This document shows, piece after piece, positions 1-64,000 of a stretch of 64,000 nt of DNA; position 1 is the first letter of the stretch; the number at the start of each line of letters is the position of its first letter. The notes under the pieces were generated by a model that saw nothing but the letters and a program-made list of their open reading frames with translations, was not told where the DNA came from and made no database searches. A program made the translations under genes and the position numbers. Source of the DNA: Methanocaldococcus sp. 28A (GTDB taxonomy: Archaea; AGJL01; Methanococci; Methanococcales; Methanocaldococcaceae). The DNA lies in assembly GCA_049852185.1 (NCBI GenBank), contig CP187540.1; one strand, 5' to 3'.

Positions 1-99
1 TAAACAAAAAAACATGGAAAAGTGTTTATGTTTGGTTAAGGAGATGAAATAATTAAATATTTCATAAATTAAAAATCCATTAATTTTCATATCACTAAT

Positions 100-454
100 T
101 TTTTGTAATTCATCAATATTAGGAGTTTTTAGTTCATTTAAAGTATTCTTAGGCACTGGAATACCACTAATAACTGGTATGTTTTTAATCATACTTTTAA
201 TAACTTTTATGGTCTCTTGTCCTCATTGTAATCTTTAAATAATACTTCAATAAACTTATCATATTTTGAGATAAAAATCCCTCTAAGGTTTATATAAAAT
301 TTTATATAAAATATCTAATCTATTATTTATTACCTCGTTAATTAATGCTGTCTTACCACTTTATAGGTCCATAAATAAAATAAATAAAATTTGGTTCTCC
401 CTCTAAAATTGATAAGATTTCTTTTATTTCTTTTTCTCTGTTGAAGAATTTCAT
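100..454 (-). pseudogene. Frameshifted, truncated archaeal (MJ-type) ATPase gene
   Basis: Minus strand from ATG at 454 reads MKFFNREKEIKEILSILEGEPNFIYFIYGPI. A frameshift falls inside the Walker A (GPI/SGKT), followed by FYINLRGIFISKYDKFIEVLF and GIPVPKNTLNEL. The left boundary is approximate. Confidence 0.75.
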
Positions 455-462
455 AATCAACA

Positions 463-492
463 CCTAAAGTTTATTTTATTTTGCATACAACT
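463..492. repeat. Palindromic repeat family A, end fragment
   Basis: TAAAGTTTATTTTATTTTGCATACAACT matches the right end of the full copies (e.g. 32951-32981). Confidence 0.6.
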
Positions 493-1116
493 TTATTCAT
501 CTTTAACATAATTTTTTAAAATTCCAATACCCTCAATCTCACATTCTACAACATCTCCATCCTTTAACTCTCCGACACCTGGAGGTGTGCCAGTTGAGAT
601 AATATCTCCTGGATATAGTGTCATTATTGAAGAGATAAATTCAACCAACTCATAAACATCAAAAATCATATTTTTTGTATTTGATTTTTGTTTAACTTCA
701 TTATTAATTCTACACTCAATATTTAGGTTCATAGGGTCTATGTCTTTAACAATCTTTGGACCTATAGGACAAAATGTATCAAATGATTTAGCCCTTGTCC
801 ATTGCCCATCTTTCTGCTGTAAATCTCTTGCTGTTACATCATTTAAAATTGTGTATCCCATTATATACTCATCAGCTTCTTCTTTTTTAATATTCTTTCC
901 TTTTTTTCCTATAACAATAGCTAATTCAACTTCATAATCGACTCTCTTAGAGATTTTTGGTTTTATAATGTAGTCTTCATTGTAGATGATTGCAGAAGTA
1001 GGTTTTAAAAATATTATTGGATATTCGGGAATTTCCATATTTAGCTCTTTTGCATGGTCTATGTAGTTTAAACCAACACAGATAATTTTTGTTGGTTTAA
1101 TTTCTCTTATGTCCAT
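493..1116 (-). CDS. Fumarylacetoacetate hydrolase family protein
   Basis: KIICVGLNYIDH, DYEVELA, NDVTARD, KSFDTFCPIGP and TGTPPGVG motifs. Confidence 0.92.
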   Translation of the reverse strand: MDIREIKPTKIICVGLNYIDHAKELNMEIPEYPIIFLKPTSAIIYNEDYIIKPKISKRVDYEVELAIVIGKKGKNIKKEEADEYIMGYTILNDVTARDLQQKDGQWTRAKSFDTFCPIGPKIVKDIDPMNLNIECRINNEVKQKSNTKNMIFDVYELVEFISSIMTLYPGDIISTGTPPGVGELKDGDVVECEIEGIGILKNYVKDE

Positions 1117-1137
1117 TCAACCACCGTATTAAATTAA

Positions 1138-1689
1138 TTATAAAATTACAACTTTTCCCTCAACAACATCAATTTTAACTAAGGTTTTAATTTTATATCC
1201 TGTTTTTTCTTCAACTATCTTCTTTCCTTCTCCTCTTTCAATAACACAGATAATGTCTTTTATTTCAGCTCCAGCTCTTTTTAATGCTTCAATTATAGCT
1301 ATCATTGTACCTCCAGTTGAGATAACATCATCTATAATAACAACCTTATCTCCTTTTTCTATACCGTTTAAATAGAGTTGTCCTTTACTATAACCTGTTG
1401 TTTGAAAGACAGGAATTTCTCCTGGTAATTTGTATTCTCTCTTTCTCATAATTACATAAGGGATATCAGTATATAGCGAGAGAATTGTTACCAAAGGAAT
1501 TCCCATAGCCTCAGCAGTAACTAATTTGGTAACTCCTTCAAAGTTTCCTATCTTTATTATTCTTGTTGCTACTTCTCTCAACAGCTTTGGTTCAACAACT
1601 GGCACTCCATCACTTATTGGGTGTATAAAATAATGATACTCTCCTCTTTTAACAATTGGGCATGATTTTAACGTTTCTTCTAATAACAA
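1138..1689 (-). CDS. hpt: Hypoxanthine/guanine phosphoribosyltransferase
   Basis: PRPP-binding [12 protein letters not shown] and YFIHPISDG motifs. Start moved to the TTG at 1689, behind a GGAGGTG RBS. Confidence 0.88.
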
Positions 1690-1714
1690 TATTCCACCTC
1701 CAAGTTTATTATTA

Positions 1715-1770
1715 TAGAACTTTCTCACTTTATATATTAAATAAGGAACTTTGACACCTTTAGGTATCTA
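1715..1770. repeat. Palindromic repeat family B, partial copy
   Basis: TAGAACTTTCTCAC resembles the TAGGACTTTCGCA end, and the internal palindrome GACACCTTTAGGTATC is present. Confidence 0.55.
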
Positions 1771-1771
1771 T

Positions 1772-2356
1772 TTACAATGTTTTATAAACACCAGGGCTTG
1801 GTTCAAATATATCTCCAGAGTTTTTTAACTCGGATAAATACTTCTCTAAATCCTCTTCTGGAATATTAACCATTCCAGCGAGTTCTTCAAATGTGATTTC
1901 ACCAAATTTATCAATAAGAGCTAAAATCTTATCTTTTATGACATCTGGATTTAAAATCTCAGTGTATATCTCTTCTTCTAAATCTTCTTCAAATGGTTCA
2001 GCATTTTTTAATAAGTATTTTCTTGTCTTTTTAATTTCTAAATCTCTAAGCTTTATCCATCTTTCGTCTCTCTTTCTAATAATTTCAGCCAGAATATATT
2101 TTTCTCCATCGTAGGTTCTTGGTCTTCCAATAACATCTACTATATCCCCTTCTTCAATATAAACTGGCTTTTCTTCAAAGTATCTAACATTAACGCCTTC
2201 TACATAAAGAGATAGGATATTTCCAACGTTTATACTATCAACTTTTCCTAAAATCCTAACTCTCCTAACTTTTCTTCCCTCTATAATTAAAGCATTATCA
2301 ATTACTTCATTATTTAAAAACTCTTCTGGATAAATTTTATAGGCAACATATCTCAT
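1772..2356 (-). CDS. OB-fold plus C-terminal winged-helix protein (RPA subunit-like)
   Basis: RVRILGKV...GDIVDVIGRPRTY OB-fold pattern, with a wHTH-like tail ending GDIFEPSPGVYK. Confidence 0.75.
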   Translation of the reverse strand: MRYVAYKIYPEEFLNNEVIDNALIIEGRKVRRVRILGKVDSINVGNILSLYVEGVNVRYFEEKPVYIEEGDIVDVIGRPRTYDGEKYILAEIIRKRDERWIKLRDLEIKKTRKYLLKNAEPFEEDLEEEIYTEILNPDVIKDKILALIDKFGEITFEELAGMVNIPEEDLEKYLSELKNSGDIFEPSPGVYKTL

Positions 2357-2370
2357 AATTTCACCAAAAT

Positions 2371-2480
2371 TATAGTTTTGTGTAAAAGTGTCTATGGTAA
2401 ATGAGGTATTAATGAATGTCTTCTAAAAAGAAGACCTTCAAATTTCCTTATAAAGTTTAATTTATTTTACACAAAACTAC
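2371..2480. repeat. Palindromic repeat family A copy
   Basis: Ends TATAGTTTTGTGTAAAA...TTTTACACAAAACTA, internal palindrome GAATGTCTTC-N6-GAAGACCTTC. Confidence 0.85.
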
Positions 2481-3637
2481 TAAATTTCCTCTACGCTTAA
2501 GAATAAACATTTTAGATATTCAGTGCCTTTGGAAGTTATTGGATGGTCTGGACTTTGTGAGCCATACTTTATAATCTTAGCCCATTTTTTTGCCTTTAAG
2601 CAGGCATCTATAACCAACGCTTTAAAAGCATCTGGTTCTACTGGCTGAGAGCATGAACAAGTTACTAACAATCTATCAGCCAATTTAGCTCCAAATCTGT
2701 TTAGCATGTGATATCCTCTAATAGCATCTTTTAAAGCTTTTTTTGATTGAGCAAATGCTGGAGGGTCTAAAATTACTATATCAAATTTCTCTCCATCTTC
2801 TATAAACTCTTCCATAACTTTAAAGGCATTCCCTTCAATAAACTCATACCTATCTTTTGGAATATTGTTTAGTTCCATATTTTCTTCAGCTGTTTTTAGT
2901 GCCTTTTTAGATAAATCTACTCCTACAACCTCAGCTCCTTTTATAGCACAATGAACTGAAAATCCTCCAGTATAACAGCAAATATCTAAAACTTTATCTC
3001 TTTCTTTCACAAATTTCTCTATCTCCAATCTATTTTCTCTCTGGTCTAAAAAAAATCCTGTTTTTTGTCCATCAAAGGTAACTTTAAATTTTGCATCCCC
3101 TTCTTTAATAATTGTTTCTGTTTTCTCTCCAGCTAATATTCCTTCAATCTCTGGTAATCCTGCTCTTTTCCTATTTCTTCCAGAACTTTTTTCATATATG
3201 CTGTCTATCCCTAAATCTAAAAGTGTTTCAACAACAACATCCTTCATCTTCTCAATACCGTAGTTGAATATTTGAACTGTAGCTATGTCGTTGTATTTAT
3301 CAATAACCAACCCATTTAACCAATCAGATTGAGTATAAACCATCCTATAAGTATCTTTAAACCCTAATTTTAACCTATATTCATTTGCTTTAATTATTTT
3401 TTCTTTTATGTAATTTTCGTCTAAATCTTCTTTTCTTAAGGTCATTATTCTTATTTCCCTTGGATTTTTAAAACCTCTTCCTAAAAATTTCCCTCTCTTT
3501 GAGTAGATATCTACGACTTCTCCAATTTCTATCTTATCAAAATCTTCTTTATTTAATATATTTTCTCTTGGAATAATTAAATTTCCCTTCTCTATTGCTG
3601 AATATCCTCCAAAATCAACATATAGCTTTGTGGTCAT
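2480..3637 (-). CDS. PUA-domain SAM-dependent rRNA m5C methyltransferase (RlmI-like)
   Basis: GQKTGFFLDQRENR, VLDICCYTGGF, ILDPPAF, TCSCS and YLK motifs. Confidence 0.9.
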   Translation of the reverse strand: MTTKLYVDFGGYSAIEKGNLIIPRENILNKEDFDKIEIGEVVDIYSKRGKFLGRGFKNPREIRIMTLRKEDLDENYIKEKIIKANEYRLKLGFKDTYRMVYTQSDWLNGLVIDKYNDIATVQIFNYGIEKMKDVVVETLLDLGIDSIYEKSSGRNRKRAGLPEIEGILAGEKTETIIKEGDAKFKVTFDGQKTGFFLDQRENRLEIEKFVKERDKVLDICCYTGGFSVHCAIKGAEVVGVDLSKKALKTAEENMELNNIPKDRYEFIEGNAFKVMEEFIEDGEKFDIVILDPPAFAQSKKALKDAIRGYHMLNRFGAKLADRLLVTCSCSQPVEPDAFKALVIDACLKAKKWAKIIKYGSQSPDHPITSKGTEYLKCLFLSVEEI

Positions 3638-3664
3638 GGCTAATCCACCATATTTTTATTTTTT

Positions 3665-5947
3665 TTATTTTTCTTTTTGTTTTTCATTATCATTTGGTTT
3701 TAGTTTTTCTGTATATTTGCATTTTGGATAATTAGAGCAGCCAATAAACTTTCCAAACTTTCCATCTCTAATAATTAAGTCTCCTCCACATTTTGGACAT
3801 TTTCCTACAACTTCTTTTTTATTTATTGGTTCTGTATATTTGCACTTTGGATAATTTGAGCATCCATAAAAAGCCCCATAAACTCCCTTCTTTAAAATCA
3901 AATTAGCCCCACATTTTGGACATTTTCTATTTTCTTCTTTAACTTCAACATGTTTTAATGGACATTCTGGATTAATACAAACTTCTTTATCCCCAATTTT
4001 TAAAATAGGGGCTTTGCAGATTTCACAAACTTTGTTTAGAATCTTTATTCTACCTTTATCTGGAAGTGAATATTTTACATCACATTCTGGATAATTAGAG
4101 CATCCAACAAACCTACTTCTCTTGTATTTTATTAAAATTAAATCTCCTCCACATTTAGGGCATTTTCCAACGATTTTTGCTTTTTTGTTTGTAGCATCTA
4201 AGTTTTTTATAAGGTAGATTCCAATATCTTCTTCTTTCTTTTTAAACACTTCCAATATTTTTCTCAATCTTTTTTCTGCTTCTTCTAAAACATCATCTTT
4301 CTTAATTTTTCTAAACTGTATTTTCTCTAACTTCTCCTCTAAATCCCTCGTCATCTTTTCATCAATAATCTCTGGGCAGAATCTTTTTAATGTTTCAATT
4401 ACTGAAATTCCTAAGTCAGTTACTTTTAAAGAACCATCATCAATAACATAACCTCTTTTTATTAGTTTATCAACTATTTCAGCTCTTGTAGCCTTTGTTC
4501 CTAAGCCTCTCTTTTCTAATTCCTTAATAATACTTGCAACAGTATATCTCTTTGGTGGTTGAGTTTCTTTTCTTGTTATTGTAATTTTTTCAACTTTAAT
4601 TATGTCATTTTTCTTTAATGGAGGCAATTCAATCTCATCAAATTTTGGGAAGTAATAAATTTCATGCCAACCTTCTTTTACTGTCCTTGAGCCAGATAAT
4701 TTAAATTTTTCTCCTTTTATGTCAATTTTTACATTTAAATATTCCCTCTCTACATTATCCCAAAAAGCAGCTAAAGTTCTTCTTGCAATTAAATCATAAA
4801 TTTTCTTCTCTCTCTCTGAAAGCTCTTCTTTTGGAATATCTACTATGTGTATAGCAGGATGTGCTGGGTCTTCTTTTTTTCCTTCAACAGGTTTTAAATT
4901 CTCCTCTAAAATCCTCTCTGCCCATTTTCCATAAACTGGATGATTTTTTATTATATTTAGAATATCTTCTAAATATTTTCTATCTTTTGGAAGTTTTTGG
5001 CTTGATGTTCTTGGATATGAGATTAAAGCTTTTTCATAAAGATTTTGAGCAATTTCTTGCGTTTCCTTTGGAGATATTTTAAAATAACTGTAAGCTTCTC
5101 TTTGTAAAGTTCCTAAATCAAATGGAGGGAGTGGTTTTAATGCTCTTTTAGTTTTTTTAATTTCAACAACTTTGGCAAATTTTTCATTTTTTATTTTTTC
5201 AAAAATAGTTTTAGCCTCTTTTTCATCCCAAAATTTATCTTTCTCATGTGTAGCTTTTAAATTGTCCATTAATAAAGCTTCAATAACCCAATATGGTTTA
5301 GGTATAAAACTTTTAATTTCTAACTCTCTTTCAGTTAAAAAAGCTAATGCAGGTCCTTGAACTCTACCTATACTCATTGTTTTCCATCTATTCACTGCTC
5401 TTATGGCATTCATTAACGCCCTTGATAAATTTATACCAAAATACCAATCTACGATATGCCTACTCTCTCCAGCATCAACTAAACCATAATCAATTTCATC
5501 TGGATTTTCATAAGCTTTTATAATCTCTTTTTTTGTTAATGATGAGAATCTCATTCTCTTAGCTTTTTCTTTTCCACAACAGTATTTTAATGCATGATAA
5601 CCAATTAACTCTCCTTCAATATCCCAATCTGTTGCTATATAAAACTCATCTGCTTCTTTTGATAATTTTTTTAATACTTTTATGTATTTATTTACGTATT
5701 CTTTTCCTTTTTCAACACTTGCTGGAGCCCACTTTACATCAAAAACTGGATAAGTGCCAAATTCTTTATTTTCTTTTTCAACTAATGTAAAGAGATGCCC
5801 AACAGCACTTGCAACAATAATTTTTCTTCCATTTCTTTCCAATTCATAATATGGAACTCCATCAATACTTTTTTTCTTAGCTTTGCCTAAAGCGTTTGCT
5901 ATCTTTTTAGCAACACTTGGCTTTTCACATATTATTAATGTAGCCAT
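3665..5947 (-). CDS. topA: DNA topoisomerase I (type IA) with C-terminal zinc ribbons
   Basis: Toprim EKPS and DWDIEGE, active-site ISYPRT, repeated CPKCG...GCSNYPKC domains. Confidence 0.96.
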   Translation of the reverse strand: MATLIICEKPSVAKKIANALGKAKKKSIDGVPYYELERNGRKIIVASAVGHLFTLVEKENKEFGTYPVFDVKWAPASVEKGKEYVNKYIKVLKKLSKEADEFYIATDWDIEGELIGYHALKYCCGKEKAKRMRFSSLTKKEIIKAYENPDEIDYGLVDAGESRHIVDWYFGINLSRALMNAIRAVNRWKTMSIGRVQGPALAFLTERELEIKSFIPKPYWVIEALLMDNLKATHEKDKFWDEKEAKTIFEKIKNEKFAKVVEIKKTKRALKPLPPFDLGTLQREAYSYFKISPKETQEIAQNLYEKALISYPRTSSQKLPKDRKYLEDILNIIKNHPVYGKWAERILEENLKPVEGKKEDPAHPAIHIVDIPKEELSEREKKIYDLIARRTLAAFWDNVEREYLNVKIDIKGEKFKLSGSRTVKEGWHEIYYFPKFDEIELPPLKKNDIIKVEKITITRKETQPPKRYTVASIIKELEKRGLGTKATRAEIVDKLIKRGYVIDDGSLKVTDLGISVIETLKRFCPEIIDEKMTRDLEEKLEKIQFRKIKKDDVLEEAEKRLRKILEVFKKKEEDIGIYLIKNLDATNKKAKIVGKCPKCGGDLILIKYKRSRFVGCSNYPECDVKYSLPDKGRIKILNKVCEICKAPILKIGDKEVCINPECPLKHVEVKEENRKCPKCGANLILKKGVYGAFYGCSNYPKCKYTEPINKKEVVGKCPKCGGDLIIRDGKFGKFIGCSNYPKCKYTEKLKPNDNEKQKEK

Positions 5948-5980
5948 AATTTCACAAAAATAATATTTTAGTCCTTAATT

Positions 5981-6089
5981 TATAGTTGTATGCAAAATAA
6001 AATTTTATAATGACAATTTGAATGTCTTCCTTTTAGAAGACATCCATTAATACCTTATTTTAATTAAGATACTTTTGCACACAACTATA
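5981..6089. repeat. Palindromic repeat family A copy
   Basis: Ends TATAGTTGTATGCAAAA...TTTTGCACACAACTATA, internal ATGTCTTC-N6-GAAGACAT. Confidence 0.9.
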
Positions 6090-6176
6090 TATGCAACTTT
6101 AATTTAAAAAATTATTTAATCATGGAGTTATTTATTTAAGTTTTTAAATAAAATATTGAATAAAAATAGTTGTTTG

Positions 6177-6824
6177 TTATTTATACCGCACCGATCTGAT
6201 TTTAATAGGATATACTCCAAGCAGAAGTATAAGTTTCCATACCGAATCGGTCTTATTTTAATAAAAAAAGGAGGATATGTTGGGAAATTAAAAATGGAGT
6301 TTCCATACCGAATCGGTCTTATTTTAATTGAAATCAAAAAAAGGCATATATGAATATGATAAATTGATTTAGTTTCCATACCGAATCGGTCTTATTTTAA
6401 TAGTTTTTGATTTACCTTTACCACTCTTACCATACAATATTGTTTCCATACCGAATCGGTCTTATTTTAATGGTCTTATTTTAATTTAGCAGATAACAAT
6501 TTAAGCACCGCATACAACAGTTTCCATACCGAATCGGTCTTATTTTAATATTGCCAGAAAAACAACCGCCGTTTTTGAGTAATTATTTGTTTCCATACCG
6601 AATCGGTCTTATTTTAATAATCCATTAATATACATATTTTTTATTAAATCTTTACAGTTTCCATACCGAATCGGTCTTATTTTAATGAAGAAGTATTTAA
6701 ACAAACATTAAACACTGCAGGGGCATAGTTTCCATACCGAATCGGTCTTATTTTAATTAGCAATTTAGTAACTATAAAAAACACTGATTTAGTGGTTTCC
6801 ATACCGGATCGGTCTTATTTTAAT
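6177..6824 (-). CRISPR. CRISPR array, 10 repeats of 30 bp and 9 spacers
   Basis: GTTTCCATACCGAATCGGTCTTATTTTAAT at 6233, 6299, 6372, 6442, 6520, 6589, 6657, 6728 and 6795 (one mismatch), plus a degenerate copy at 6177. Spacers are 26-43 nt. The minus-strand repeat ends in GAAAC and the degenerate copy is distal, so transcription is leftward. Confidence 0.97.
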
Positions 6825-7200
6825 AGGAGGCATTTTTTGAATTAAACGAAATTAAGCATTTTTAAATCTTTATTTTATAGGGGTTATATTACGACCCCCC
6901 AATTACTTGGTTTTTTTATATATCCTAACTAATATAAATACTTTACGGTATTGTGTTAATTAGGACAATAAAAACCCATTAACTAAAAAATCAAATTATC
7001 TATCGGGGAAATATAAATATAAAAATAATTATCTAAAATCTCCTAAAAATCTTACTAATTTAATACATCTAAATAAGTAAAATATTAAAAATAAGCTACC
7101 CTTAGAAATTAGCTAAAAATCCTTAAAATCAAAAAATATTCCTTTAAAAATTTCTAAATTAAAAATAAAAAACTTTTAGCGTGATAACAAAAAATTAAAA
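6825..7200 (-). promoter_or_regulatory. CRISPR leader with BRE/TATA
   Basis: AT-rich non-coding region next to the intact end of the array. Minus strand reads CCGTAAAG-TATTTATA at about 6931-6948. Confidence 0.75.
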
Positions 7201-7202
7201 AA

Positions 7203-7937
7203 TTAATAAATATCAAATAACTCTCCTAATGTTATTTTTTTATCTGTCTTAACCAACTCTGGAATTTTTCCTTTAATACCAACTTTATCTCTAACAACAA
7301 CAAAAACTCCATCTATCTTTTCTATTTCATCAGCCCTTTCTAAAGCGTTAAATATCATCTCTTCCTCATCTCTTCCTCTTGAAGCGTTACATATTGATGT
7401 TGCTGCTGCATCTGCTATAGCAGAGCTTTTAGCAAAAACAGTAACTGCATCAGCCTCTCCAAAACTTATTGAATGCCCAACTGTTGCTGATGAAGTACAA
7501 ACACCATAAATATTTTTAATTTTCTCCTTATTTAATTTAAATCCAACCTCTCCAGTAATTTTAGAGTTTCCAGCATATAATCCAACAACAACATCTTTTT
7601 TAGCTCTTAAGCAGATATCTCCACCATTTTCAGCAATGATGTTTTTTGCTCCAATATTTTTAATTAACATCTCCGCTATAGCTCCAGCAACACTCGCCAT
7701 AGGTCCTACATTGGCAATTTCTCCAGCTACAGCCATTAACTTTACAATTTCTGGGGAATCTATCTCTATAGAAATTGGATAGTAAGATGTTAAAAAATAA
7801 GGATTTTTTAATATGTATCTCTCCAATTCTAACCTATTTTTTAAGATAATTTCCTCTGCTTTTTTAAAGTATCTCTTATTATCAATCTTTAAAAGTATAT
7901 TCGTTTCTTTTATTATGATTCTTTTTTTGAACCACAT
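7203..7937 (-). CDS. UPF0280 (ApbE-like) family protein
   Basis: VGPMASVAGAIAE, ENGGDI and TSSATVGHSISFGEADAV motifs. Confidence 0.88.
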   Translation of the reverse strand: MWFKKRIIIKETNILLKIDNKRYFKKAEEIILKNRLELERYILKNPYFLTSYYPISIEIDSPEIVKLMAVAGEIANVGPMASVAGAIAEMLIKNIGAKNIIAENGGDICLRAKKDVVVGLYAGNSKITGEVGFKLNKEKIKNIYGVCTSSATVGHSISFGEADAVTVFAKSSAIADAAATSICNASRGRDEEEMIFNALERADEIEKIDGVFVVVRDKVGIKGKIPELVKTDKKITLGELFDIY

Positions 7938-7938
7938 G

Positions 7939-8907
7939 TCATTCCACCAAATTATAAAAATCTGAAATCATTTTTAAGTCATCTTCTAAAATTCTACCTT
8001 TTGTAGTTAAATAATTTCCAACCATTAATCCATCCAAAGCCATTAGAGCATAGGATTGTAAATCTCTCAAATTATATCCTCTTCCACCAGCCAATCTAAT
8101 TTCTGCATAAGGCATAATTATTTTATATAAAGCCAAAGACTTTAGAGCATCTGAAATACTTATTGTCTTAATTTCTCCATTTTTTATTTTTTCATAAGCT
8201 TTAGTTCCTTCAATTGGATGTAAAATATTTATTGGGACACTATCAACCCCTAAATTTTTAAGTTCAAAAGCCATTTTTATTCTTTCTTCTAAGCTTTCTC
8301 CAAGTCCAAATATCCCACCACTACAAACTTCTAAGCCAAGCTTTTTAGCCTCTTTTATTATTTTAACTTTATCTTCATAAGAATGAGTTGAGCAAATGTT
8401 TTTAAAGTGGTTTTTTGATGTTTCTAAGTTGTTGTGCAATCTTACATTTAATTTTTTTAATTCCTTTAATTTTTCTTTATCTAATAAACCCAAAGAACAA
8501 CATACTTTTAGATTTGTTTCTTCTTTTATGAGCTCTATAGCTTCAAGAATTTCTATAAATTCATCATCGTTAATTTTTTTACCACTTGTAACTATGCTAA
8601 ATCTTTCAACGATTCCATCAAAATTTTTAGCATAATCTAAAATCTCTCTTTTTGACTTTAATGGATATATTGGGATGTTGCAATTATTGTGAATTGACTG
8701 AGAGCAGAAAATACAATCCTCTGAACATTTTCCACTTTTAGCGTTTATTATAGCACATAATTTAATTTTGCCATTATTTATCTTATTTTTTATCTTAAAT
8801 GATAAATATAGCAAATCTATGGCATTGAAGTTTTTATAAAGATATATGGCATCATCAAAACTTATCCTATTTTTTAAAGATTTTTCTAAAAAAGTTTCAA
8901 TAACCAT
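7939..8907 (-). CDS. bioB: Biotin synthase
   Basis: Radical SAM INAKSGKCSEDCIFCSQS, HNNLET, CSGGIFGLGE, RLAGGR and GNYLTT motifs. Confidence 0.92.
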   Translation of the reverse strand: MVIETFLEKSLKNRISFDDAIYLYKNFNAIDLLYLSFKIKNKINNGKIKLCAIINAKSGKCSEDCIFCSQSIHNNCNIPIYPLKSKREILDYAKNFDGIVERFSIVTSGKKINDDEFIEILEAIELIKEETNLKVCCSLGLLDKEKLKELKKLNVRLHNNLETSKNHFKNICSTHSYEDKVKIIKEAKKLGLEVCSGGIFGLGESLEERIKMAFELKNLGVDSVPINILHPIEGTKAYEKIKNGEIKTISISDALKSLALYKIIMPYAEIRLAGGRGYNLRDLQSYALMALDGLMVGNYLTTKGRILEDDLKMISDFYNLVE

Positions 8908-8985
8908 AAAAATCCCCACTCAATTTCTTAAAAATAGAACTTTGATATCCAAACTTAAATATTAAACTTTAGAGAAAGTTTTTAT

Positions 8986-9312
8986 TTAAAAGACTTTTTT
9001 GTAGTATTTTTCTGCTATATCTCCAAATATTGGGAATTTATATTTTTCACCATTGTAAGCTTTAATCATTCCAACAATCCATAAGATAATTATTGCTATA
9101 TTTATTAAAGTAGAGATTATCCATCCTACTATCATAATCTTCGAAACTACTAAAGCCACCAAATCTAAACTTAAAAATGTTATAAATGACTGCATTGCAT
9201 GAAATCTAATAAAATCATCTTCTTTTTCTAACAATAAAAATATTAATCCACTAACCCAAAACAGCAAATAACATAAGGCTCCCTCTATATTTTTATCTAA
9301 TCCAAAGGCCAT
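8986..9312 (-). CDS. DUF4870-type small membrane protein
   Basis: GALCY...IRFHAMQS...KAYNGEKYKFPIFG with three hydrophobic segments. Confidence 0.8.
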   Translation of the reverse strand: MAFGLDKNIEGALCYLLFWVSGLIFLLLEKEDDFIRFHAMQSFITFLSLDLVALVVSKIMIVGWIISTLINIAIIILWIVGMIKAYNGEKYKFPIFGDIAEKYYKKVF

Positions 9313-9341
9313 AATATCACCAACAAACAATATAATTTAGA

Positions 9342-10007
<666 letters not shown>

Positions 10008-10020
10008 TCACCGTGAGAGT

Positions 10021-10533
10021 ATGATAGTTCGAACTAAGATAGTTCAGATAAAAGATTATTTCATAGGGATGGTATTTAAAGATAATCAATTAGTTAGGAA
10101 TACAATCCCTCTAAGAAGAGAAGAGTTATTTAAATTTTTCAATGGAGAGATTAGTAGGGAGTGTAAATATTTAAGAGTGGCAGAAATTATATTAAAACTA
10201 TATCTTGGAAAAATGAATGATAAAGAAGCAAGAAAATTAATAGATTACAAATTAGAAGTCTCAGAATTTACAAAAAAGGTTTTAGATGTCGTTAAAGATA
10301 TAGAATTTGGAGAGGTATTAACTTATGGAGATATAGCCAAAAAAATAAACACTTCACCAAGAGCTGTTGGAAGGGCACTAAAAGCTAATCCTTTACCTTT
10401 AATAATCCCTTGCCATAGAGTTGTTGCTAAAAATTCTTTAGGCGGATATTTTTATGGTGTAGATAAGAAAAAATTTATCTTAGAGATGGAAAAAATTAGA
10501 AAAAATAGAAAAATAATAAAAAATAAACAGTAA
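10021..10533 (+). CDS. ogt: Methylated-DNA--protein-cysteine methyltransferase
   Basis: RAVG...NPLPLIIPCHRVV active site. Confidence 0.93.
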   Translation: MIVRTKIVQIKDYFIGMVFKDNQLVRNTIPLRREELFKFFNGEISRECKYLRVAEIILKLYLGKMNDKEARKLIDYKLEVSEFTKKVLDVVKDIEFGEVLTYGDIAKKINTSPRAVGRALKANPLPLIIPCHRVVAKNSLGGYFYGVDKKKFILEMEKIRKNRKIIKNKQ

Positions 10534-10542
10534 AAAATAACA

Positions 10543-10893
10543 GGGGTCTGTCCAATATGGACAAATATAGACAAACGTCCATATTGGACTTGGGCGTCAT
10601 CAGCCTCATCTCCCTCTGGGTTCATCGGGAGCATATCATTGGTCTCCGCCCCTGTCATGGACATAAAAACCGTAAGGTTTTTAAGTTCTCGTCGCTTCGC
10701 TCCGAGAGAACCCCAGCTCCTCCCATCAATTAATATTCGATAATAACTGCCACTCTTGGGACTCCATTTTACTCCCGCATCTGGGGCAGTTATAATCCTC
10801 ATTTCTTATATATACCCACATATAAATCTTTCGGTAATGAAAATCTATAAATGTCTATATTTGTCTATGGAAAATTAAACAGTTCCAAACGGC
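10543..10893 (-). mobile_element. Non-autonomous IS607/TnpB-derived cassette, copy 1
   Basis: GC-rich ~350 bp unit repeated at 49341-49665. It has no terminal IR, GG at both ends on the plus strand, and inverted subterminal TGTCTATATTTGTC motifs. A residual zinc-finger reading YNCPRCGSKM is followed by a multi-hairpin region. Confidence 0.65.
10545..10727 (-). ncRNA. Putative omegaRNA / HgcC-like structured RNA
   Basis: High-GC island with hairpins GTTCTC..GAGAAC, TAAAAACC-TTAC-GGTTTTTA and GTCCAATATGGAC..GTCCATATTGGAC. Covariation is seen against copy 2. Boundaries are approximate. Confidence 0.6.
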
Positions 10894-10897
10894 AATT

Positions 10898-11011
10898 TAT
10901 AGTTGTGTGCAAAATAAAATAAACTTTTATAAGGACAATTTGAATGCCTTCCATAATGAAGGCATTCACTAATTCCTTATTTTATTTAAAAAACTTTTGC
11001 ACACAACTATA
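10898..11011. repeat. Palindromic repeat family A copy
   Basis: Perfect 17-bp TIR TATAGTTGTGTGCAAAA, internal GAATGCCTTC-CATAAT-GAAGGCATTC. Confidence 0.92.
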
Positions 11012-11027
11012 ATTAATTAGTGGGAAC

Positions 11028-11498
11028 ATGATAATAAGAAAATTTACATCTAATGATTTAGATGCTGTTGAAGAAATTGAAAAAGAAGCATTTAAAACTC
11101 CTTATCCTACTGAGTTAATTTTAGGAATATGGGCTATGTATCCAAACTGTTTTTATGTGGCAGAAGTTGATAGAAAAGTTGTTGGCTATATTTTAGGAAG
11201 TATGGATTGGGGAAATGGACATATTGTATCTTTAGCAGTAAAAAAGGAATATAGAGGACTTGGAATAGGAACGGCTTTATTAAAAACATTAGAAAACTAT
11301 TATTTCAATGTAGCTAATTGTAATTATATAGTTTTGGAGGTTAGAGTTTCAAACATTGTTGCAAGAAAATTTTATTATAAGATGGGTTATAAAGATAGAA
11401 AGCTCCTTCCAAAATATTATGAAGATGGAGAAGATGCCATACTAATGATAAAAAAGAAACCTAATGCTTTAGGACCATTAATAATAACCTTATGGTGA
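11028..11498 (+). CDS. N-terminal acetyltransferase (RimI/Ard1-like GNAT)
   Basis: GHIVSLAV..YRGLGIG, LEVRVSN and YYEDGEDA motifs. Confidence 0.9.
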   Translation: MIIRKFTSNDLDAVEEIEKEAFKTPYPTELILGIWAMYPNCFYVAEVDRKVVGYILGSMDWGNGHIVSLAVKKEYRGLGIGTALLKTLENYYFNVANCNYIVLEVRVSNIVARKFYYKMGYKDRKLLPKYYEDGEDAILMIKKKPNALGPLIITLW

Positions 11499-11504
11499 TT
11501 TAAA

Positions 11505-12218
11505 ATGATAATAATTCCTGCAGTTGATTTAAAAGATAAAAAGTGTGTTCAATTAATTCAAGGAGACCCTAATAAAAAGCATTTGGAGATAGATAATCCA
11601 GTCGAAGTTGCTAAAAAATTTGTAAATGAAGGGGCTGAGTATTTGCACATAGTTGATTTAGATGCTGCATTGGGGAGTGGGAATAACAGAGATATTATTA
11701 AAAATATTATAAAAGAAGTTAATGTGCCTGTTGAAGTTGGAGGAGGAATTAGAAGCTTAGAGATAGCAAAAGAATTAGTAAATATTGGAGTTGATAGAAT
11801 TGTAGTAGGAACTAAGGCAATTTTAGAGCCAAAATTTATAGATGAGTTAAATAAAGAGATTGGAAAGGATAGGATTGTTTTAGCTGTAGAATGTAAAAAT
11901 GGAAAAGTAGCAGTTAAAGGATGGAAAGAAACTATTGATAAAACTCCAATTCAAGTTATTAAAAAATTTGAAGATAAAATTGGCTATATATTATTTACAA
12001 ATGTAGATGTTGAAGGTTTGTTAAAAGGAATAAATATTAATGTAATTAAAGAAATAATAGATAAAACAGACATTCCTATTATTTATTCTGGTGGAATTAC
12101 TACCTTAGAGGATATAAAAGCATTAAAAGAACTTGGCATTCATGGAGTAGTTATTGGTTCAGCGCTATATAAAGGGTTGATTGATTTAAAGGAGGCTATA
12201 AAAATAGCTAAAAGTTAA
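11505..12218 (+). CDS. hisA: ProFAR isomerase
   Basis: IIPAVDL, HIVDLD, EVGGGIR and SGGI motifs. Confidence 0.95.
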   Translation: MIIIPAVDLKDKKCVQLIQGDPNKKHLEIDNPVEVAKKFVNEGAEYLHIVDLDAALGSGNNRDIIKNIIKEVNVPVEVGGGIRSLEIAKELVNIGVDRIVVGTKAILEPKFIDELNKEIGKDRIVLAVECKNGKVAVKGWKETIDKTPIQVIKKFEDKIGYILFTNVDVEGLLKGININVIKEIIDKTDIPIIYSGGITTLEDIKALKELGIHGVVIGSALYKGLIDLKEAIKIAKS

Positions 12219-12263
12219 AAACCACAAAACGTAGTTTCTATTTAAATACAATTCTATTTAAAA

Positions 12264-14177
12264 TCACTGAATATCCACATATATATCCCTACCCTCATCC
12301 ATTGCATCTAAAAGTTCTTTACCTACCTTTGTTTTTTTGTTTATCCTTACTGTTCCATCATTTCTAACAGTTACAGTTGTTAATAACTTTCCATCTATGT
12401 ATATCTTTATATTCTCTCCTGCAAAGTCTTCTCCAACATCCACAATTACATATTTATCAGTTTCATAAATCTTTGTTGATTCAAGCTCATTTACAAATTC
12501 ATACTTTCTATATATTCTTTCTAAATCTTTTTCTTCTTCTTTTTCCTTTTCTTTGACTGAAATCTTTAATCCAAGCATGTCTTCTAATTTTGATATCTCT
12601 CTACCACCTTTACCTATAATTGCTCCAACATATTTCTCTGGAACAATTAAATCAATTGAATTATCTCCAGTAACTTTTACCATTGGCTTGGCTTTTCTTG
12701 GAAGGAGTTTTTTCAATATCTCCTCCAATTTCTCTTCAGCATATCCATATATTGGTGCTTTTTTAGTATCTTCTCCTTTAATTGGCATAACAACTACTTG
12801 CTCTCCATAGGTATAGATTTCATACTCAACTTTTCCAGTTTCAAAGTCTTTAACTTCAATAACTGGCCTTGCCAAATCTTCTTCAACCATTCCATAAGGC
12901 ACTTTAACTGTAAAGTCTATTTCATAAACCTTCTGTATTTTTCCATCCTTTATGAATATCACTGTATCAACAACTTGCGGAATAACTCCAAGCTCAACTC
13001 TCCCAATTAATCTTTGTATAGCATCTATTGGTTTTGAGGCATGAACTACCCCAACCATTCCTACTCCAGCCATTCTCATGTCTGCAAATATCTCAAAGTC
13101 TCTTGTCTTTCTAACTTCATCATAAATTGTGTAATCTGGTCTAACTAACAATAATATGTCGCAAGTCTTTTCCATATCTCCTTCCAATGGGGCATATTGA
13201 GTTATTTCCTTACTAACCTGTAAATCTCTTGGACTTTCCATTGTCTTAACTATCTTTCCTTGACTTCTATAAAACTCTGCTAAAGCAGCAACAAATGTAG
13301 ATTTTCCGCTTCCTGGAGGTCCTGAGACAAAAATCCCTTCTGCTCTTTCTTTTAATCTCTGCATTAATTTCTCTGACAATCCATAATCCTCCAATGAAGC
13401 TTTAACTACTGGTCTAACTGCTGTAACTTCCAAAGCCTCAGAAAATGGAGGTCTTGCAATTGAAATCCTGATATTACCTAACTGAATAACTGTAGCTCCT
13501 TTTCTCTGAATTTCAAAGAATCCATTGTTTTGTTCAGCATACTTTATAATGTTGTCAATAATCTCTTCCATTTCTTCTTTAGTTAGCTCTTTATCTCCAA
13601 TAGGTACAAGCTTTACAGCTCCTGGCTTACCTTTTTTAGCATAAGGATGACAACCCTCTTTTAAATGCACAGACATTGTTTCTTCATCAAAGTATTTATC
13701 TAATACAAGCTCAACTTCTTCTTCCATAGCTTCTAAGAAGTATGCTTCAATACCCTGTGCTTTAGCTAAGTTGTACTGAATCCAATCACTTGTTAATAAT
13801 ATAGAGTTTGTCTCTTTAGCTACTTTTCTAATCATTGCATCTATCTCTCCACTTTTTGCTAAAAATATCTCTTCTCTTGTAGGTCTTTCTCCAAAGTATT
13901 CAACTTTAATGTTATGTTCGTTAGCTTTCTCTATTAATTTTCTAAGCTCTTCGATTCCTTTATATCCAATTTCTCTTCCCATATTTGCTTGATATTCTAA
14001 TTCAGATATTACAGCCTCTGGAATAATTATTGTAGCATCTTTTAATTTGTTTTTTTCAATTAATTCAGTTATTCTGCCATCTATAACTACACATGTATCA
14101 ACACAAACCTTTTTTCCGATTAAATCTAATTCATCTATAGACTTTGTTTCCATTTTCTTTCTTTCTTCAAGATTCAT
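12264..14177 (-). CDS. PIN domain + P-loop ATPase + KH protein (PINA family)
   Basis: N-terminal PIN (VDTCVVID), Walker A GPPGSGKST, KH motif IIGKGG. Confidence 0.9.
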   Translation of the reverse strand: MNLEERKKMETKSIDELDLIGKKVCVDTCVVIDGRITELIEKNKLKDATIIIPEAVISELEYQANMGREIGYKGIEELRKLIEKANEHNIKVEYFGERPTREEIFLAKSGEIDAMIRKVAKETNSILLTSDWIQYNLAKAQGIEAYFLEAMEEEVELVLDKYFDEETMSVHLKEGCHPYAKKGKPGAVKLVPIGDKELTKEEMEEIIDNIIKYAEQNNGFFEIQRKGATVIQLGNIRISIARPPFSEALEVTAVRPVVKASLEDYGLSEKLMQRLKERAEGIFVSGPPGSGKSTFVAALAEFYRSQGKIVKTMESPRDLQVSKEITQYAPLEGDMEKTCDILLLVRPDYTIYDEVRKTRDFEIFADMRMAGVGMVGVVHASKPIDAIQRLIGRVELGVIPQVVDTVIFIKDGKIQKVYEIDFTVKVPYGMVEEDLARPVIEVKDFETGKVEYEIYTYGEQVVVMPIKGEDTKKAPIYGYAEEKLEEILKKLLPRKAKPMVKVTGDNSIDLIVPEKYVGAIIGKGGREISKLEDMLGLKISVKEKEKEEEKDLERIYRKYEFVNELESTKIYETDKYVIVDVGEDFAGENIKIYIDGKLLTTVTVRNDGTVRINKKTKVGKELLDAMDEGRDIYVDIQ

Positions 14178-14409
14178 ACATGTCACCTTCAATAAATATG
14201 ATTTAGAATTAAGATGATGAATTGAACAATTACAATTATATTATTTAAATGGTTTTGCCATTTAAACATTTTTTTAGAATTAAATATTTTTTTAGATAAA
14301 TTAATAACCCCTATCAGAAATTTTTACCTCTATAAATATTTTTCGATTTGTAGTAAATAGAAAACTTAATTATTATATAAAATGGTAATATAATAATTGT
14401 TGTGAATAC

Positions 14410-14502
14410 ACAGGACTTTCGCAGGAATAAATATATTTGTATGAAAAGATTTCTAAAGGTGTCAAAGTTCTAAAATAATAAAATTAATTGCGAAAGTCCT
14501 GT
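14410..14502. repeat. Palindromic repeat family B copy upstream of mer
   Basis: Perfect IR ACAGGACTTTCGCA...TGCGAAAGTCCTGT. Confidence 0.88.
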
Positions 14503-14504
14503 AA

Positions 14505-15521
<1,017 letters not shown>

Positions 15522-15544
15522 ATTAAGAGAATAAAACTCCCTAA

Positions 15545-15578
15545 ATTTTTTCTTTTTTATCTTCTTTTATCTTTTTTA
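15545..15578 (+). terminator. Oligo-T terminator after mer
   Basis: Consecutive T-runs 25-55 nt after the stop codon. Confidence 0.55.
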
Positions 15579-15589
15579 GTATAATATCT

Positions 15590-15780
15590 ATGAAAAAGCT
15601 ATTTTTTATTTTTATAATTGCTGTTTTGCTGTTTGGATGCATTACAAAATAAAACAAAAAATATAATAATGAAATAATAATGAAATAAATTATATCAAAA
15701 CAAATAAAACTTTAAAAAAATGAAAATTTGTTTCAATAGGTTTTTCTCATGAATAAACATTCAGAAGCCTAAGAAAAGAC
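15590..15780 (+). pseudogene. Remnant of a lipoprotein gene
   Basis: ATG at 15590 gives MKKLFFIFIIAVLLFGCITK then a stop (signal peptide with lipobox Cys), followed by Asn/Lys-rich decayed sequence. Confidence 0.5.
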
Positions 15781-15785
15781 TCTTC

Positions 15786-16865
15786 TTAATCTAAAATTTT
15801 ATATAAAGTAGTTCTTTCTTTGGGGATTAGCCCTACTCTTCTAATCATATCTTTAATTTCTTCAACACTCATATAAACACCATGTTCAGCTCCAGCACTT
15901 CTTGATATATTCTCCTCTATTAAAGTTCCTCCTACATCATTAGCTCCACATCTTAAAGCAACTTGAACCATCTTTTTTCCCAATTTAACCCATGATGCCT
16001 GGATGTTTTTTATTAATCCTTTAAATATTATTCTACTGATTGCATATACTTTTAAATCTTCAATCCCTGTAGCCCCAGCTCTTGCTTTTCCTTCTTTATA
16101 GATTGGAGCAAATTTATACATAAAAGAGAGAGGAACAAATTCAGTAAAGCCATGAGTTTCTTTTTGAATTTCTCTAATTATAAAAAGATGATTAACTATA
16201 TGTTTATACTCTTCGATATGTCCATACATAATAGTAGCTGTTGTAGGAATTCCTAATTTATGAGCTTCTTTAATTATATAAATCCACTCTTTAGTTTTTA
16301 TTTTATTTGGACAAAGTTCAGCTCTTATTTCGTCATCTAAAATCTCTGCCGCAGTTCCTGGCATAGAGTTGAGACCATTTTCTTTTAATATTTTTAATGC
16401 TTCTTTAATATCTAAGCCAGCATTTTCTGCTCCAAAATAAACTTCCATAGGTGAAAATGCGTGAATATGTATGTTTCCATAAGGTTTTGTAGCTTCATGA
16501 ACAGCTTTTAAAATCTCTGCTTGATAATAGGTGTCTATCTTAGGATGCAATCCTCCCTGAATACATACTTCAGTACAACCAAATTTTTTTGCCTCTACAG
16601 CTCTTTTAGCAATTTCATCAATATCTAAAAAATAAGCATGTTTATCATTTTCATTAGCCCTGAAAGCACAAAATTTGCAGTTTCCAATACAAATGTTTGT
16701 AAAGTTTATATTTCTATTTACCACATAGGTAACTACATCTCCAACTTCTTCTCTTCTCAGAGAATCTGCAAATTTAAACAGGTCAAATATATTTTCATTA
16801 TCTTCAAACAACTCTAAAGCTTCTTTTTTTGAGATTTCTTTTTCTTTAAATTTTTCAAAATCCAT
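15786..16865 (-). CDS. cofH: FO synthase subunit 2
   Basis: NINFTNICIGNCKFCAF, PGTAAEIL, NIQASWVK and GANDVGGT motifs. Confidence 0.93.
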   Translation of the reverse strand: MDFEKFKEKEISKKEALELFEDNENIFDLFKFADSLRREEVGDVVTYVVNRNINFTNICIGNCKFCAFRANENDKHAYFLDIDEIAKRAVEAKKFGCTEVCIQGGLHPKIDTYYQAEILKAVHEATKPYGNIHIHAFSPMEVYFGAENAGLDIKEALKILKENGLNSMPGTAAEILDDEIRAELCPNKIKTKEWIYIIKEAHKLGIPTTATIMYGHIEEYKHIVNHLFIIREIQKETHGFTEFVPLSFMYKFAPIYKEGKARAGATGIEDLKVYAISRIIFKGLIKNIQASWVKLGKKMVQVALRCGANDVGGTLIEENISRSAGAEHGVYMSVEEIKDMIRRVGLIPKERTTLYKILD

Positions 16866-16909
16866 AGTTTCACACTTGAATATTTTTAATTAATATAAAA
16901 ATAAATTAA

Positions 16910-17311
16910 TTACTTCTTATTTTTCATTTTTTCATTGGAATAATATTCTTCAGTTATTTTTAATTCTCCATTCTCTATTTTGTAATGGAAGCAGGAATAA
17001 TAACCTTCATGGCATGCTACTCCTTTCTGTTCAACGATAAATAATAAAGCATCCCCATCACAATCTCTATAAAATCTCTTTAATTTTTGGACATTTCCAC
17101 TCTCTTCTCCTTTTTTCCATAATTTTTTCCTACTTGTTGAATAGTAGTGCATATAACCTGTTTTTAATGTTTCTTTTAATGCCTCTTCATTCATAAATGC
17201 TGTCATTAATACATTTTTGTTTTCATCACAGGTTATTGCTAATATTAATTTTTCTCCCTCTATATTTCTAAATTTTAAGTTTAATTTTTTAATTATCTCA
17301 TCAATATCCAT
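16910..17311 (-). CDS. hisI: Phosphoribosyl-AMP cyclohydrolase
   Basis: [14 protein letters not shown] and [10 protein letters not shown] motifs. Confidence 0.95.
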
Positions 17312-17316
17312 AAAAA

Positions 17317-18822
17317 TCACCAGTCATCTAAGCCCAACCATTCTCCAACTATATTTATATCTTTCCCACCATATATTCCATCAAATTTATCAATTTTAAC
17401 TATTGATGGGAGAGATATTGCTGTTCCAACGATAATAGCCTCCCCAATACCTAATGAAGCTAAGTCTTTCACTAAATCTTCTCCCAATTCTTCTGAAGCT
17501 CTCTGAATATATTTTTGGTCTTCTGGTTCTACTATCTTTAAGATTATTTTAGTGTTTGTTTGAGATAAAACATCAGGATGTAGTTGCTTAGGTCTTTGAG
17601 ATACTAATCCCAAACCAATTCCAAATTTTCTACCCTCTCTTGCTATTTTTCCTAACCATAAACTTGCTGAGGTTTGTTCATTTATTGGGATGAATATGTG
17701 TGCCTCTTCAACTATAATTAATAGTGGCCTTGTAACAATTTTATAGTGTTCTTTAATAGTTCTTAGATTAGATAAAGCTATTGTTTTTATTTTTTCATTT
17801 GGATAATTTACATCTTTTAATGATTTTAAGTATAATACTCTTTTTGATAGAATATGTTTCGCTATAAAGCTGACAAGAGTTATCATCTGATGAACCTCTA
17901 ATCCACTTAAATTAACAACATTTATTTTTCCAATTTCAAATTCTTCAATCATATCTTTGTCTCCAATATACAAAGCAAAATCTATCATAAACTTACCGAT
18001 AATATCATATAAAGAAATAATATTAATAAAATCTTTTTCTCCAGGTTTTCGTCTGTCATATTTTCTTTTTAGAGGGTTGTAGTATTTAATTTCCCATCCA
18101 ACTTCTGCTGATTTACTCCATTCGTACAACAAATTTTCTAACTTTTCAATAAACTCCATTCCCCTAATATTTGGGAATTCTTTTTTTACTGTATGATAAG
18201 CATATTCAAGATAAACTCTTTTATCAAAGTCATCTTTTTGTAATCCAATTAAATCAGAAAGTTCTTCTGGAGATAATATTGAAGGATTTATTATAGGATG
18301 AATTACTTTAACCTTTCCTTCTAAATCTTCATGATATAAAGTAGAATATTCACCATGAGGGTCCAAAACAATTAAACTTGCATTCTTTTTCCCCAATTCT
18401 TTACATAAAACAGCTACTGTGTTTGATTTACCTCCCCCAGTTACAGCCAAAACTGCAAAATGTCTTGAAATAAGTTTATTTGTGTCTAAATAAACTCTAA
18501 CATTTTCCCTTGTTAATAAATGTCCAATATTTAATCCATTTTTAGCATAGAAAATATTATTTAAAATTAGGTCATCACAAAATTTAACTTCTCCATTGGG
18601 TTTAATTGGACTTCTATTTACAGATATTTTATTGTTATTTAAAACGCCTATAACTTTTGCTTCACAAATAAACTTATCATCATTTTCAGCAACAACATTT
18701 TTTACAATTGCTAAAACATCTTCATCATCAGTATTTTTTGCAATAACATACTCCCCAAACCTTACTTTCTCTAAAGATTCAAAGGTAAAATTTGAATTTG
18801 TGGTTTTTCCAGTTACCTTCAT
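17317..18822 (-). CDS. HerA/FtsK-like ATPase (HAS barrel + DUF87)
   Basis: [26 protein letters not shown] and AREGRKFG...SQRP motifs. Confidence 0.9.
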
Positions 18823-18854
18823 ATCTATCTCCCTAACATATAGAAATTAATAAT

Positions 18855-20573
18855 TTAAATGATAATTATCTTACTTAGTTCTTTTTTACATATTTCTAAA
18901 ATTTCCTCGCTTGGTTTATAATTGTTTAGGGATTCACAATACTTATACATTTCAATAGGTAACTTTTCTTTCAATTCTTTAATAAGTTTAAGAATAGCTT
19001 TTGATATTTCTTCATCTTCAATTTCTGTAATTATCTCTGACGTTTCAAGGTATGAAATATATATAAATGCTCCAATCGGATTTATATTAATATATCGGTA
19101 TAAGGTTGAAAGATGATATTGGATATGGTTTGGTTTATAATACATTACTGGAACATTTAATAGCGGGGAAGGAATTTCTAAGTTTGTTGGCTCTCTATTC
19201 ATTAATTTCTTAACTATTTCTTCAGCTTCATCATTTTGCAATAACTTTTTTAACTTCATAGCCATTGAAATAGCGTCATCAAACTTACCTGATTTTTCAT
19301 AGATAACTATTAGAGATTTCAATATATTAATATCATTTGAATCTATCCTTAATGCATTTATAAAGCATTCATGAGCTTCTTTATAATTTTTTAATTTGTA
19401 ATATATATATCCTTTAATTTTCCACCATTTGCTATTTTCTGGGTCTCTATCTAATAATTTGTTTATATATGATAGAGCTCCTTCATAATATTTTGAAATC
19501 TCAGTAATTTCTCCCAATCCAATTAATGAGTATATTGTTAAAACATCTATATCATTCTTAGATAAATCACTGTATGATTCCAATACCTTATCAAAAAAAA
19601 CTGTTGCTTTTTCAAAATCTTTTCTTTTATAATATAATATTGCTAAACCAAAATAAGCATAAATATTAGGATATAACTCTATAGATTTTTTATAGCAAGC
19701 TTCAGCTTCTAAACTATCCATTTTGCTTAAAATATCTCCTTTTTTAGCATAATATATACTTTTTTTTAATATAGATATTGCTTTATCTATATATTTAAGT
19801 GCTTTCTGATAATCTTCAAAAATCTCAGATACTACACTTTTGTAATAATAAGCAAAATCATTGGTATTATCTATTGAGATTACTTTATTAAAATGTTTTA
19901 AGGCATTTATATAATCCCCTTTATCTAACATTCTAATTCCAAACTCTATATTTTCATAAATATCAGTGTTTATAATTTCAATAATTTTTTCCATATAATC
20001 AACAATTTTCTTACATTTATGATTAGGTTCTTTTTCTAAAATTTCTTTAAATAATTTATAAGCATTATCTATATCTCCCAATAGTAAAGATATTTTTCCG
20101 GCCATATACAATGCATCAATATTATTTTCGTTTAATTTATATGCTTTTAAGTAATAATCTAAGGCCTCTTTATATTTTTTAAATTTTAATGAGAGCTCTC
20201 CTAATACTTCATACAAATCACTTTTCTTTATTTTCGTTGAAGCTTTAATAAAGCATTTATATGCTTCTTCAAAATTTTTAAGTTTGTAGAGTATAGAACC
20301 CTTCAAATACAAAAATTCTGGATTTTCAGATGATAGATGTAATGCTTTATTTATTGCTTCAAGGGCCTTTTCATAATTATTTAAATTATAATATGCATAA
20401 GAGAGATTAGCCCAGTCTATTGCTCTCATATTATTAGTTTTTATAGCTTTTAGATAACATTCTATTGCTTTTTCATAATTTTCTTCATCTAAATATCTCT
20501 CTGCTTTTATAATCCAATCATACGAATTTTCATTGTATATTAATACATTCAAAAATTTTTTAAGTGGTCCCAT
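18855..20573 (-). CDS. Tetratricopeptide repeat protein
   Basis: Many 34-aa TPR units (e.g. KGYIYYKLKNYKEAHECFINAL). Confidence 0.88.
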   Translation of the reverse strand: MGPLKKFLNVLIYNENSYDWIIKAERYLDEENYEKAIECYLKAIKTNNMRAIDWANLSYAYYNLNNYEKALEAINKALHLSSENPEFLYLKGSILYKLKNFEEAYKCFIKASTKIKKSDLYEVLGELSLKFKKYKEALDYYLKAYKLNENNIDALYMAGKISLLLGDIDNAYKLFKEILEKEPNHKCKKIVDYMEKIIEIINTDIYENIEFGIRMLDKGDYINALKHFNKVISIDNTNDFAYYYKSVVSEIFEDYQKALKYIDKAISILKKSIYYAKKGDILSKMDSLEAEACYKKSIELYPNIYAYFGLAILYYKRKDFEKATVFFDKVLESYSDLSKNDIDVLTIYSLIGLGEITEISKYYEGALSYINKLLDRDPENSKWWKIKGYIYYKLKNYKEAHECFINALRIDSNDINILKSLIVIYEKSGKFDDAISMAMKLKKLLQNDEAEEIVKKLMNREPTNLEIPSPLLNVPVMYYKPNHIQYHLSTLYRYININPIGAFIYISYLETSEIITEIEDEEISKAILKLIKELKEKLPIEMYKYCESLNNYKPSEEILEICKKELSKIIII

Positions 20574-20579
20574 AATTCC

Positions 20580-21569
20580 TCACCAAATTTTATGTCCAAC
20601 GTTATTTGCTTTAGTTATGATTATATCTCCATAACTTCCATATTTATCAAAAACTTCATTAGCTTTTTCAATAATTAATTTTTTATTCTCAAAGGCATAA
20701 ATTGTTGGACCAAAACTTGAAAGTCCTGCATAAACATTTTCATTATGTAATTCTTTAATTAAATCTTTGACAATATCTGACTGTAAATTAAGTTCAACTT
20801 TTTTAAAGCCTAAATATTGAAGTTTATTAACAACATCTCCAAAATCATCTAAATTTTTTTCAATAACTGCAGGCATCATCTTCATTAAAACTAAATGGCA
20901 GATTTTTTCAACTTCATTTAAAGGAACTGGACAGTATTTTTTAAATATATCTACTTCTTTTTTTCCATAAACATTTTTTCCTTTTGGTATTATTAAGATA
21001 GTCTCCCAATAAAAATCATGTCTAAATATTATGGGTGCTGGTTTAACGCCTTTTGAAGCTGAAGATGGTTTAAAATCCTCCTTATCTTTACCTTTACCAA
21101 AACTATGCCCTCCGTCAATTAAAAATCCTCCATATTCAAAAGCTCCTATCCCAATGCCTGACGTTCCTCCCCTCCCAGTAATTTTAGCTAATTCATAGGC
21201 GTTCATATCTTTATTATATATTTTTGTTATCAATTTACCAACAGCTAAAGATAGTTGAGTTCCACTACCTAAACCAGAATGAGCTGGAAATAACGATAAG
21301 ATTTTTAAATCAATCCCTTCTCCATTAACAACTTCTAAAACCTTAGTGGCTGTGTTATATATCCTATCTTTAATAGATTTTAAATAACTGTAACCAAACT
21401 TTTCAATCAATTTTTTATCAAACTCAATATTTATTTCATCACTTTCTTTTCCCTCAATTTCTATATTTGGCTCTTCTAAAGCTAAACCAATACCTCCATC
21501 TACTCTTCCAATTGAACCATTTAAATCAATAAGTCCAATATGAATTCTTGATGGTGTTTGAATTATCAA
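20580..21569 (-). CDS. mptG: Beta-RFAP synthase (methanopterin biosynthesis, GHMP-like)
   Basis: PSRIHIGLIDL, HSGLGSGTQ, GRGGTSGIG and SSFGPT motifs. Confidence 0.9.
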   Translation of the reverse strand: MIIQTPSRIHIGLIDLNGSIGRVDGGIGLALEEPNIEIEGKESDEINIEFDKKLIEKFGYSYLKSIKDRIYNTATKVLEVVNGEGIDLKILSLFPAHSGLGSGTQLSLAVGKLITKIYNKDMNAYELAKITGRGGTSGIGIGAFEYGGFLIDGGHSFGKGKDKEDFKPSSASKGVKPAPIIFRHDFYWETILIIPKGKNVYGKKEVDIFKKYCPVPLNEVEKICHLVLMKMMPAVIEKNLDDFGDVVNKLQYLGFKKVELNLQSDIVKDLIKELHNENVYAGLSSFGPTIYAFENKKLIIEKANEVFDKYGSYGDIIITKANNVGHKIW

Positions 21570-21605
21570 AATCTCACCATTATTAATGTTTTAAAGATAA
21601 TAACA

Positions 21606-21710
21606 TAGGATTTTAGAGAAAATACTTTCTTAATGCATATTGGTATCCATTAGGTATCTAACTAAACATTCATTAAATTCATTAAATAAATATAAACTGC
21701 AAAACTCCTA
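21606..21710. repeat. Palindromic repeat family B, degenerate copy
   Basis: Ends TAGGATTTTAGAG...CTGCAAAACTCCTA, internal GGTATCCATTAGGTATC. Confidence 0.55.
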
Positions 21711-21798
21711 TAAAATTAAGGAATTAGAGAATGCCTTCTTTATGGAAGGTATTCAATATTTCCTTTTTAAAGTTTATTTTATTTTGCACACAACTATA
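21711..21798. repeat. Palindromic repeat family A copy lacking its left end
   Basis: GAATGCCTTC-N6-GAAGGTATTC and right end TTTTGCACACAACTATA. Confidence 0.85.
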
Positions 21799-21845
21799 AT
21801 TAGATGTTCTATAAATTATGAATAAAAAAATAAAAATTTTAGACT

Positions 21846-22310
21846 TTATACTAATGCTTCTATTAAATCTCCTCTTGTAATTATTCCAACTAAATTACCT
21901 GCATCATCTACAACAGGCAATCTTTTAATGTTATTTTCAACCATTAATTTTGCCGCATCATTAATTGTCATATCTGGTTTTGCAACAATAACCTTTCTTG
22001 TCATTACATCTCTAACCTTTGTTTTTAAAGCTTTTTCTAAATCTTCCTTAAACTCCTCAATCTTCAATGCAGTTTTTAAAGGCAACTCTATTAAATCTAA
22101 TGGTGAAGGTAAAATAAGGTTTAAATCCTCATTATGTGTAACAATGGTTTTTACTATATCACTTTCTGATATTATACCGACTAATTTACCTTCCTTATTT
22201 AATACAGGTGCTCCACTTATCTTATTTTCTCTAAATAATTTTATTACATCAGTTAAATCATCATCTTCATAAACTACAATAGGTTTTTTCATAATATCTT
22301 TTACTAACAT
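21846..22310 (-). CDS. CBS domain pair protein
   Basis: ISGAPVL..GKLVGIIS and IKRLPVVD..GNLVGIIT motifs. Confidence 0.9.
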   Translation of the reverse strand: MLVKDIMKKPIVVYEDDDLTDVIKLFRENKISGAPVLNKEGKLVGIISESDIVKTIVTHNEDLNLILPSPLDLIELPLKTALKIEEFKEDLEKALKTKVRDVMTRKVIVAKPDMTINDAAKLMVENNIKRLPVVDDAGNLVGIITRGDLIEALV

Positions 22311-22351
22311 TTAATTTCACCATAAATATTTTATTTTCTATTCAAAATTTT

Positions 22352-23386
22352 CTATTCAAAATAATCCTCAATATTTAGTCCCAACTCATCACAAATTTCT
22401 TTTAGTTGATTGTATAGATTTTCATCAATCTCAAATCCATTCTTTCTTTTCATTTTATTTCTCTCTTCTATTTCCCCAGGAATTAAAATTTCAAAACCTT
22501 CTGCAGGTTCTGATGTCTTAATCTCTTCTAATAACTCATCAACTTTCTTTTTAAACTCTTCTTTACCCATAAAGAATTCTGGATTTATAGCTATAAATAA
22601 ATCTCCTTTAGTGCAGCTCTCATATGGATTTGCTGTCCCTCTAACTTTAGTTCCAACCTCAGCCCCACCAATAGCTGATAACATTTCAATAGCTAATGCT
22701 AAACCATACCCTTTAGGCCCTCCAAATGGTAATATACATCCCTCCAATGCTTTGGCAGGATCTGTCGTTGGCTTTCCATCTTTATCTACTGCACAACCTT
22801 CTGGAATCTTTATCTTTTTCCTTAAAGCTTCTAAAATTTTCCCTCTTGCTATTGATGCAGTAGCCATATCTAAGGAAAATTTATACCTATTCCCTTTAAA
22901 TGCTATAGCAATTGGATTTGTTCCTAAAATTTTTTCTTTTCCACCAAAAGGAGCCATAGCTGGCTCTGTATTTGTTATTGTTATTCCAATCATATCTTGA
23001 TTCATAGCCAACTCTGAATAATAGCCAGCAACTCCAAAATGATTAGCGTTTTTTGTAGCAACAACTCCAACTCCAACATTTTTTGCTTTTTCTATGGCTA
23101 ATTCCATAGCTTTTTTTCCAACCACTTGCCCTAATCCAAAATCCCCATCTACAACTGCCGTAGCTGGGCTTTCTTTAACTATCTTTATATTCGGCTTTGG
23201 ATTTATATTGCCTAATCTTAGGGCAGTTATATATTGTGGAAACCTCCCAATTCCATGGGATGTGAAGCCCTTCAAATCTGCATCAACAAAAACTTCAGCG
23301 GTTATTTTAGCATCTTCTTCTGGAACATCAAATTTCTTTAAAACATCAATTATTAGTTTTCTTTCATTTTCTGGCTTTAAAATCAT
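22352..23386 (-). CDS. comC: L-sulfolactate dehydrogenase (coenzyme M biosynthesis)
   Basis: Ldh_2 family: SHGIGR, NHFG, GTNPIA, DMATA and GPKGYGL motifs. Confidence 0.92.
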   Translation of the reverse strand: MILKPENERKLIIDVLKKFDVPEEDAKITAEVFVDADLKGFTSHGIGRFPQYITALRLGNINPKPNIKIVKESPATAVVDGDFGLGQVVGKKAMELAIEKAKNVGVGVVATKNANHFGVAGYYSELAMNQDMIGITITNTEPAMAPFGGKEKILGTNPIAIAFKGNRYKFSLDMATASIARGKILEALRKKIKIPEGCAVDKDGKPTTDPAKALEGCILPFGGPKGYGLALAIEMLSAIGGAEVGTKVRGTANPYESCTKGDLFIAINPEFFMGKEEFKKKVDELLEEIKTSEPAEGFEILIPGEIEERNKMKRKNGFEIDENLYNQLKEICDELGLNIEDYFE

Positions 23387-23404
23387 TTTTTCCCTCCAAA
23401 TGTT

Positions 23405-23929
23405 TTATGGTCTTACATATTCCATATTGTAATAAACAATATCTCCATCTGCATCAACTATTGCTATAAGCAGTTTTTTTCTAACTGAGTGGGCTACTCT
23501 AACAAATCCTGTTAGCTCACTTAATTGAATAGAGCTATCTTCAGTAAATACCTTAACCAAATAAACAGAGTGTTCTTTTTCTATATTTGCTCCCCTATCA
23601 TAAAGCCTGAAATCAGCTCCATATTTTAGGCCGGTTTTTACTATGTAACCTCTTGTTTTTAAATCTTTATAAACTAAATATTTTAAGCATAGCCTCTCTT
23701 CAATATTTTTTGCATATTTATATAGTTCTTCAAAGCTCATAATCTTATTATCTTTATTTTTAACTTCCAACCATCCTAAGTTTATTAAATAAAGAGCTTC
23801 AACTAATGATAACAATAAAAAGTTCTCCTCAACGTTTCCATAATGCTTTGCTGATAGTTTAGATATTCCATTTTTGTCAAAAACTATAACTCTATCTCCA
23901 TCCAATAATCCAACAATTTTTTTGCTCAT
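23405..23929 (-). CDS. endA: tRNA-splicing endonuclease
   Basis: [16 protein letters not shown] and RVAHSVRKK motifs. Confidence 0.95.
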
Positions 23930-24236
23930 TTAATATATCACCAATTTATTTTATTTTGAGCATTGATAAGATGTAGGAATAAATTTTTTATATTGAATAT
24001 ACACACCCCTAAAGTTCTTTAAAATATTAACTGCATAATAATATTAATATTATGGGTTATTTAAACCGTAATACCCATCAAACATTCGTATATTTATTAA
24101 TATTAAAATTTTTTATATATGGTTCAAATATTTGGAAAATTCTCAATGAAGCTTGAGAAGGTTGTTTTGATGAATTTTCTCAATCTTTTTAAAGTCTTTT
24201 TAAAGTCATCATTATATCTTTTTTTGTCATTATGAT

Positions 24237-24297
24237 TATAGTTGTGTGTAAAAGTTTTTTAATTAAAATAAGGCATTAATGAATACCTCCTAAAAGG
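24237..24297. repeat. Palindromic repeat family A, left half
   Basis: TATAGTTGTGTGTAAAAG...AATAAGGCATTAATGAATACCTCC, then breaks off. Confidence 0.75.
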
Positions 24298-24353
24298 ACG
24301 TTATGATGATAACTACCATATATTCAAATAAACAAATTAAAAAGAAATTATTA

Positions 24354-24444
24354 TAAGACTTTCGCAGGAATAAATATTTTATTGAACATTGCACCTCAAA
24401 GGAGTCTAAATTCAAAATTAATATATAAAGCTGTGAAAGTCCTA
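24354..24444. repeat. Palindromic repeat family B copy
   Basis: Ends TAAGACTTTCGCAG...CTGTGAAAGTCCTA. Confidence 0.85.
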
Positions 24445-24498
24445 TATTAATAAAAATCTTAACAAATTTTTAATAAAAAGTAAAATTGAGGGAGATTT

Positions 24499-26199
24499 AT
24501 GGACATTAAATCAAATATTATCAATGCATTAAAAAAAGTAATTAGTGAAGAGATAAGTAAAGATATTGAGATAAAGCTGGACAAAACACCAAATTTGGAG
24601 TTGGGAGATTACTCTGTAAATATTTGCTTTAAATTAGCTAAAGAGTTAAAGAAGAACCCAAAAATTATTGCCGAAGAGATTGTAGATAAGTTAAAAGCTA
24701 TGAACATTGAAGGAGTTAAAGAGATAAAGGCAGTTAATGGATATATAAACTTCTATATTGACTACAATAAATTTGCTAAAAATTTAGTAGAAGATATTGA
24801 TGAAAAAGGAAATGATTATGGTAGAGGAGACAAAAAAGGAATAAAAATTATCTTAGAACATACATCAGCAAATCCTAACGGCCCTTTACATATTGGACAT
24901 TTAAGAAATGCCATTATTGGGGATAGTTTAAAAAGAATATTGGAATTTTATGGTTATGATGTTGAAACCCACTACTATGTAAATGATATGGGTAGACAGA
25001 TGGCGTTGGTTGTTTATGGAATTGATTTATTTGGTTTAGATAAAGAGAAAAAGAAAGACCATGCAATTGCTGAAACTTATGTAAAAATTAACAAATATTT
25101 AGAAGAACATCCTGAAAAAGAAGAAGAGATTCTTAAATTAATGAGAGAATATGAAGAAGCCTTAGAAAGGAATGAAGAAAATGATGTGGTTAAAAAATTT
25201 GAATTTGCCGTTAATTATGCATTAGAGGGAATAAAAGAGACACTAAAGAATTTAAATATTAAACATGACACCTTTGTTTGGGAAAGCTCTTATGTAAAAA
25301 ACGGGATGGTTAAAGAGGTTATAGAAAAATTAATGAAGACAGGAAAAGTAATTAAAGAAGAAACCTATATGCTCGATTTATCTGATTTTGGCATTGAAAA
25401 GAAAATGGTTTTAGCAAGGGCTAATGGAACAAGCTTATATTCTACAAGAGATATTGCTTATCATTTAGACAAATTATCAAAGTGTGATATTGGAATAGAT
25501 GTTTTAGGTGCAGACCATAAACTAACAGCTGAAATGGTTAAATCAGCTTTAAAATTACTTGGAAGTAAAGAACCAGAAGTTATATTCTATGAATTCATCT
25601 CTCTCCCAGAAGGTTCAATGAGTACAAGAAAAGGAAGATTTATTAGTGCTGATGAATTATTAGAAGAGGCTATAAAAAGAGCTAAGGAAGAGTGTAATAA
25701 GAGAGGAGCAGAAGAAGATATTGCATATGATATTGCATTAGGGGCAGTTAGATATAACATAGCGAGAATTTCACCAGAAAAGCCAATGGTATTTAAATGG
25801 GAAGAAGCGTTAGATTTTGAAAAAGTTGGATGTCCATTTATACAGTATGCTCATGCAAGATGTTGTAGTATCTTAAAAGAGGCAGAAAATAAAGGAATCA
25901 AAGCTGAGGCAATATTTGATTATGAATTAACTAATGAAGAGAAGGAGTTAATTAAAATGTTAGATGAATTTAAAGATATAATTAAAGAGAGTGCTGAAAA
26001 TAGAAAAGTGCATTCATTAGCTAACTACTTATTAGAGCTTGCTAAGGCATTCAATAGATTCTATGCAAAATGCCCAATTTTATTGTCAAAAGTTGAGAAT
26101 AACATTAAAAAATCAAGATTAGCATTAGTCAAAAGCACTAAAACGGTGTTAGAGACAGGTTTAGGATTGTTGGGAATAAATTGTCCAGGAAAAATGTAA
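24499..26199 (+). CDS. argS: Arginine--tRNA ligase
   Basis: SANPNGPLHIGH, MSTRKG and QYAHAR motifs. Confidence 0.97.
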   Translation: MDIKSNIINALKKVISEEISKDIEIKLDKTPNLELGDYSVNICFKLAKELKKNPKIIAEEIVDKLKAMNIEGVKEIKAVNGYINFYIDYNKFAKNLVEDIDEKGNDYGRGDKKGIKIILEHTSANPNGPLHIGHLRNAIIGDSLKRILEFYGYDVETHYYVNDMGRQMALVVYGIDLFGLDKEKKKDHAIAETYVKINKYLEEHPEKEEEILKLMREYEEALERNEENDVVKKFEFAVNYALEGIKETLKNLNIKHDTFVWESSYVKNGMVKEVIEKLMKTGKVIKEETYMLDLSDFGIEKKMVLARANGTSLYSTRDIAYHLDKLSKCDIGIDVLGADHKLTAEMVKSALKLLGSKEPEVIFYEFISLPEGSMSTRKGRFISADELLEEAIKRAKEECNKRGAEEDIAYDIALGAVRYNIARISPEKPMVFKWEEALDFEKVGCPFIQYAHARCCSILKEAENKGIKAEAIFDYELTNEEKELIKMLDEFKDIIKESAENRKVHSLANYLLELAKAFNRFYAKCPILLSKVENNIKKSRLALVKSTKTVLETGLGLLGINCPGKM

Positions 26200-26267
26200 A
26201 TTTTATTAAATTTTATTTTTTGAATTTTTATAGTATTTTGTTAATATAAATTTGGACAATTGGAGGA

Positions 26268-26870
26268 TTGAGTAAAATGACTACTAAAAAAGTGCTTGTT
26301 ATTGATAATATTGATTCCTTTGTTTGGAATTTAGTCCAATATGTAGGGACTTTAGGTTATAAAGTTAAGTTAGTGGATAATCAAATCACATTAGAAGAAA
26401 TAAAGAAAATAAATCCAGATAGAATAATTATTAGCCCAGGACCAAAAACCCCAAAAGAAGCAGGAAATTGTATAAAGATTATTCAGGAGGTAGATATCCC
26501 CATATTAGGAGTTTGCTTAGGACATCAATGTATTGTTGAAGCATTTGGTGGAGAAGTTGGGAGAGCACAGAGAGTTATGCATGGAAAGGCAAGTTTAATA
26601 GAGCACGACGGTGAGGGAATTTTTAAAGACATTCCTAATCCATTCTATGGAGGAAGATATCATTCGTTAATAGCTTACGAAGTGCCAAAAGAGTTAAAAA
26701 TAACAGCTAAGAGCTTAGATGATGGCTATATTATGGGAGTTAGACATAAAAAGTTGCCAATTGAAGGAGTTCAATTCCATCCAGAAAGTATATTAACGGA
26801 ATCAAATAAGTTAAAATTTCCAGATTTAGGACTAAAATTTATTAAAAACTTTGTTGAAAATGAATATTAA
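26268..26870 (+). CDS. trpG: Anthranilate synthase component II
   Basis: IDNIDSF, SPGP, GVCLGHQ, RYHSL and QFHPES motifs. Confidence 0.92.
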   Translation: MSKMTTKKVLVIDNIDSFVWNLVQYVGTLGYKVKLVDNQITLEEIKKINPDRIIISPGPKTPKEAGNCIKIIQEVDIPILGVCLGHQCIVEAFGGEVGRAQRVMHGKASLIEHDGEGIFKDIPNPFYGGRYHSLIAYEVPKELKITAKSLDDGYIMGVRHKKLPIEGVQFHPESILTESNKLKFPDLGLKFIKNFVENEY

Positions 26871-26902
26871 TCTTAATATATAAACAAAAGAAACCATTTT
26901 AC

Positions 26903-27397
26903 GTGGAAAATATGGACGTTTATGAAATACTATACCAATCCTGCTTGGAATATAAAGTATTGTTGAATGATGAAGAAATTCCGTTATGGAAATTAAAAAA
27001 GGATGATTTAGAGAAAGCTAACTTAGATTTACCGTGGAATTCTATTAGAGATTTGGCTATCTATTTGTATGAGCTAAAAAAGAAACAACAAAATTCTAAA
27101 GAGCTTATTAAATGTGATATAATAGAAATTTTAGTAGGAATTGCTTTATTAAAGCCAGAAGAAGAAAACAACTACATGGGACTCGTTACAGAAGATATGT
27201 GTCTAACTTATTTAAGCGAGCTTATAACTGCAAGAATTAATTGCATAGCAAGATACTATTACATGATGAAAAAACCACAAAATACAAATATATTTGATGA
27301 AATTATCTTAAAATTTCCACAAAAAAAAGATATTAGGGCATCTAACTTAAACGATTTAAGGGAGTTAATTTTAAAAATTAGAAGCTATTTTAGGTAG
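26903..27397 (+). CDS. Hypothetical protein
   Basis: 164-aa ORF co-oriented after trpG, with host-like composition and no recognised motif. Confidence 0.7.
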   Translation: MENMDVYEILYQSCLEYKVLLNDEEIPLWKLKKDDLEKANLDLPWNSIRDLAIYLYELKKKQQNSKELIKCDIIEILVGIALLKPEEENNYMGLVTEDMCLTYLSELITARINCIARYYYMMKKPQNTNIFDEIILKFPQKKDIRASNLNDLRELILKIRSYFR

Positions 27398-27420
27398 GAC
27401 TTTTGCAAGCACATATTTAA
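27395..27420. repeat. Palindromic repeat family B, end fragment
   Basis: TAGGACTTTTGCA. Its TAG is the stop codon of the preceding CDS. Confidence 0.5.
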
Positions 27421-27447
27421 ATATTTTATTATAACATATCATGATAT

Positions 27448-28627
27448 CAGTATCTCCGAACATCATAAAATAAATAAAAAAGTTAATATTTCATAATATC
27501 ATAGTTATAAAAAAATAGGAGGTAATAGAACAATGAACGACATATGATTGTTAGCTATAAAATCATTTAACGAATTCATAAACAATGTTCTTCAAATTTG
27601 TCCAAGGATTTATCGAGTTGAAGATTATACAAGAGGATTTATAGAGGCGATGTCGAATAATATAATACATATTTAGAGACCATTAGCAAGCTAAATTATC
27701 CATCGGCAGACTCTTACTATCGATATATAAGGCAGGTAATTCTATGTTTAAAGAAATTTATAAATCTTTTGTTAAAAATATATTCAATGATTTAAAAAAA
27801 TAATAGAAATTTTTGCCTATCGATAGATACGCATTATGATGCCTATTATGGTAATAATTTAGATTTAGAATTAATTCACGAATATAGAAAAGAGAGGGGC
27901 AGTACTGGTTCGTATAAATATATAGCTGCTACTTTACATACAGAAGATTTTTCGTTAATAATCTATTGTGATATTCTTTTTAAGGAATATTCGTTGCTTA
28001 ATCATGTGTAAGGAATTTATGGACTTTACTATTAACGATTTAGAAATAAATCCATCTAATATTGTAGTACTTACCGATAGAGAGTTTAAAAATTTTGAAA
28101 TAATAAAAATTTTTGAAAAATACGGATGTAATTACATAAGCTTTATTCCGAAAAATGATAAAGTTAAATACTATCTTGAGGATGAATATAAAAAAGAAGA
28201 AAAATGGAAATTCGATTATGTTATTGATAAAAATACTATTCCTAAATTAGTTATTGCTGAGGACGAAATAATTACAAACAACAAAAGAAAAAAGGTATAT
28301 TATACCTTTTTAACTAATATCAACTTTGAAAATCAAGAATCTTACATAAAAATGTATAAAAAACGATGGAATATTGAAACACGATTTAGAATGCTTAAAG
28401 ATGCAGTTATAAAAACGAAATCAACCTCTTTAAAAGTTAGGTTGTTCCTTTTTATGCTTAAATGCGTTATTCATAACTTATGGATTAAAATTCGTAATAA
28501 AAAAGAATGTATTTCTTTAAAATTCTTCATCGTCGAAATATGTAAGTTATTAAATGAGTTCGATTATTCAATCATGGTTATGCGTAATACTTGGTTGTGT
28601 ATGTCTAATGCATATTCGTAGATACTG
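27448..28627 (+). mobile_element. ISH3-family (IS4-like DDE) insertion sequence with degraded transposase
   Basis: TIRs CAGTATCTCCGAA...TTCGTAGATACTG enclosing 1180 bp. Catalytic segments IDTHYDAYYG, LTDREF and YKKRWNIETRFR. Confidence 0.85.
27533..28621 (+). pseudogene. Transposase pseudogene
   Basis: ATG at 27533 after GGAGGT is followed by early stops and frameshifts. Only 27968-28621 stays open. Confidence 0.82.
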
Positions 28628-28736
28628 TATATTATTATTTATTAATTGAGCTATTTCATAAGGTAGTGATATATAATTCAAAGCATAAGTTTTGATAAAA
28701 CTTTTTTTCTAAAAGGTTCATATCAATAGGTGCGAA

Positions 28737-28808
28737 GCCGTTTGAAACAGATTAATTTTTCATAAACAGATATAGACATTTATAGATTTTCATTACAGAA
28801 AGATTCAT
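28737..28808 (+). mobile_element. Isolated left end of the IS607-like cassette
   Basis: GCCGTTTGAAACAGATTAATTTTTCATAAACAGATATAGACATTTATAGATTTTCATTACAGAAAGATT closely matches the reverse complement of 10822-10893. Confidence 0.75.
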
Positions 28809-28916
28809 AGCTGTGTGCAAAACTATCTTAAATAAAATAAGGTATTAATGAATGCCTTCCATAAAGAAGGCTTTCAAATTTTCCTATTTAAAGTTTAGTT
28901 TATTTGTACAAAGCTA
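28806..28916. repeat. Palindromic repeat family A copy
   Basis: Ends CATAGCTGTGTGCAAAA...TTTGTACAAAGCTA, internal GAATGCCTTC-N6-GAAGGCTTTC. Confidence 0.85.
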
Positions 28917-28931
28917 AAAAAATAGCAAATT

Positions 28932-29795
28932 TTATTCGACAATTGCTGATGCATAACCAACAACTGCTGAGTAATCTCCAGTTATATCCCCAGATGTTGC
29001 ATATGCCAATAATTTAGCTTTTTTAGCTCCTAAGGTTTTCATGGCTTTTAACATGGCTATTACTGGTCCATATCCGCACATTGAAATGTTGTAATTTATT
29101 ACATCTTCATACAATTCTTTTTCATTCATTTCCAAAATGTCTTTAATAACTATAGCATCCTTTTTTGATGCTACCTCCTGTGGTTCATAGTGGGTTAAAT
29201 CTGAAGATGCAATAATAACTACTCTTCTGTTTAATTCCTTAGCAATCTTAGCTATAAAATAACCAACCTCTACAGCAGTTTCATAATCTTGGAACATCAT
29301 ACATATTGGAACTATCTTAAATTTAGCTATATTCAATAATTCCAAATGCTTTAAAAATGGTAATTGCACTTCAATTGAATGCTCATTTAAATGGGCTGTT
29401 TCATCTAAATCAATAATCTCACACTTCCTCCAAAGTTCTTCAATAAATTCCTCATCACACTTCACATCTCCCAATGGAGTTCTCCAAATTCCATCCATTA
29501 CACTAACTCCTGAACCTAAACCAGTGTGATTTGGACCTAAAATAATAGCAGTTATCTCTTCAATGGTATCGACTCTCTTTGATAGTTCATAATAAGAGTG
29601 AGCTTGTATAGGACCTGAATAAACATAACCAGCATGGGGACAGAGCAAACCAACAGGTTTTTCATAAGTTCCATGAGTCGGCATTGATTTGGGTCCAAAT
29701 TTATGTAAATAACATTGCTCAATTAATTCTATAAGCTCATCAGGATATGATGGATAAAACATTCCTGCAACTGCTGGATATCTAATTTTACTCAT
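28932..29795 (-). CDS. MEMO1 / AmmeMemoRadiSam protein B family
   Basis: [35 protein letters not shown] and MCGYGP motifs. Confidence 0.92.
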
Positions 29796-29925
29796 GATTA
29801 TCCCCTAATGAACTTATTATTAAGATATTATGTCTAATATTTAAATTTGTCTTTTGTAGTTTATATAAGTATTTGTGTATATTTATGGCACTATAATTCA
29901 CATAACAGAAAAGTTTTTATATTTT

Positions 29926-29939
29926 TACACATATGTGTA
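29926..29939. promoter_or_regulatory. Perfect 14-bp palindrome, probable operator
   Basis: TACACATATGTGTA directly after the BRE/TATA CAGAAAAGTTTTTATAT. Confidence 0.55.
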
Positions 29940-29966
29940 TTATTAGAAATTAAGGAGGTGAAAAAT

Positions 29967-30278
29967 ATGTTTGGATGGGGAAGAGGATTTGGTAGAAGAT
30001 TTTGGAGATACTTCCCAGTAAGCTCTGTTGGAGGAAGGTATAGATATGTAGGACCTTGCAGATGTGGTTTAGGACCACATGCATTCTACGTTGATGAAAA
30101 AACTGGAATTTTAGTTCATGCATGGGATTTATATAGAGGTTATGTTCCAGAATACGTAGGAATGGATGAGAGAAAATATTTAGAGGAAATTATAAAAGAA
30201 TTAGAAGATGAGAAAAAAATATTAGAAGAAGAATTAGAGAGAATTAAAAAAAGATTGGATGAATTAAAGAAAGATTAA
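29967..30278 (+). CDS. Gly/Arg-rich coiled-coil protein (DUF5320-like)
   Basis: ATG at 29967 behind GGAGGTGA. MFGWGRGFGRR, GPCRCGLGPH and a C-terminal coiled coil. Confidence 0.75.
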   Translation: MFGWGRGFGRRFWRYFPVSSVGGRYRYVGPCRCGLGPHAFYVDEKTGILVHAWDLYRGYVPEYVGMDERKYLEEIIKELEDEKKILEEELERIKKRLDELKKD

Positions 30279-30286
30279 GTGATACA

Positions 30287-30487
30287 ATGGAAATGAAAAA
30301 ATTTTTATGCTCTAAATGTCAAAAAATTATTGAAGTCCCTTATGGAGTGCCAAAGCCCGATGTTTGTCCATACTGTGGAGCTCCAGCAACATTTATCCAT
30401 AGAATAGATGCTGGCGGAAGAGGGTTAGGAATTGGTAGAGGAAGAAGATGCGGAATGAGAATGATGGAAAAATTGGAAAGAGAATAG
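30287..30487 (+). CDS. Small zinc-ribbon/rubredoxin-like protein
   Basis: CSKC...CPYCG followed by GGRGLGIGRGRRCG. Confidence 0.78.
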   Translation: MEMKKFLCSKCQKIIEVPYGVPKPDVCPYCGAPATFIHRIDAGGRGLGIGRGRRCGMRMMEKLERE

Positions 30488-30587
30488 AAGATTAAAAACT
30501 TTTCTTTTTTATTTTTATATATCAATATATCCAAATTAATATTTCAAAAAAATATAAAAAGTAAAGATACTAAAACATCAAAGTCTT

Positions 30588-31409
30588 TTATTTTTTTCTA
30601 ATTTCTTTTAACGCCTCTTCAACATCTACATTTTCATGAACTATTTTACAAACAGCTCTTGTTATGCCAATAACATCATCATGTTGGAATATATTTCTAC
30701 CAACTGCTACTCCAACAGCTCCAGCTTCCATGGCATCTTTAATCATTTGCAAGAACTCTTCATCTGTATTAGTTTTTGGACCTCCAGCAACAACAATTGG
30801 TGCTGGACAGCCTTTAACAACTTCTTTAAATGAATCAATATCTCCTGTATAGCTTGTTTTAACAATATCAGCCCCTAACTCAGCTCCCAATCTTGCTGCA
30901 TGAGCAACTAACTCAGGGTCTCTTTCATTTTGAATGTGTTTCCCTCTTGGATACATCATTGCTATTAGAGGCATTCCCCAGTATTCGCATGTTTCAGCTA
31001 TCATCCCCAAATCTCTGTATGCCTCCCAATCTTCATCTGAACCAACATTTACATGAATTGAGACTGCATCAGCTCCCATTCTTATAGCTTCTTCAACAGT
31101 TGTAACAATAACTTTCTTTAATGGATTTGGTGATATTGATGTTCCACCAGATAGATGGATAATTAATCCTACATCTTTGCCATATCCTCTGTGCCCATGT
31201 CTAACTATTCCTTTATGCAAGAGAACAGCATTAGCCCCTCCTTCAGCAACATCATTTACTGTTTTTCTCATATCAATAAGCCCTTTAATTGGACCATTTG
31301 AAACTCCATGGTCCATTGGAACAATTACTGTCTTTTCACTTTCTCTGTTGAATATTCTTTCTAATCTCACAAGTTTTCCAAGATTTTTTATATCCTTAAA
31401 TAATTCCAT
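30588..31409 (-). CDS. aroA': 2-amino-3,7-dideoxy-D-threo-hept-6-ulosonate synthase (DhnA-type aldolase)
   Basis: [19 protein letters not shown] and GRNIFQ motifs. Confidence 0.88.
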
Positions 31410-31530
31410 ATTCTCACATTTACATATTTTTTTATTAATTTATAATTATTGAATAAGAATTTAAGAATTAATGTTTTAAAGTTTTAATATAAAAATATCA
31501 ATATCAATATTTAAAATTTGTGTTGGTGAT

Positions 31531-32889
31531 TTGATGGTATTTAAAGCTTATGATATTAGAGGAGTTTATAAGAAAGAGTTGGATGAAAACTTTGCCTATT
31601 CATTAGGAAAATGTGTAGGGAAAAAATTTGAAAATAAAAAGATATTGGTTGGGAATGATGTAAGAATTGGTTCTAAAAAACTTCTACCATACTTTATAGT
31701 TGGTTTGAAAGAACATGCTGATGTATTTTATGCAGGAACTATATCAACACCTTTAATGTATTTTGGAACTAAAGGGAAGTATGATTTGGGAGTTATATTG
31801 ACAGCTTCCCACAACCCTCCAGAATATACTGGATTTAAAATGTGTGATAAAAAAGCTATTCCATTATCACCAATAGAAGAAATAAAACCAATATTTAAGA
31901 AATATAACTTATCAGAAAGTGTAAAAGAAGAAATTAAAAATTTAAAGTTGGATGAGTTCAAAGTTGATGTTATTGATGAGTATAAAAAGTTCTTTTTGAA
32001 AAGATGTAAAACCTCAGATAAAAAGATAGCTGTTGATTTTGCAAATGGAGCTACAACAATAGCTGAGAAAGAAATTTTAAATGAGTTGTTTGATAATGCC
32101 ATCTTTATAAATGATTATCCTGAAGGCTCTTTTCCTGCTCATCAGCCAGATACCTTAAAGATGGAATGCTTAAAAGATATAATAAAAGCAGTTAAAGAAA
32201 ATAACTGTGATTTAGGTTTAATTTTTGATGGAGATGGAGATAGATTAGGAATTGTTGACGAAAATGGGAATGTTTTAAGAGGGGATATATTAACAGCCAT
32301 AATGGCTGAAGAGATTTTAAAAGAAAAGCCAAAAGCTAAGATAGTTTATGATTTAAGATGTTCTAAAATAGTTCCAGAAATTATTGAGAAATATGGAGGA
32401 ATACCAATAAAAAGTAGAGTTGGACACTATTTCATTAAAAAGTTAATGCATGAAATTGATGCTGAATTTGCTGGAGAGCTAAGTAATCATTTTTACTTTA
32501 AAGAAATTGGTTATTTTGAGAGTCCATTGTTAGCCTTAAACTATATTTTAAAAGCTATGGATGATAACCATAAAAAGCTATCTGAGCTAAATAAGGAATT
32601 TAATAAATATCCTCACAGTGGAGAGATAAACTTCAAAGTCAAAGACCAGAAATACATCATGGAAAAAATAAAGGAGCATTTTAAAGATTGTAAAATTGAA
32701 GAGTTGGATGGAATATCTATTTATTGTAAAAACTTCTGGTTTAATTTAAGACCTTCAAATACTGAGCCGTTGTTAAGATTAAACTTAGAAGCAGATGATG
32801 AGAAAACAATGAGAGAGAAAGTTGAAGAGATTAAAAAATTAATTGCAGAGTTTGATAAATCTTTAGAATATAGTTGTGTGCAAAAGTAA
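31531..32889 (+). CDS. Phosphomannomutase/phosphoglucomutase
   Basis: FKAYDIRG, TASHNP, DGDGDR, GELSNH and RPSNTEP motifs. Confidence 0.93.
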   Translation: MMVFKAYDIRGVYKKELDENFAYSLGKCVGKKFENKKILVGNDVRIGSKKLLPYFIVGLKEHADVFYAGTISTPLMYFGTKGKYDLGVILTASHNPPEYTGFKMCDKKAIPLSPIEEIKPIFKKYNLSESVKEEIKNLKLDEFKVDVIDEYKKFFLKRCKTSDKKIAVDFANGATTIAEKEILNELFDNAIFINDYPEGSFPAHQPDTLKMECLKDIIKAVKENNCDLGLIFDGDGDRLGIVDENGNVLRGDILTAIMAEEILKEKPKAKIVYDLRCSKIVPEIIEKYGGIPIKSRVGHYFIKKLMHEIDAEFAGELSNHFYFKEIGYFESPLLALNYILKAMDDNHKKLSELNKEFNKYPHSGEINFKVKDQKYIMEKIKEHFKDCKIEELDGISIYCKNFWFNLRPSNTEPLLRLNLEADDEKTMREKVEEIKKLIAEFDKSLEYSCVQK

Positions 32890-32981
32890 TTATAGTAAAT
32901 AAGGTATTAACGAATGCCTTCCTTATGGAAGGCATTCAAATTATCCTTTTTAAAGTTTATTTCATTTTGCACACAACTATA
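32869..32981. repeat. Palindromic repeat family A copy overlapping the PMM stop codon
   Basis: Perfect 17-bp TIR, internal GAATGCCTTCC-TTAT-GGAAGGCATTC. Confidence 0.92.
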
Positions 32982-33086
32982 ATAACTTTTCTAATTTTTA
33001 TGGTTGTGTCTTTATCATACACTAAACCAAAATTTTTATATATTAGTTTGTAAGTATAGTAACTTTGCTTGTTTTAGATTGGAAGA

Positions 33087-33165
33087 AGCGGGGTAGGGTA
33101 GCCAGGTCCATCCCGCCGGGCTCATAACCCGGAGATCGGAGGTTCAAATCCTCCCCCCGCTACCA
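33087..33165 (+). tRNA. Initiator tRNA-Met (CAT)
   Basis: Cloverleaf with A1-U72 acceptor AGCGGGG/CCCCGCT, anticodon arm CCGGG-CTCATAA-CCCGG (three G-C pairs), TTCAAAT loop and encoded CCA. TATA box upstream. Confidence 0.96.
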
Positions 33166-33231
33166 TTTATTTTTTATTTTACAACCTTATATTTATTTAG
33201 TTAAATATATAAATATAGAATTCAATAAAGT

Positions 33232-33304
33232 AAATGTTCCCCCCGTATCCTACCCTCTCTCATCCATAGCACAGCTTAGTCGAGAGCGTGGGCCTCGGGG
33301 GGAC
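33232..33304 (-). ncRNA. Single-hairpin H/ACA box guide sRNA
   Basis: Minus strand: basal stem TCCCCCC/GGGGGGA followed by ACA, an internal pocket, upper stem ACGCTCTC/GAGAGGGT, and a K-loop GA...ATGA. TTTATATA lies about 25 nt upstream. Confidence 0.78.
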
Positions 33305-33338
33305 TATATTTCATTTTGTATTTTTTTATATAAATAAT

Positions 33339-34268
33339 TTATTCCAATGTTCCTACTCCAAGTATTCTTATCTTTGCACTACCATCAATTAAACATAATT
33401 TATCTCCAACATCATAAGCAATTTCCTTTTGTAGAGAAAGATTTATCTTGTTGTTATTTACTTCTTCAACAACACATGAAACACTTTGCAAACCAACAAT
33501 TATTTGGTAGTTTTCTCCTTCTTTTACAGTTTTTTGAATAAATGGATTCCAATTAACGTTGATTTCAACATCTTTAGCAACCTTTAACTCACCATTTGAT
33601 AGTATCATTCCTCTATCCAACTCATCTGTAGTTATTCCTTTTAAAGCTAAACCTACTCTATTTCCTGCTTTTGCCTCTTTAAAATCATTATCATGTATTT
33701 GAATACTTCTAACCATAACAGTTTTGTCTGTTGGATATACTCTTAAATTATCATGAACCTTGACAGTTCCAGTTTCAACTTTTCCTAATATAACTGTTCC
33801 TACACTTCTAACTGTAAAGTAGTGGTCTATAGGAATTTTGACAATTCCCTCATAATCTCTATCTACATTTAGATTAACCATTTTTTCTCTAATGTTTATA
33901 AAATCTTTCTCTAAGATTTCAAAATCCTTCATTGATGTTTGAGATATGATATTTTTCAACGTGTCTAAATCAACATAATCTCCAACAACAAAAGCTCCTC
34001 TATTTATTCCAAACATGTCCAATGCTAAAAGAGTTTCTCCTAACTCTCCTGTAATCTCATCTATAAAAACTAAAGCATAATCCATCATATTTATTGCATA
34101 TATTAATGGGTTTATTTTGTCTGGGTATCTTGTAGGCTCTACATAACAAATAGCTTTATTCCCTTGCTTGTAGTTATATAATGTTATATCTGTTGAAGTT
34201 CCTTTTTTTCCTAACTCTTTTCCAACTCCTTCAATATGTCCAAATAATCCTACGGTCAAACCTTCCAT
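33339..34268 (-). CDS. EF-Tu/SelB-like domain protein with degenerate G domain
   Basis: LGKKGTSTDIT, IDHYFTVRSVGTVILG and RSIQIHD...GNRVGLALKG. No intact P-loop. Confidence 0.85.
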   Translation of the reverse strand: MEGLTVGLFGHIEGVGKELGKKGTSTDITLYNYKQGNKAICYVEPTRYPDKINPLIYAINMMDYALVFIDEITGELGETLLALDMFGINRGAFVVGDYVDLDTLKNIISQTSMKDFEILEKDFINIREKMVNLNVDRDYEGIVKIPIDHYFTVRSVGTVILGKVETGTVKVHDNLRVYPTDKTVMVRSIQIHDNDFKEAKAGNRVGLALKGITTDELDRGMILSNGELKVAKDVEINVNWNPFIQKTVKEGENYQIIVGLQSVSCVVEEVNNNKINLSLQKEIAYDVGDKLCLIDGSAKIRILGVGTLE

Positions 34269-34331
34269 TTAATCACCATAATTAATATTATTAGTGTGTA
34301 TCTTGGAAATATTTCGCACCTTAATAATAAA

Positions 34332-34424
34332 TAGGACTTTCGCATTTTATATAATTAAATAAGGAAAAAATGATGCCAAAGGCCTCAAAGTTCATAAATA
34401 TTATTTATACCTACGAAAGTCCTA
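34332..34424. repeat. Palindromic repeat family B copy
   Basis: Ends TAGGACTTTCGCA...TACGAAAGTCCTA, internal GATGCCAAAGGCCTC. Confidence 0.88.
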
Positions 34425-34903
34425 ATAAATAAAGAATATAAACAAAAATTCCTCATATGAAAGACGCAAAACTTAACGACAAAAAGATTAAGAAAATTAT
34501 TAGAGGAAAAAGAATTTAGAACGAAAGATATTACTAAGAAGTTGGAAATTACTCATAGCGTTCAGTAGATATGGAAGATATCAGGAGATTTTGAAAATCC
34601 CGAAGATAATGAGCAAATCTCAAAAGCCAAAGGACGTATCGAAATAAGAAATAGATATTGATCCTTAAAGCATTTAAAATATGCAGGAGTCTGGTTAATT
34701 TAGAGCATTATTAATATTAACTATAATTTAACTATAATTTCATATCTCACATAACCGTATATATAATATACTTACAAAGAGAAGAAATATTATATATAAT
34801 AATTTATATATAATAATACACTCAAGAAAAAGATTCTCGGAGGATATATCAGGATATAATATTGAACACTATGAGAATCTCTGATAGACATTCTCAAAAA
34901 TTG

Positions 34904-34998
34904 TAAGACTTTCGCACTTATTATATTTAAGCAAGAAAAATAAATAATGCCAAAGGTATCAAAAATTCTTTACAATATTTGCTTATGTGAAAATCTTA
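34904..34998. repeat. Palindromic repeat family B copy
   Basis: Ends TAAGACTTTCGCA...TGTGAAAATCTTA. Confidence 0.8.
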
Positions 34999-35274
34999 CA
35001 TAGAAAACCTTAGATAGATAATAAAGAGGTGGAATATAGATTAGATAGAGTTAATAGTTTAAAAGTGTTCATAGATTAAATGAAATCACTGATATGATTT
35101 CGTAGCTCTTCGCTAAGCTCAGAATTGTATAATAATATAAAACTTATCGTTCTTTGATAACTTCTTATAGGGTTTATTTTAAAAACTGTGATAAAATTTT
35201 TAACACATAGTTATATAGGAAAATCATGTATAACTTACAAGTTAATTTATAAGTTAAATTTTGAGGGGATATCA

Positions 35275-35640
35275 ATGAAAGTTAAAGAAATTATGAATAG
35301 GGATTTCATAAAAATCTCTCCAAATGATATTGGAGGAGATGTGGTTCAATTACTATATAAAGAAAGAAAATATTATGCTCCAGTTGTAGAAGAAGGTAAA
35401 TTGGTAGGATGGATAACTGCTTTAGATTTACTTGCAGGATGCAAGCATTCAAAAATTGAAGATTTAATGTTGTTTATTGATGAAATAAAAGTTTTAAAAG
35501 AAGAAGATGAACTAACAGAAAAAATGATAGAAGAAATGATTAAAAATGAAGAAATTGCTTATCCGGTTGTCAATGAAAACGATGAAGTTGTAGGAACATT
35601 GAGTGTTTTTGACATATTAGTAAGATTTTCGCAGAAATAA
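35275..35640 (+). CDS. CBS domain protein
   Basis: MKVKEIMN, APVVEEGKLVGWIT and YPVVN..VVGTLS motifs. ATG at 35275 behind GAGGGG. Confidence 0.88.
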   Translation: MKVKEIMNRDFIKISPNDIGGDVVQLLYKERKYYAPVVEEGKLVGWITALDLLAGCKHSKIEDLMLFIDEIKVLKEEDELTEKMIEEMIKNEEIAYPVVNENDEVVGTLSVFDILVRFSQK

Positions 35641-35713
35641 ATCTTTAAAGAAATATTTGGAACCTTTGGAATTATATTTTCCTTCATTAAGTACATAATG
35701 TGCGAAAGTCATA
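35621..35713. repeat. Palindromic repeat family B copy overlapping the CBS gene stop
   Basis: Ends TAAGATTTTCGCA...TGCGAAAGTCATA. Confidence 0.75.
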
Positions 35714-35841
35714 TTAAAATATAATCTAACTTTTTTTAAAAATTTTTTTAATTTTTTCGAAATTCGTATATTTTTTAAGAAATTTATGCGAAAAAATGAC
35801 GGATAAAATTATTATTTACCTTTAATTATAGACATATAGTA

Positions 35842-35897
35842 TAGAACTTTTGCGGTTTATATATTCATTTAAAAAATTTATTCCTGCGAAAGTCCTA
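35842..35897. repeat. Palindromic repeat family B, internally deleted copy
   Basis: Ends TAGAACTTTTGCGG...CTGCGAAAGTCCTA only 56 bp apart, with no internal palindrome. Confidence 0.75.
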
Positions 35898-36004
35898 TAG
35901 TATATACTTTAGTTGTGTTTGTAAATGACATAAGCTAACAATAAATTGAGTTTTATAAACTTAATTTGATTTTTTACAACTCATTAAGTTTTAAAGGTGA
36001 TATA

Positions 36005-36586
36005 TTGCATATCTACATAAAATTGAATAAAGAAATGAGTGAAATTTTTAAAGAAATTATGGTGGATAAAGAAGATAATAGTTTGTCAAATGATGATGAA
36101 TTAGTTAATGAAGTAGTTGAACATTTAAAGAAGGGATTTGACAAAGAAAAAATGACATTTGATGAAAAGAAATATACTGACAGAAAAATTAAAGAATTTA
36201 TTCCATTAGAGTTTTTTAGAGTTATGATATACATTGTTATAAAGAAAATTAAAGAAAGAGGTTCTGAAATAACGCTATACGAGATGGGATATGAATTTGG
36301 AAAATTTTTAGAACCAAAAAATATTAGAGAATTAAAAACATTCTTTAGAAAAAATAATTTAGGAATTTTAGAAATTGAAAGTAGAAAACCATTTATTTTA
36401 AAAGTGAGAGAGTGTGCAATGTGTGGAGGTTTAGATATTGATGAACCAATCTGTCATTTTGATGCTGGTCTAATAGCTGGAGCAATGGAATGCATATTAA
36501 AAAAAACGGTTGTGGTTGATGAAATAAAATGTATGGCTCAGGGGGCTGATGCATGTTATTTCAAAGTTGAAGTTGTAAAAGATTAA
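36005..36586 (+). CDS. V4R (4-vinyl reductase) domain protein
   Basis: LYEMGYEFG, ECAMC, ICHFDAGLIAG and EIKCMAQGADACYF motifs. Start codon uncertain. Confidence 0.85.
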   Translation: MHIYIKLNKEMSEIFKEIMVDKEDNSLSNDDELVNEVVEHLKKGFDKEKMTFDEKKYTDRKIKEFIPLEFFRVMIYIVIKKIKERGSEITLYEMGYEFGKFLEPKNIRELKTFFRKNNLGILEIESRKPFILKVRECAMCGGLDIDEPICHFDAGLIAGAMECILKKTVVVDEIKCMAQGADACYFKVEVVKD

Positions 36587-36627
36587 AATTCTAAATATGA
36601 ATTATAGTTTATATCCGTAATACGAAC

Positions 36628-36649
36628 ATCGAACCGTAAATGTAATATA
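36628..36649 (+). promoter_or_regulatory. Shared promoter motif of the oxidative-stress cluster (fprA)
   Basis: ATCGAACCGTAAATGTAATATA, matching 38151-38172 and 38782-38803. Confidence 0.6.
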
Positions 36650-36723
36650 CCTAATGTAGAATAAATATTATTGCAAAATCTAAAGAATAAAAGTTGAAGA
36701 TTAATTATTAGTGGGTGAAATAT

Positions 36724-37965
36724 ATGAAAGCTGATGCAATTAAAATAGCAGATGGAGTATATTGGGTGGGAGTTTTAGATTGGGATATTAGAAAATACCA
36801 CGGATATACATTAAAAGGAACAACATACAACGCATACTTAGTATTTGGAGATGAAAAAGTTGCTATAATAGATAACACATATCCAGGAACCTCTGCTCAA
36901 ATGTGGGGAAGAATAAAAGATGCATTTGAAAAAGAAGGAAGAGAATTTAAAATTGATGTAATTGTTCAAAACCACGTAGAAAAAGACCACAGTGGGGCTT
37001 TACCAGAAATTCACAAAAAATTCCCAGAGGCTCCAATATACTGTACTGAAGTAGCAGTTGAAGGTTTGAAAAAGCACTATCCATCATTAAAGAATGCACC
37101 ATTCAAAGTAGTTAAATCATTAGATACTGTTGATTTAGGAGGTAAAACTTTAACTTTCTTAGAAGCTCCTTTATTGCACTGGCCAGACAGTATGTTTACC
37201 TTCTATAACGAAGGAGGAATTTTATTCTCAAACGATGCATTTGGACAGCACTTATGCTTCCCAGCACATAAGAGATTTGACACAGATATTCCAGAATACA
37301 TATTAATGGATGCAAATCAAAAGTTCTACGCAAACTTAATTACTCCATTATCAAAACTCGTCTTGAAGAAATTTGAAGAAGTTATTAATTTAGGATTATT
37401 AGAAAAGATAAAAATGATTGCTCCATCACATGGGCAAATATGGACAGACCCAATGAAAGTTATCAAAGCTTATCAAGACTTTGCTACTGGTAAAGCAGCT
37501 AAAGATAAGGCAGTTATTATCTATGATACAATGCACTATTCAACACAAAAAATGGCTCATGCATTTGCAGAAGGTTTAATGAGTGAAGGGATTGACGTAG
37601 TAATGTATTTCTTACATGAAGATGAGAGAAGTGAAATTGTTAAAGATATATTAGATGCTAAGGCAGTTCTCTTTGGAATTCCAACAATATATGATGAACC
37701 ATATCCATCAATTGGAGATATTGTATATTACTTGAGAGGACTGAAATTTAACAGAACAGGATTTAAGAGATTAGCAGTAGTATTTGGTTCAATGGGAGGT
37801 AATGGTGGAGCTGTTAAAATATTATCTGAAGAAATTGCAAAATGTGGATTTGAAGTTGTCAATCAATATGAACTCTACTATGTTCCAACAGAAGATGAAC
37901 TAACAAACTGCTACAACATGGGTAAAGAATTAGCTAAGAAGATTAAAGAAATGAAGATTGAATAA
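36724..37965 (+). CDS. fprA: Flavodiiron protein / F420H2 oxidase
   Basis: [31 protein letters not shown] and APSHG motifs, plus a flavodoxin domain. Confidence 0.94.
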
Positions 37966-38150
37966 ATTTTCCATCTTTTTGTTTTTTTATTTTAATTTTT
38001 TATTTTTAGACTTTATTATTTATGTATTTAAATATATAAACTAATAATATTAAAATTATTAATAATATCATAAGGAAAATTAGAAGATATGAAAAACGAA
38101 ATATCTATATGGGATAAATTTAGAACCAATTAATCAAATATTGATTGAAT

Positions 38151-38172
38151 TTCGAACCATTAATGTTATATA
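38151..38172 (+). promoter_or_regulatory. Shared promoter motif (hemerythrin gene)
   Basis: TTCGAACCATTAATGTTATATA. Confidence 0.6.
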
Positions 38173-38307
38173 ATTTTCATATGTAAGTTATTATTACACA
38201 ATTAAAAAATGAATATTTTAAACTAATATCCAAATTTCGATATCTACATGACATATTAATTAAATATTAATTTTAATAAGTTGTAAAAAGTTATGTTGGT
38301 GTATAAT

Positions 38308-38748
38308 ATGAAAGAGATAATTAAATGGAGTAAGGATTTTGAGACAGGAATTAAAGCTTTTGATGATGAGCATAAATTTTTGGTAAATACATTAAATGAA
38401 ATTTATACTTTGTTGGAAGAAGGCAAAAAGGAAGAAGCAAAAGAATTATTAAAGAGAAGAGTAATTAATTATGCTGCAAAGCACTTTAAGCATGAAGAGG
38501 AGGTTATGGAAAAATATGGATATCCTAACTTAGAGAGACATAGAAAAACTCATGAAATATTTGTTAAAACAGTTATTGAAAAATTACTCCCAAAAATTGA
38601 AGAAGGTTCAGAAAATGATTTTAGAAGTGCTTTATCTTTTTTAGTAGGGTGGCTTACAATGCACATAGCAAAACCAGATAAAGATTATGGAAGGTGGTTT
38701 AAGGAGAAAGGTATTATTATCGAAGATGAAATGGTTAGTATTGATTAA
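38308..38748 (+). CDS. Hemerythrin-like protein
   Basis: W...G...[18 protein letters not shown] and [10 protein letters not shown] motifs. Confidence 0.93.
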
Positions 38749-38781
38749 ATTTAGAACTAATTTATCAGATATATTTCAAAC

Positions 38782-38803
38782 TTCGAACCATTAATATTAT
38801 ATA
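38782..38803 (+). promoter_or_regulatory. Shared promoter motif (rubrerythrin-like gene)
   Basis: TTCGAACCATTAATATTATATA. Confidence 0.6.
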
Positions 38804-38859
38804 ACGTAATTGCATACTATTATTATATAAAATTAAAAAATAAAAATTAAGGTGAGATA

Positions 38860-39285
38860 ATGGAATTGGAGTTAATAAATGAACACAAAATAGGAGTAAC
38901 AAAAGGAACAGAATTGGAGAAAGAAGTTCAAGCAAACTTTGAAGGGGAGTGTAAGGAAGTTGGTTTATACTTAGCTATGGCAAGACAAGCTCAGAGGGAG
39001 GGGTTACCAGAAGTCGCTGAAGTTTTAAGAAGAATTGCTATGGAAGAAGCAGAGCACGCAGCACACTTTGCAGAAATGAACGGAATAATTTCAGAGAATT
39101 TAAAAGAGAACATTGAAATGATGTTAAAAGGAGAATGCATGGCAAACAAAGAGAAAAAAGCTGCTGCAACAAAGGCAAAAGAATTAGGTATTGACCCAGC
39201 TCATGACTTCTTTGATGAATCAAGTAGAGATGAAGCAAGACATGCAAGAATGTTAAAAGGAATCTTAGACAGATACTTTAAATAA
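38860..39285 (+). CDS. Rubrerythrin/ferritin-like diiron protein
   Basis: [23 protein letters not shown] and DEARH motifs. Confidence 0.9.
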
Positions 39286-39348
39286 ATCTTCTTAATTCTA
39301 TTTTTGACTTTAATATTATTTTAAATTTTTTATTTTTAAACTTTTAAA

Positions 39349-39771
39349 TTATTTTAACTGCTCTAAAATAATAGCTGGGCAAATCTTTTTTATACCTTCA
39401 ATTTTTCCAATCTTATTGAAAATTAAATCTGAAAATTCTTTTCCATCTTTAGCCCAAATTTCAGCCATAATCATGTGGTCTCCTGTTGATGTAAATACTT
39501 TTTTAACTTCTTCAAAGTTACAAAGTTCTTTAGCAACACTCAGAAATTTATCAGGCTCAGTATCAAACCCTGTTAAAGCTACGACGTTATATCCAATTTT
39601 TGAGGGATTTATTATTGCAGTGTATCCTTTAATAACTCCCTCTTCTTCTAATTTTTTAACTCTTTTTCTTATAGAACTTTCACTTGTTCCTAATTCCCTT
39701 GCTATATCAGTATATGATTTTCTTCCATCTTTCATAAGAATCTCGATAATTTTTAAATCCTTTTCATCCAT
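39349..39771 (-). CDS. ptr2: Lrp/AsnC family transcription regulator Ptr2
   Basis: [31 protein letters not shown] and TGDHMI motif, divergent from a ferredoxin gene. Confidence 0.88.
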
Positions 39772-39850
39772 ACTATCACCGAATTTCGGATGATTAATGA
39801 TATTAATTATAACATGATTTAATAATATATAAAAATTTTGGAGGAATAAA

Positions 39851-40069
39851 ATGGCTGTTGAAATTATTGTAAATAAAGAAAAATGTATTGGATGTGGAAG
39901 ATGCTATGATGTATGCCCAAAAGGTCCTCTTATTTGGACAAAAGATGAAAATGGAAAATACTATGCTTATGATGTTGAATACTGCCACAACTGCAAGTTT
40001 TGTGCAGGTAGATGCCCAACAAATGCTATATTAATTAAAGTAGTTAAGCCAAAAAATAATAAAAATTAA
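39851..40069 (+). CDS. 2x[4Fe-4S] ferredoxin
   Basis: [12 protein letters not shown] and [12 protein letters not shown] motifs. Confidence 0.93.
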
Positions 40070-41259
40070 TTTATCTCAGCAAATACTTCATCAAATGCAT
40101 TAGTTAAGGCGTCAATATGCTCTTTTTCTACAATTAATGGTGGTAAAAATCTCAAAACTACATCAGAAGTGCAATTAATTAGAAATCCTTTCTCAAGCAT
40201 TTTTTTAACGATTTCAGCTCCATTAAATTCAAGTTCAGAACCAATCATTAAACCTAACCCTCTTACTTCTTTTATAAAGTTATACTTTTCCCTAAGAGTT
40301 TCGAGTTTTCGAATGAAATATTTTCCTTTTTCTATAACTTTATCATCTTTAATAAGCTCTTCTATAACCTCAATTGATGCTAATGCAGCTGAGCAAGCTA
40401 AAGGATTTCCACCAAAGGTTGTTCCATGGTCTCCATAACTTAAAGCATTTGCTATCTCTTCTTTTAAAACAACAGCCCCTATTGGAACTCCTCCTCCAAG
40501 AGCTTTTGCCAATGTTAAGATGTCTGGCTTTACATCATAATGCTCATAGGCAAACATCTTTCCAGTTCTTCCCATTCCACACTGCACTTCATCAAAGATT
40601 AAAATAATATTTTTATCATCACATAAATCTCTAACAGCTTTTAAATAATCTTTATCAGCAACATGAATTCCTCCCTCTCCTTGAACAGGTTCAATTATTA
40701 TAGCACATGTTTTGTTTGTTATACTTTCTTTCAACGCCTCTATATCATTGAAAGGCACGTATTTAAAACCTTGTGGTAATGGATGAAAGCCCTCTTGATA
40801 CTTTGGTTTTGGTGTTGCCGCCAATGTTGTTAAAGTTCTTCCATGGAATGCGTTATACATACTGATAATTTCTCCGCCATCTTTTCCTAATATTTTTGAT
40901 GCATACTTTCTTGCAAATTTTATGGCACCTTCATTTGCCTCAGCTCCGCTGTTGCAAAAAAATGCCTTATCTAAGCCACTTAACTCAACCAACTTTTTAG
41001 CTAATTTTATTTGTGGGATTGAGTAATATATGTTGGATGTATGGATTAATGTTTCAGCTTGGCTTTTTATAGCTTCAACAACCTTTGGATGACAATGACC
41101 TACATTATTAACTCCAATTCCTGATAAAAAGTCAAGATATTTTTTTCCATTGATATCATAAACCTCCATTCCTTTACCTTCAACTAAAACAACTGGTAAT
41201 CTTCCATAAATTTGGAGATGATATTTTTTTTCTAACTCTATAATTTCCTCTGTGTCCAT
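40066..41259 (-). CDS. argD: Acetylornithine aminotransferase
   Basis: NSGAEANE, FHGRT, EPVQGEGG, DEVQCG, AKALGGG and GTTFGGNP motifs. Confidence 0.94.
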   Translation of the reverse strand: MDTEEIIELEKKYHLQIYGRLPVVLVEGKGMEVYDINGKKYLDFLSGIGVNNVGHCHPKVVEAIKSQAETLIHTSNIYYSIPQIKLAKKLVELSGLDKAFFCNSGAEANEGAIKFARKYASKILGKDGGEIISMYNAFHGRTLTTLAATPKPKYQEGFHPLPQGFKYVPFNDIEALKESITNKTCAIIIEPVQGEGGIHVADKDYLKAVRDLCDDKNIILIFDEVQCGMGRTGKMFAYEHYDVKPDILTLAKALGGGVPIGAVVLKEEIANALSYGDHGTTFGGNPLACSAALASIEVIEELIKDDKVIEKGKYFIRKLETLREKYNFIKEVRGLGLMIGSELEFNGAEIVKKMLEKGFLINCTSDVVLRFLPPLIVEKEHIDALTNAFDEVFAEIN

Positions 41260-41287
41260 AGCATCCCTCCTGATAAATGATTAAGTA

Positions 41288-41357
41288 TTGGACTTTCGCA
41301 GTATATATTAAATTGTTAGAATTTAGACTCCTTTAGGAGTCTATGTTCAATAAATAT
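41288..41357. repeat. Palindromic repeat family B copy lacking one end
   Basis: TTGGACTTTCGCAG and internal palindrome TAGACTCCTTTAGGAGTCTA. Confidence 0.75.
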
Positions 41358-41438
41358 AATAAGTAAATATTTTAAAAGAGTTTGTAGTATTATTACTTTT
41401 GCTAAGGTAAATATAATTAATTACAAGAAGGTGATAAT

Positions 41439-42440
41439 TTGCATAAGATATGTGTTATAGAAGGAGACGGAATAGGGAAAGAAGTAGTACCTGCAACAAT
41501 AAAAGTTTTAGAAGCTACAGGATTACCATTTGAGTTTGTTTATGCTGAAGCTGGAGATGAAGTTTATAAAAGAACTGGAAAAGCTTTACCAGAAGAAACT
41601 ATTGAAACTGCCTTAGATTGTGATGCTGTTTTATTTGGAGCTGCTGGAGAAACAGCGGCAGATGTTATTGTTAAATTGAGGCAAATCTTAGACACCTATG
41701 CCAATGTAAGACCAGTAAAAGCTTATAAAGGAGTTAAATGCTTAAGACCTGATATTGATTATGTAATTGTTAGAGAAAACACTGAAGGATTGTATAAGGG
41801 AATAGAGGCAGAGATTGATGAAGGGGTTACAATAGCTACAAGAGTTATTACTGAGAAGGCTTGTGAGAGAATATTTAGATTTGCATTTAATTTGGCAAGA
41901 GACAGAAAGAAGATGGGTAAAGAAGGAAAGGTTACTTGTGCTCATAAAGCAAATGTCTTAAAATTAACTGATGGATTATTTAAAAAGATATTTTATAAAG
42001 TTGCTGAAGAATATGATGATATAAAAGCTGAAGATTACTATATAGACGCAATGAACATGTATATCATAACTAAACCACAAGTGTTTGATGTTGTTGTTAC
42101 ATCCAATTTGTTTGGAGATATCTTATCAGATGGAGCTGCTGGAACTGTTGGAGGTTTAGGATTAGCTCCTTCAGCAAACATTGGAGATGAACATGGATTA
42201 TTTGAGCCAGTTCATGGTTCAGCTCCAGATATTGCTGGAAAGAAAATTGCCAATCCAACAGCTACAATATTAAGTGCTGTTTTAATGCTTAGATACTTAG
42301 GAGAGTATGAAGCTGCAGATAAAGTTGAGAAAGCATTGGAGGAAGTTTTGGCTTTAGGTTTAACAACACCTGACTTAGGAGGAAACTTAAATACATTTGA
42401 AATGGCTGAAGAAGTTGCTAAAAGAGTAAGAGATGAATAA
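41439..42440 (+). CDS. leuB: 3-isopropylmalate/methylmalate dehydrogenase
   Basis: GDGIGKEV, RENTEG, HKANV, NLFGDILSD and EPVHGSAPDIAG motifs. Confidence 0.88.
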   Translation: MHKICVIEGDGIGKEVVPATIKVLEATGLPFEFVYAEAGDEVYKRTGKALPEETIETALDCDAVLFGAAGETAADVIVKLRQILDTYANVRPVKAYKGVKCLRPDIDYVIVRENTEGLYKGIEAEIDEGVTIATRVITEKACERIFRFAFNLARDRKKMGKEGKVTCAHKANVLKLTDGLFKKIFYKVAEEYDDIKAEDYYIDAMNMYIITKPQVFDVVVTSNLFGDILSDGAAGTVGGLGLAPSANIGDEHGLFEPVHGSAPDIAGKKIANPTATILSAVLMLRYLGEYEAADKVEKALEEVLALGLTTPDLGGNLNTFEMAEEVAKRVRDE

Positions 42441-42559
42441 ATTAATCTATTTTTTATTTGAAAATTTTTTCTATTCTTTTATTTTAAAAATTTAATTTAA
42501 ATTTAAAATAATTTAAAATACATTTTTATAGGGTTGTTGTTAAATTAAGAAAAGGAACT

Positions 42560-42648
42560 GAGTTAGAATAGGGCATTAATGAATGTCTTCCTTATGAAAG
42601 ACATTCAAATTTTCATTATAAATATAGTTTATTTTGCACACAAATATA
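42560..42648. repeat. Palindromic repeat family A copy with decayed left end
   Basis: GAATGTCTTCCTTATGAAAGACATTC and right end TTTTGCACACAAATATA. Confidence 0.8.
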
Positions 42649-42665
42649 TTTAGGAGGTGATTTTT

Positions 42666-44432
42666 GTGAGATTGGCTATCATTGATTATGATAGATGTCA
42701 GCCAAAGAAATGCTCCTTAGAATGCATGAAATACTGTCCAGGAGTTAGAATGGGAGAGAAGACAATAGAGATAGACGAAAATTCTGGAAAACCAATAATA
42801 TCTGAGGTTTTATGTTCTGGTTGTGGAATCTGTGTTAAGAGATGTCCATTTAAGGCAATATCTATTATTGGATTGCCAGAAGAGTTGAGTGAAGATAAGA
42901 TAGTTCATTCTTATGGGCAGAATAGATTTAAGCTATTTGGTTTAGTTATTCCAAGAGATGGGGTTGTTGGGATTATAGGGCAGAATGGAATTGGTAAATC
43001 TACTGTCTTAAGAATTTTAGCTGGGGAGTTAATTCCTAATTTAGGAAGAGATGATAAAGAGCCAAACTATGATGATGTCATAAAATACTTTAGAGGCACT
43101 GAACTGCAAGAATATTTTGAAAAATTAAAAAATAAAGGAATAAAGGCTATCCATAAAGTTCAGTATGTTGATATATTACCAAAGGTTGTTAAGGGGAAGG
43201 TTGGAGAGTTATTAAAGAAAATTGATGAAAAAGGTAAGTTTGATGAAGTTGTTGAGAAGTTAGAGTTAAAAAATATTTTAGATAGAGAGTTAAACCAATT
43301 ATCCGGAGGAGAGTTGCAGAGAGTAGCTATTGCCGCTGCTTATTTAAGAAAAGGAGATATCTATTTCTTTGATGAACCTTCATCCTGGTTAGATATTAGA
43401 CAGAGATTCAATGCTGCAAGATTAATTAGAGAATTAAATAAAGTTGTTGTAGTTGAACACGATTTAATTGTTTTGGATTACTTATCTGATTATATACATA
43501 TTATGTATGGGGTTCCATCAGCTTATGGTATAGTCTCAATGCCAAAGAGTGTTAGAGTGGGAATTAATGAATATCTCTATGGAGAGTTGAGAGAAGAAAA
43601 CATGAAATTTAGAAAAGAGCCAATTATATTTGAGAAGAGGGCAGTTATTGACTTTAAGAATAGACCAATCTTATTAACATACTCATCAATGAAAAAGACT
43701 TTGGGAGATTTTAAATTAAAGATTAGCGGAGGAACTATTTATAAAGGAGAGGTTATTGGTATTTTAGGTCCTAACGGTATTGGAAAAACAACGTTTGTTA
43801 AGTTATTAGCTGGGATTATTAAACCAGATGAGGGAGAGGTTATTAAAGAGGGAGATATAAAAGTTTCATATAAACCTCAATATATCACTCCAGATTATGA
43901 TGGAACAGTTGAAGATTTATTGAGCTCAATAACTAACATAAACACATCTTATTACAAATCAGAGATAATTAATCCTCTACAGTTAGAGAAGTTGTTGGAT
44001 AGAGAGATTAAAGAGCTATCTGGTGGAGAGTTGCAGAGAGTAGCTATTGCTGCTTGCTTAAGTAGAGATGCTGATATTTATTTGTTGGATGAGCCCTCAG
44101 CATTTTTAGATGTTGAGCAGAGATTGAGAGTTTCAAAAGTAATAAGAAGAATTGCTGATGAAAAAGAAGCTGGGATGTTTGTTGTCGACCACGATATATT
44201 ATTCCAAGACTACATTTCAGATAGATTTATTGTATTTAGTGGAGAGCCAGGGAAGTTTGGAGTTGGTAGTAGTCCAATGAATAAGAGGGATGGAGCTAAT
44301 AAATTCTTAAAAGAGATGCAAATCACCTTTAGAAGAGACCCAGAAACAGGAAGGCCTAGAGCTAATAAGGAAGGTAGCCAAAGAGATATTATGCAAAAAG
44401 AGAAGGGAGAGTATTATTACGTAGATGAATAG
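42666..44432 (+). CDS. Ribosome recycling ATPase ABCE1/RLI
   Basis: N-terminal Fe-S cysteines and two ABC cassettes (GIGKS/GIGKT, LSGGELQR). Confidence 0.96.
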   Translation: MRLAIIDYDRCQPKKCSLECMKYCPGVRMGEKTIEIDENSGKPIISEVLCSGCGICVKRCPFKAISIIGLPEELSEDKIVHSYGQNRFKLFGLVIPRDGVVGIIGQNGIGKSTVLRILAGELIPNLGRDDKEPNYDDVIKYFRGTELQEYFEKLKNKGIKAIHKVQYVDILPKVVKGKVGELLKKIDEKGKFDEVVEKLELKNILDRELNQLSGGELQRVAIAAAYLRKGDIYFFDEPSSWLDIRQRFNAARLIRELNKVVVVEHDLIVLDYLSDYIHIMYGVPSAYGIVSMPKSVRVGINEYLYGELREENMKFRKEPIIFEKRAVIDFKNRPILLTYSSMKKTLGDFKLKISGGTIYKGEVIGILGPNGIGKTTFVKLLAGIIKPDEGEVIKEGDIKVSYKPQYITPDYDGTVEDLLSSITNINTSYYKSEIINPLQLEKLLDREIKELSGGELQRVAIAACLSRDADIYLLDEPSAFLDVEQRLRVSKVIRRIADEKEAGMFVVDHDILFQDYISDRFIVFSGEPGKFGVGSSPMNKRDGANKFLKEMQITFRRDPETGRPRANKEGSQRDIMQKEKGEYYYVDE

Positions 44433-44439
44433 ATTTTAA

Positions 44440-44877
44440 CTAAATTTTTTTAAATGTCCAAACGGCTGTGTTTTCATTTTCGTTATAATTAACTTCCTGG
44501 AACTTAACTTTATAGTTTCTTAACTGAGCTACTAAAAACATATAGATTATTACAGGATGAATGACTATAGGAACATTTTCATTAAGTAGTAGCTTTATAG
44601 CTTTATTTAATATTGGATTTTTTGCATATAGTATTACGGTTCCATTATTTTCTGTAATTGATAAATCTTCAGCAATTTTTAATTTATTTATAAAAATATC
44701 CTTTAATTGTTCTTCATTGTAATTATTTTTATCTAAGAAATTTTGAGAATGTAGATAATCCAACATAAATTTTGCAGCTAATCTTGAAATAGCTACACCT
44801 GTTACTCCAGAAACTGAATATAATGCTTTATTTATGAGATAGATTAGTGCACTACTAAGGTCATTATTTTCAGCCAT
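44440..44877 (-). CDS. Hypothetical protein, possible divergent V4R-like fold
   Basis: 145-aa ORF behind a GAGGTGA RBS. Its helix-then-strand pattern loosely resembles 45387-45881, but it has no Cys. Confidence 0.7.
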   Translation of the reverse strand: MAENNDLSSALIYLINKALYSVSGVTGVAISRLAAKFMLDYLHSQNFLDKNNYNEEQLKDIFINKLKIAEDLSITENNGTVILYAKNPILNKAIKLLLNENVPIVIHPVIIYMFLVAQLRNYKVKFQEVNYNENENTAVWTFKKI

Positions 44878-44997
44878 TTAACGTCACCTCTAAATTTTTA
44901 TTTAAATTATCATTGTTATGATATAAAGTGAACTACTACATATAAATAGTTAACTTTAAGCAATGACACTTCAATATCTTTAAATGAGGTGATATAA

Positions 44998-45357
44998 ATG
45001 ATTTTCAATAGCTATGAAGAATTTACCAAAAAAATGGATGAATACATTGAAAAATATAAAGGGAAATATGGATGTGTTATAACTTTCAATGGATTTGTAA
45101 GAGAGTATGATATAAAAAATGGAGAAAAAATTCCTTCAAAAGGAATGCATATAGATAAGGATATCTTAAAAAAATTAGAATCAATTATAGATAATGCAAA
45201 AAATAAGTTTGATGTTATTGAGATTTTGTTTTATCATAACACTGGATTCTTGAATGTTGGGGAGAGAGTTTCTTCAATAGCTGTTTTTGCAAGGCATAGA
45301 AAAGAGGGTTTTGAAGCTCTTGAATATATAATAAACGAGATGAAGAAATACCACTAA
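44998..45357 (+). CDS. moaE: Molybdopterin synthase catalytic subunit
   Basis: GCVITFNGFVRE, HNTGFLNVGE and ARHRKEGF motifs. Confidence 0.88.
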   Translation: MIFNSYEEFTKKMDEYIEKYKGKYGCVITFNGFVREYDIKNGEKIPSKGMHIDKDILKKLESIIDNAKNKFDVIEILFYHNTGFLNVGERVSSIAVFARHRKEGFEALEYIINEMKKYH

Positions 45358-45386
45358 AAAATTTTATTTTTAGATAATCTAACAAG

Positions 45387-45881
45387 TTAATATCTGCAAT
45401 ATTCAATAACAAACCAACAATATCCATTCTCTTTTTTTATTAATTGATTAGTACCATTCCAAAATTTCATTTTATATGGCCTATTTTTAAATTTGCCTAA
45501 TAAACTTGCAATTAATGATGGTATCGGGCATGCACTTCCAGGAATTTCTGCATCTCCAAGCTGTTTTGGGCAATATTTGCATTTGTCTATTTTAATTCCA
45601 ATAGTTATTGTATTATCTTCAATTTTTATGATAACATCATCACAAATCTGGCAGAATTCAATTAAAAACTTAATAAGTTTTTTATCATCCTTTGGAACTT
45701 CATATCCCAAATCTAAAATACATTGTCCAACTTTCTTTCCAATATATGAGCCAATAATATTTGTTGTTCCTTGATTTAACAATCTCAAATTAGCTAATTC
45801 CCCCAAGCATGACGTTAATATTATATGGAGTGGATGTAGATTTCTGTTCTCTATAAGCTTCTTATATGAATCTATTGTCAT
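45387..45881 (-). CDS. Hypothetical Cys-containing V4R-like protein
   Basis: CKYCP...GSACPIPSLI...CWF pattern. Confidence 0.72.
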   Translation of the reverse strand: MTIDSYKKLIENRNLHPLHIILTSCLGELANLRLLNQGTTNIIGSYIGKKVGQCILDLGYEVPKDDKKLIKFLIEFCQICDDVIIKIEDNTITIGIKIDKCKYCPKQLGDAEIPGSACPIPSLIASLLGKFKNRPYKMKFWNGTNQLIKKENGYCWFVIEYCRY

Positions 45882-46069
45882 AACCTCTCACCTATTAATA
45901 ATATTTTAAAAAATAAACTAAAAAATTATGGAAATTTAACAATATATAAATATAGGAAATTTATGGTTAACATAATATTTAAAATTTACTGTAATATAAT
46001 TAAAACATTCTTTAATTGAAATTTTTATTTAAATAACATTAATTTTTATTTCAAATTGAAGAACGTAGT

Positions 46070-46519
46070 AAAAATGTTAAGATAAAATTTGTATGATATG
46101 AGTAGCGAAAAGAAATAAGAAGTCAGAAGATTAAAGTTTTATCTGGGATTTTATATCATTTTTGGAATATAGTTAAAAAAAGCATGGTTTCTTTCACATT
46201 TTGAGAGTATAAGCTACAAATAGGTTAGAATATATTAAACGATTCTGAAAGAAGGACAAGAAACTTAATAGCAATCGAATGAAATCAAACAAACTAAACT
46301 AAAGTTTGAAAATGAAACTATTTATGTATGGTCAAATATTGATGTAATTTGAAAGAGTTTGATTTGGATTAAGTAATTGTGTAAAAAGTTTTTTCTTTAC
46401 TTAAACGAAGAACTAAATCTTTCTATGACCAATTCATAATACTACTAAATTCCCAACCGTCATTAGCTGGTTCGTACTCTTTCTATAACTTTTTCCTTTT
46501 ATTTTATCTTTACAGTCTC
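46070..46519 (+). mobile_element. Decayed, internally deleted IS6-family element
   Basis: Fragments KRNKK, KVLSGILYH, RNLIAI, TKLKFENETIYVWSNIDV and FSLLKRRTKSFY. Right end TTATCTTTACAGTCTC. Confidence 0.7.
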
Positions 46520-46599
46520 ATGGATAAACACACAAGAATAAATAGTTTATTTGTATATTAAATAAATATACTAAAAAATATTTATTGTGGTGGCATAAA

Positions 46600-47355
46600 A
46601 TGATTATCGCTGTTAGTGGAAAAGGAGGGGTTGGTAAGACAGCATTTACAACACTACTGATTAAAGCATTATCCAAAAAAACAAATAGCATTTTAGTTGT
46701 TGATGCTGACCCTGATTCAAATCTACCAGAAACTTTAGGAGTTTATGTAGAAAAAACTGTAGGGGATATTAGAGAAGAGTTAAAAAAGTTAGTTGAAAAA
46801 GATGAGATTCCTGCAGGAATGACAAAATTAGACTATTTAAGAAGTAAGATTTTTGAGATTTTAGTTGAAACAAAACATTATGACTTGTTAGTAATGGGAA
46901 GACCTGAAGGTAGTGGTTGTTATTGCAGTGTAAATAATTGGTTAAGGCAGATAATAGATAATCTATCTAAGGATTATGAATTTGTTGTTATAGATACTGA
47001 AGCGGGTTTAGAGCATCTTAGTAGAAGGACTACTCAAAATGTAGATGTTATGGTAGTTATAACTGATGCTTCAAAAAGAGGTTTAGGTACTGCAAAGAGA
47101 ATAAAAAAGTTAGCTAATGAGTTAGAAGTTAAATTTAAAGATATTTATGTTGTAGCAAATAAAGTTAAACCTGAGCATGAAGAACTAATTGAAAAATATG
47201 CAAAAGAACTTAGATTAAATTTGATTGGAAAGCTTCCATATAACAAAGAGATAGCTGAGTATGATTTAAAAGGTATTCCTCTATGGAATCTGCCTGAAGA
47301 CAATGAGGTTTATAAAAAAGTTGAAGAGATTACTAAAAAAATTATTAAAAAATAA
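46600..47355 (+). CDS. CooC/AcsF-type nickel-insertion ATPase
   Basis: GKGGVGKT, DADP, GSGCYC and DTEAGLEHLSR motifs. Confidence 0.9.
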   Translation: MIIAVSGKGGVGKTAFTTLLIKALSKKTNSILVVDADPDSNLPETLGVYVEKTVGDIREELKKLVEKDEIPAGMTKLDYLRSKIFEILVETKHYDLLVMGRPEGSGCYCSVNNWLRQIIDNLSKDYEFVVIDTEAGLEHLSRRTTQNVDVMVVITDASKRGLGTAKRIKKLANELEVKFKDIYVVANKVKPEHEELIEKYAKELRLNLIGKLPYNKEIAEYDLKGIPLWNLPEDNEVYKKVEEITKKIIKK

Positions 47356-47763
47356 AATTTCTATTTAATCATTGAATTGGTTATTTTTAATTTATTTCAT
47401 TTTCATATCCATTTATCCGTTCAACAAGTTTATTATACATTATTTTTGAAAATAAACCAAAACATTCGATTAATATCCCATAAGTTCTCTTATACACACC
47501 TGAAAAATATATCATTGCCCCAAAACCGAAAAGATTATTAAGTCTAATAGAGATATTTTCCCTGCGGATATAGGGTGATTTATTATCCTTCTTCTATTAT
47601 CGGGCAAAATTTCGCTTGCATAAACTTTATTAGTCTTAAAATTTTGGTATTTCCGATTATATCTTTTTGTTATATCTCTTTTATCATTATGTTTGTATAT
47701 TTATATCTTTGATGGGAACTATAGTATTTTTACCTACTAATATGCATTAGACATACACCAGAC

Positions 47764-47989
47764 GAGATTGTCAAGATAAGGATAGGTGCCAATTATATAG
47801 GGCTGGAAAAGATTCAAGTCAGTTAACCTTTCTTAATAATAATTTTAAATAATACAAAATTCTAACTAAAATATTAATCTATATTCTTATTCTTTTCTAT
47901 ATTCTTACTCTTTCCCTTTAACATTTCTATCGTAAGTTTTATATATTCATTTATTCGCATATTTGTTTAATACGTATCTTGACAGTCTC
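47764..47989. mobile_element. MITE with IS6-like ends
   Basis: TIRs GAGATTGTCAAGATA...TATCTTGACAGTCTC enclosing 226 bp, flanked by near-direct repeats ACACCAGAC / ACACAAGAC. Confidence 0.72.
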
Positions 47990-48140
47990 ACACAAGACAA
48001 ACATAATCTTTATATACCTGATTTAATATGACATTTACTTTATTAATAGATAGAATTATGATAGAATTATTAAAAACTCTTATACTGAGATTTGAAAAAG
48101 ACAAAAAATATAGCAAATATACAAAAAAGGGGGCAATATT

Positions 48141-48581
48141 ATGAAATTTTCAATAGATGAACTTTCAAAATCTAATAGAAATTCCTTAGGTAGAGATATA
48201 GATATTACCGTTTTTAGATTAATAAGATTTATGGACTTAGAAAGATTTTTAGGAAGAGAAGCAAATGGAATAATTTATGAATGTGGGAAAGAACTGGGAA
48301 AAAGTTTGAATCATTCATCTATTGATGATATGATAAAATTTTATGATGAATATAAACTTGGGAAAATGGAGATTGTAAATAAAAATCCTCTACAAATTAG
48401 AGTTTATGAGTGTATCTCTTGCTCTGGACTTCCAAAAGTTGGTAAGCCACTATGTTGGTTTGAAGGAGGATTTATTGCAGGTTGTTTAGAAAAGATATTA
48501 AATAAAAAGGTTAGAGCAACTGAAACACACTGTGTAGGTTTAGGCGATGATTTCTGTCAATTTGATATAAAAATTTTATAA
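48141..48581 (+). CDS. V4R domain protein
   Basis: IYECGKELG, YECISCSGLP, LCWFEGGFIAG and ETHCVGLGDDFCQF motifs. Confidence 0.9.
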   Translation: MKFSIDELSKSNRNSLGRDIDITVFRLIRFMDLERFLGREANGIIYECGKELGKSLNHSSIDDMIKFYDEYKLGKMEIVNKNPLQIRVYECISCSGLPKVGKPLCWFEGGFIAGCLEKILNKKVRATETHCVGLGDDFCQFDIKIL

Positions 48582-48589
48582 AATAAAAA

Positions 48590-48672
48590 TTGTCTAACCG
48601 ATTCATGACTTATACTCTTAAACTGTTAGAGAAACAAACTAACCTTTTTTAACGATAATCCTAAATAATACA
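48590..48672 (-). pseudogene. IS6-family transposase fragment
   Basis: Minus strand reads [25 protein letters not shown] and is cut off at the ISH3-type end. Confidence 0.6.
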
Positions 48673-49217
48673 CAGTATCTACGAATATGCATTAAACATA
48701 CACAACGGAGTATTACGCATAACCATGATTGAATATTCGAACTCCTCTAACAACTTTAGAATTATACAAACCAGTACTGCCTCTCTCTTTTCTATATTTG
48801 TGAATTAATTCTAAAAATTATTACAAATTATTACCCTAATAACCCTCAAAATGCGTATCTATCGATAGGCAAAAATTTCCATTGCTTTTTTTTAATTGAA
48901 TACGATTTTTAACGAAAGATTTATAAACTTCTTTAAACATAGAATTGTCTACCTTATTTATATATTGATAGTAAGAGTCTGCCAATGGATAATTTAGCTT
49001 GCTAACAGTCTCTAAATTATGTATTATTCGACATCTCCTCTATAAATCCTCCTGTATAATCTCCAACTCGATAAATACTTGAATATAGAGTGTTATTTAA
49101 TGATTTTATAGCCAACAATCTTATGTCGTTCATTGTTTTATCACCTCCTATTTTTTATAACTACGATATTATGAAATATTAACTTTTCTATTTATTTTAT
49201 GATGTTCGGAGATACTG
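48673..49217 (-). mobile_element. Internally deleted copy of the ISH3-family element
   Basis: Same TIRs as 27448-28627 in opposite orientation, 545 bp long. Both terminal segments align with the long copy. Confidence 0.85.
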
Positions 49218-49254
49218 TATATTTTTCGATAACCTCGGTTGTGGGGGGCGGTAG

Positions 49255-49685
49255 TCTTGTAATAGGAAAGTTGAACGGATAAATAAAGAGGTTGAATATC
49301 GATTAGATAGATTTAATAGTTTAGAAGAGTTCAGTCGTTTGGGGTCTGTCCAACATTGACAATTATAGACAAATGTCCACGTTGGACTTGGGCGTCATCA
49401 ACCCTCTGGGTTCATTGGCTTAGGTCTCTGCCCCTGTCATGGACATAAAAACCGTAAGGTTTTTAAGTTCTCGTCGCTTCGCTCCGAGAGAACCCCAACT
49501 CCTCCCATTGGGTAAATCCGAATAATAAATGCCCCTCTTGACCCCTAATTCTCTCCCGCATCTGGGGCAGTTATAATTTCTATTTCTTATATATACTCAT
49601 ATTTGGTAATGAAAATCTATAAATGTGTATATTTGTCTATGAAAAATTAAACAGTTTCAAACGGCATAATTTTCGGGATACTACA
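49255..49685 (+). mobile_element. IS481-family 3' remnant hosting the IS607-like cassette
   Basis: KVERINKEVEYRLDRFNSLEEF precedes the cassette. ATAATTTTCGGGATACTACA follows it and resembles the inverse of the 34295 end. Confidence 0.55.
49341..49665 (-). mobile_element. Non-autonomous IS607/TnpB-derived cassette, copy 2
   Basis: Colinear with 10543-10893, with short internal deletions and an identical central double-hairpin block. Confidence 0.65.
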
Positions 49686-49773
49686 CTATTTATACATCCA
49701 ATAAATAATATAAAATATAATAAAAAAAATTAAAATAATATATTAATTAACTAAATTTACTTAAAGGGAGAAC

Positions 49774-50625
49774 ATGATAAAGAAAGCTGTGATTCCAGTA
49801 GCAGGTTTTGGGACTAGATTGTTACCAATAACTAAGGCACAACCAAAAGAGATGCTTCCAGTAGTTAATAAGCCAATAGTCCAGTATGTTGTTGAAGATT
49901 TGGTGAAAGCAGGTGTGAGAGATATTTTATTTGTAACAGGTAAGGGAAAACAAGCTATAGAAAATCATTTTGATATGAATTATGAATTAGAATGTAAACT
50001 AGAAAAATCTGGAAAATTTGAGCTTTTAAAAATTATTAAAGAAATTGATAAGTTAGGAAATATTTTTTATGTGAGGCAGAAAGAGCAGAAGGGATTAGGA
50101 GATGCTATTTTATACGGAGAGCAGTTTGTTGGAGAAGAATACTTTATAGCTATGGTTGGAGATACAATTTACTCTAAAAATATTGTAAAAGATTTAATAA
50201 AAGCCCATGAAAAATATGGTTGTTCAGTTATAGCCTTAGAGAGAGTTCCTAAGGAAGATGTTTATAAGTATGGAGTGATTGATGGAGAAGAAATAGAGGA
50301 AGGAATTTATAAAATAAAAAATATGGTAGAAAAACCAAAAGTAGAAGAAGCTCCTTCAAATTTAATTATAACAGGGGCTTATCTTTTATCCCCAAAAATA
50401 TTTGAAAAAATTAAACAAACACCACCAGGAAGAGGGGGAGAAGTTCAAATTACCGATGCTATGAATTTGTTATTAAAAGAAGAAGATATTATAGGAGTTG
50501 AAATTAACTGTAATAGATACGATATCGGAGATGTTTTCGGATGGTTGAAAGCAAATGTAGAGCTTGGTGTTGAAAAGTGTCCCGAATTTAGAGAATTTTT
50601 AAAGGAATTCGTTAAGAATTTATAA
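49774..50625 (+). CDS. galU: UTP--glucose-1-phosphate uridylyltransferase
   Basis: KAVIPVAGFGTRLLPITKAQPKEMLP, GLGDA, VEKP and EVQITDA motifs. Confidence 0.93.
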   Translation: MIKKAVIPVAGFGTRLLPITKAQPKEMLPVVNKPIVQYVVEDLVKAGVRDILFVTGKGKQAIENHFDMNYELECKLEKSGKFELLKIIKEIDKLGNIFYVRQKEQKGLGDAILYGEQFVGEEYFIAMVGDTIYSKNIVKDLIKAHEKYGCSVIALERVPKEDVYKYGVIDGEEIEEGIYKIKNMVEKPKVEEAPSNLIITGAYLLSPKIFEKIKQTPPGRGGEVQITDAMNLLLKEEDIIGVEINCNRYDIGDVFGWLKANVELGVEKCPEFREFLKEFVKNL

Positions 50626-50687
50626 TTTTTTAAAATTTTTTGTTTTTTATTATATTTTTTATAAAACTATAATTTTTGTGGGATATT

Positions 50688-51101
50688 ATGGATATTGCTA
50701 TAATCTTAGGTCTCTTAGTTGCTGTATTTTATGGTATTGGGACATTTTTTGCAAAAATTGTTTGTGAAAAAAACCCTTTATTCCAGTGGATTGTGGTAAA
50801 TATAGTTGGAATTATATTATCTATGTTTATACTAATTAAATATAAAAATATAATTCTAACTGAGCAAAAAATTCTTACTTATGCAATAATATCCGCAGTA
50901 TTAGTAGTAGTTGGTTCATTATTGTTATATTATGCATTATATAAAGGAAAAGCGAGTATTGTAGTTCCATTATCATCAATAGGTCCAGCAATAACAGTAG
51001 CTTTATCAATATTATTTTTAAAAGAGACTTTGTCAATTTATCAGATGATTGGTGTAATTTTTATAATTATTGGAGTTATCTTACTATCCATATCAAACTA
51101 A
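50688..51101 (+). CDS. EamA/DMT family membrane protein
   Basis: Five hydrophobic segments, ALYKGKASIVVPL and FLKE motifs. Confidence 0.87.
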   Translation: MDIAIILGLLVAVFYGIGTFFAKIVCEKNPLFQWIVVNIVGIILSMFILIKYKNIILTEQKILTYAIISAVLVVVGSLLLYYALYKGKASIVVPLSSIGPAITVALSILFLKETLSIYQMIGVIFIIIGVILLSISN

Positions 51102-51128
51102 ATTAAGAAATATTAAAATATAGATTTA

Positions 51129-51380
51129 TTATTCACTAGAAGTTAATACATATCTTCTTGCACCTTGTATTCCAAGCTGTAGTTTTATTGCTTTTATAAG
51201 TTCATAAACATCTTCAACAGTTTCAGCATCATATAATGCTTCTTTAAATTTTTCTCTTTTTGAAGGCTCTATTAAGTTTAATAGATATTCAACTGTGGCA
51301 ATTAACTCAATGTATTTTCCTTCTCTACTCATTGTAGTATCTAATTCATTTATTATTTTTTGAATTTTTTCTGAAGGCAT
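51129..51380 (-). CDS. Hypothetical protein
   Basis: 83-aa ORF with a GGTGA RBS. Confidence 0.7.
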   Translation of the reverse strand: MPSEKIQKIINELDTTMSREGKYIELIATVEYLLNLIEPSKREKFKEALYDAETVEDVYELIKAIKLQLGIQGARRYVLTSSE

Positions 51381-51475
51381 TATTTCACCATATAATTCAT
51401 AGCATGTTAAGTAACAGATACATTATCATAATTATATAAATACTTTAACTATTAATATATAAAAGCGGTGAGAAC

Positions 51476-52657
51476 TTGGCAATGATTGGATTAATAGGAA
51501 AGCCAAATGTAGGAAAATCAACAATGTTTAATGCTTTAACTGAAAAACCAGCTGAGATTGGAAATTATCCATTTACAACAATAACCCCTAATAAGGGTAT
51601 AGCATATATAACAAGCCCTTGCCCATGTAAGGAGTTAAATATAAAGTGCAATCCAAGGAATTCAAAATGTATAGATGGAATTAGATATATTCCAGTTGAA
51701 GTAATAGATGTTGCTGGTTTAGTTCCAGGAGCTCATGAAGGTAGAGGGATGGGAAATAAGTTCTTAGATGATTTAAGGCAGGCAGATGCATTTATCTTAG
51801 TTGTTGATGCCTCTGGAAAGACAGACGCTGAAGGTAATCCAACAGAAAACTATGACCCAGTTGAAGACGTTAAATTTTTGTTAAATGAGATAGATATGTG
51901 GATTTATAGCATTTTAACAAAAAATTGGGATAAATTGGCAAGAAGAGCTCAGCAAGAGAAGAATATAGTTAAGGCTTTAAAAGACCAATTGAGTGGGCTG
52001 AATATAGATGAAGATGATATAAAGATGGCTATTAGGGATATGGATGAAAGCCCAATTAAATGGACTGAAGAAGATTTACTAAACTTGGCTAAAAAATTAA
52101 GAAAGATATCAAAGCCAATGATTATTGCAGCGAATAAAGCAGACCATCCAGATGCAGAGAAGAATATTGAAAGGTTAAAAAAAGAGTTTGGAGATTATAT
52201 TGTTATCCCTACATCTGCAGAGATAGAGTTAGCTTTAAAAAGAGCTGAAAAAGCTGGAATTATAAAAAGAAAAGGAAATGACTTTGAGATAATTGATGAA
52301 AGTAAAGTGAATGAGCAAATGAGAAAAGCTTTTGATTATATAAAAGAGTTTTTAGAGAAATATGGAGGAACAGGAGTTCAAGAGTGTATAAATAGAGCAT
52401 ACTTTGATTTATTAAATATGATTGTTGTTTATCCAGTTGAAGATGAGAATAAATTTTCAGATAAACAAGGAAATGTATTGCCAGATGCTTTTTTAGTTAA
52501 AAAAGGAACTACTGCAAAAGAATTAGCTTATAAGATACATACAGAGTTGGGGGATAAGTTTATTTACGCAATAGATGCAAAAAAGAAAATTAGAGTTGGA
52601 GCAGATTACGAATTAAATCATAATGATATAATTAAAATAGTCTCTGCTGCAAAATAA
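51476..52657 (+). CDS. Obg-family YchF-like GTPase/ATPase with TGS domain
   Basis: GKPNVGKST, NYPFTT, DVAGL and NKAD motifs, TGS tail. Confidence 0.93.
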   Translation: MAMIGLIGKPNVGKSTMFNALTEKPAEIGNYPFTTITPNKGIAYITSPCPCKELNIKCNPRNSKCIDGIRYIPVEVIDVAGLVPGAHEGRGMGNKFLDDLRQADAFILVVDASGKTDAEGNPTENYDPVEDVKFLLNEIDMWIYSILTKNWDKLARRAQQEKNIVKALKDQLSGLNIDEDDIKMAIRDMDESPIKWTEEDLLNLAKKLRKISKPMIIAANKADHPDAEKNIERLKKEFGDYIVIPTSAEIELALKRAEKAGIIKRKGNDFEIIDESKVNEQMRKAFDYIKEFLEKYGGTGVQECINRAYFDLLNMIVVYPVEDENKFSDKQGNVLPDAFLVKKGTTAKELAYKIHTELGDKFIYAIDAKKKIRVGADYELNHNDIIKIVSAAK

Positions 52658-52665
52658 TAAATTTA

Positions 52666-53100
52666 TTATTCAAACACCTTACTCATACAGCCAGCTAACA
52701 ATCCAGCTATGGCATCATCCAAAAACATAAAACCTTCTTTGTCCAATTTCCCAATTATTCCTGGTTTTTTAGCATCATAAAATCTAAAGTTAAATATTGC
52801 CTTTGTTCCAGCAATTTCATTTGCTATAGCTAAGCCAATAACTTCATCAACATATACATAATTAGGGTCTTCGTTATAGTTGAATGGTAAATTATTAGCT
52901 TTCCCTTCTTTATCCAATAAACTTGCTGCAATTAATAAAGTTGAGACATTTGGATTATTTAACTCTTTAAGCAAAATATCTTTAAGTTTTTCTTTAACCT
53001 TATCCATTTCTTCATCATCCCCAATATACAAAGCCATTCCTGCATCTAATAAGCTATCAATAGTTATTCCAAAAGATTTTAACCTCTCAACAATATCCAT
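52666..53100 (-). CDS. cobZ: Alpha-ribazole phosphatase CobZ (PgpA-like)
   Basis: NPNV, DEVIG, YDAKKPG and FLDDAIAG motifs. Confidence 0.75.
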   Translation of the reverse strand: MDIVERLKSFGITIDSLLDAGMALYIGDDEEMDKVKEKLKDILLKELNNPNVSTLLIAASLLDKEGKANNLPFNYNEDPNYVYVDEVIGLAIANEIAGTKAIFNFRFYDAKKPGIIGKLDKEGFMFLDDAIAGLLAGCMSKVFE

Positions 53101-53158
53101 ATTCTCACCAAATTTTTAAAATAAGTTTAACAAACTTAAAAAAAATGGTATTTGAATA

Positions 53159-54019
53159 TTACATATCTTTTAATAAAAATTTTAAAATATTATAGGCTTC
53201 CTCTACGGTTATAGGTAAATTATTGATATTTAGTTTTTTACCTATATCTTTGTCATTTACTAAAAGTTTAAAAAGCTTTGTAATTTCTGGGACATCTAAG
53301 TTATTTTTTTCTAAGAGTTCTATATTATTAAAAATCTCTCTAGGGGAACCCTCTGCAATTAATCTTTTATTAAGAATATAACATCTATCAGCTAATGTTA
53401 TTAAATTAGGGTCATGACTTACAAAAATTATTGTCTTATTTTTACTTTTTAAATTTTTAATTAGGTTTATGATATAATTTCTACTTTTAGGGTCTAAGTA
53501 TGAGGTAGGTTCATCCATTAGTATTACATCCGGCTCAATGGACATTACTGCGGCTATGGATGACTTCTTTTTTTCTCCTCCACTTATATTATATGGATGT
53601 TTATCTTTGATGTGGTTTAATTTCATTTCATTAATTACCTTATCTGTAACTTCAATAGCTTTTTCTTTATCTCTATATAGGTGTAATGGGGCAAAAGCAA
53701 TATCGTCCCAAACTGTAGGATTAAATAGCATAATATCTGGGTCTTGAAATATAAGCCCTACTTTTTTTCTAAAATAACTCATAAACTCTTTATTGTTTAA
53801 TAATGATTCACTTAATTTCTTCCCTTCAAAATACACTTCTCCTTTTTGTGGAAATTCTAATGCGTCAAGTATTTTTAACAATGTAGTTTTTCCTGCACCA
53901 TTAGGCCCTATAATAGCTACAACTTCTCCATCATATATTTTAAGATTTACGTCTTCTAATGCGACAGTACCATCTGGATAATAGTAAGATACATTTCTTA
54001 ATTCGTATAGTGTCTTCAT
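53159..54019 (-). CDS. Ni/Co ECF transporter ATPase (CbiO/NikO)
   Basis: GPNGAGKTT, FQDPD, SGGEKK and DEPT motifs. Confidence 0.92.
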   Translation of the reverse strand: MKTLYELRNVSYYYPDGTVALEDVNLKIYDGEVVAIIGPNGAGKTTLLKILDALEFPQKGEVYFEGKKLSESLLNNKEFMSYFRKKVGLIFQDPDIMLFNPTVWDDIAFAPLHLYRDKEKAIEVTDKVINEMKLNHIKDKHPYNISGGEKKKSSIAAVMSIEPDVILMDEPTSYLDPKSRNYIINLIKNLKSKNKTIIFVSHDPNLITLADRCYILNKRLIAEGSPREIFNNIELLEKNNLDVPEITKLFKLLVNDKDIGKKLNINNLPITVEEAYNILKFLLKDM

Positions 54020-54843
54020 AATATCAACCTATCCAAGCATATTGATGATACAGATAACAATATAATTATAATTAAAAAAACAAAATCATATTTAGTAAAT
54101 TTAAATTTTGTAATAATATGGACTTCATTTAAATAACCTCTTGATAGCATAGCATAGTATAAATCTTCACCCATTCTTTGAGTTTTCATAAAAAGAGCTC
54201 CCATACTTTTACCTGCAATTATCCAGCTTTCTTTTAATTTTAGTCTATTACATAACCTTGATTTTTTTGAATACATCATTTCTAAAACATTATTTAGTAA
54301 AAGGAATATATACCGATATGCAAGAGTCATTATCGTTATTATAACCTCAGGAACACCCAATATATTTAATGATTTCATTATTTCGTCCCATCTTGTGGTT
54401 AAAGTAATTAAAACTGTATAGGATATAGCAGTAGCCACTCTTAATGTAAATAAAGTTGCATATTTTAGACCTTCATAAGTTATAGCGATATAAAAAGGAT
54501 GCTGTAAAATAACAATTATAGGATGCCCTGGAGTAATAAAAATTACAGGTAATATTATTATTCCTGTAAATATTGGAATAAATACCCAAACTCTTTTTAG
54601 ATAGTACAATACAGGAATCTTTGATAACTTGCAAAAAACAAGAGAAAGGGTATATAATATAATCAATACCAATATATGCTTAATTGTAATCGTAGTTATA
54701 ACCATTAAAAATAATCCTAATACTTTTACTCTTGCGTCTAATCTCTGTAGAAATCCATCTTTCTGCTTAGCGAATTTTTCAGAAAAAATTGATTCTTGTA
54801 TATATTTTACTACATGCTCAACTGTTTTATCAATTAACTTCAC
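54016..54843 (-). CDS. Ni/Co ECF transporter T component (CbiQ/NikQ)
   Basis: LDARVK, YRYIF and AMLSRG motifs. Start moved to the GTG at 54843, behind GGTGA. Confidence 0.9.
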   Translation of the reverse strand: MKLIDKTVEHVVKYIQESIFSEKFAKQKDGFLQRLDARVKVLGLFLMVITTITIKHILVLIILYTLSLVFCKLSKIPVLYYLKRVWVFIPIFTGIIILPVIFITPGHPIIVILQHPFYIAITYEGLKYATLFTLRVATAISYTVLITLTTRWDEIMKSLNILGVPEVIITIMTLAYRYIFLLLNNVLEMMYSKKSRLCNRLKLKESWIIAGKSMGALFMKTQRMGEDLYYAMLSRGYLNEVHIITKFKFTKYDFVFLIIIILLSVSSICLDRLIL

Positions 54844-54907
54844 AAAACTCACCAGTAAATCTCTTACTATATAGACATAAAAAATAGAAAAAATAATTTG
54901 AGGTACT

Positions 54908-55249
54908 TTACGAAGGATTGTTACCATAAACAAATTTAACTAAGCCATAGTAAGCTATAATACATAATATTACTCCTACTATTGCAGATATTATATAGCC
55001 AATAGAAGCTTTTAAGGGCGTATCCCATCCGGGTATATCATAATCTGGTAATATTGCATAACTCCAAATTCCAGACAGTTCTTCCATCCCTTGTATATTA
55101 GCATGAACTTTTTTAGCTAACTCACTAACATCCCATTCTCCCCAAGCATCACCATAATTCCATACTAACAATATACCAATAGGACAACAAATTATCAATG
55201 CTATTATTATATAAACAAATTTTTTAACTAAGGGGTCATCAAAGTTCAA
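54908..55249 (-). CDS. NikN/PDGLE-type accessory membrane protein
   Basis: Two TM helices flanking AWGEW...LPDYDIPG. Confidence 0.82.
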   Translation of the reverse strand: MNFDDPLVKKFVYIIIALIICCPIGILLVWNYGDAWGEWDVSELAKKVHANIQGMEELSGIWSYAILPDYDIPGWDTPLKASIGYIISAIVGVILCIIAYYGLVKFVYGNNPS

Positions 55250-55915
55250 TTAATTCACCCCCAAATGCTCTTTTTTCGTTAATTCGAATAAATCTGGTCT
55301 TGATTTTTTAACATACCATACTACTATTGCAGTTACAACTGCAGCAGCAGGACCTGCAGTTACTAAATGAGCTAAGGCCATTGCAGGAACAGATACTGTA
55401 AATGGATATGGACAATATCCTGGTTCTATGAAAGGTTGTAATCCAAACTCAAACCCTGCAACAATTGCAGCTGTAACTATTCCTACATAAGCTCCAATAC
55501 CACTAGCGATAACATCACCAACTTTATCTTTTAGGAACTTATAGGTATAGTATCCAACAAATGGTAAAACTACACCCATATTAAAACAATTAGCTCCTAA
55601 CGTTGTAATTCCCCCATCACCAAAGAAAATTGCCTGAATAAATAACACAATTGATATAGCTATTGTTGCTACCCAAGGATTGTCCATTAATATAGCTATT
55701 AATGTACCACCAACCATGTGGGCAGTAGTTCCATCTGGAACTGGGAGGTTATACATCATTATTAAAAAGGAAAATGCTGTTAAAATTCCTAATAGGGGGA
55801 TTTGTTTTGGGTGTAACTTCTTTAATTCTTTAACTCCTCTATACCAAAAATACAACATTACTAAGTAAAAAAACGCACAAGTTATTGGACCCAAATATCC
55901 ATCTGGTATGTGCAT
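55250..55915 (-). CDS. Ni/Co ECF transporter S component (NikM/CbiM)
   Basis: N-terminal MHIPDGYL, GTTAH and GDGGITTLGAN motifs. Confidence 0.93.
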   Translation of the reverse strand: MHIPDGYLGPITCAFFYLVMLYFWYRGVKELKKLHPKQIPLLGILTAFSFLIMMYNLPVPDGTTAHMVGGTLIAILMDNPWVATIAISIVLFIQAIFFGDGGITTLGANCFNMGVVLPFVGYYTYKFLKDKVGDVIASGIGAYVGIVTAAIVAGFEFGLQPFIEPGYCPYPFTVSVPAMALAHLVTAGPAAAVVTAIVVWYVKKSRPDLFELTKKEHLGVN

Positions 55916-55931
55916 AGTTTCACCTTATTTG

Positions 55932-55959
55932 ATATTATTTAATTGAATTAACATCATAC
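55932..55959 (-). promoter_or_regulatory. Putative NikR operator
   Basis: Minus strand GTATGA-N16-TAATAT, between the TATA box (TTTAAATA, about 55976-55983) and the RBS. Confidence 0.55.
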
Positions 55960-56233
55960 TTAATGTAAGTAATACTATTTAAACTTTTCTCTATTTTCTC
56001 TATTAAAATTTATTAAAAATGTCTTGAATTAATATAAAAAAATGTTACATAAAATTAAAATAAAAAAAAATTGAGTTACTAAATATTATTCAACTTATTA
56101 TTTAATATTTGAAAAATAGCGATTTTTACGGAATGTTCTATTTTAAAAGGTTTTATATTAGTTTGCTAATTAATACCCAATATTTAATTTTCAAAAGAGT
56201 GAAACTACCTTAGCAGTAAATAATGGGGATACT

Positions 56234-56386
56234 ATGAACTGGATTGAGAAATATATGGAAATATTACAATGTCCCTATTGCAGAGGGGATTTATATTTAG
56301 ACAAGGGTAAAAATAAGTTGATATGTAAAAAATGCAATAGAGTTTATGATATAGTTGATGGAATACCAATATTAATAAAATATTGA
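56234..56386 (+). CDS. Trm112-family methyltransferase activator (50 aa)
   Basis: MNWIEKYMEILQCPYCRGDL...LICKKCNRVYDIVDGIPILIKY. Below the ORF-track cutoff. Confidence 0.88.
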   Translation: MNWIEKYMEILQCPYCRGDLYLDKGKNKLICKKCNRVYDIVDGIPILIKY

Positions 56387-56394
56387 GGGATAAT

Positions 56395-56916
56395 ATGAGG
56401 CTATTTTTAGCTATAGATATTCCAGAAAATTTAAAAGAAGAAATAGCTAAATTCCAGGAGCATTTTAAAATGAAAGGAATAAAGTTGGTTGAAAAAGAAA
56501 ATTTGCATATAACTGTTAAATTTTTAGGAGAAGTTGATGAAGAAAAATTAAAAGAAATATTGAATTTGGATTTATCAATTGAGCCAATAAAAATAAAATT
56601 AAAACACATTGGAACTTTCCCAAACTCTAACTATATAAGAGTTATATGGATTAAAGCAGAGAATGAAAACCTTATAGAGATTTTTAAAGACATTGATAAA
56701 AAAATATCAAACTTAGGATTTAAAAAAGAGAGAGAATATGTTCCACATTTAACAATAGGAAGAGTTAAATTCATTGACAATAAGAAAAAATTAAAGGATA
56801 GAATTGAGAAATATAAAGATATTGATTTTGGAGAGTTTGAAGCAAAACACATAAAGCTTTATAAGTCAACTTTAACTCCAAACGGCCCTATATATGAAGT
56901 TGTTAAAGAGTGGTAG
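56395..56916 (+). CDS. thpR: RNA 2',3'-cyclic phosphodiesterase (2'-5' RNA ligase)
   Basis: MRLFLAI, two HxT motifs (LHIT, PHLT) and GPIY. Confidence 0.93.
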
Positions 56917-56918
56917 CA

Positions 56919-57437
56919 ATGAATGAAAACATGCAAAAGCTACACTATATCATTAACCTATTAACAAATGGAAATAAAAAGAAGTGGATAAAACAAACAG
57001 TTTTATATGCTCTTATATATTATTTTATAAAATTAGATGTTTTTAAAGAATATGATTATGCTCCAACACCGTTTATGTGGGAAGATAAGATAAAATTCAT
57101 AAATATCTCTTACGATGCAATAAACGATTTAAACTACCTTTTAGATAACAACTATTTAAATGAGATTTTATTATCAGTTAGAGGTTTGAATGAATTTATT
57201 ATTGGATATAGCATTGGGAAAGAGATAGATTACAATTTTAGCCAGAAAGATAAAGAAATAATAGATAATACATTATTAGAAGATGGACATTTAAAAGAAA
57301 TTCAAATAACTGAAGATGGAATAATAATAAAATCAAAAAAAGAGGACATAAAGATAAAAATTACAAACATTGATAAAATCAGCTACAAATCAAAAAGCTA
57401 TATAATGAAGGTATCATTATGGGATACAGGGCTGTGA
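56919..57437 (+). CDS. Hypothetical protein
   Basis: ORF tightly coupled to both neighbours, containing YDYAP. Confidence 0.75.
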
Positions 57438-58762
57438 AAATAAAAAATCCAAAGGTAATTTTGACTGAGTGGATACCTTTTGGTAAAAACTACATGACAG
57501 AATTCATAGATAGAATTACTTTGAAGGAGTATCAAAGAAAGAGAATTAAATATTTCACAGCATCAGAGGATAGAGATATAAAGGATAAAGCAATTTTTGA
57601 AACTTCTGAATATCAAACAACAGTAGATATTATTGATTTTATTCCAGAAACTTCTGTAAAATTCAATGCTGAAATAAAAGGAGAAAGAAAGAAGGATGTT
57701 TTTATATATGTTGATTATCTTGGAAGATGTATTTATGCATCTGAAATAACTAAAGCTGAAAATGAAGAGGGTTTTATAAGTTTAGACAATCTCTCATTTA
57801 TAATTCCTGATTTAATTTTAGATTCTTCAAGAATTATGTCTCATTTAATTGCTCCACCACAAAGATATATCTTAGAGACATTATATGGGAAAATAAAAGT
57901 TTATAAGCATGTTACCATTTTAACAGAAACTAAAATAGACCTAAATGAAAAAACTTTGATAGAGATTAGTCAAGTTATTGGAGCAGTTAAATATATACTT
58001 GAGGTAAATGATGGATTAATAATCTTTGGAGACTTTGGAATCTTAATCTCTAATCCAAAGTCAGAGAAATTTGAAAAGTTTATCTACTACTATCCATTTA
58101 TAAGGAGTATTACTGGAGTTTCAAGAGATTTATTTTTTAAGCTCAACACTATAGCTTCAAAGTTGGAAGTTATTAGTAATACTCTAGAATCAGGTATTGA
58201 TTTAGAAGATATAACTGATATTAGGGGAGAGTTAAGTAGTATAGATAGAGAACTGTCAGTTATAGAAATTACTTGCGGATATTTAAAAGAAATTATTGAA
58301 TTTTTAAACTCATCATATCCTCCAAACTTTGGTGATTTTGATATAATGATTTTGGAGAAAGTTGATGCAGAAAGAAAGCTAAAACGTCTTATTTATAGAA
58401 TTGCAGAGATAGAAAACATTTTAACAAGTAATAGTAGTTTAGCAACAAGCTTAACGAGGTTGCTAACAACTATATCTGAAGATTTAGAAAGAAAAATAGC
58501 CAATCAATTAGCTGAAAATACTAAATATCAAGTTGCTATTGGAGAGGCAATGGAAGTTTTAGAGATAGGAATTTTTGGAGTATATGCTTTAGAAGCAGCC
58601 CATGTTTTGCTATTAACTTCTGGAAAGGAGGAGATACTGCATCACACTAAAATATTTGGATTTCCATTAGATTTTTGGATAATACTGTCTGTTACAATAT
58701 TTGGAATTTACCTTGGAAAGATTATTATTGAGCATAGGAAAAAGAAAATATTAAGAAAATAA
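57434..58762 (+). CDS. Hypothetical membrane protein with coiled coil and two C-terminal TM segments
   Basis: GTG overlaps the upstream TGA. A long helical region is followed by two hydrophobic segments and a basic tail. Confidence 0.75.
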
Positions 58763-60298
58763 ATCATCATCTCCAAACGCACTATCGTCTATTTTATCAG
58801 ATTTTTTTAAATTTTCAGAATTTATATAATCTTTTTCCCAAAGTTCAACAATTTTTAAATCTTCTCCTCCATATCTTCCATCAAATTTATCCACTTTAAC
58901 GATTGCAGGCACTTTTATACAAGGTCCTAATATTATAGCCTCCCCAATGTTTAAGCTTGTTAATTGCTTTATTAAATCTTCACTCAAATTTTCAGAAGCC
59001 ATTTGGACATGTTTTTGGTCTGTTGGTTCAATAAGCTTAGATATTATTAAGTTAGAACACTGTGATAAAGTTTCAGCATCTAAGGTTTTAGGTCTTTGTG
59101 AAACTAAACATAAGCCCACTCCAAACTTTCTACCCTCTCTTGCTATTCTGCTTAGATAATACTTAGCCCTTGTTTTTCTATTTTGTGGAGCTATTAAATG
59201 AGCTTCTTCAAAAATCATGAATATTGGTTTTGCAAAATCTCTTCCTTTCTCTATAATAATCCGCTTTCTATCATCTAAAACAGCTTTTGCTATGTATGAA
59301 ACAACAATATCTACAGCGTTCTCATCCAATTCTTCCATTGGAATTATGTTGATATAATGCTCTCTAATGTCATTTATTGGATTATAGTGGAGAGTTATAA
59401 TATTTTTCCTAAACTGCAACATATCTTCCAATCTAAATATGGCTGTTTGTATGCTGCTTTCATCTTTTTTATAGTTGTCATCTACCTTATATTCTTCTAA
59501 CTTTCTAATAATTGCATTTACATATTCTTCAACTGTGCTGAAATCACTTTCCTTAAATTTCTCTTTAATTTCTTTAATCGCCTTTCTTATGTATGGCCTT
59601 TGCTTTGTTGCTTGAACATCTACGCCAGCCAAATCACATAAATCATCATCATTTATTCTATAGATGTTTATCTTTGGCTCAATAACATGAACTCTAAGTT
59701 TTTCACTTTCACAATATATGTCTCTATACTCTCCATGCATATCAAAAACTAAAACCGTTGCTTTAAGCTTATTTAGCTCTCTCAACAAAACAGCTACAGT
59801 ATTTGATTTACCCATCCCAGTCATCGCCAATATTGCCAAATGCCTTGAACATAATTTATTTGCGTCTAACTTAATTTCAACGTCCTCTCTTGTAACCAAA
59901 TGCCCTATTTTTAAATGCCCATTACCAAAAACCTTTTTTAATATATTATCATCTGCTCTATAAATTGGTATTCCTGGCTTTGGTGGAACTCTTGGCAACT
60001 TTAAAGCTCCATTTTTATTATTTAATCCCTTAATATCCCCTAAAACTTTTATCTTTCCTAAAATATAATAAGAGGAATTATCTTCGAATTTTCTAATCTT
60101 CTCTAAATGTTCTATACTTAAAATATCTTCTAAAGCCAAGTTTCCTTGAATTGTGCTTTCAACCATTCCTAATAGCTCAGAGTTGTCATAATTTATTTTA
60201 ACATAATCTCCTACTTTAGGAGCTTCTTTAGCCAAAAATGTTAGTTCATCAATCCTTGTTTCTCCTATTGTGTATCCAATAATCTCATTATTGTTCAT
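58751..60298 (-). CDS. HerA helicase-like ATPase
   Basis: RHLAILAMTGMGKSNT, DMHGEY, EEAH and [12 protein letters not shown] motifs. Confidence 0.92.
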   Translation of the reverse strand: MNNNEIIGYTIGETRIDELTFLAKEAPKVGDYVKINYDNSELLGMVESTIQGNLALEDILSIEHLEKIRKFEDNSSYYILGKIKVLGDIKGLNNKNGALKLPRVPPKPGIPIYRADDNILKKVFGNGHLKIGHLVTREDVEIKLDANKLCSRHLAILAMTGMGKSNTVAVLLRELNKLKATVLVFDMHGEYRDIYCESEKLRVHVIEPKINIYRINDDDLCDLAGVDVQATKQRPYIRKAIKEIKEKFKESDFSTVEEYVNAIIRKLEEYKVDDNYKKDESSIQTAIFRLEDMLQFRKNIITLHYNPINDIREHYINIIPMEELDENAVDIVVSYIAKAVLDDRKRIIIEKGRDFAKPIFMIFEEAHLIAPQNRKTRAKYYLSRIAREGRKFGVGLCLVSQRPKTLDAETLSQCSNLIISKLIEPTDQKHVQMASENLSEDLIKQLTSLNIGEAIILGPCIKVPAIVKVDKFDGRYGGEDLKIVELWEKDYINSENLKKSDKIDDSAFGDDDLFS

Positions 60299-60811
60299 CT
60301 AATCACCGGCTGAATTATCTATTATTTTTATTTTTAAATTGCTATTTTCATCTTTAACTTCTTCGTTCTCTTCTTTTTCTTCTTCATTTTCTAATTCATC
60401 TTCGTTAATTATAACTCCTCCTTTAGTTCTTGGGGCGATGTCTTTAATTATTTTCATAATGTCTTCATTTTCATCAGCGATTATCTTAACAAATATCCCG
60501 CCATGGGTGTCTATGTCAAAATTCACTGCACTTACATAGGCAGCCTGTTTATTTAAATAAAATTTTGTTGAGTTGTTTGATAATCCTTTCTCTAAAACTA
60601 TTCTTGCGGCATCTAATATTGCCTGACTTCTTAAAAGCTCCTTTAGCTTTTCTACATTCTTAGTTTTTCCTTCCCATTTTCCAAACTCGTTATCTTCTTT
60701 AATAAAGTTTAGTTTTGCCCTTGGAAATATATTTAAGATAGCTTTTTTAACTTTGTATTTGTCTTCAGTAGGTTTTACTTTTGCTTTAATTATGACTTCC
60801 AATAACATCAC
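60299..60811 (-). CDS. UPF0201 putative RNA-binding protein
   Basis: PTED..KV..AI.NIFP, QAILDAAR and LNKQAA motifs. Confidence 0.85.
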   Translation of the reverse strand: MMLLEVIIKAKVKPTEDKYKVKKAILNIFPRAKLNFIKEDNEFGKWEGKTKNVEKLKELLRSQAILDAARIVLEKGLSNNSTKFYLNKQAAYVSAVNFDIDTHGGIFVKIIADENEDIMKIIKDIAPRTKGGVIINEDELENEEEKEENEEVKDENSNLKIKIIDNSAGD

Positions 60812-60964
60812 CTTATGTTTTTGTTTATAATAAATAATAAAGCTATTAAGGATACAAATAACTTTTTCATCTTTTTAATTATTTTCAATTATAGATTTTA
60901 ATATTTAATTTAGATGATTTTAGTAAGGCTTATATATTTTCATTAATTACATTTTATTCAATTG

Positions 60965-60982
60965 GTTCAAAAATTTTTGAAC
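60965..60982. promoter_or_regulatory. Perfect 18-bp palindrome, probable autoregulatory operator
   Basis: GTTCAAAAATTTTTGAAC upstream of the GbsR/MarR-type regulator. Confidence 0.6.
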
Positions 60983-61055
60983 ATTCTAAACTTATAGTAT
61001 TATAGTATTATAGAGTATAAATCCAAGGTTTTGAAAAGATTATGTAGTGATAAGT

Positions 61056-61499
61056 ATGGAAGAAGTAAAAAAATTAATTATTGAGTTATTTTCAGAAATT
61101 GCAAAGATTCATGGATTGAATAAATCAATGGGAGCTGTTTATGCCATCCTCTACTTGTCAGATAAACCATTAACAATCTCAGACATTATGGAAGAATTAA
61201 AGATTAGCAAGGGAAATGTTAGTATGTCTTTAAAAAAGCTTGAAGAGCTTGGATTTGTAAAAAAGGTTTGGATTAAAGGAGAGAGAAGAAATTATTACAC
61301 TGCTATTGATGGTTTTTCATCAATTAAAGATATTGCAAAGAAAAAACACGATTTAATTACAAAAACTTATGAAGATTTAAAAAAATTAGAAGAAATATGC
61401 AATGAAGAAGAGAAAGAGTTTATAAAACAAAAAATTAGAGGAATTGAAAGAATGAAAAAAGTTTCTGAGAAGATTTTAGAGACATTAAATGAGTTATAA
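61056..61499 (+). CDS. GbsR/MarR family transcription regulator
   Basis: [27 protein letters not shown] and GERRNYY motifs. Confidence 0.9.
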
Positions 61500-61521
61500 T
61501 TTATTTATAATGGTGGTATTG

Positions 61522-62685
61522 ATGCTTAGAGAAATTTTAAAAAAAATTGCTCATTTTTCTGAACAAAAGCCATTCTTAATGGTTCTAATCATCTTAGTTA
61601 TAACAGTATTTGCTGGAATATCGGCAACTAATGTAAAAACTCAAACATCCTTTGAGAAAATGCTTCCTCAAGATAATCCAATAATAAAAACATTATATGA
61701 AGTTAGGGATGAATTTGGAGGAACAGATGTCATAATTATTTGTATAAAGCTAAAACCCTCAGATAGTTATGATAAAGTTGTTGATATAAGAGACCCAAGA
61801 GTTCTAAGGGCAATTAAAGAATTGGAAGAGAATTTGAGATATGTTGATGGAATAACTAATGTGTATTCTCCTGTAGATATAATAATCCAAAAAAATAATG
61901 GTGTTGTGCCAAATGACATTGATACAGTTAAAAATATCCTATCTAAGCTTCCAGAAAATGAAAGAAGGAAGATATTCAATTCTGATTATTCAATGACTGT
62001 TGTTTATGCATATACAGATGTTGGAGATAACCAGAAAAAGCTCATGAGGCTTATGGAAGACGTAAATGAAAGAATTAAAGAAACTCCATTTCCTCCAGGA
62101 GTTGAAGCTATAGCAACAGGAACTCCTCCAATGAGACAATTGTTAGATATATTGATGAAAGAAAGCCAGAAATTTACAACAATAGTAGGTCTAATTGGAG
62201 TTTTGATAATATTAATTATCTACTTCAGAAAGCCTCTATCTTCAATAATGCCTCTCTTACCTGTGCTTATAGCGGTTATATGGACTGGAGGGGCTATGGG
62301 GCTTTTAAATATTCCGTTGGATATGGCAACGGCTGGAATTGGTTCTCTGATATTAGGGTTGGGTATTGATTATGGTATCCATTTAATGCATAGGTATAAT
62401 GAAGAAAGAAAGAAAGGAATTCCAATTGATAAAGCAATAGAAATATCTGTAGTTGAAACAGGAACTGCAGTTACAGCTACAACAGCAACAACAGTAGTAG
62501 GTTTCTTAGCTTTGGTTTTAGCTCCATTACCATTGATGGCAAACTTAGGGAAGGTTTGTGCTTTAGGGATAACATTTTCTATGATTATCGTCCTTACCTT
62601 ATTACCCGCTTTAATTGTTATTGAAGAAAAATACGTAATCCCATATATTAAGAGATTAAGAGGTGGTTCTAATGTTAACCAATAA
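61522..62685 (+). CDS. RND/MMPL (HAE3) family transporter, single repeat
   Basis: ATGTP, GLGIDYGIHL, TTVVGF and LTLLPA motifs. Confidence 0.9.
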   Translation: MLREILKKIAHFSEQKPFLMVLIILVITVFAGISATNVKTQTSFEKMLPQDNPIIKTLYEVRDEFGGTDVIIICIKLKPSDSYDKVVDIRDPRVLRAIKELEENLRYVDGITNVYSPVDIIIQKNNGVVPNDIDTVKNILSKLPENERRKIFNSDYSMTVVYAYTDVGDNQKKLMRLMEDVNERIKETPFPPGVEAIATGTPPMRQLLDILMKESQKFTTIVGLIGVLIILIIYFRKPLSSIMPLLPVLIAVIWTGGAMGLLNIPLDMATAGIGSLILGLGIDYGIHLMHRYNEERKKGIPIDKAIEISVVETGTAVTATTATTVVGFLALVLAPLPLMANLGKVCALGITFSMIIVLTLLPALIVIEEKYVIPYIKRLRGGSNVNQ

Positions 62686-64000
62686 AATAAAAATATTTCT
62701 ATTATCTTTAGTTTTAATTTCAAGTGTTTATGCTTTACAAATAGGTGAAATTCAGTATCAACCAAATATTATTCATCCAGGAGATGATGTAGATTTGTGG
62801 ATTAAAATAACTAATGATAATTATAACAATGAAGTCAAAAATATAGTTGTTGAGATTTCCCCTCATTATCCATTTGAGTTAAAGCAAGTAAATCCAATTA
62901 AGGGCATTGCTAAAATAAGCCATCTAAATCCTGGAGAATCAGATATTGTACATTTCAAACTACATGTAAACGAAAATGCCCCTTCTGGAGATTATAGAAT
63001 AGATGTAAAGGTAAGTTATGATGAGATTGAGAAAGAGAATGGTGAAGAGATAACTCACCACTATGAATTTACTAAACCTTATTATCTCCATGTTTATGGA
63101 ATTGCTAGTTTTGAGATTAATGGGAATTTTAGCTTAATTCCTTCAAAAACCCAAACAGTTCCAATTATAATTAAAAATACTGGAACAGGGACTGCTAAGG
63201 AAGTTAATGTGTATATAGGATATTCTTTAAACTCAATTAATGCAGGAACTGAATCAACAACTATCTCTGCTTATGGGACAACACAAAACATAGAAAAAAC
63301 TATTTACTATCCCACCCCTATTCCTATGTCTAATCTACCAATCTCACCAGTTGGAGAAACAACGTATTACTTAGGAGCCTTAAAACCTGATGATAGTAGA
63401 GTAATTAATTTAAAATTATACACTGCAAGCAATTTAGTTGAGGGTGTTTATCAAATTCCAGTAGTGATTACATGGATAGATGAAGATGGAACAAAAAGGG
63501 CAGAGCAAATATCTATTGGAGCTTATGTAAAAGGAGATATCTTATTGGGAATATCTAATGTTGTTACTGACCCAAAAGAGATAAAGCCAGGAACCACCTA
63601 TGTGAGAATTGATGTAACAATAACTAACAATGGTCATGCAGAGGCAAAGGATGTTAAATTAAAATTAATAGCGAATAAACCATTTAAAGATAGCTGGAGC
63701 AACTGTAATATAAAAGATATTGGCAACTTATTACCAGGAGTTTCAAAAACTGTCTCTTTCTATGTAGATGTAGATAAATATGCCCCTGCAAAACACTATA
63801 AGCTTCCAATTGAAATTAGCTATTTAGACCCCTCAGATAAAGAATACAAAACTGAAAAATTTATAGATATCTATGTTAAACCAAAGCCATTATTTGAGAT
63901 TATAACAAAAGAAGTTAATGTAACTGCTGGAAAAGAAAACACCGTTTATATAAAAATAAAAAATATAGGAAGTGAGAAGGCAGTGAGGGTTAAGATTTCA
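62672..64000 (+). CDS. COG1361 S-layer-like secreted protein (truncated by the window edge)
   Basis: ATG at 62672 gives signal peptide MLTNKIKIFLLSLVLISSVYA, then repeated Ig-like units (PGDDVDLWIKITN, IKNTGTGTAKEV, ITNNGHAEAKDV). Confidence 0.87.
   Translation, partial: MLTNKIKIFLLSLVLISSVYALQIGEIQYQPNIIHPGDDVDLWIKITNDNYNNEVKNIVVEISPHYPFELKQVNPIKGIAKISHLNPGESDIVHFKLHVNENAPSGDYRIDVKVSYDEIEKENGEEITHHYEFTKPYYLHVYGIASFEINGNFSLIPSKTQTVPIIIKNTGTGTAKEVNVYIGYSLNSINAGTESTTISAYGTTQNIEKTIYYPTPIPMSNLPISPVGETTYYLGALKPDDSRVINLKLYTASNLVEGVYQIPVVITWIDEDGTKRAEQISIGAYVKGDILLGISNVVTDPKEIKPGTTYVRIDVTITNNGHAEAKDVKLKLIANKPFKDSWSNCNIKDIGNLLPGVSKTVSFYVDVDKYAPAKHYKLPIEISYLDPSDKEYKTEKFIDIYVKPKPLFEIITKEVNVTAGKENTVYIKIKNIGSEKAVRVKIS

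Follow-up and report, generated by a model that had tools for sequence, protein, structure and literature searches.

The repeated unit described here is, as judged from its sequence, a protein-free, non-autonomous deletion derivative of an IS607-family transposon (TnpA + TnpB), and it is probably a mobile one whose retained omegaRNA can be loaded by a TnpB encoded elsewhere for homing or retention. Two complete copies and a solo left end lie in the window, which is the whole stretch of 64,000 nucleotides analysed from contig CP187540.1 of Methanocaldococcus sp. 28A. Copies 1 and 2 can be aligned over their full length on the minus strand, with 82% identity (E 4.8e-97 in a genome-wide search), and the left-end fragment at 28737-28808 on the plus strand corresponds to the first ~72 nt of the unit; the similarity among the copies is far above chance. 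The original prediction had placed complete units at 10543-10893 and 49341-49665 with a left end at 28737-28808, in agreement with both the alignment and the genome-wide search, and the minus-strand features that it listed (CC junctions, repeats, BRE/TATA, a relic, a multi-hairpin region and a terminal hairpin) are all present in the sequence. The genome-wide copy count that it had proposed gives eight near-complete copies. A further copy, located beyond the window, shares 99% identity with copy 1 and has a different flank, which indicates recent movement, and several copies in the genome are decayed or truncated. The features of the three copies in the window are collected in Table 1.

Table 1. 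Positions of the unit copies and their parts in the window
Feature	Position	Strand	Basis
Copy 1, non-autonomous IS607-derived unit	10543..10892	-	alignment, genome-wide matches, G014 empty site
Copy 1 crossover dinucleotides GG/CC	10543-10544 and 10891-10892		counted within the unit span
Copy 1 left-end subterminal repeats ATAGACA / ATAGACA / ATAGATT, 10-bp spacing	10843..10869	-	sequence reading
Copy 1 first BRE/TATA box CCGAAAGATTTATAT	10820-10834	-	sequence reading
Copy 1 second TATA-like box TATATATAA	10807-10815	-	24 nt before hairpin P0
Copy 1 hairpin P0, left over from the part of tnpB that codes for the zinc finger; its reading is CPRCGSKMESQ	10747..10789	-	alignment with tnpB
Copy 1 3' RNA module, GC-rich multi-hairpin	10543..10723	-	single-sequence folds, covariation, R1 score
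Copy 1 ~47-nt two-hairpin insert in module (GCGAAGC mini-hairpin + AAAAACC..GGUUUUU)	10662..10707	-	alignments
Copy 1 right-end terminal hairpin P4, encloses inverted repeats TGTCTAT / TGTCCAT	10550..10589	-	sequence, fold, covariation
Copy 1 guide-equivalent flank UGUUAUUUUUUACUGUUUAU	10523..10542	-	sequence; putative guide role
Copy 2 of unit	49341..49664	-	82% identity to copy 1; alignment, genome-wide search, fold
Copy 2 second TATA box	~49587-49597	-	
Copy 2 hairpin P0	~49530-49570	-	
Copy 2 3' module	49341-49505	-	
Copy 2 guide-equivalent flank AAACGACUGAACUCUUCUAA	49321..49340	-	sequence
Copy 3, solo left end (CC, repeats, first box)	28738..28808	+	sequence reading, alignment

A comparison with the relative G014, which holds the empty site for copy 1, defines the borders of the unit. 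The empty site reads ...ACA GG C AATTTA..., whereas the window reads ACA GG[element]GG C AATTTA, so that the net insertion is 348 bp of double-stranded DNA, with a single GG/CC dinucleotide on each side and nothing else duplicated. The predicted location is correct, except that the outermost base at 10893 proves to be a target-derived G; by analogy, bases 49665 and 28737 are probably also target-derived G and not element DNA. A G precedes the left-end CC in all 22 copies with an intact left end, and the target reads (T/A)GCC, with the core CC on the tnpB-sense strand. For another copy, a 100%-identical paralogue of the flank runs uninterrupted through TTGCC, the point at which the left end of that copy starts. 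Copy 1 is the sole unit for which the empty-site search succeeded: none was found for copy 2, the left flank of which is unconserved in five loci (G014, G001, G012, G007 and G002), or for the copy at C1:957095, the two flanks of which map to separate places in relatives.

The alignment reveals no terminal inverted repeats. The left end has three subterminal repeats, and the right end has two in inverted orientation. The left-end set is shared with the corresponding end of elements that bear tnpA in relatives, and in G036 the repeats of both ends are shifted together to GTGAGT/ACTCAC. The left-end repeats are presumed to be TnpA binding sites. A classical MITE, which has terminal inverted repeats and a target-site duplication, is rejected because the ends of the unit are not inverted copies of each other and nothing apart from the crossover core is duplicated; the term fits the unit only loosely, in the sense of a miniature non-autonomous element.

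The autonomous parent with the same ends, a serine recombinase plus tnpB for which the original prediction had proposed a search, is found in relatives. A tnpA gene adjoins tnpB in G007:C2, G011:C66, G002, G005 and G016, and the TnpA of G007:C2, with MerR-type HTH and Resolvase domains, scores 244.7 bits on NF033518 transpos_IS607 (cut-off 110). The ends of the parents are known from G007:C2 and G011:C66 alone, the other three providing just tnpA beside tnpB; the left end is GCC(T/G)T..AAACTG..ATAGACAAATATAGACA and the right end ..TGTC(T/C)AT..GGGAAGACCCC. Additionally, two tnpB-only elements that share the unit ends are present in the Methanocaldococcus sp. 28A genome (C1:1519091-1520553 and C1:632367-633626). 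These same-end elements in the genus and in the 28A genome bear out the claimed tnpA + tnpB ancestry of the IS607 type, and the claimed near-total loss of coding sequence is likewise supported. The unit has no conserved ORF. The parent transposon circulates in this order of methanogens. However, the 28A genome contains no Resolvase-domain gene and no intact serine transposase, and because only a 24-residue (24-codon) remnant is left as the sole trace of tnpA, the units are probably stranded there for now. Since no serine transposase of its own is encoded, the unit is a derivative rather than an autonomous IS607 member. A Y1/IS605 origin (the PATE class) is rejected because the ends match those of serine-recombinase elements and the single Y1 tnpA of the 28A genome sits beside an unrelated tnpB.

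The 3' RNA module is homologous to the tnpB-3'/right-end region of the IS607 parents and comprises the P1 closing stem (GGGGUU/GACCCC), P3/P3' with a K-turn-like loop, the P3b hairpin and the terminal hairpin P4. In tnpB-bearing relatives, the same module forms the last 130-220 nt up to GACCCC and overlaps the ORF, and the parent tnpB reading frame runs on through the scaffold almost to the right end. Because the module ends every tnpB of the family at the transposon boundary, it occupies the position of an omegaRNA. Compared with the parents, the unit lacks ~100 nt of the stretch that separates P0 from the module, together with ~40 nt of the P4 loop, and these trimmed stretches might matter for binding. 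The ~47-nt insert of copy 1 is missing from most relatives' copies and from the IS607 parents. In copy 2, P3b is shorter, and the first BRE/TATA box is gone through an 8-bp deletion while the second is kept; copy 3 is broken off after the first box by a different small palindromic element.

The retention of a structured RNA, as claimed originally, is supported by this overlap with the 3' end of tnpB up to the right end and by covariation in both the module and P0. Across 19 sequences (13 units, 5 IS607 elements and 1 tnpB-only element), the 32 pairs of the module are formed in 97.7% of cells, compared with 31-55% in slid controls, and 12 pairs are changed on both sides. Of 500 shuffles, none reaches the observed value on four of the five measures, and 7 do so on the fifth. 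This count leaves out six copies that carry the 47-nt insert, which MAFFT had misplaced at the 5' end, and the folds of insert-bearing copies were examined on two copies only. Compensatory changes are found in 6 of the 11 pairs of P4 (helix 5); the stem of P4 encloses the transposase repeats, and part of its conservation could therefore serve recognition at the DNA level. Such changes are also present far from the repeats, in P3, P3' and P0, at distances of 100-250 nt from the right end. The asymmetric loop between P3 and P3' is conserved, with AGA opposite GAUGAN, and on sequence reading its layout fits a K-turn, a motif made up of a C-stem, a 3-nt bulge, tandem sheared G.A pairs and an NC-stem.

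Upstream of the module, the relic of copy 1 reads YNCPRCGSKMESQ and corresponds in the alignment to the zinc finger CPxCGSKMESQEGQ encoded by full-length tnpB. The CPxCG reading is lost in subfamily B, whereas the P0 hairpin is kept, and the outer stem of P0 covaries between subfamilies, with compensatory change in 4 of 7 pairs (this alignment leaves out 6 of the 35 collected rows, two of them decayed copies from G006 and four of them tnpB rows that nearly duplicate others). In 21 of 24 copies, a TATA-like octamer precedes P0 by 23-28 nt despite a diverged spacer sequence, the distance being kept across diverged subfamilies, and both boxes of copy 1 have aligned counterparts ahead of tnpB in the tnpB-only element. 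A promoter-like box has thus been retained, as was originally proposed, and the boxes at 10807..10834 on the minus strand may act as a promoter.

The proposal that the RNA belongs to the HgcC family is not confirmed by the Rfam searches. At the gathering score, the whole window yields just a tRNA and CRISPR repeats, and the unit at E<=10 yields four chance-level matches and no family; a C/D-box match on the unit reaches 13.7 bits against a threshold of 55, and the flank of another unit copy matches no family. Over the whole genome, RF00062 (HgcC) matches neither the unit nor its parents. Its best match, 24.8 bits against a cut-off of 50, is located away from the unit, and a 14.1-bit match lies directly 3' of a different, Y1-associated tnpB. 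We read the lack of an HgcC match as a sign of a different omegaRNA family and not as a refutation.

Sequence related to the unit is present in 12 of the 17 genomes of the genus. The covariance model R1, which covers 102 positions of P3-P4 and leaves P1 and P0 outside, scores copy 1 at 109.4 bits and copy 2 at 69.6 bits and has 14 matches in the Methanocaldococcus sp. 28A genome. Matches occur in 20 of 40 genomes and in 4 of the 5 genera of the class, and the highest count is 42 in G039, a genome with four intact IS607 tnpA genes.

In light of these results, a mechanism may be proposed in which an IS607-type parent loses nearly all of its coding sequence and leaves a unit with the ends, the promoter-like box and the RNA module. 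TnpA provided in trans would move this unit as double-stranded DNA, and the TATA-like box would drive a transcript running through P0, the linker and the P1-P4 scaffold into the flank. This transcript would be an omegaRNA that is loaded by a TnpB encoded elsewhere, and the resulting complex would recognise the vacated site (a GCC-type motif plus the flank), favouring retention or homing of the element. Published work is in keeping with this mechanism: PATEs commonly code for omegaRNAs that depend on TnpB in trans (10.1101/2023.03.14.532601), a mini IS607 element without both genes is excised by TnpA in trans while TnpB in trans acts on its RNA (10.1101/2023.11.20.567912), and the IS607 reRNA extends beyond the element boundary, with a GGG TAM that includes the GG crossover (PMC10711439). 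Use of the unit RNA by TnpB in trans is plausible, and the idea is preceded by the IS200/IS605 PATEs and the Pyrococcus sRk RNAs. The flanks that the original prediction quoted for copies 1 and 2 are indeed the bases directly past the right-end CC. The flank of copy 1 runs antisense to ORF 10021-10533 at its stop-codon end and contains a T6 run 5 nt past the junction, which could cut the guide of this copy short; it is the only such case, and because T5 occurs within 16 nt in 1 of 26 flanks, nothing in the sequence forbids a transcript from reading at least 16 nt into the flank. A guide identical to the flank of its own element agrees with homing or retention of the transposon and does not point to free-ranging dispersed targeting.

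The two resident tnpB genes of the family have scaffolds that differ from that of the unit in that a short hairpin replaces P3b and ~170 nt are added inside P4; one of them also does not have the 47-nt insert. Loading of the unit RNA by resident TnpB is therefore uncertain. The RuvC-III motif of the TnpB family is (D/N)RQ and not DRDxN, with RQ invariant in 24 of 24 sequences, and the resident copies read NRQ, so that the usual aspartate is absent. Because Gln replaces the second Asp of DRDxN, nuclease activity of this TnpB is only putative. The TnpB family reaches Thermococcus at about 55% identity.

It is conceivable, but in our view unlikely, that the unit is an inert relic that acts as a transposase substrate only, with hairpins carried along with the ends and an RNA without function. 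According to the available text of the two reports concerned, IS607 TnpA binds many subterminal repeats across long end segments (PMC6188088), and 60-bp left and right ends suffice in a mini IS607 element (10.1101/2023.11.20.567912); the position of the right-end repeats inside P4, the decayed copies and the lack of a transposase in the 28A genome are also in keeping with a relic. However, compensatory changes are found in P3, P3' and P0, far from the repeats, the P0 hairpin outlives its coding sense, and the distance from the TATA-like box to P0 stays constant in diverged subfamilies. If ~60 bp per end were enough, moreover, nothing would keep the intervening ~180 nt from decaying.

A functional RNA that is not a TnpB guide, such as a K-turn/L7Ae RNP, a decoy or regulator of TnpA/TnpB expression or an antisense RNA that extends into neighbouring genes, or else a binding guide with a non-cutting TnpB, appears quite improbable. 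The K-turn layout of the P3/P3' loop, the antisense course of a copy 1 transcript into the 3' end of ORF 10021-10533 and the missing canonical RuvC-III Asp would suit such a role, as would reports, in the text available, that orfB-related Pyrococcus abyssi RNAs bind L7Ae (PMC3124441) and that over-expression of a haloarchaeal PATE RNA altered growth (PMC4615843). Nevertheless, the position of the module at the boundary of every tnpB of the family is the one that defines an omegaRNA, no target is apparent besides the unit's own flank, and conserved rearranged catalytic sites are taken to imply kept nuclease activity in the accessible part of PMC10691335. A bolder reading, which we hold to be very doubtful, regards the units as self-promoted mobile guide-RNA genes for a TnpB lineage with Gln in place of the RuvC-III Asp, the protein being a binder or an unusual nuclease: dozens of units would each target their own flank and control neighbouring genes or transposase access rather than cut-and-repair homing, and the trimmed P0, linker and P1-P4 with its K-turn would be the minimal trans scaffold. 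Finally, a small protein encoded by ORF 10452-10802 (minus strand, 116 aa), an open frame with an ATG start that spans copy 1, can practically be dismissed, because copy 2 has no ORF of at least 50 aa across the unit, the indels between copies are not multiples of three, and the GC-rich RNA region is simply short of stop codons.

The favoured reading, that of a mobile IS607 derivative with a TnpB-loadable omegaRNA, can be compared with known systems. The unit shares with the IS607 family (IS607, IS1535, ISXfa1 and CboIStron) the lack of terminal inverted repeats, exchange at a 2-bp core without target duplication, several subterminal repeats at each end, a preference for an extra G beside the core and a tnpB-linked RNA that ends at the right end, and differs in encoding no protein. 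Its core CC and target GCC on the tnpB-sense strand are set against GG and GGG in the available text of the published papers, the strand convention of which may differ (PMC10711439, PMC6188088). The PATEs of the IS200/IS605 family, as far as the account of Meers et al. is available, are likewise protein-free and multi-copy, keep their ends and a guide-RNA scaffold, and would need TnpA and TnpB in trans. However, PATEs are mobilised by a Y1 HUH enzyme that acts on single-stranded hairpin ends, and they insert 3' of a tetra- or pentanucleotide, whereas the unit belongs with a serine recombinase and double-stranded DNA and has an internal TATA-like box at a set distance and a trimmed scaffold. 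Protein-free guide-scaffold elements are thus already known for IS200/IS605, and the unit is an archaeal, serine-recombinase form of them; a literature search found no description of natural IS607-derived protein-free scaffold elements, nor of any in methanogens.

Among archaeal RNAs, HgcC (RF00062) and the haloarchaeal sotRNAs are also tied to the 3' end of tnpB, as given in the accessible text of PMC4615843. The sRk48, sRk52, sRkB and sRkC RNAs of Pyrococcus abyssi (Phok et al. 2011, PMC3124441) resemble the unit in that they are rich in GC and come from repeated intergenic loci with BRE/TATA in a hyperthermophile whose genome is AT-rich; in the text available, they are expressed and correspond, in the sense orientation, to the 3' end of orfB of the IS607-like or IS605-like type, and L7Ae binds K-turns in some of them. 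They are likened to the unit by description only, and that text presents them neither as mobile units with defined ends nor as guides.

The unit family provides a clean, datable insertion with an empty site and a natural trimming experiment on the omegaRNA scaffold, which shows the helices that survive loss of the protein. It is a test bed for whether homing by TnpB can operate in trans on serine-recombinase elements in archaea. The unit also explains GC-rich orphan RNA-like islands in the AT-rich genomes of hyperthermophiles and links such islands to earlier accounts of orfB-related RNAs with K-turns that are expressed in Thermococcales.

A comparison with the closest relative (G014) reveals that both flanks of copy 1 of the unit are present there, at 97% identity and merely 5 nt apart. 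The empty site reads ...AATAACA GG C AATTTAATTAATTAG..., whereas the occupied site in the window reads ...AATAACA GG[GGTCTG...CAAAC]GG C AATTTA, beyond which a second small element lies; copy 1 therefore amounts to 348 bp inserted at a single GG (CC on the element sense strand). One GG/CC dinucleotide lies on each side, with no further duplication and no inverted termini, a behavior like that described for IS607, in which exchange occurs at a 2-bp core, (G)GG is preferred, no duplication is made and multiple subterminal repeats are present (PMC6188088; PMC10711439). The G preceding the left-end CC is derived from the target and is not element DNA. All 22 copies whose left end is intact have this G, preceded by T (16 copies), A (5) or C (1); additionally, a paralogue of the left flank of the C1:957095 unit (100% identity) runs uninterrupted through TTGCC, the point at which the left end of that copy starts.

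The sequence features named in the original prediction are all found in the unit, and its complete copies in the window align with each other end to end. A search of the whole genome (1.556 Mb, two contigs C1 and C2, 29.7% G+C) yields 36 matches at E<=0.001, and most of the unit is present at eight loci; the rest comprise fragments and left ends that stand alone. The two flanks of the C1:957095 unit correspond to different regions in relatives, and a duplication ends exactly at its left-end junction, which places this unit at a rearrangement or duplication breakpoint. Contig C2 (10,393 bases) weakly matches the left-end region of the unit and the part of tnpB that codes for the scaffold, three times at a 3,896-base period, a pattern suggestive of a ~3.9-kb sequence in three tandem copies. 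The 116-bp element beside copies 1 and 3 is palindromic and unrelated to the unit, with termini TAGTTGTGTGCAAAA...TTTTGCACACAACTA, an inner hairpin GAATGCCTTC...GAAGGCATTC, a flanking TA duplication and the empty site AATTTAATTAA in G014. It gives 205 BLAST HSPs in this genome, 151 of them near full length, which, as HSPs are counted on both strands, correspond to roughly 100 loci.

Location of the unit and associated features (C1 prefix, genome contig; no prefix, window)
Feature	Coordinates	Strand	Remarks
Unit, copy 1	10543-10893	-	C1:1226543; near-complete
Unit, copy 2	49341-49665	-	C1:1265341; near-complete, 82% identity to copy 1
Unit, copy 3	28737-28808	+	Match to first ~72 nt of unit
Unit	C1:957095		Near-complete, 99% identity to copy 1
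Units (five)	C1:638519, 1512830, 889501, 1425769, 1197679		Near-complete
47-nt insert	10662-10707; about 49443-49488		Two hairpins, one scaffold spot
116-bp element	10897-11012; 28810-28905		Adjoins copy 1, interrupts copy 3, replaces left end of C1:1512830 copy
CRISPR array	6233-6824	-	9 repeats, Rfam CRISPR-DR13, 3.7 kb from copy 1
Duplication	C1:955894-957097; C1:1092142-1093345		1.2 kb, 100% identity
tnpB element	C1:1519091-1520553		Both ends of unit and both TATA-like boxes; tnpB 1519091-1520434
tnpB element	C1:632367-633626		Right end as in unit; left end replaced
tnpA remnant	C1:1012424-1012495		24 residues, N-terminal
Remnant plus scaffold fragment	C1:1012424-1012650		24 tnpA codons fused to scaffold fragment; another left end nested inside at GAC G|CC
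RF00062 (HgcC) weak hit	C1:829308-829377		14.1 bits, E 0.59

This genome contains two full-length tnpB genes (Pfam OrfB_IS605 and Cas12f1-like_TNB), and neither resident tnpB element contains a transposase gene. No Resolvase domain was found in the genome; tblastn for tnpA recovers only the N-terminal remnant, and the one Y1 tnpA adjoins an unrelated tnpB. Across the genus, a Resolvase match is present in 8 of 17 genomes (this genome counted), and in five relatives (G007:C2, G011:C66, G002, G005 and G016, the last a fragment) it immediately precedes a tnpB that shares 58-66% identity with the resident one. On NF033518 transpos_IS607 (cut-off 110), the 212-aa transposase of G007:C2 reaches 244.7 bits. 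The ends of the two parents that were read (G007:C2 and G011:C66) are the same as those of the unit, starting GCCTT(C)CGAAACTG...ATAGACAAATATAGACA and finishing ...TGTC(T/C)AT...GGGAAGACCCC, which bears out the proposed IS607-type derivation. Relative to these parents, the unit has lost the whole of tnpA, tnpB from close to its start as far as the first zinc-finger CPxCG, about 100 nt past that finger, and about 40 nt of the last-hairpin loop, a comparison that supports the near-total deletion of both genes that had been postulated. The unit is a serine-recombinase-type insertion derived from tnpA-tnpB elements.

By BLAST, the unit is present in 12 of the 17 genomes of the genus. A covariance model of helices P3-P4 (102 positions, 25 pairs) gives 14 hits in this genome at E<=0.01, one being the opposite strand of a copy, with copies 1 and 2 scoring 109.4 and 69.6 bits, respectively; across the class, 20 of 40 genomes and four of five genera are hit at E<=0.001. 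Units of the same kind occur in two genomes of other genera of the class. In G039 (L126), the model returns 42 scaffold hits; four IS607 tnpA genes are intact there, and a parent-type scaffold hit follows each of them at a distance of about 1.8 kb. A unit of this genome repeats the feature order G|CC, left-end repeats, TATA, P0, module and GACCCC. G036 (L128) has 12 scaffold hits and two tnpA genes, one with a stop; one of its units has GTGAGT/ACTCAC repeats at both ends in place of TAGACA/TGTCTA, a change of the kind expected of binding sites co-evolving with their transposase.

Single-sequence folds reveal one architecture common to units and parents: P1 pairs GGGGU(C/U) with the terminal GACCCC, an asymmetric loop separates P3 from P3', P3b closes the loop AAUGAACCCAGA, and P4 is a terminal hairpin around the right-end repeats. 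RNAalifold on 19 sequences (13 units, five IS607 elements and one tnpB-only element) yields 32 pairs, 12 with changes on both sides, and 97.7% of 596 cells are paired. For percentage paired, covarying pairs, covarying cells and covariation score, the alignment exceeds every one of 500 shuffles, and for further pair types it is equalled or exceeded by 7 of 500; relatedness of the sequences inflates such shuffle tests. Slid controls are 31-55% paired with 0-3 covarying pairs, and the compensatory pairs per helix (3/4 in P3', 6/11 in P4) agree in direction with the slid controls and the shuffles. The RNA module of the unit is under structural selection. Six copies with the 47-nt insert were omitted from this set because MAFFT misplaced the insert; the folds of window copies 1 and 2, which both contain it, retain P1, a P3-like stem and P4. 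The insert, a GCGAAGC mini-hairpin plus AAAAACC-loop-GGUUUUU, is found in units of this genome and of G016. One resident tnpB element also has it, and there it shifts the C-terminal frame; it is missing from the other resident tnpB element and the IS607 parents. Similar hairpins (GAAGCGAAGCUUC) are found in P4-loop expansions. The P3/P3' loop, with AGA opposite GAUGAN, is a candidate K-turn by its layout.

Upstream of the module, the zinc-finger relic forms hairpin P0, whose outer stem is CUGCCCC/GGGGCAG in subfamily 1, AUGCCUC/GAGGCAU in subfamily 2, CCCACU/AGUGGG in subfamily 3 and CCUGUCC/GGACAGG within tnpB. Compensatory changes affect four of the seven predicted pairs across 29 rows, and CPxCG coding is gone in subfamily 2, which indicates that the relic persists as RNA structure rather than as a coding remnant. 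A TATA-like octamer, [TA]T[AG]TATA[ATC], starts 23-28 nt upstream of P0 in 21 of 24 copies with a recognizable P0, while the spacer sequence varies among subfamilies; the three copies lacking a positioned octamer are visibly deleted or interrupted. If the usual archaeal TATA spacing applies, a start site would be predicted at the foot of P0. The BRE/TATA originally proposed (CCGAAAGATTTATAT) sits 12 nt upstream of this octamer, and copy 2 has lost it through a deletion. Ahead of its tnpB, the tnpB-only element has boxes that align with both.

The TnpB family aligns with ISDra2 TnpB (phmmer) without a gap between the second CxxC and the NI of the RuvC-III helix, and Q falls beneath the second Asp of HDRDENAALNI. 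All 24 sequences share this Q and the R before it, which is preceded by D or N (NRQ in both resident TnpBs). Typical TnpBs have DRDxN at this position, whereas this family has (D/N)RQ. D361 is presumably a catalytic residue of ISDra2 TnpB. The searched text of the ISDra2 TnpB paper names only D191 and E278. Several archaeal TnpB branches, one of them serine-recombinase-associated, are reported to have rearranged catalytic sites that are considered still active (PMC10691335). The source names of the family (L052, L043, P0005-P0120) include Methanocaldococcus, Methanotorris, Thermococcus, Thermofilum and an Asgard MAG. The tnpB frame continues through the RNA scaffold until about 35 nt short of the right end (L052:1288-2595, L043, L050 and the resident gene at C1:1519091-1520434), encoding a conserved tail, GGVGVP..GAEVDD.LPNEPRGEL..M.PNPNV..VY.V(D/N)LNGKYL; P4-loop insertions preserve this frame, so identical bases appear to serve protein and RNA.

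The closest known relatives of the unit are IS607 elements, the omegaRNA-bearing PATEs (protein-free IS200/IS605 derivatives), the P. abyssi sRk RNAs, which are expressed, match the sense 3' end of an IS607-like orfB and bind L7Ae (PMC3124441), and HgcC and sotRNAs (PMC4615843). The suggested membership in HgcC is not supported by Rfam. The weak HgcC hit lies just 3' of the unrelated tnpB adjoining the single Y1 tnpA, and the HgcC-like RNA may belong to a Y1-associated element family. In the full-text literature searched, which comprises main texts outside subscription journals, no account was found of naturally occurring IS607 derivatives that encode no protein and carry a guide scaffold.

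A working model can be proposed in which TnpA would mobilize the unit in trans, as it does in the excision of a mini IS607 element without either gene (10.1101/2023.11.20.567912). The unit would be transcribed into its flank, and the RNA may be loaded by a TnpB encoded elsewhere. The chief points against this in-trans step are a genome without a transposase, resident scaffolds unlike that of the unit, and the unusual catalytic motif. If loading does occur, the TnpB-RNA complex would recognize the vacated site; the flank is preceded by GCC in the vacated site versus CCC in the occupied site, so self would be spared under this proposal. Recognition of the vacated site would favor retention of the unit, a route that has been proposed for IS605 elements and PATEs (10.1101/2023.03.14.532601), and the same question has been raised for other transposases (10.1101/2023.11.20.567912).
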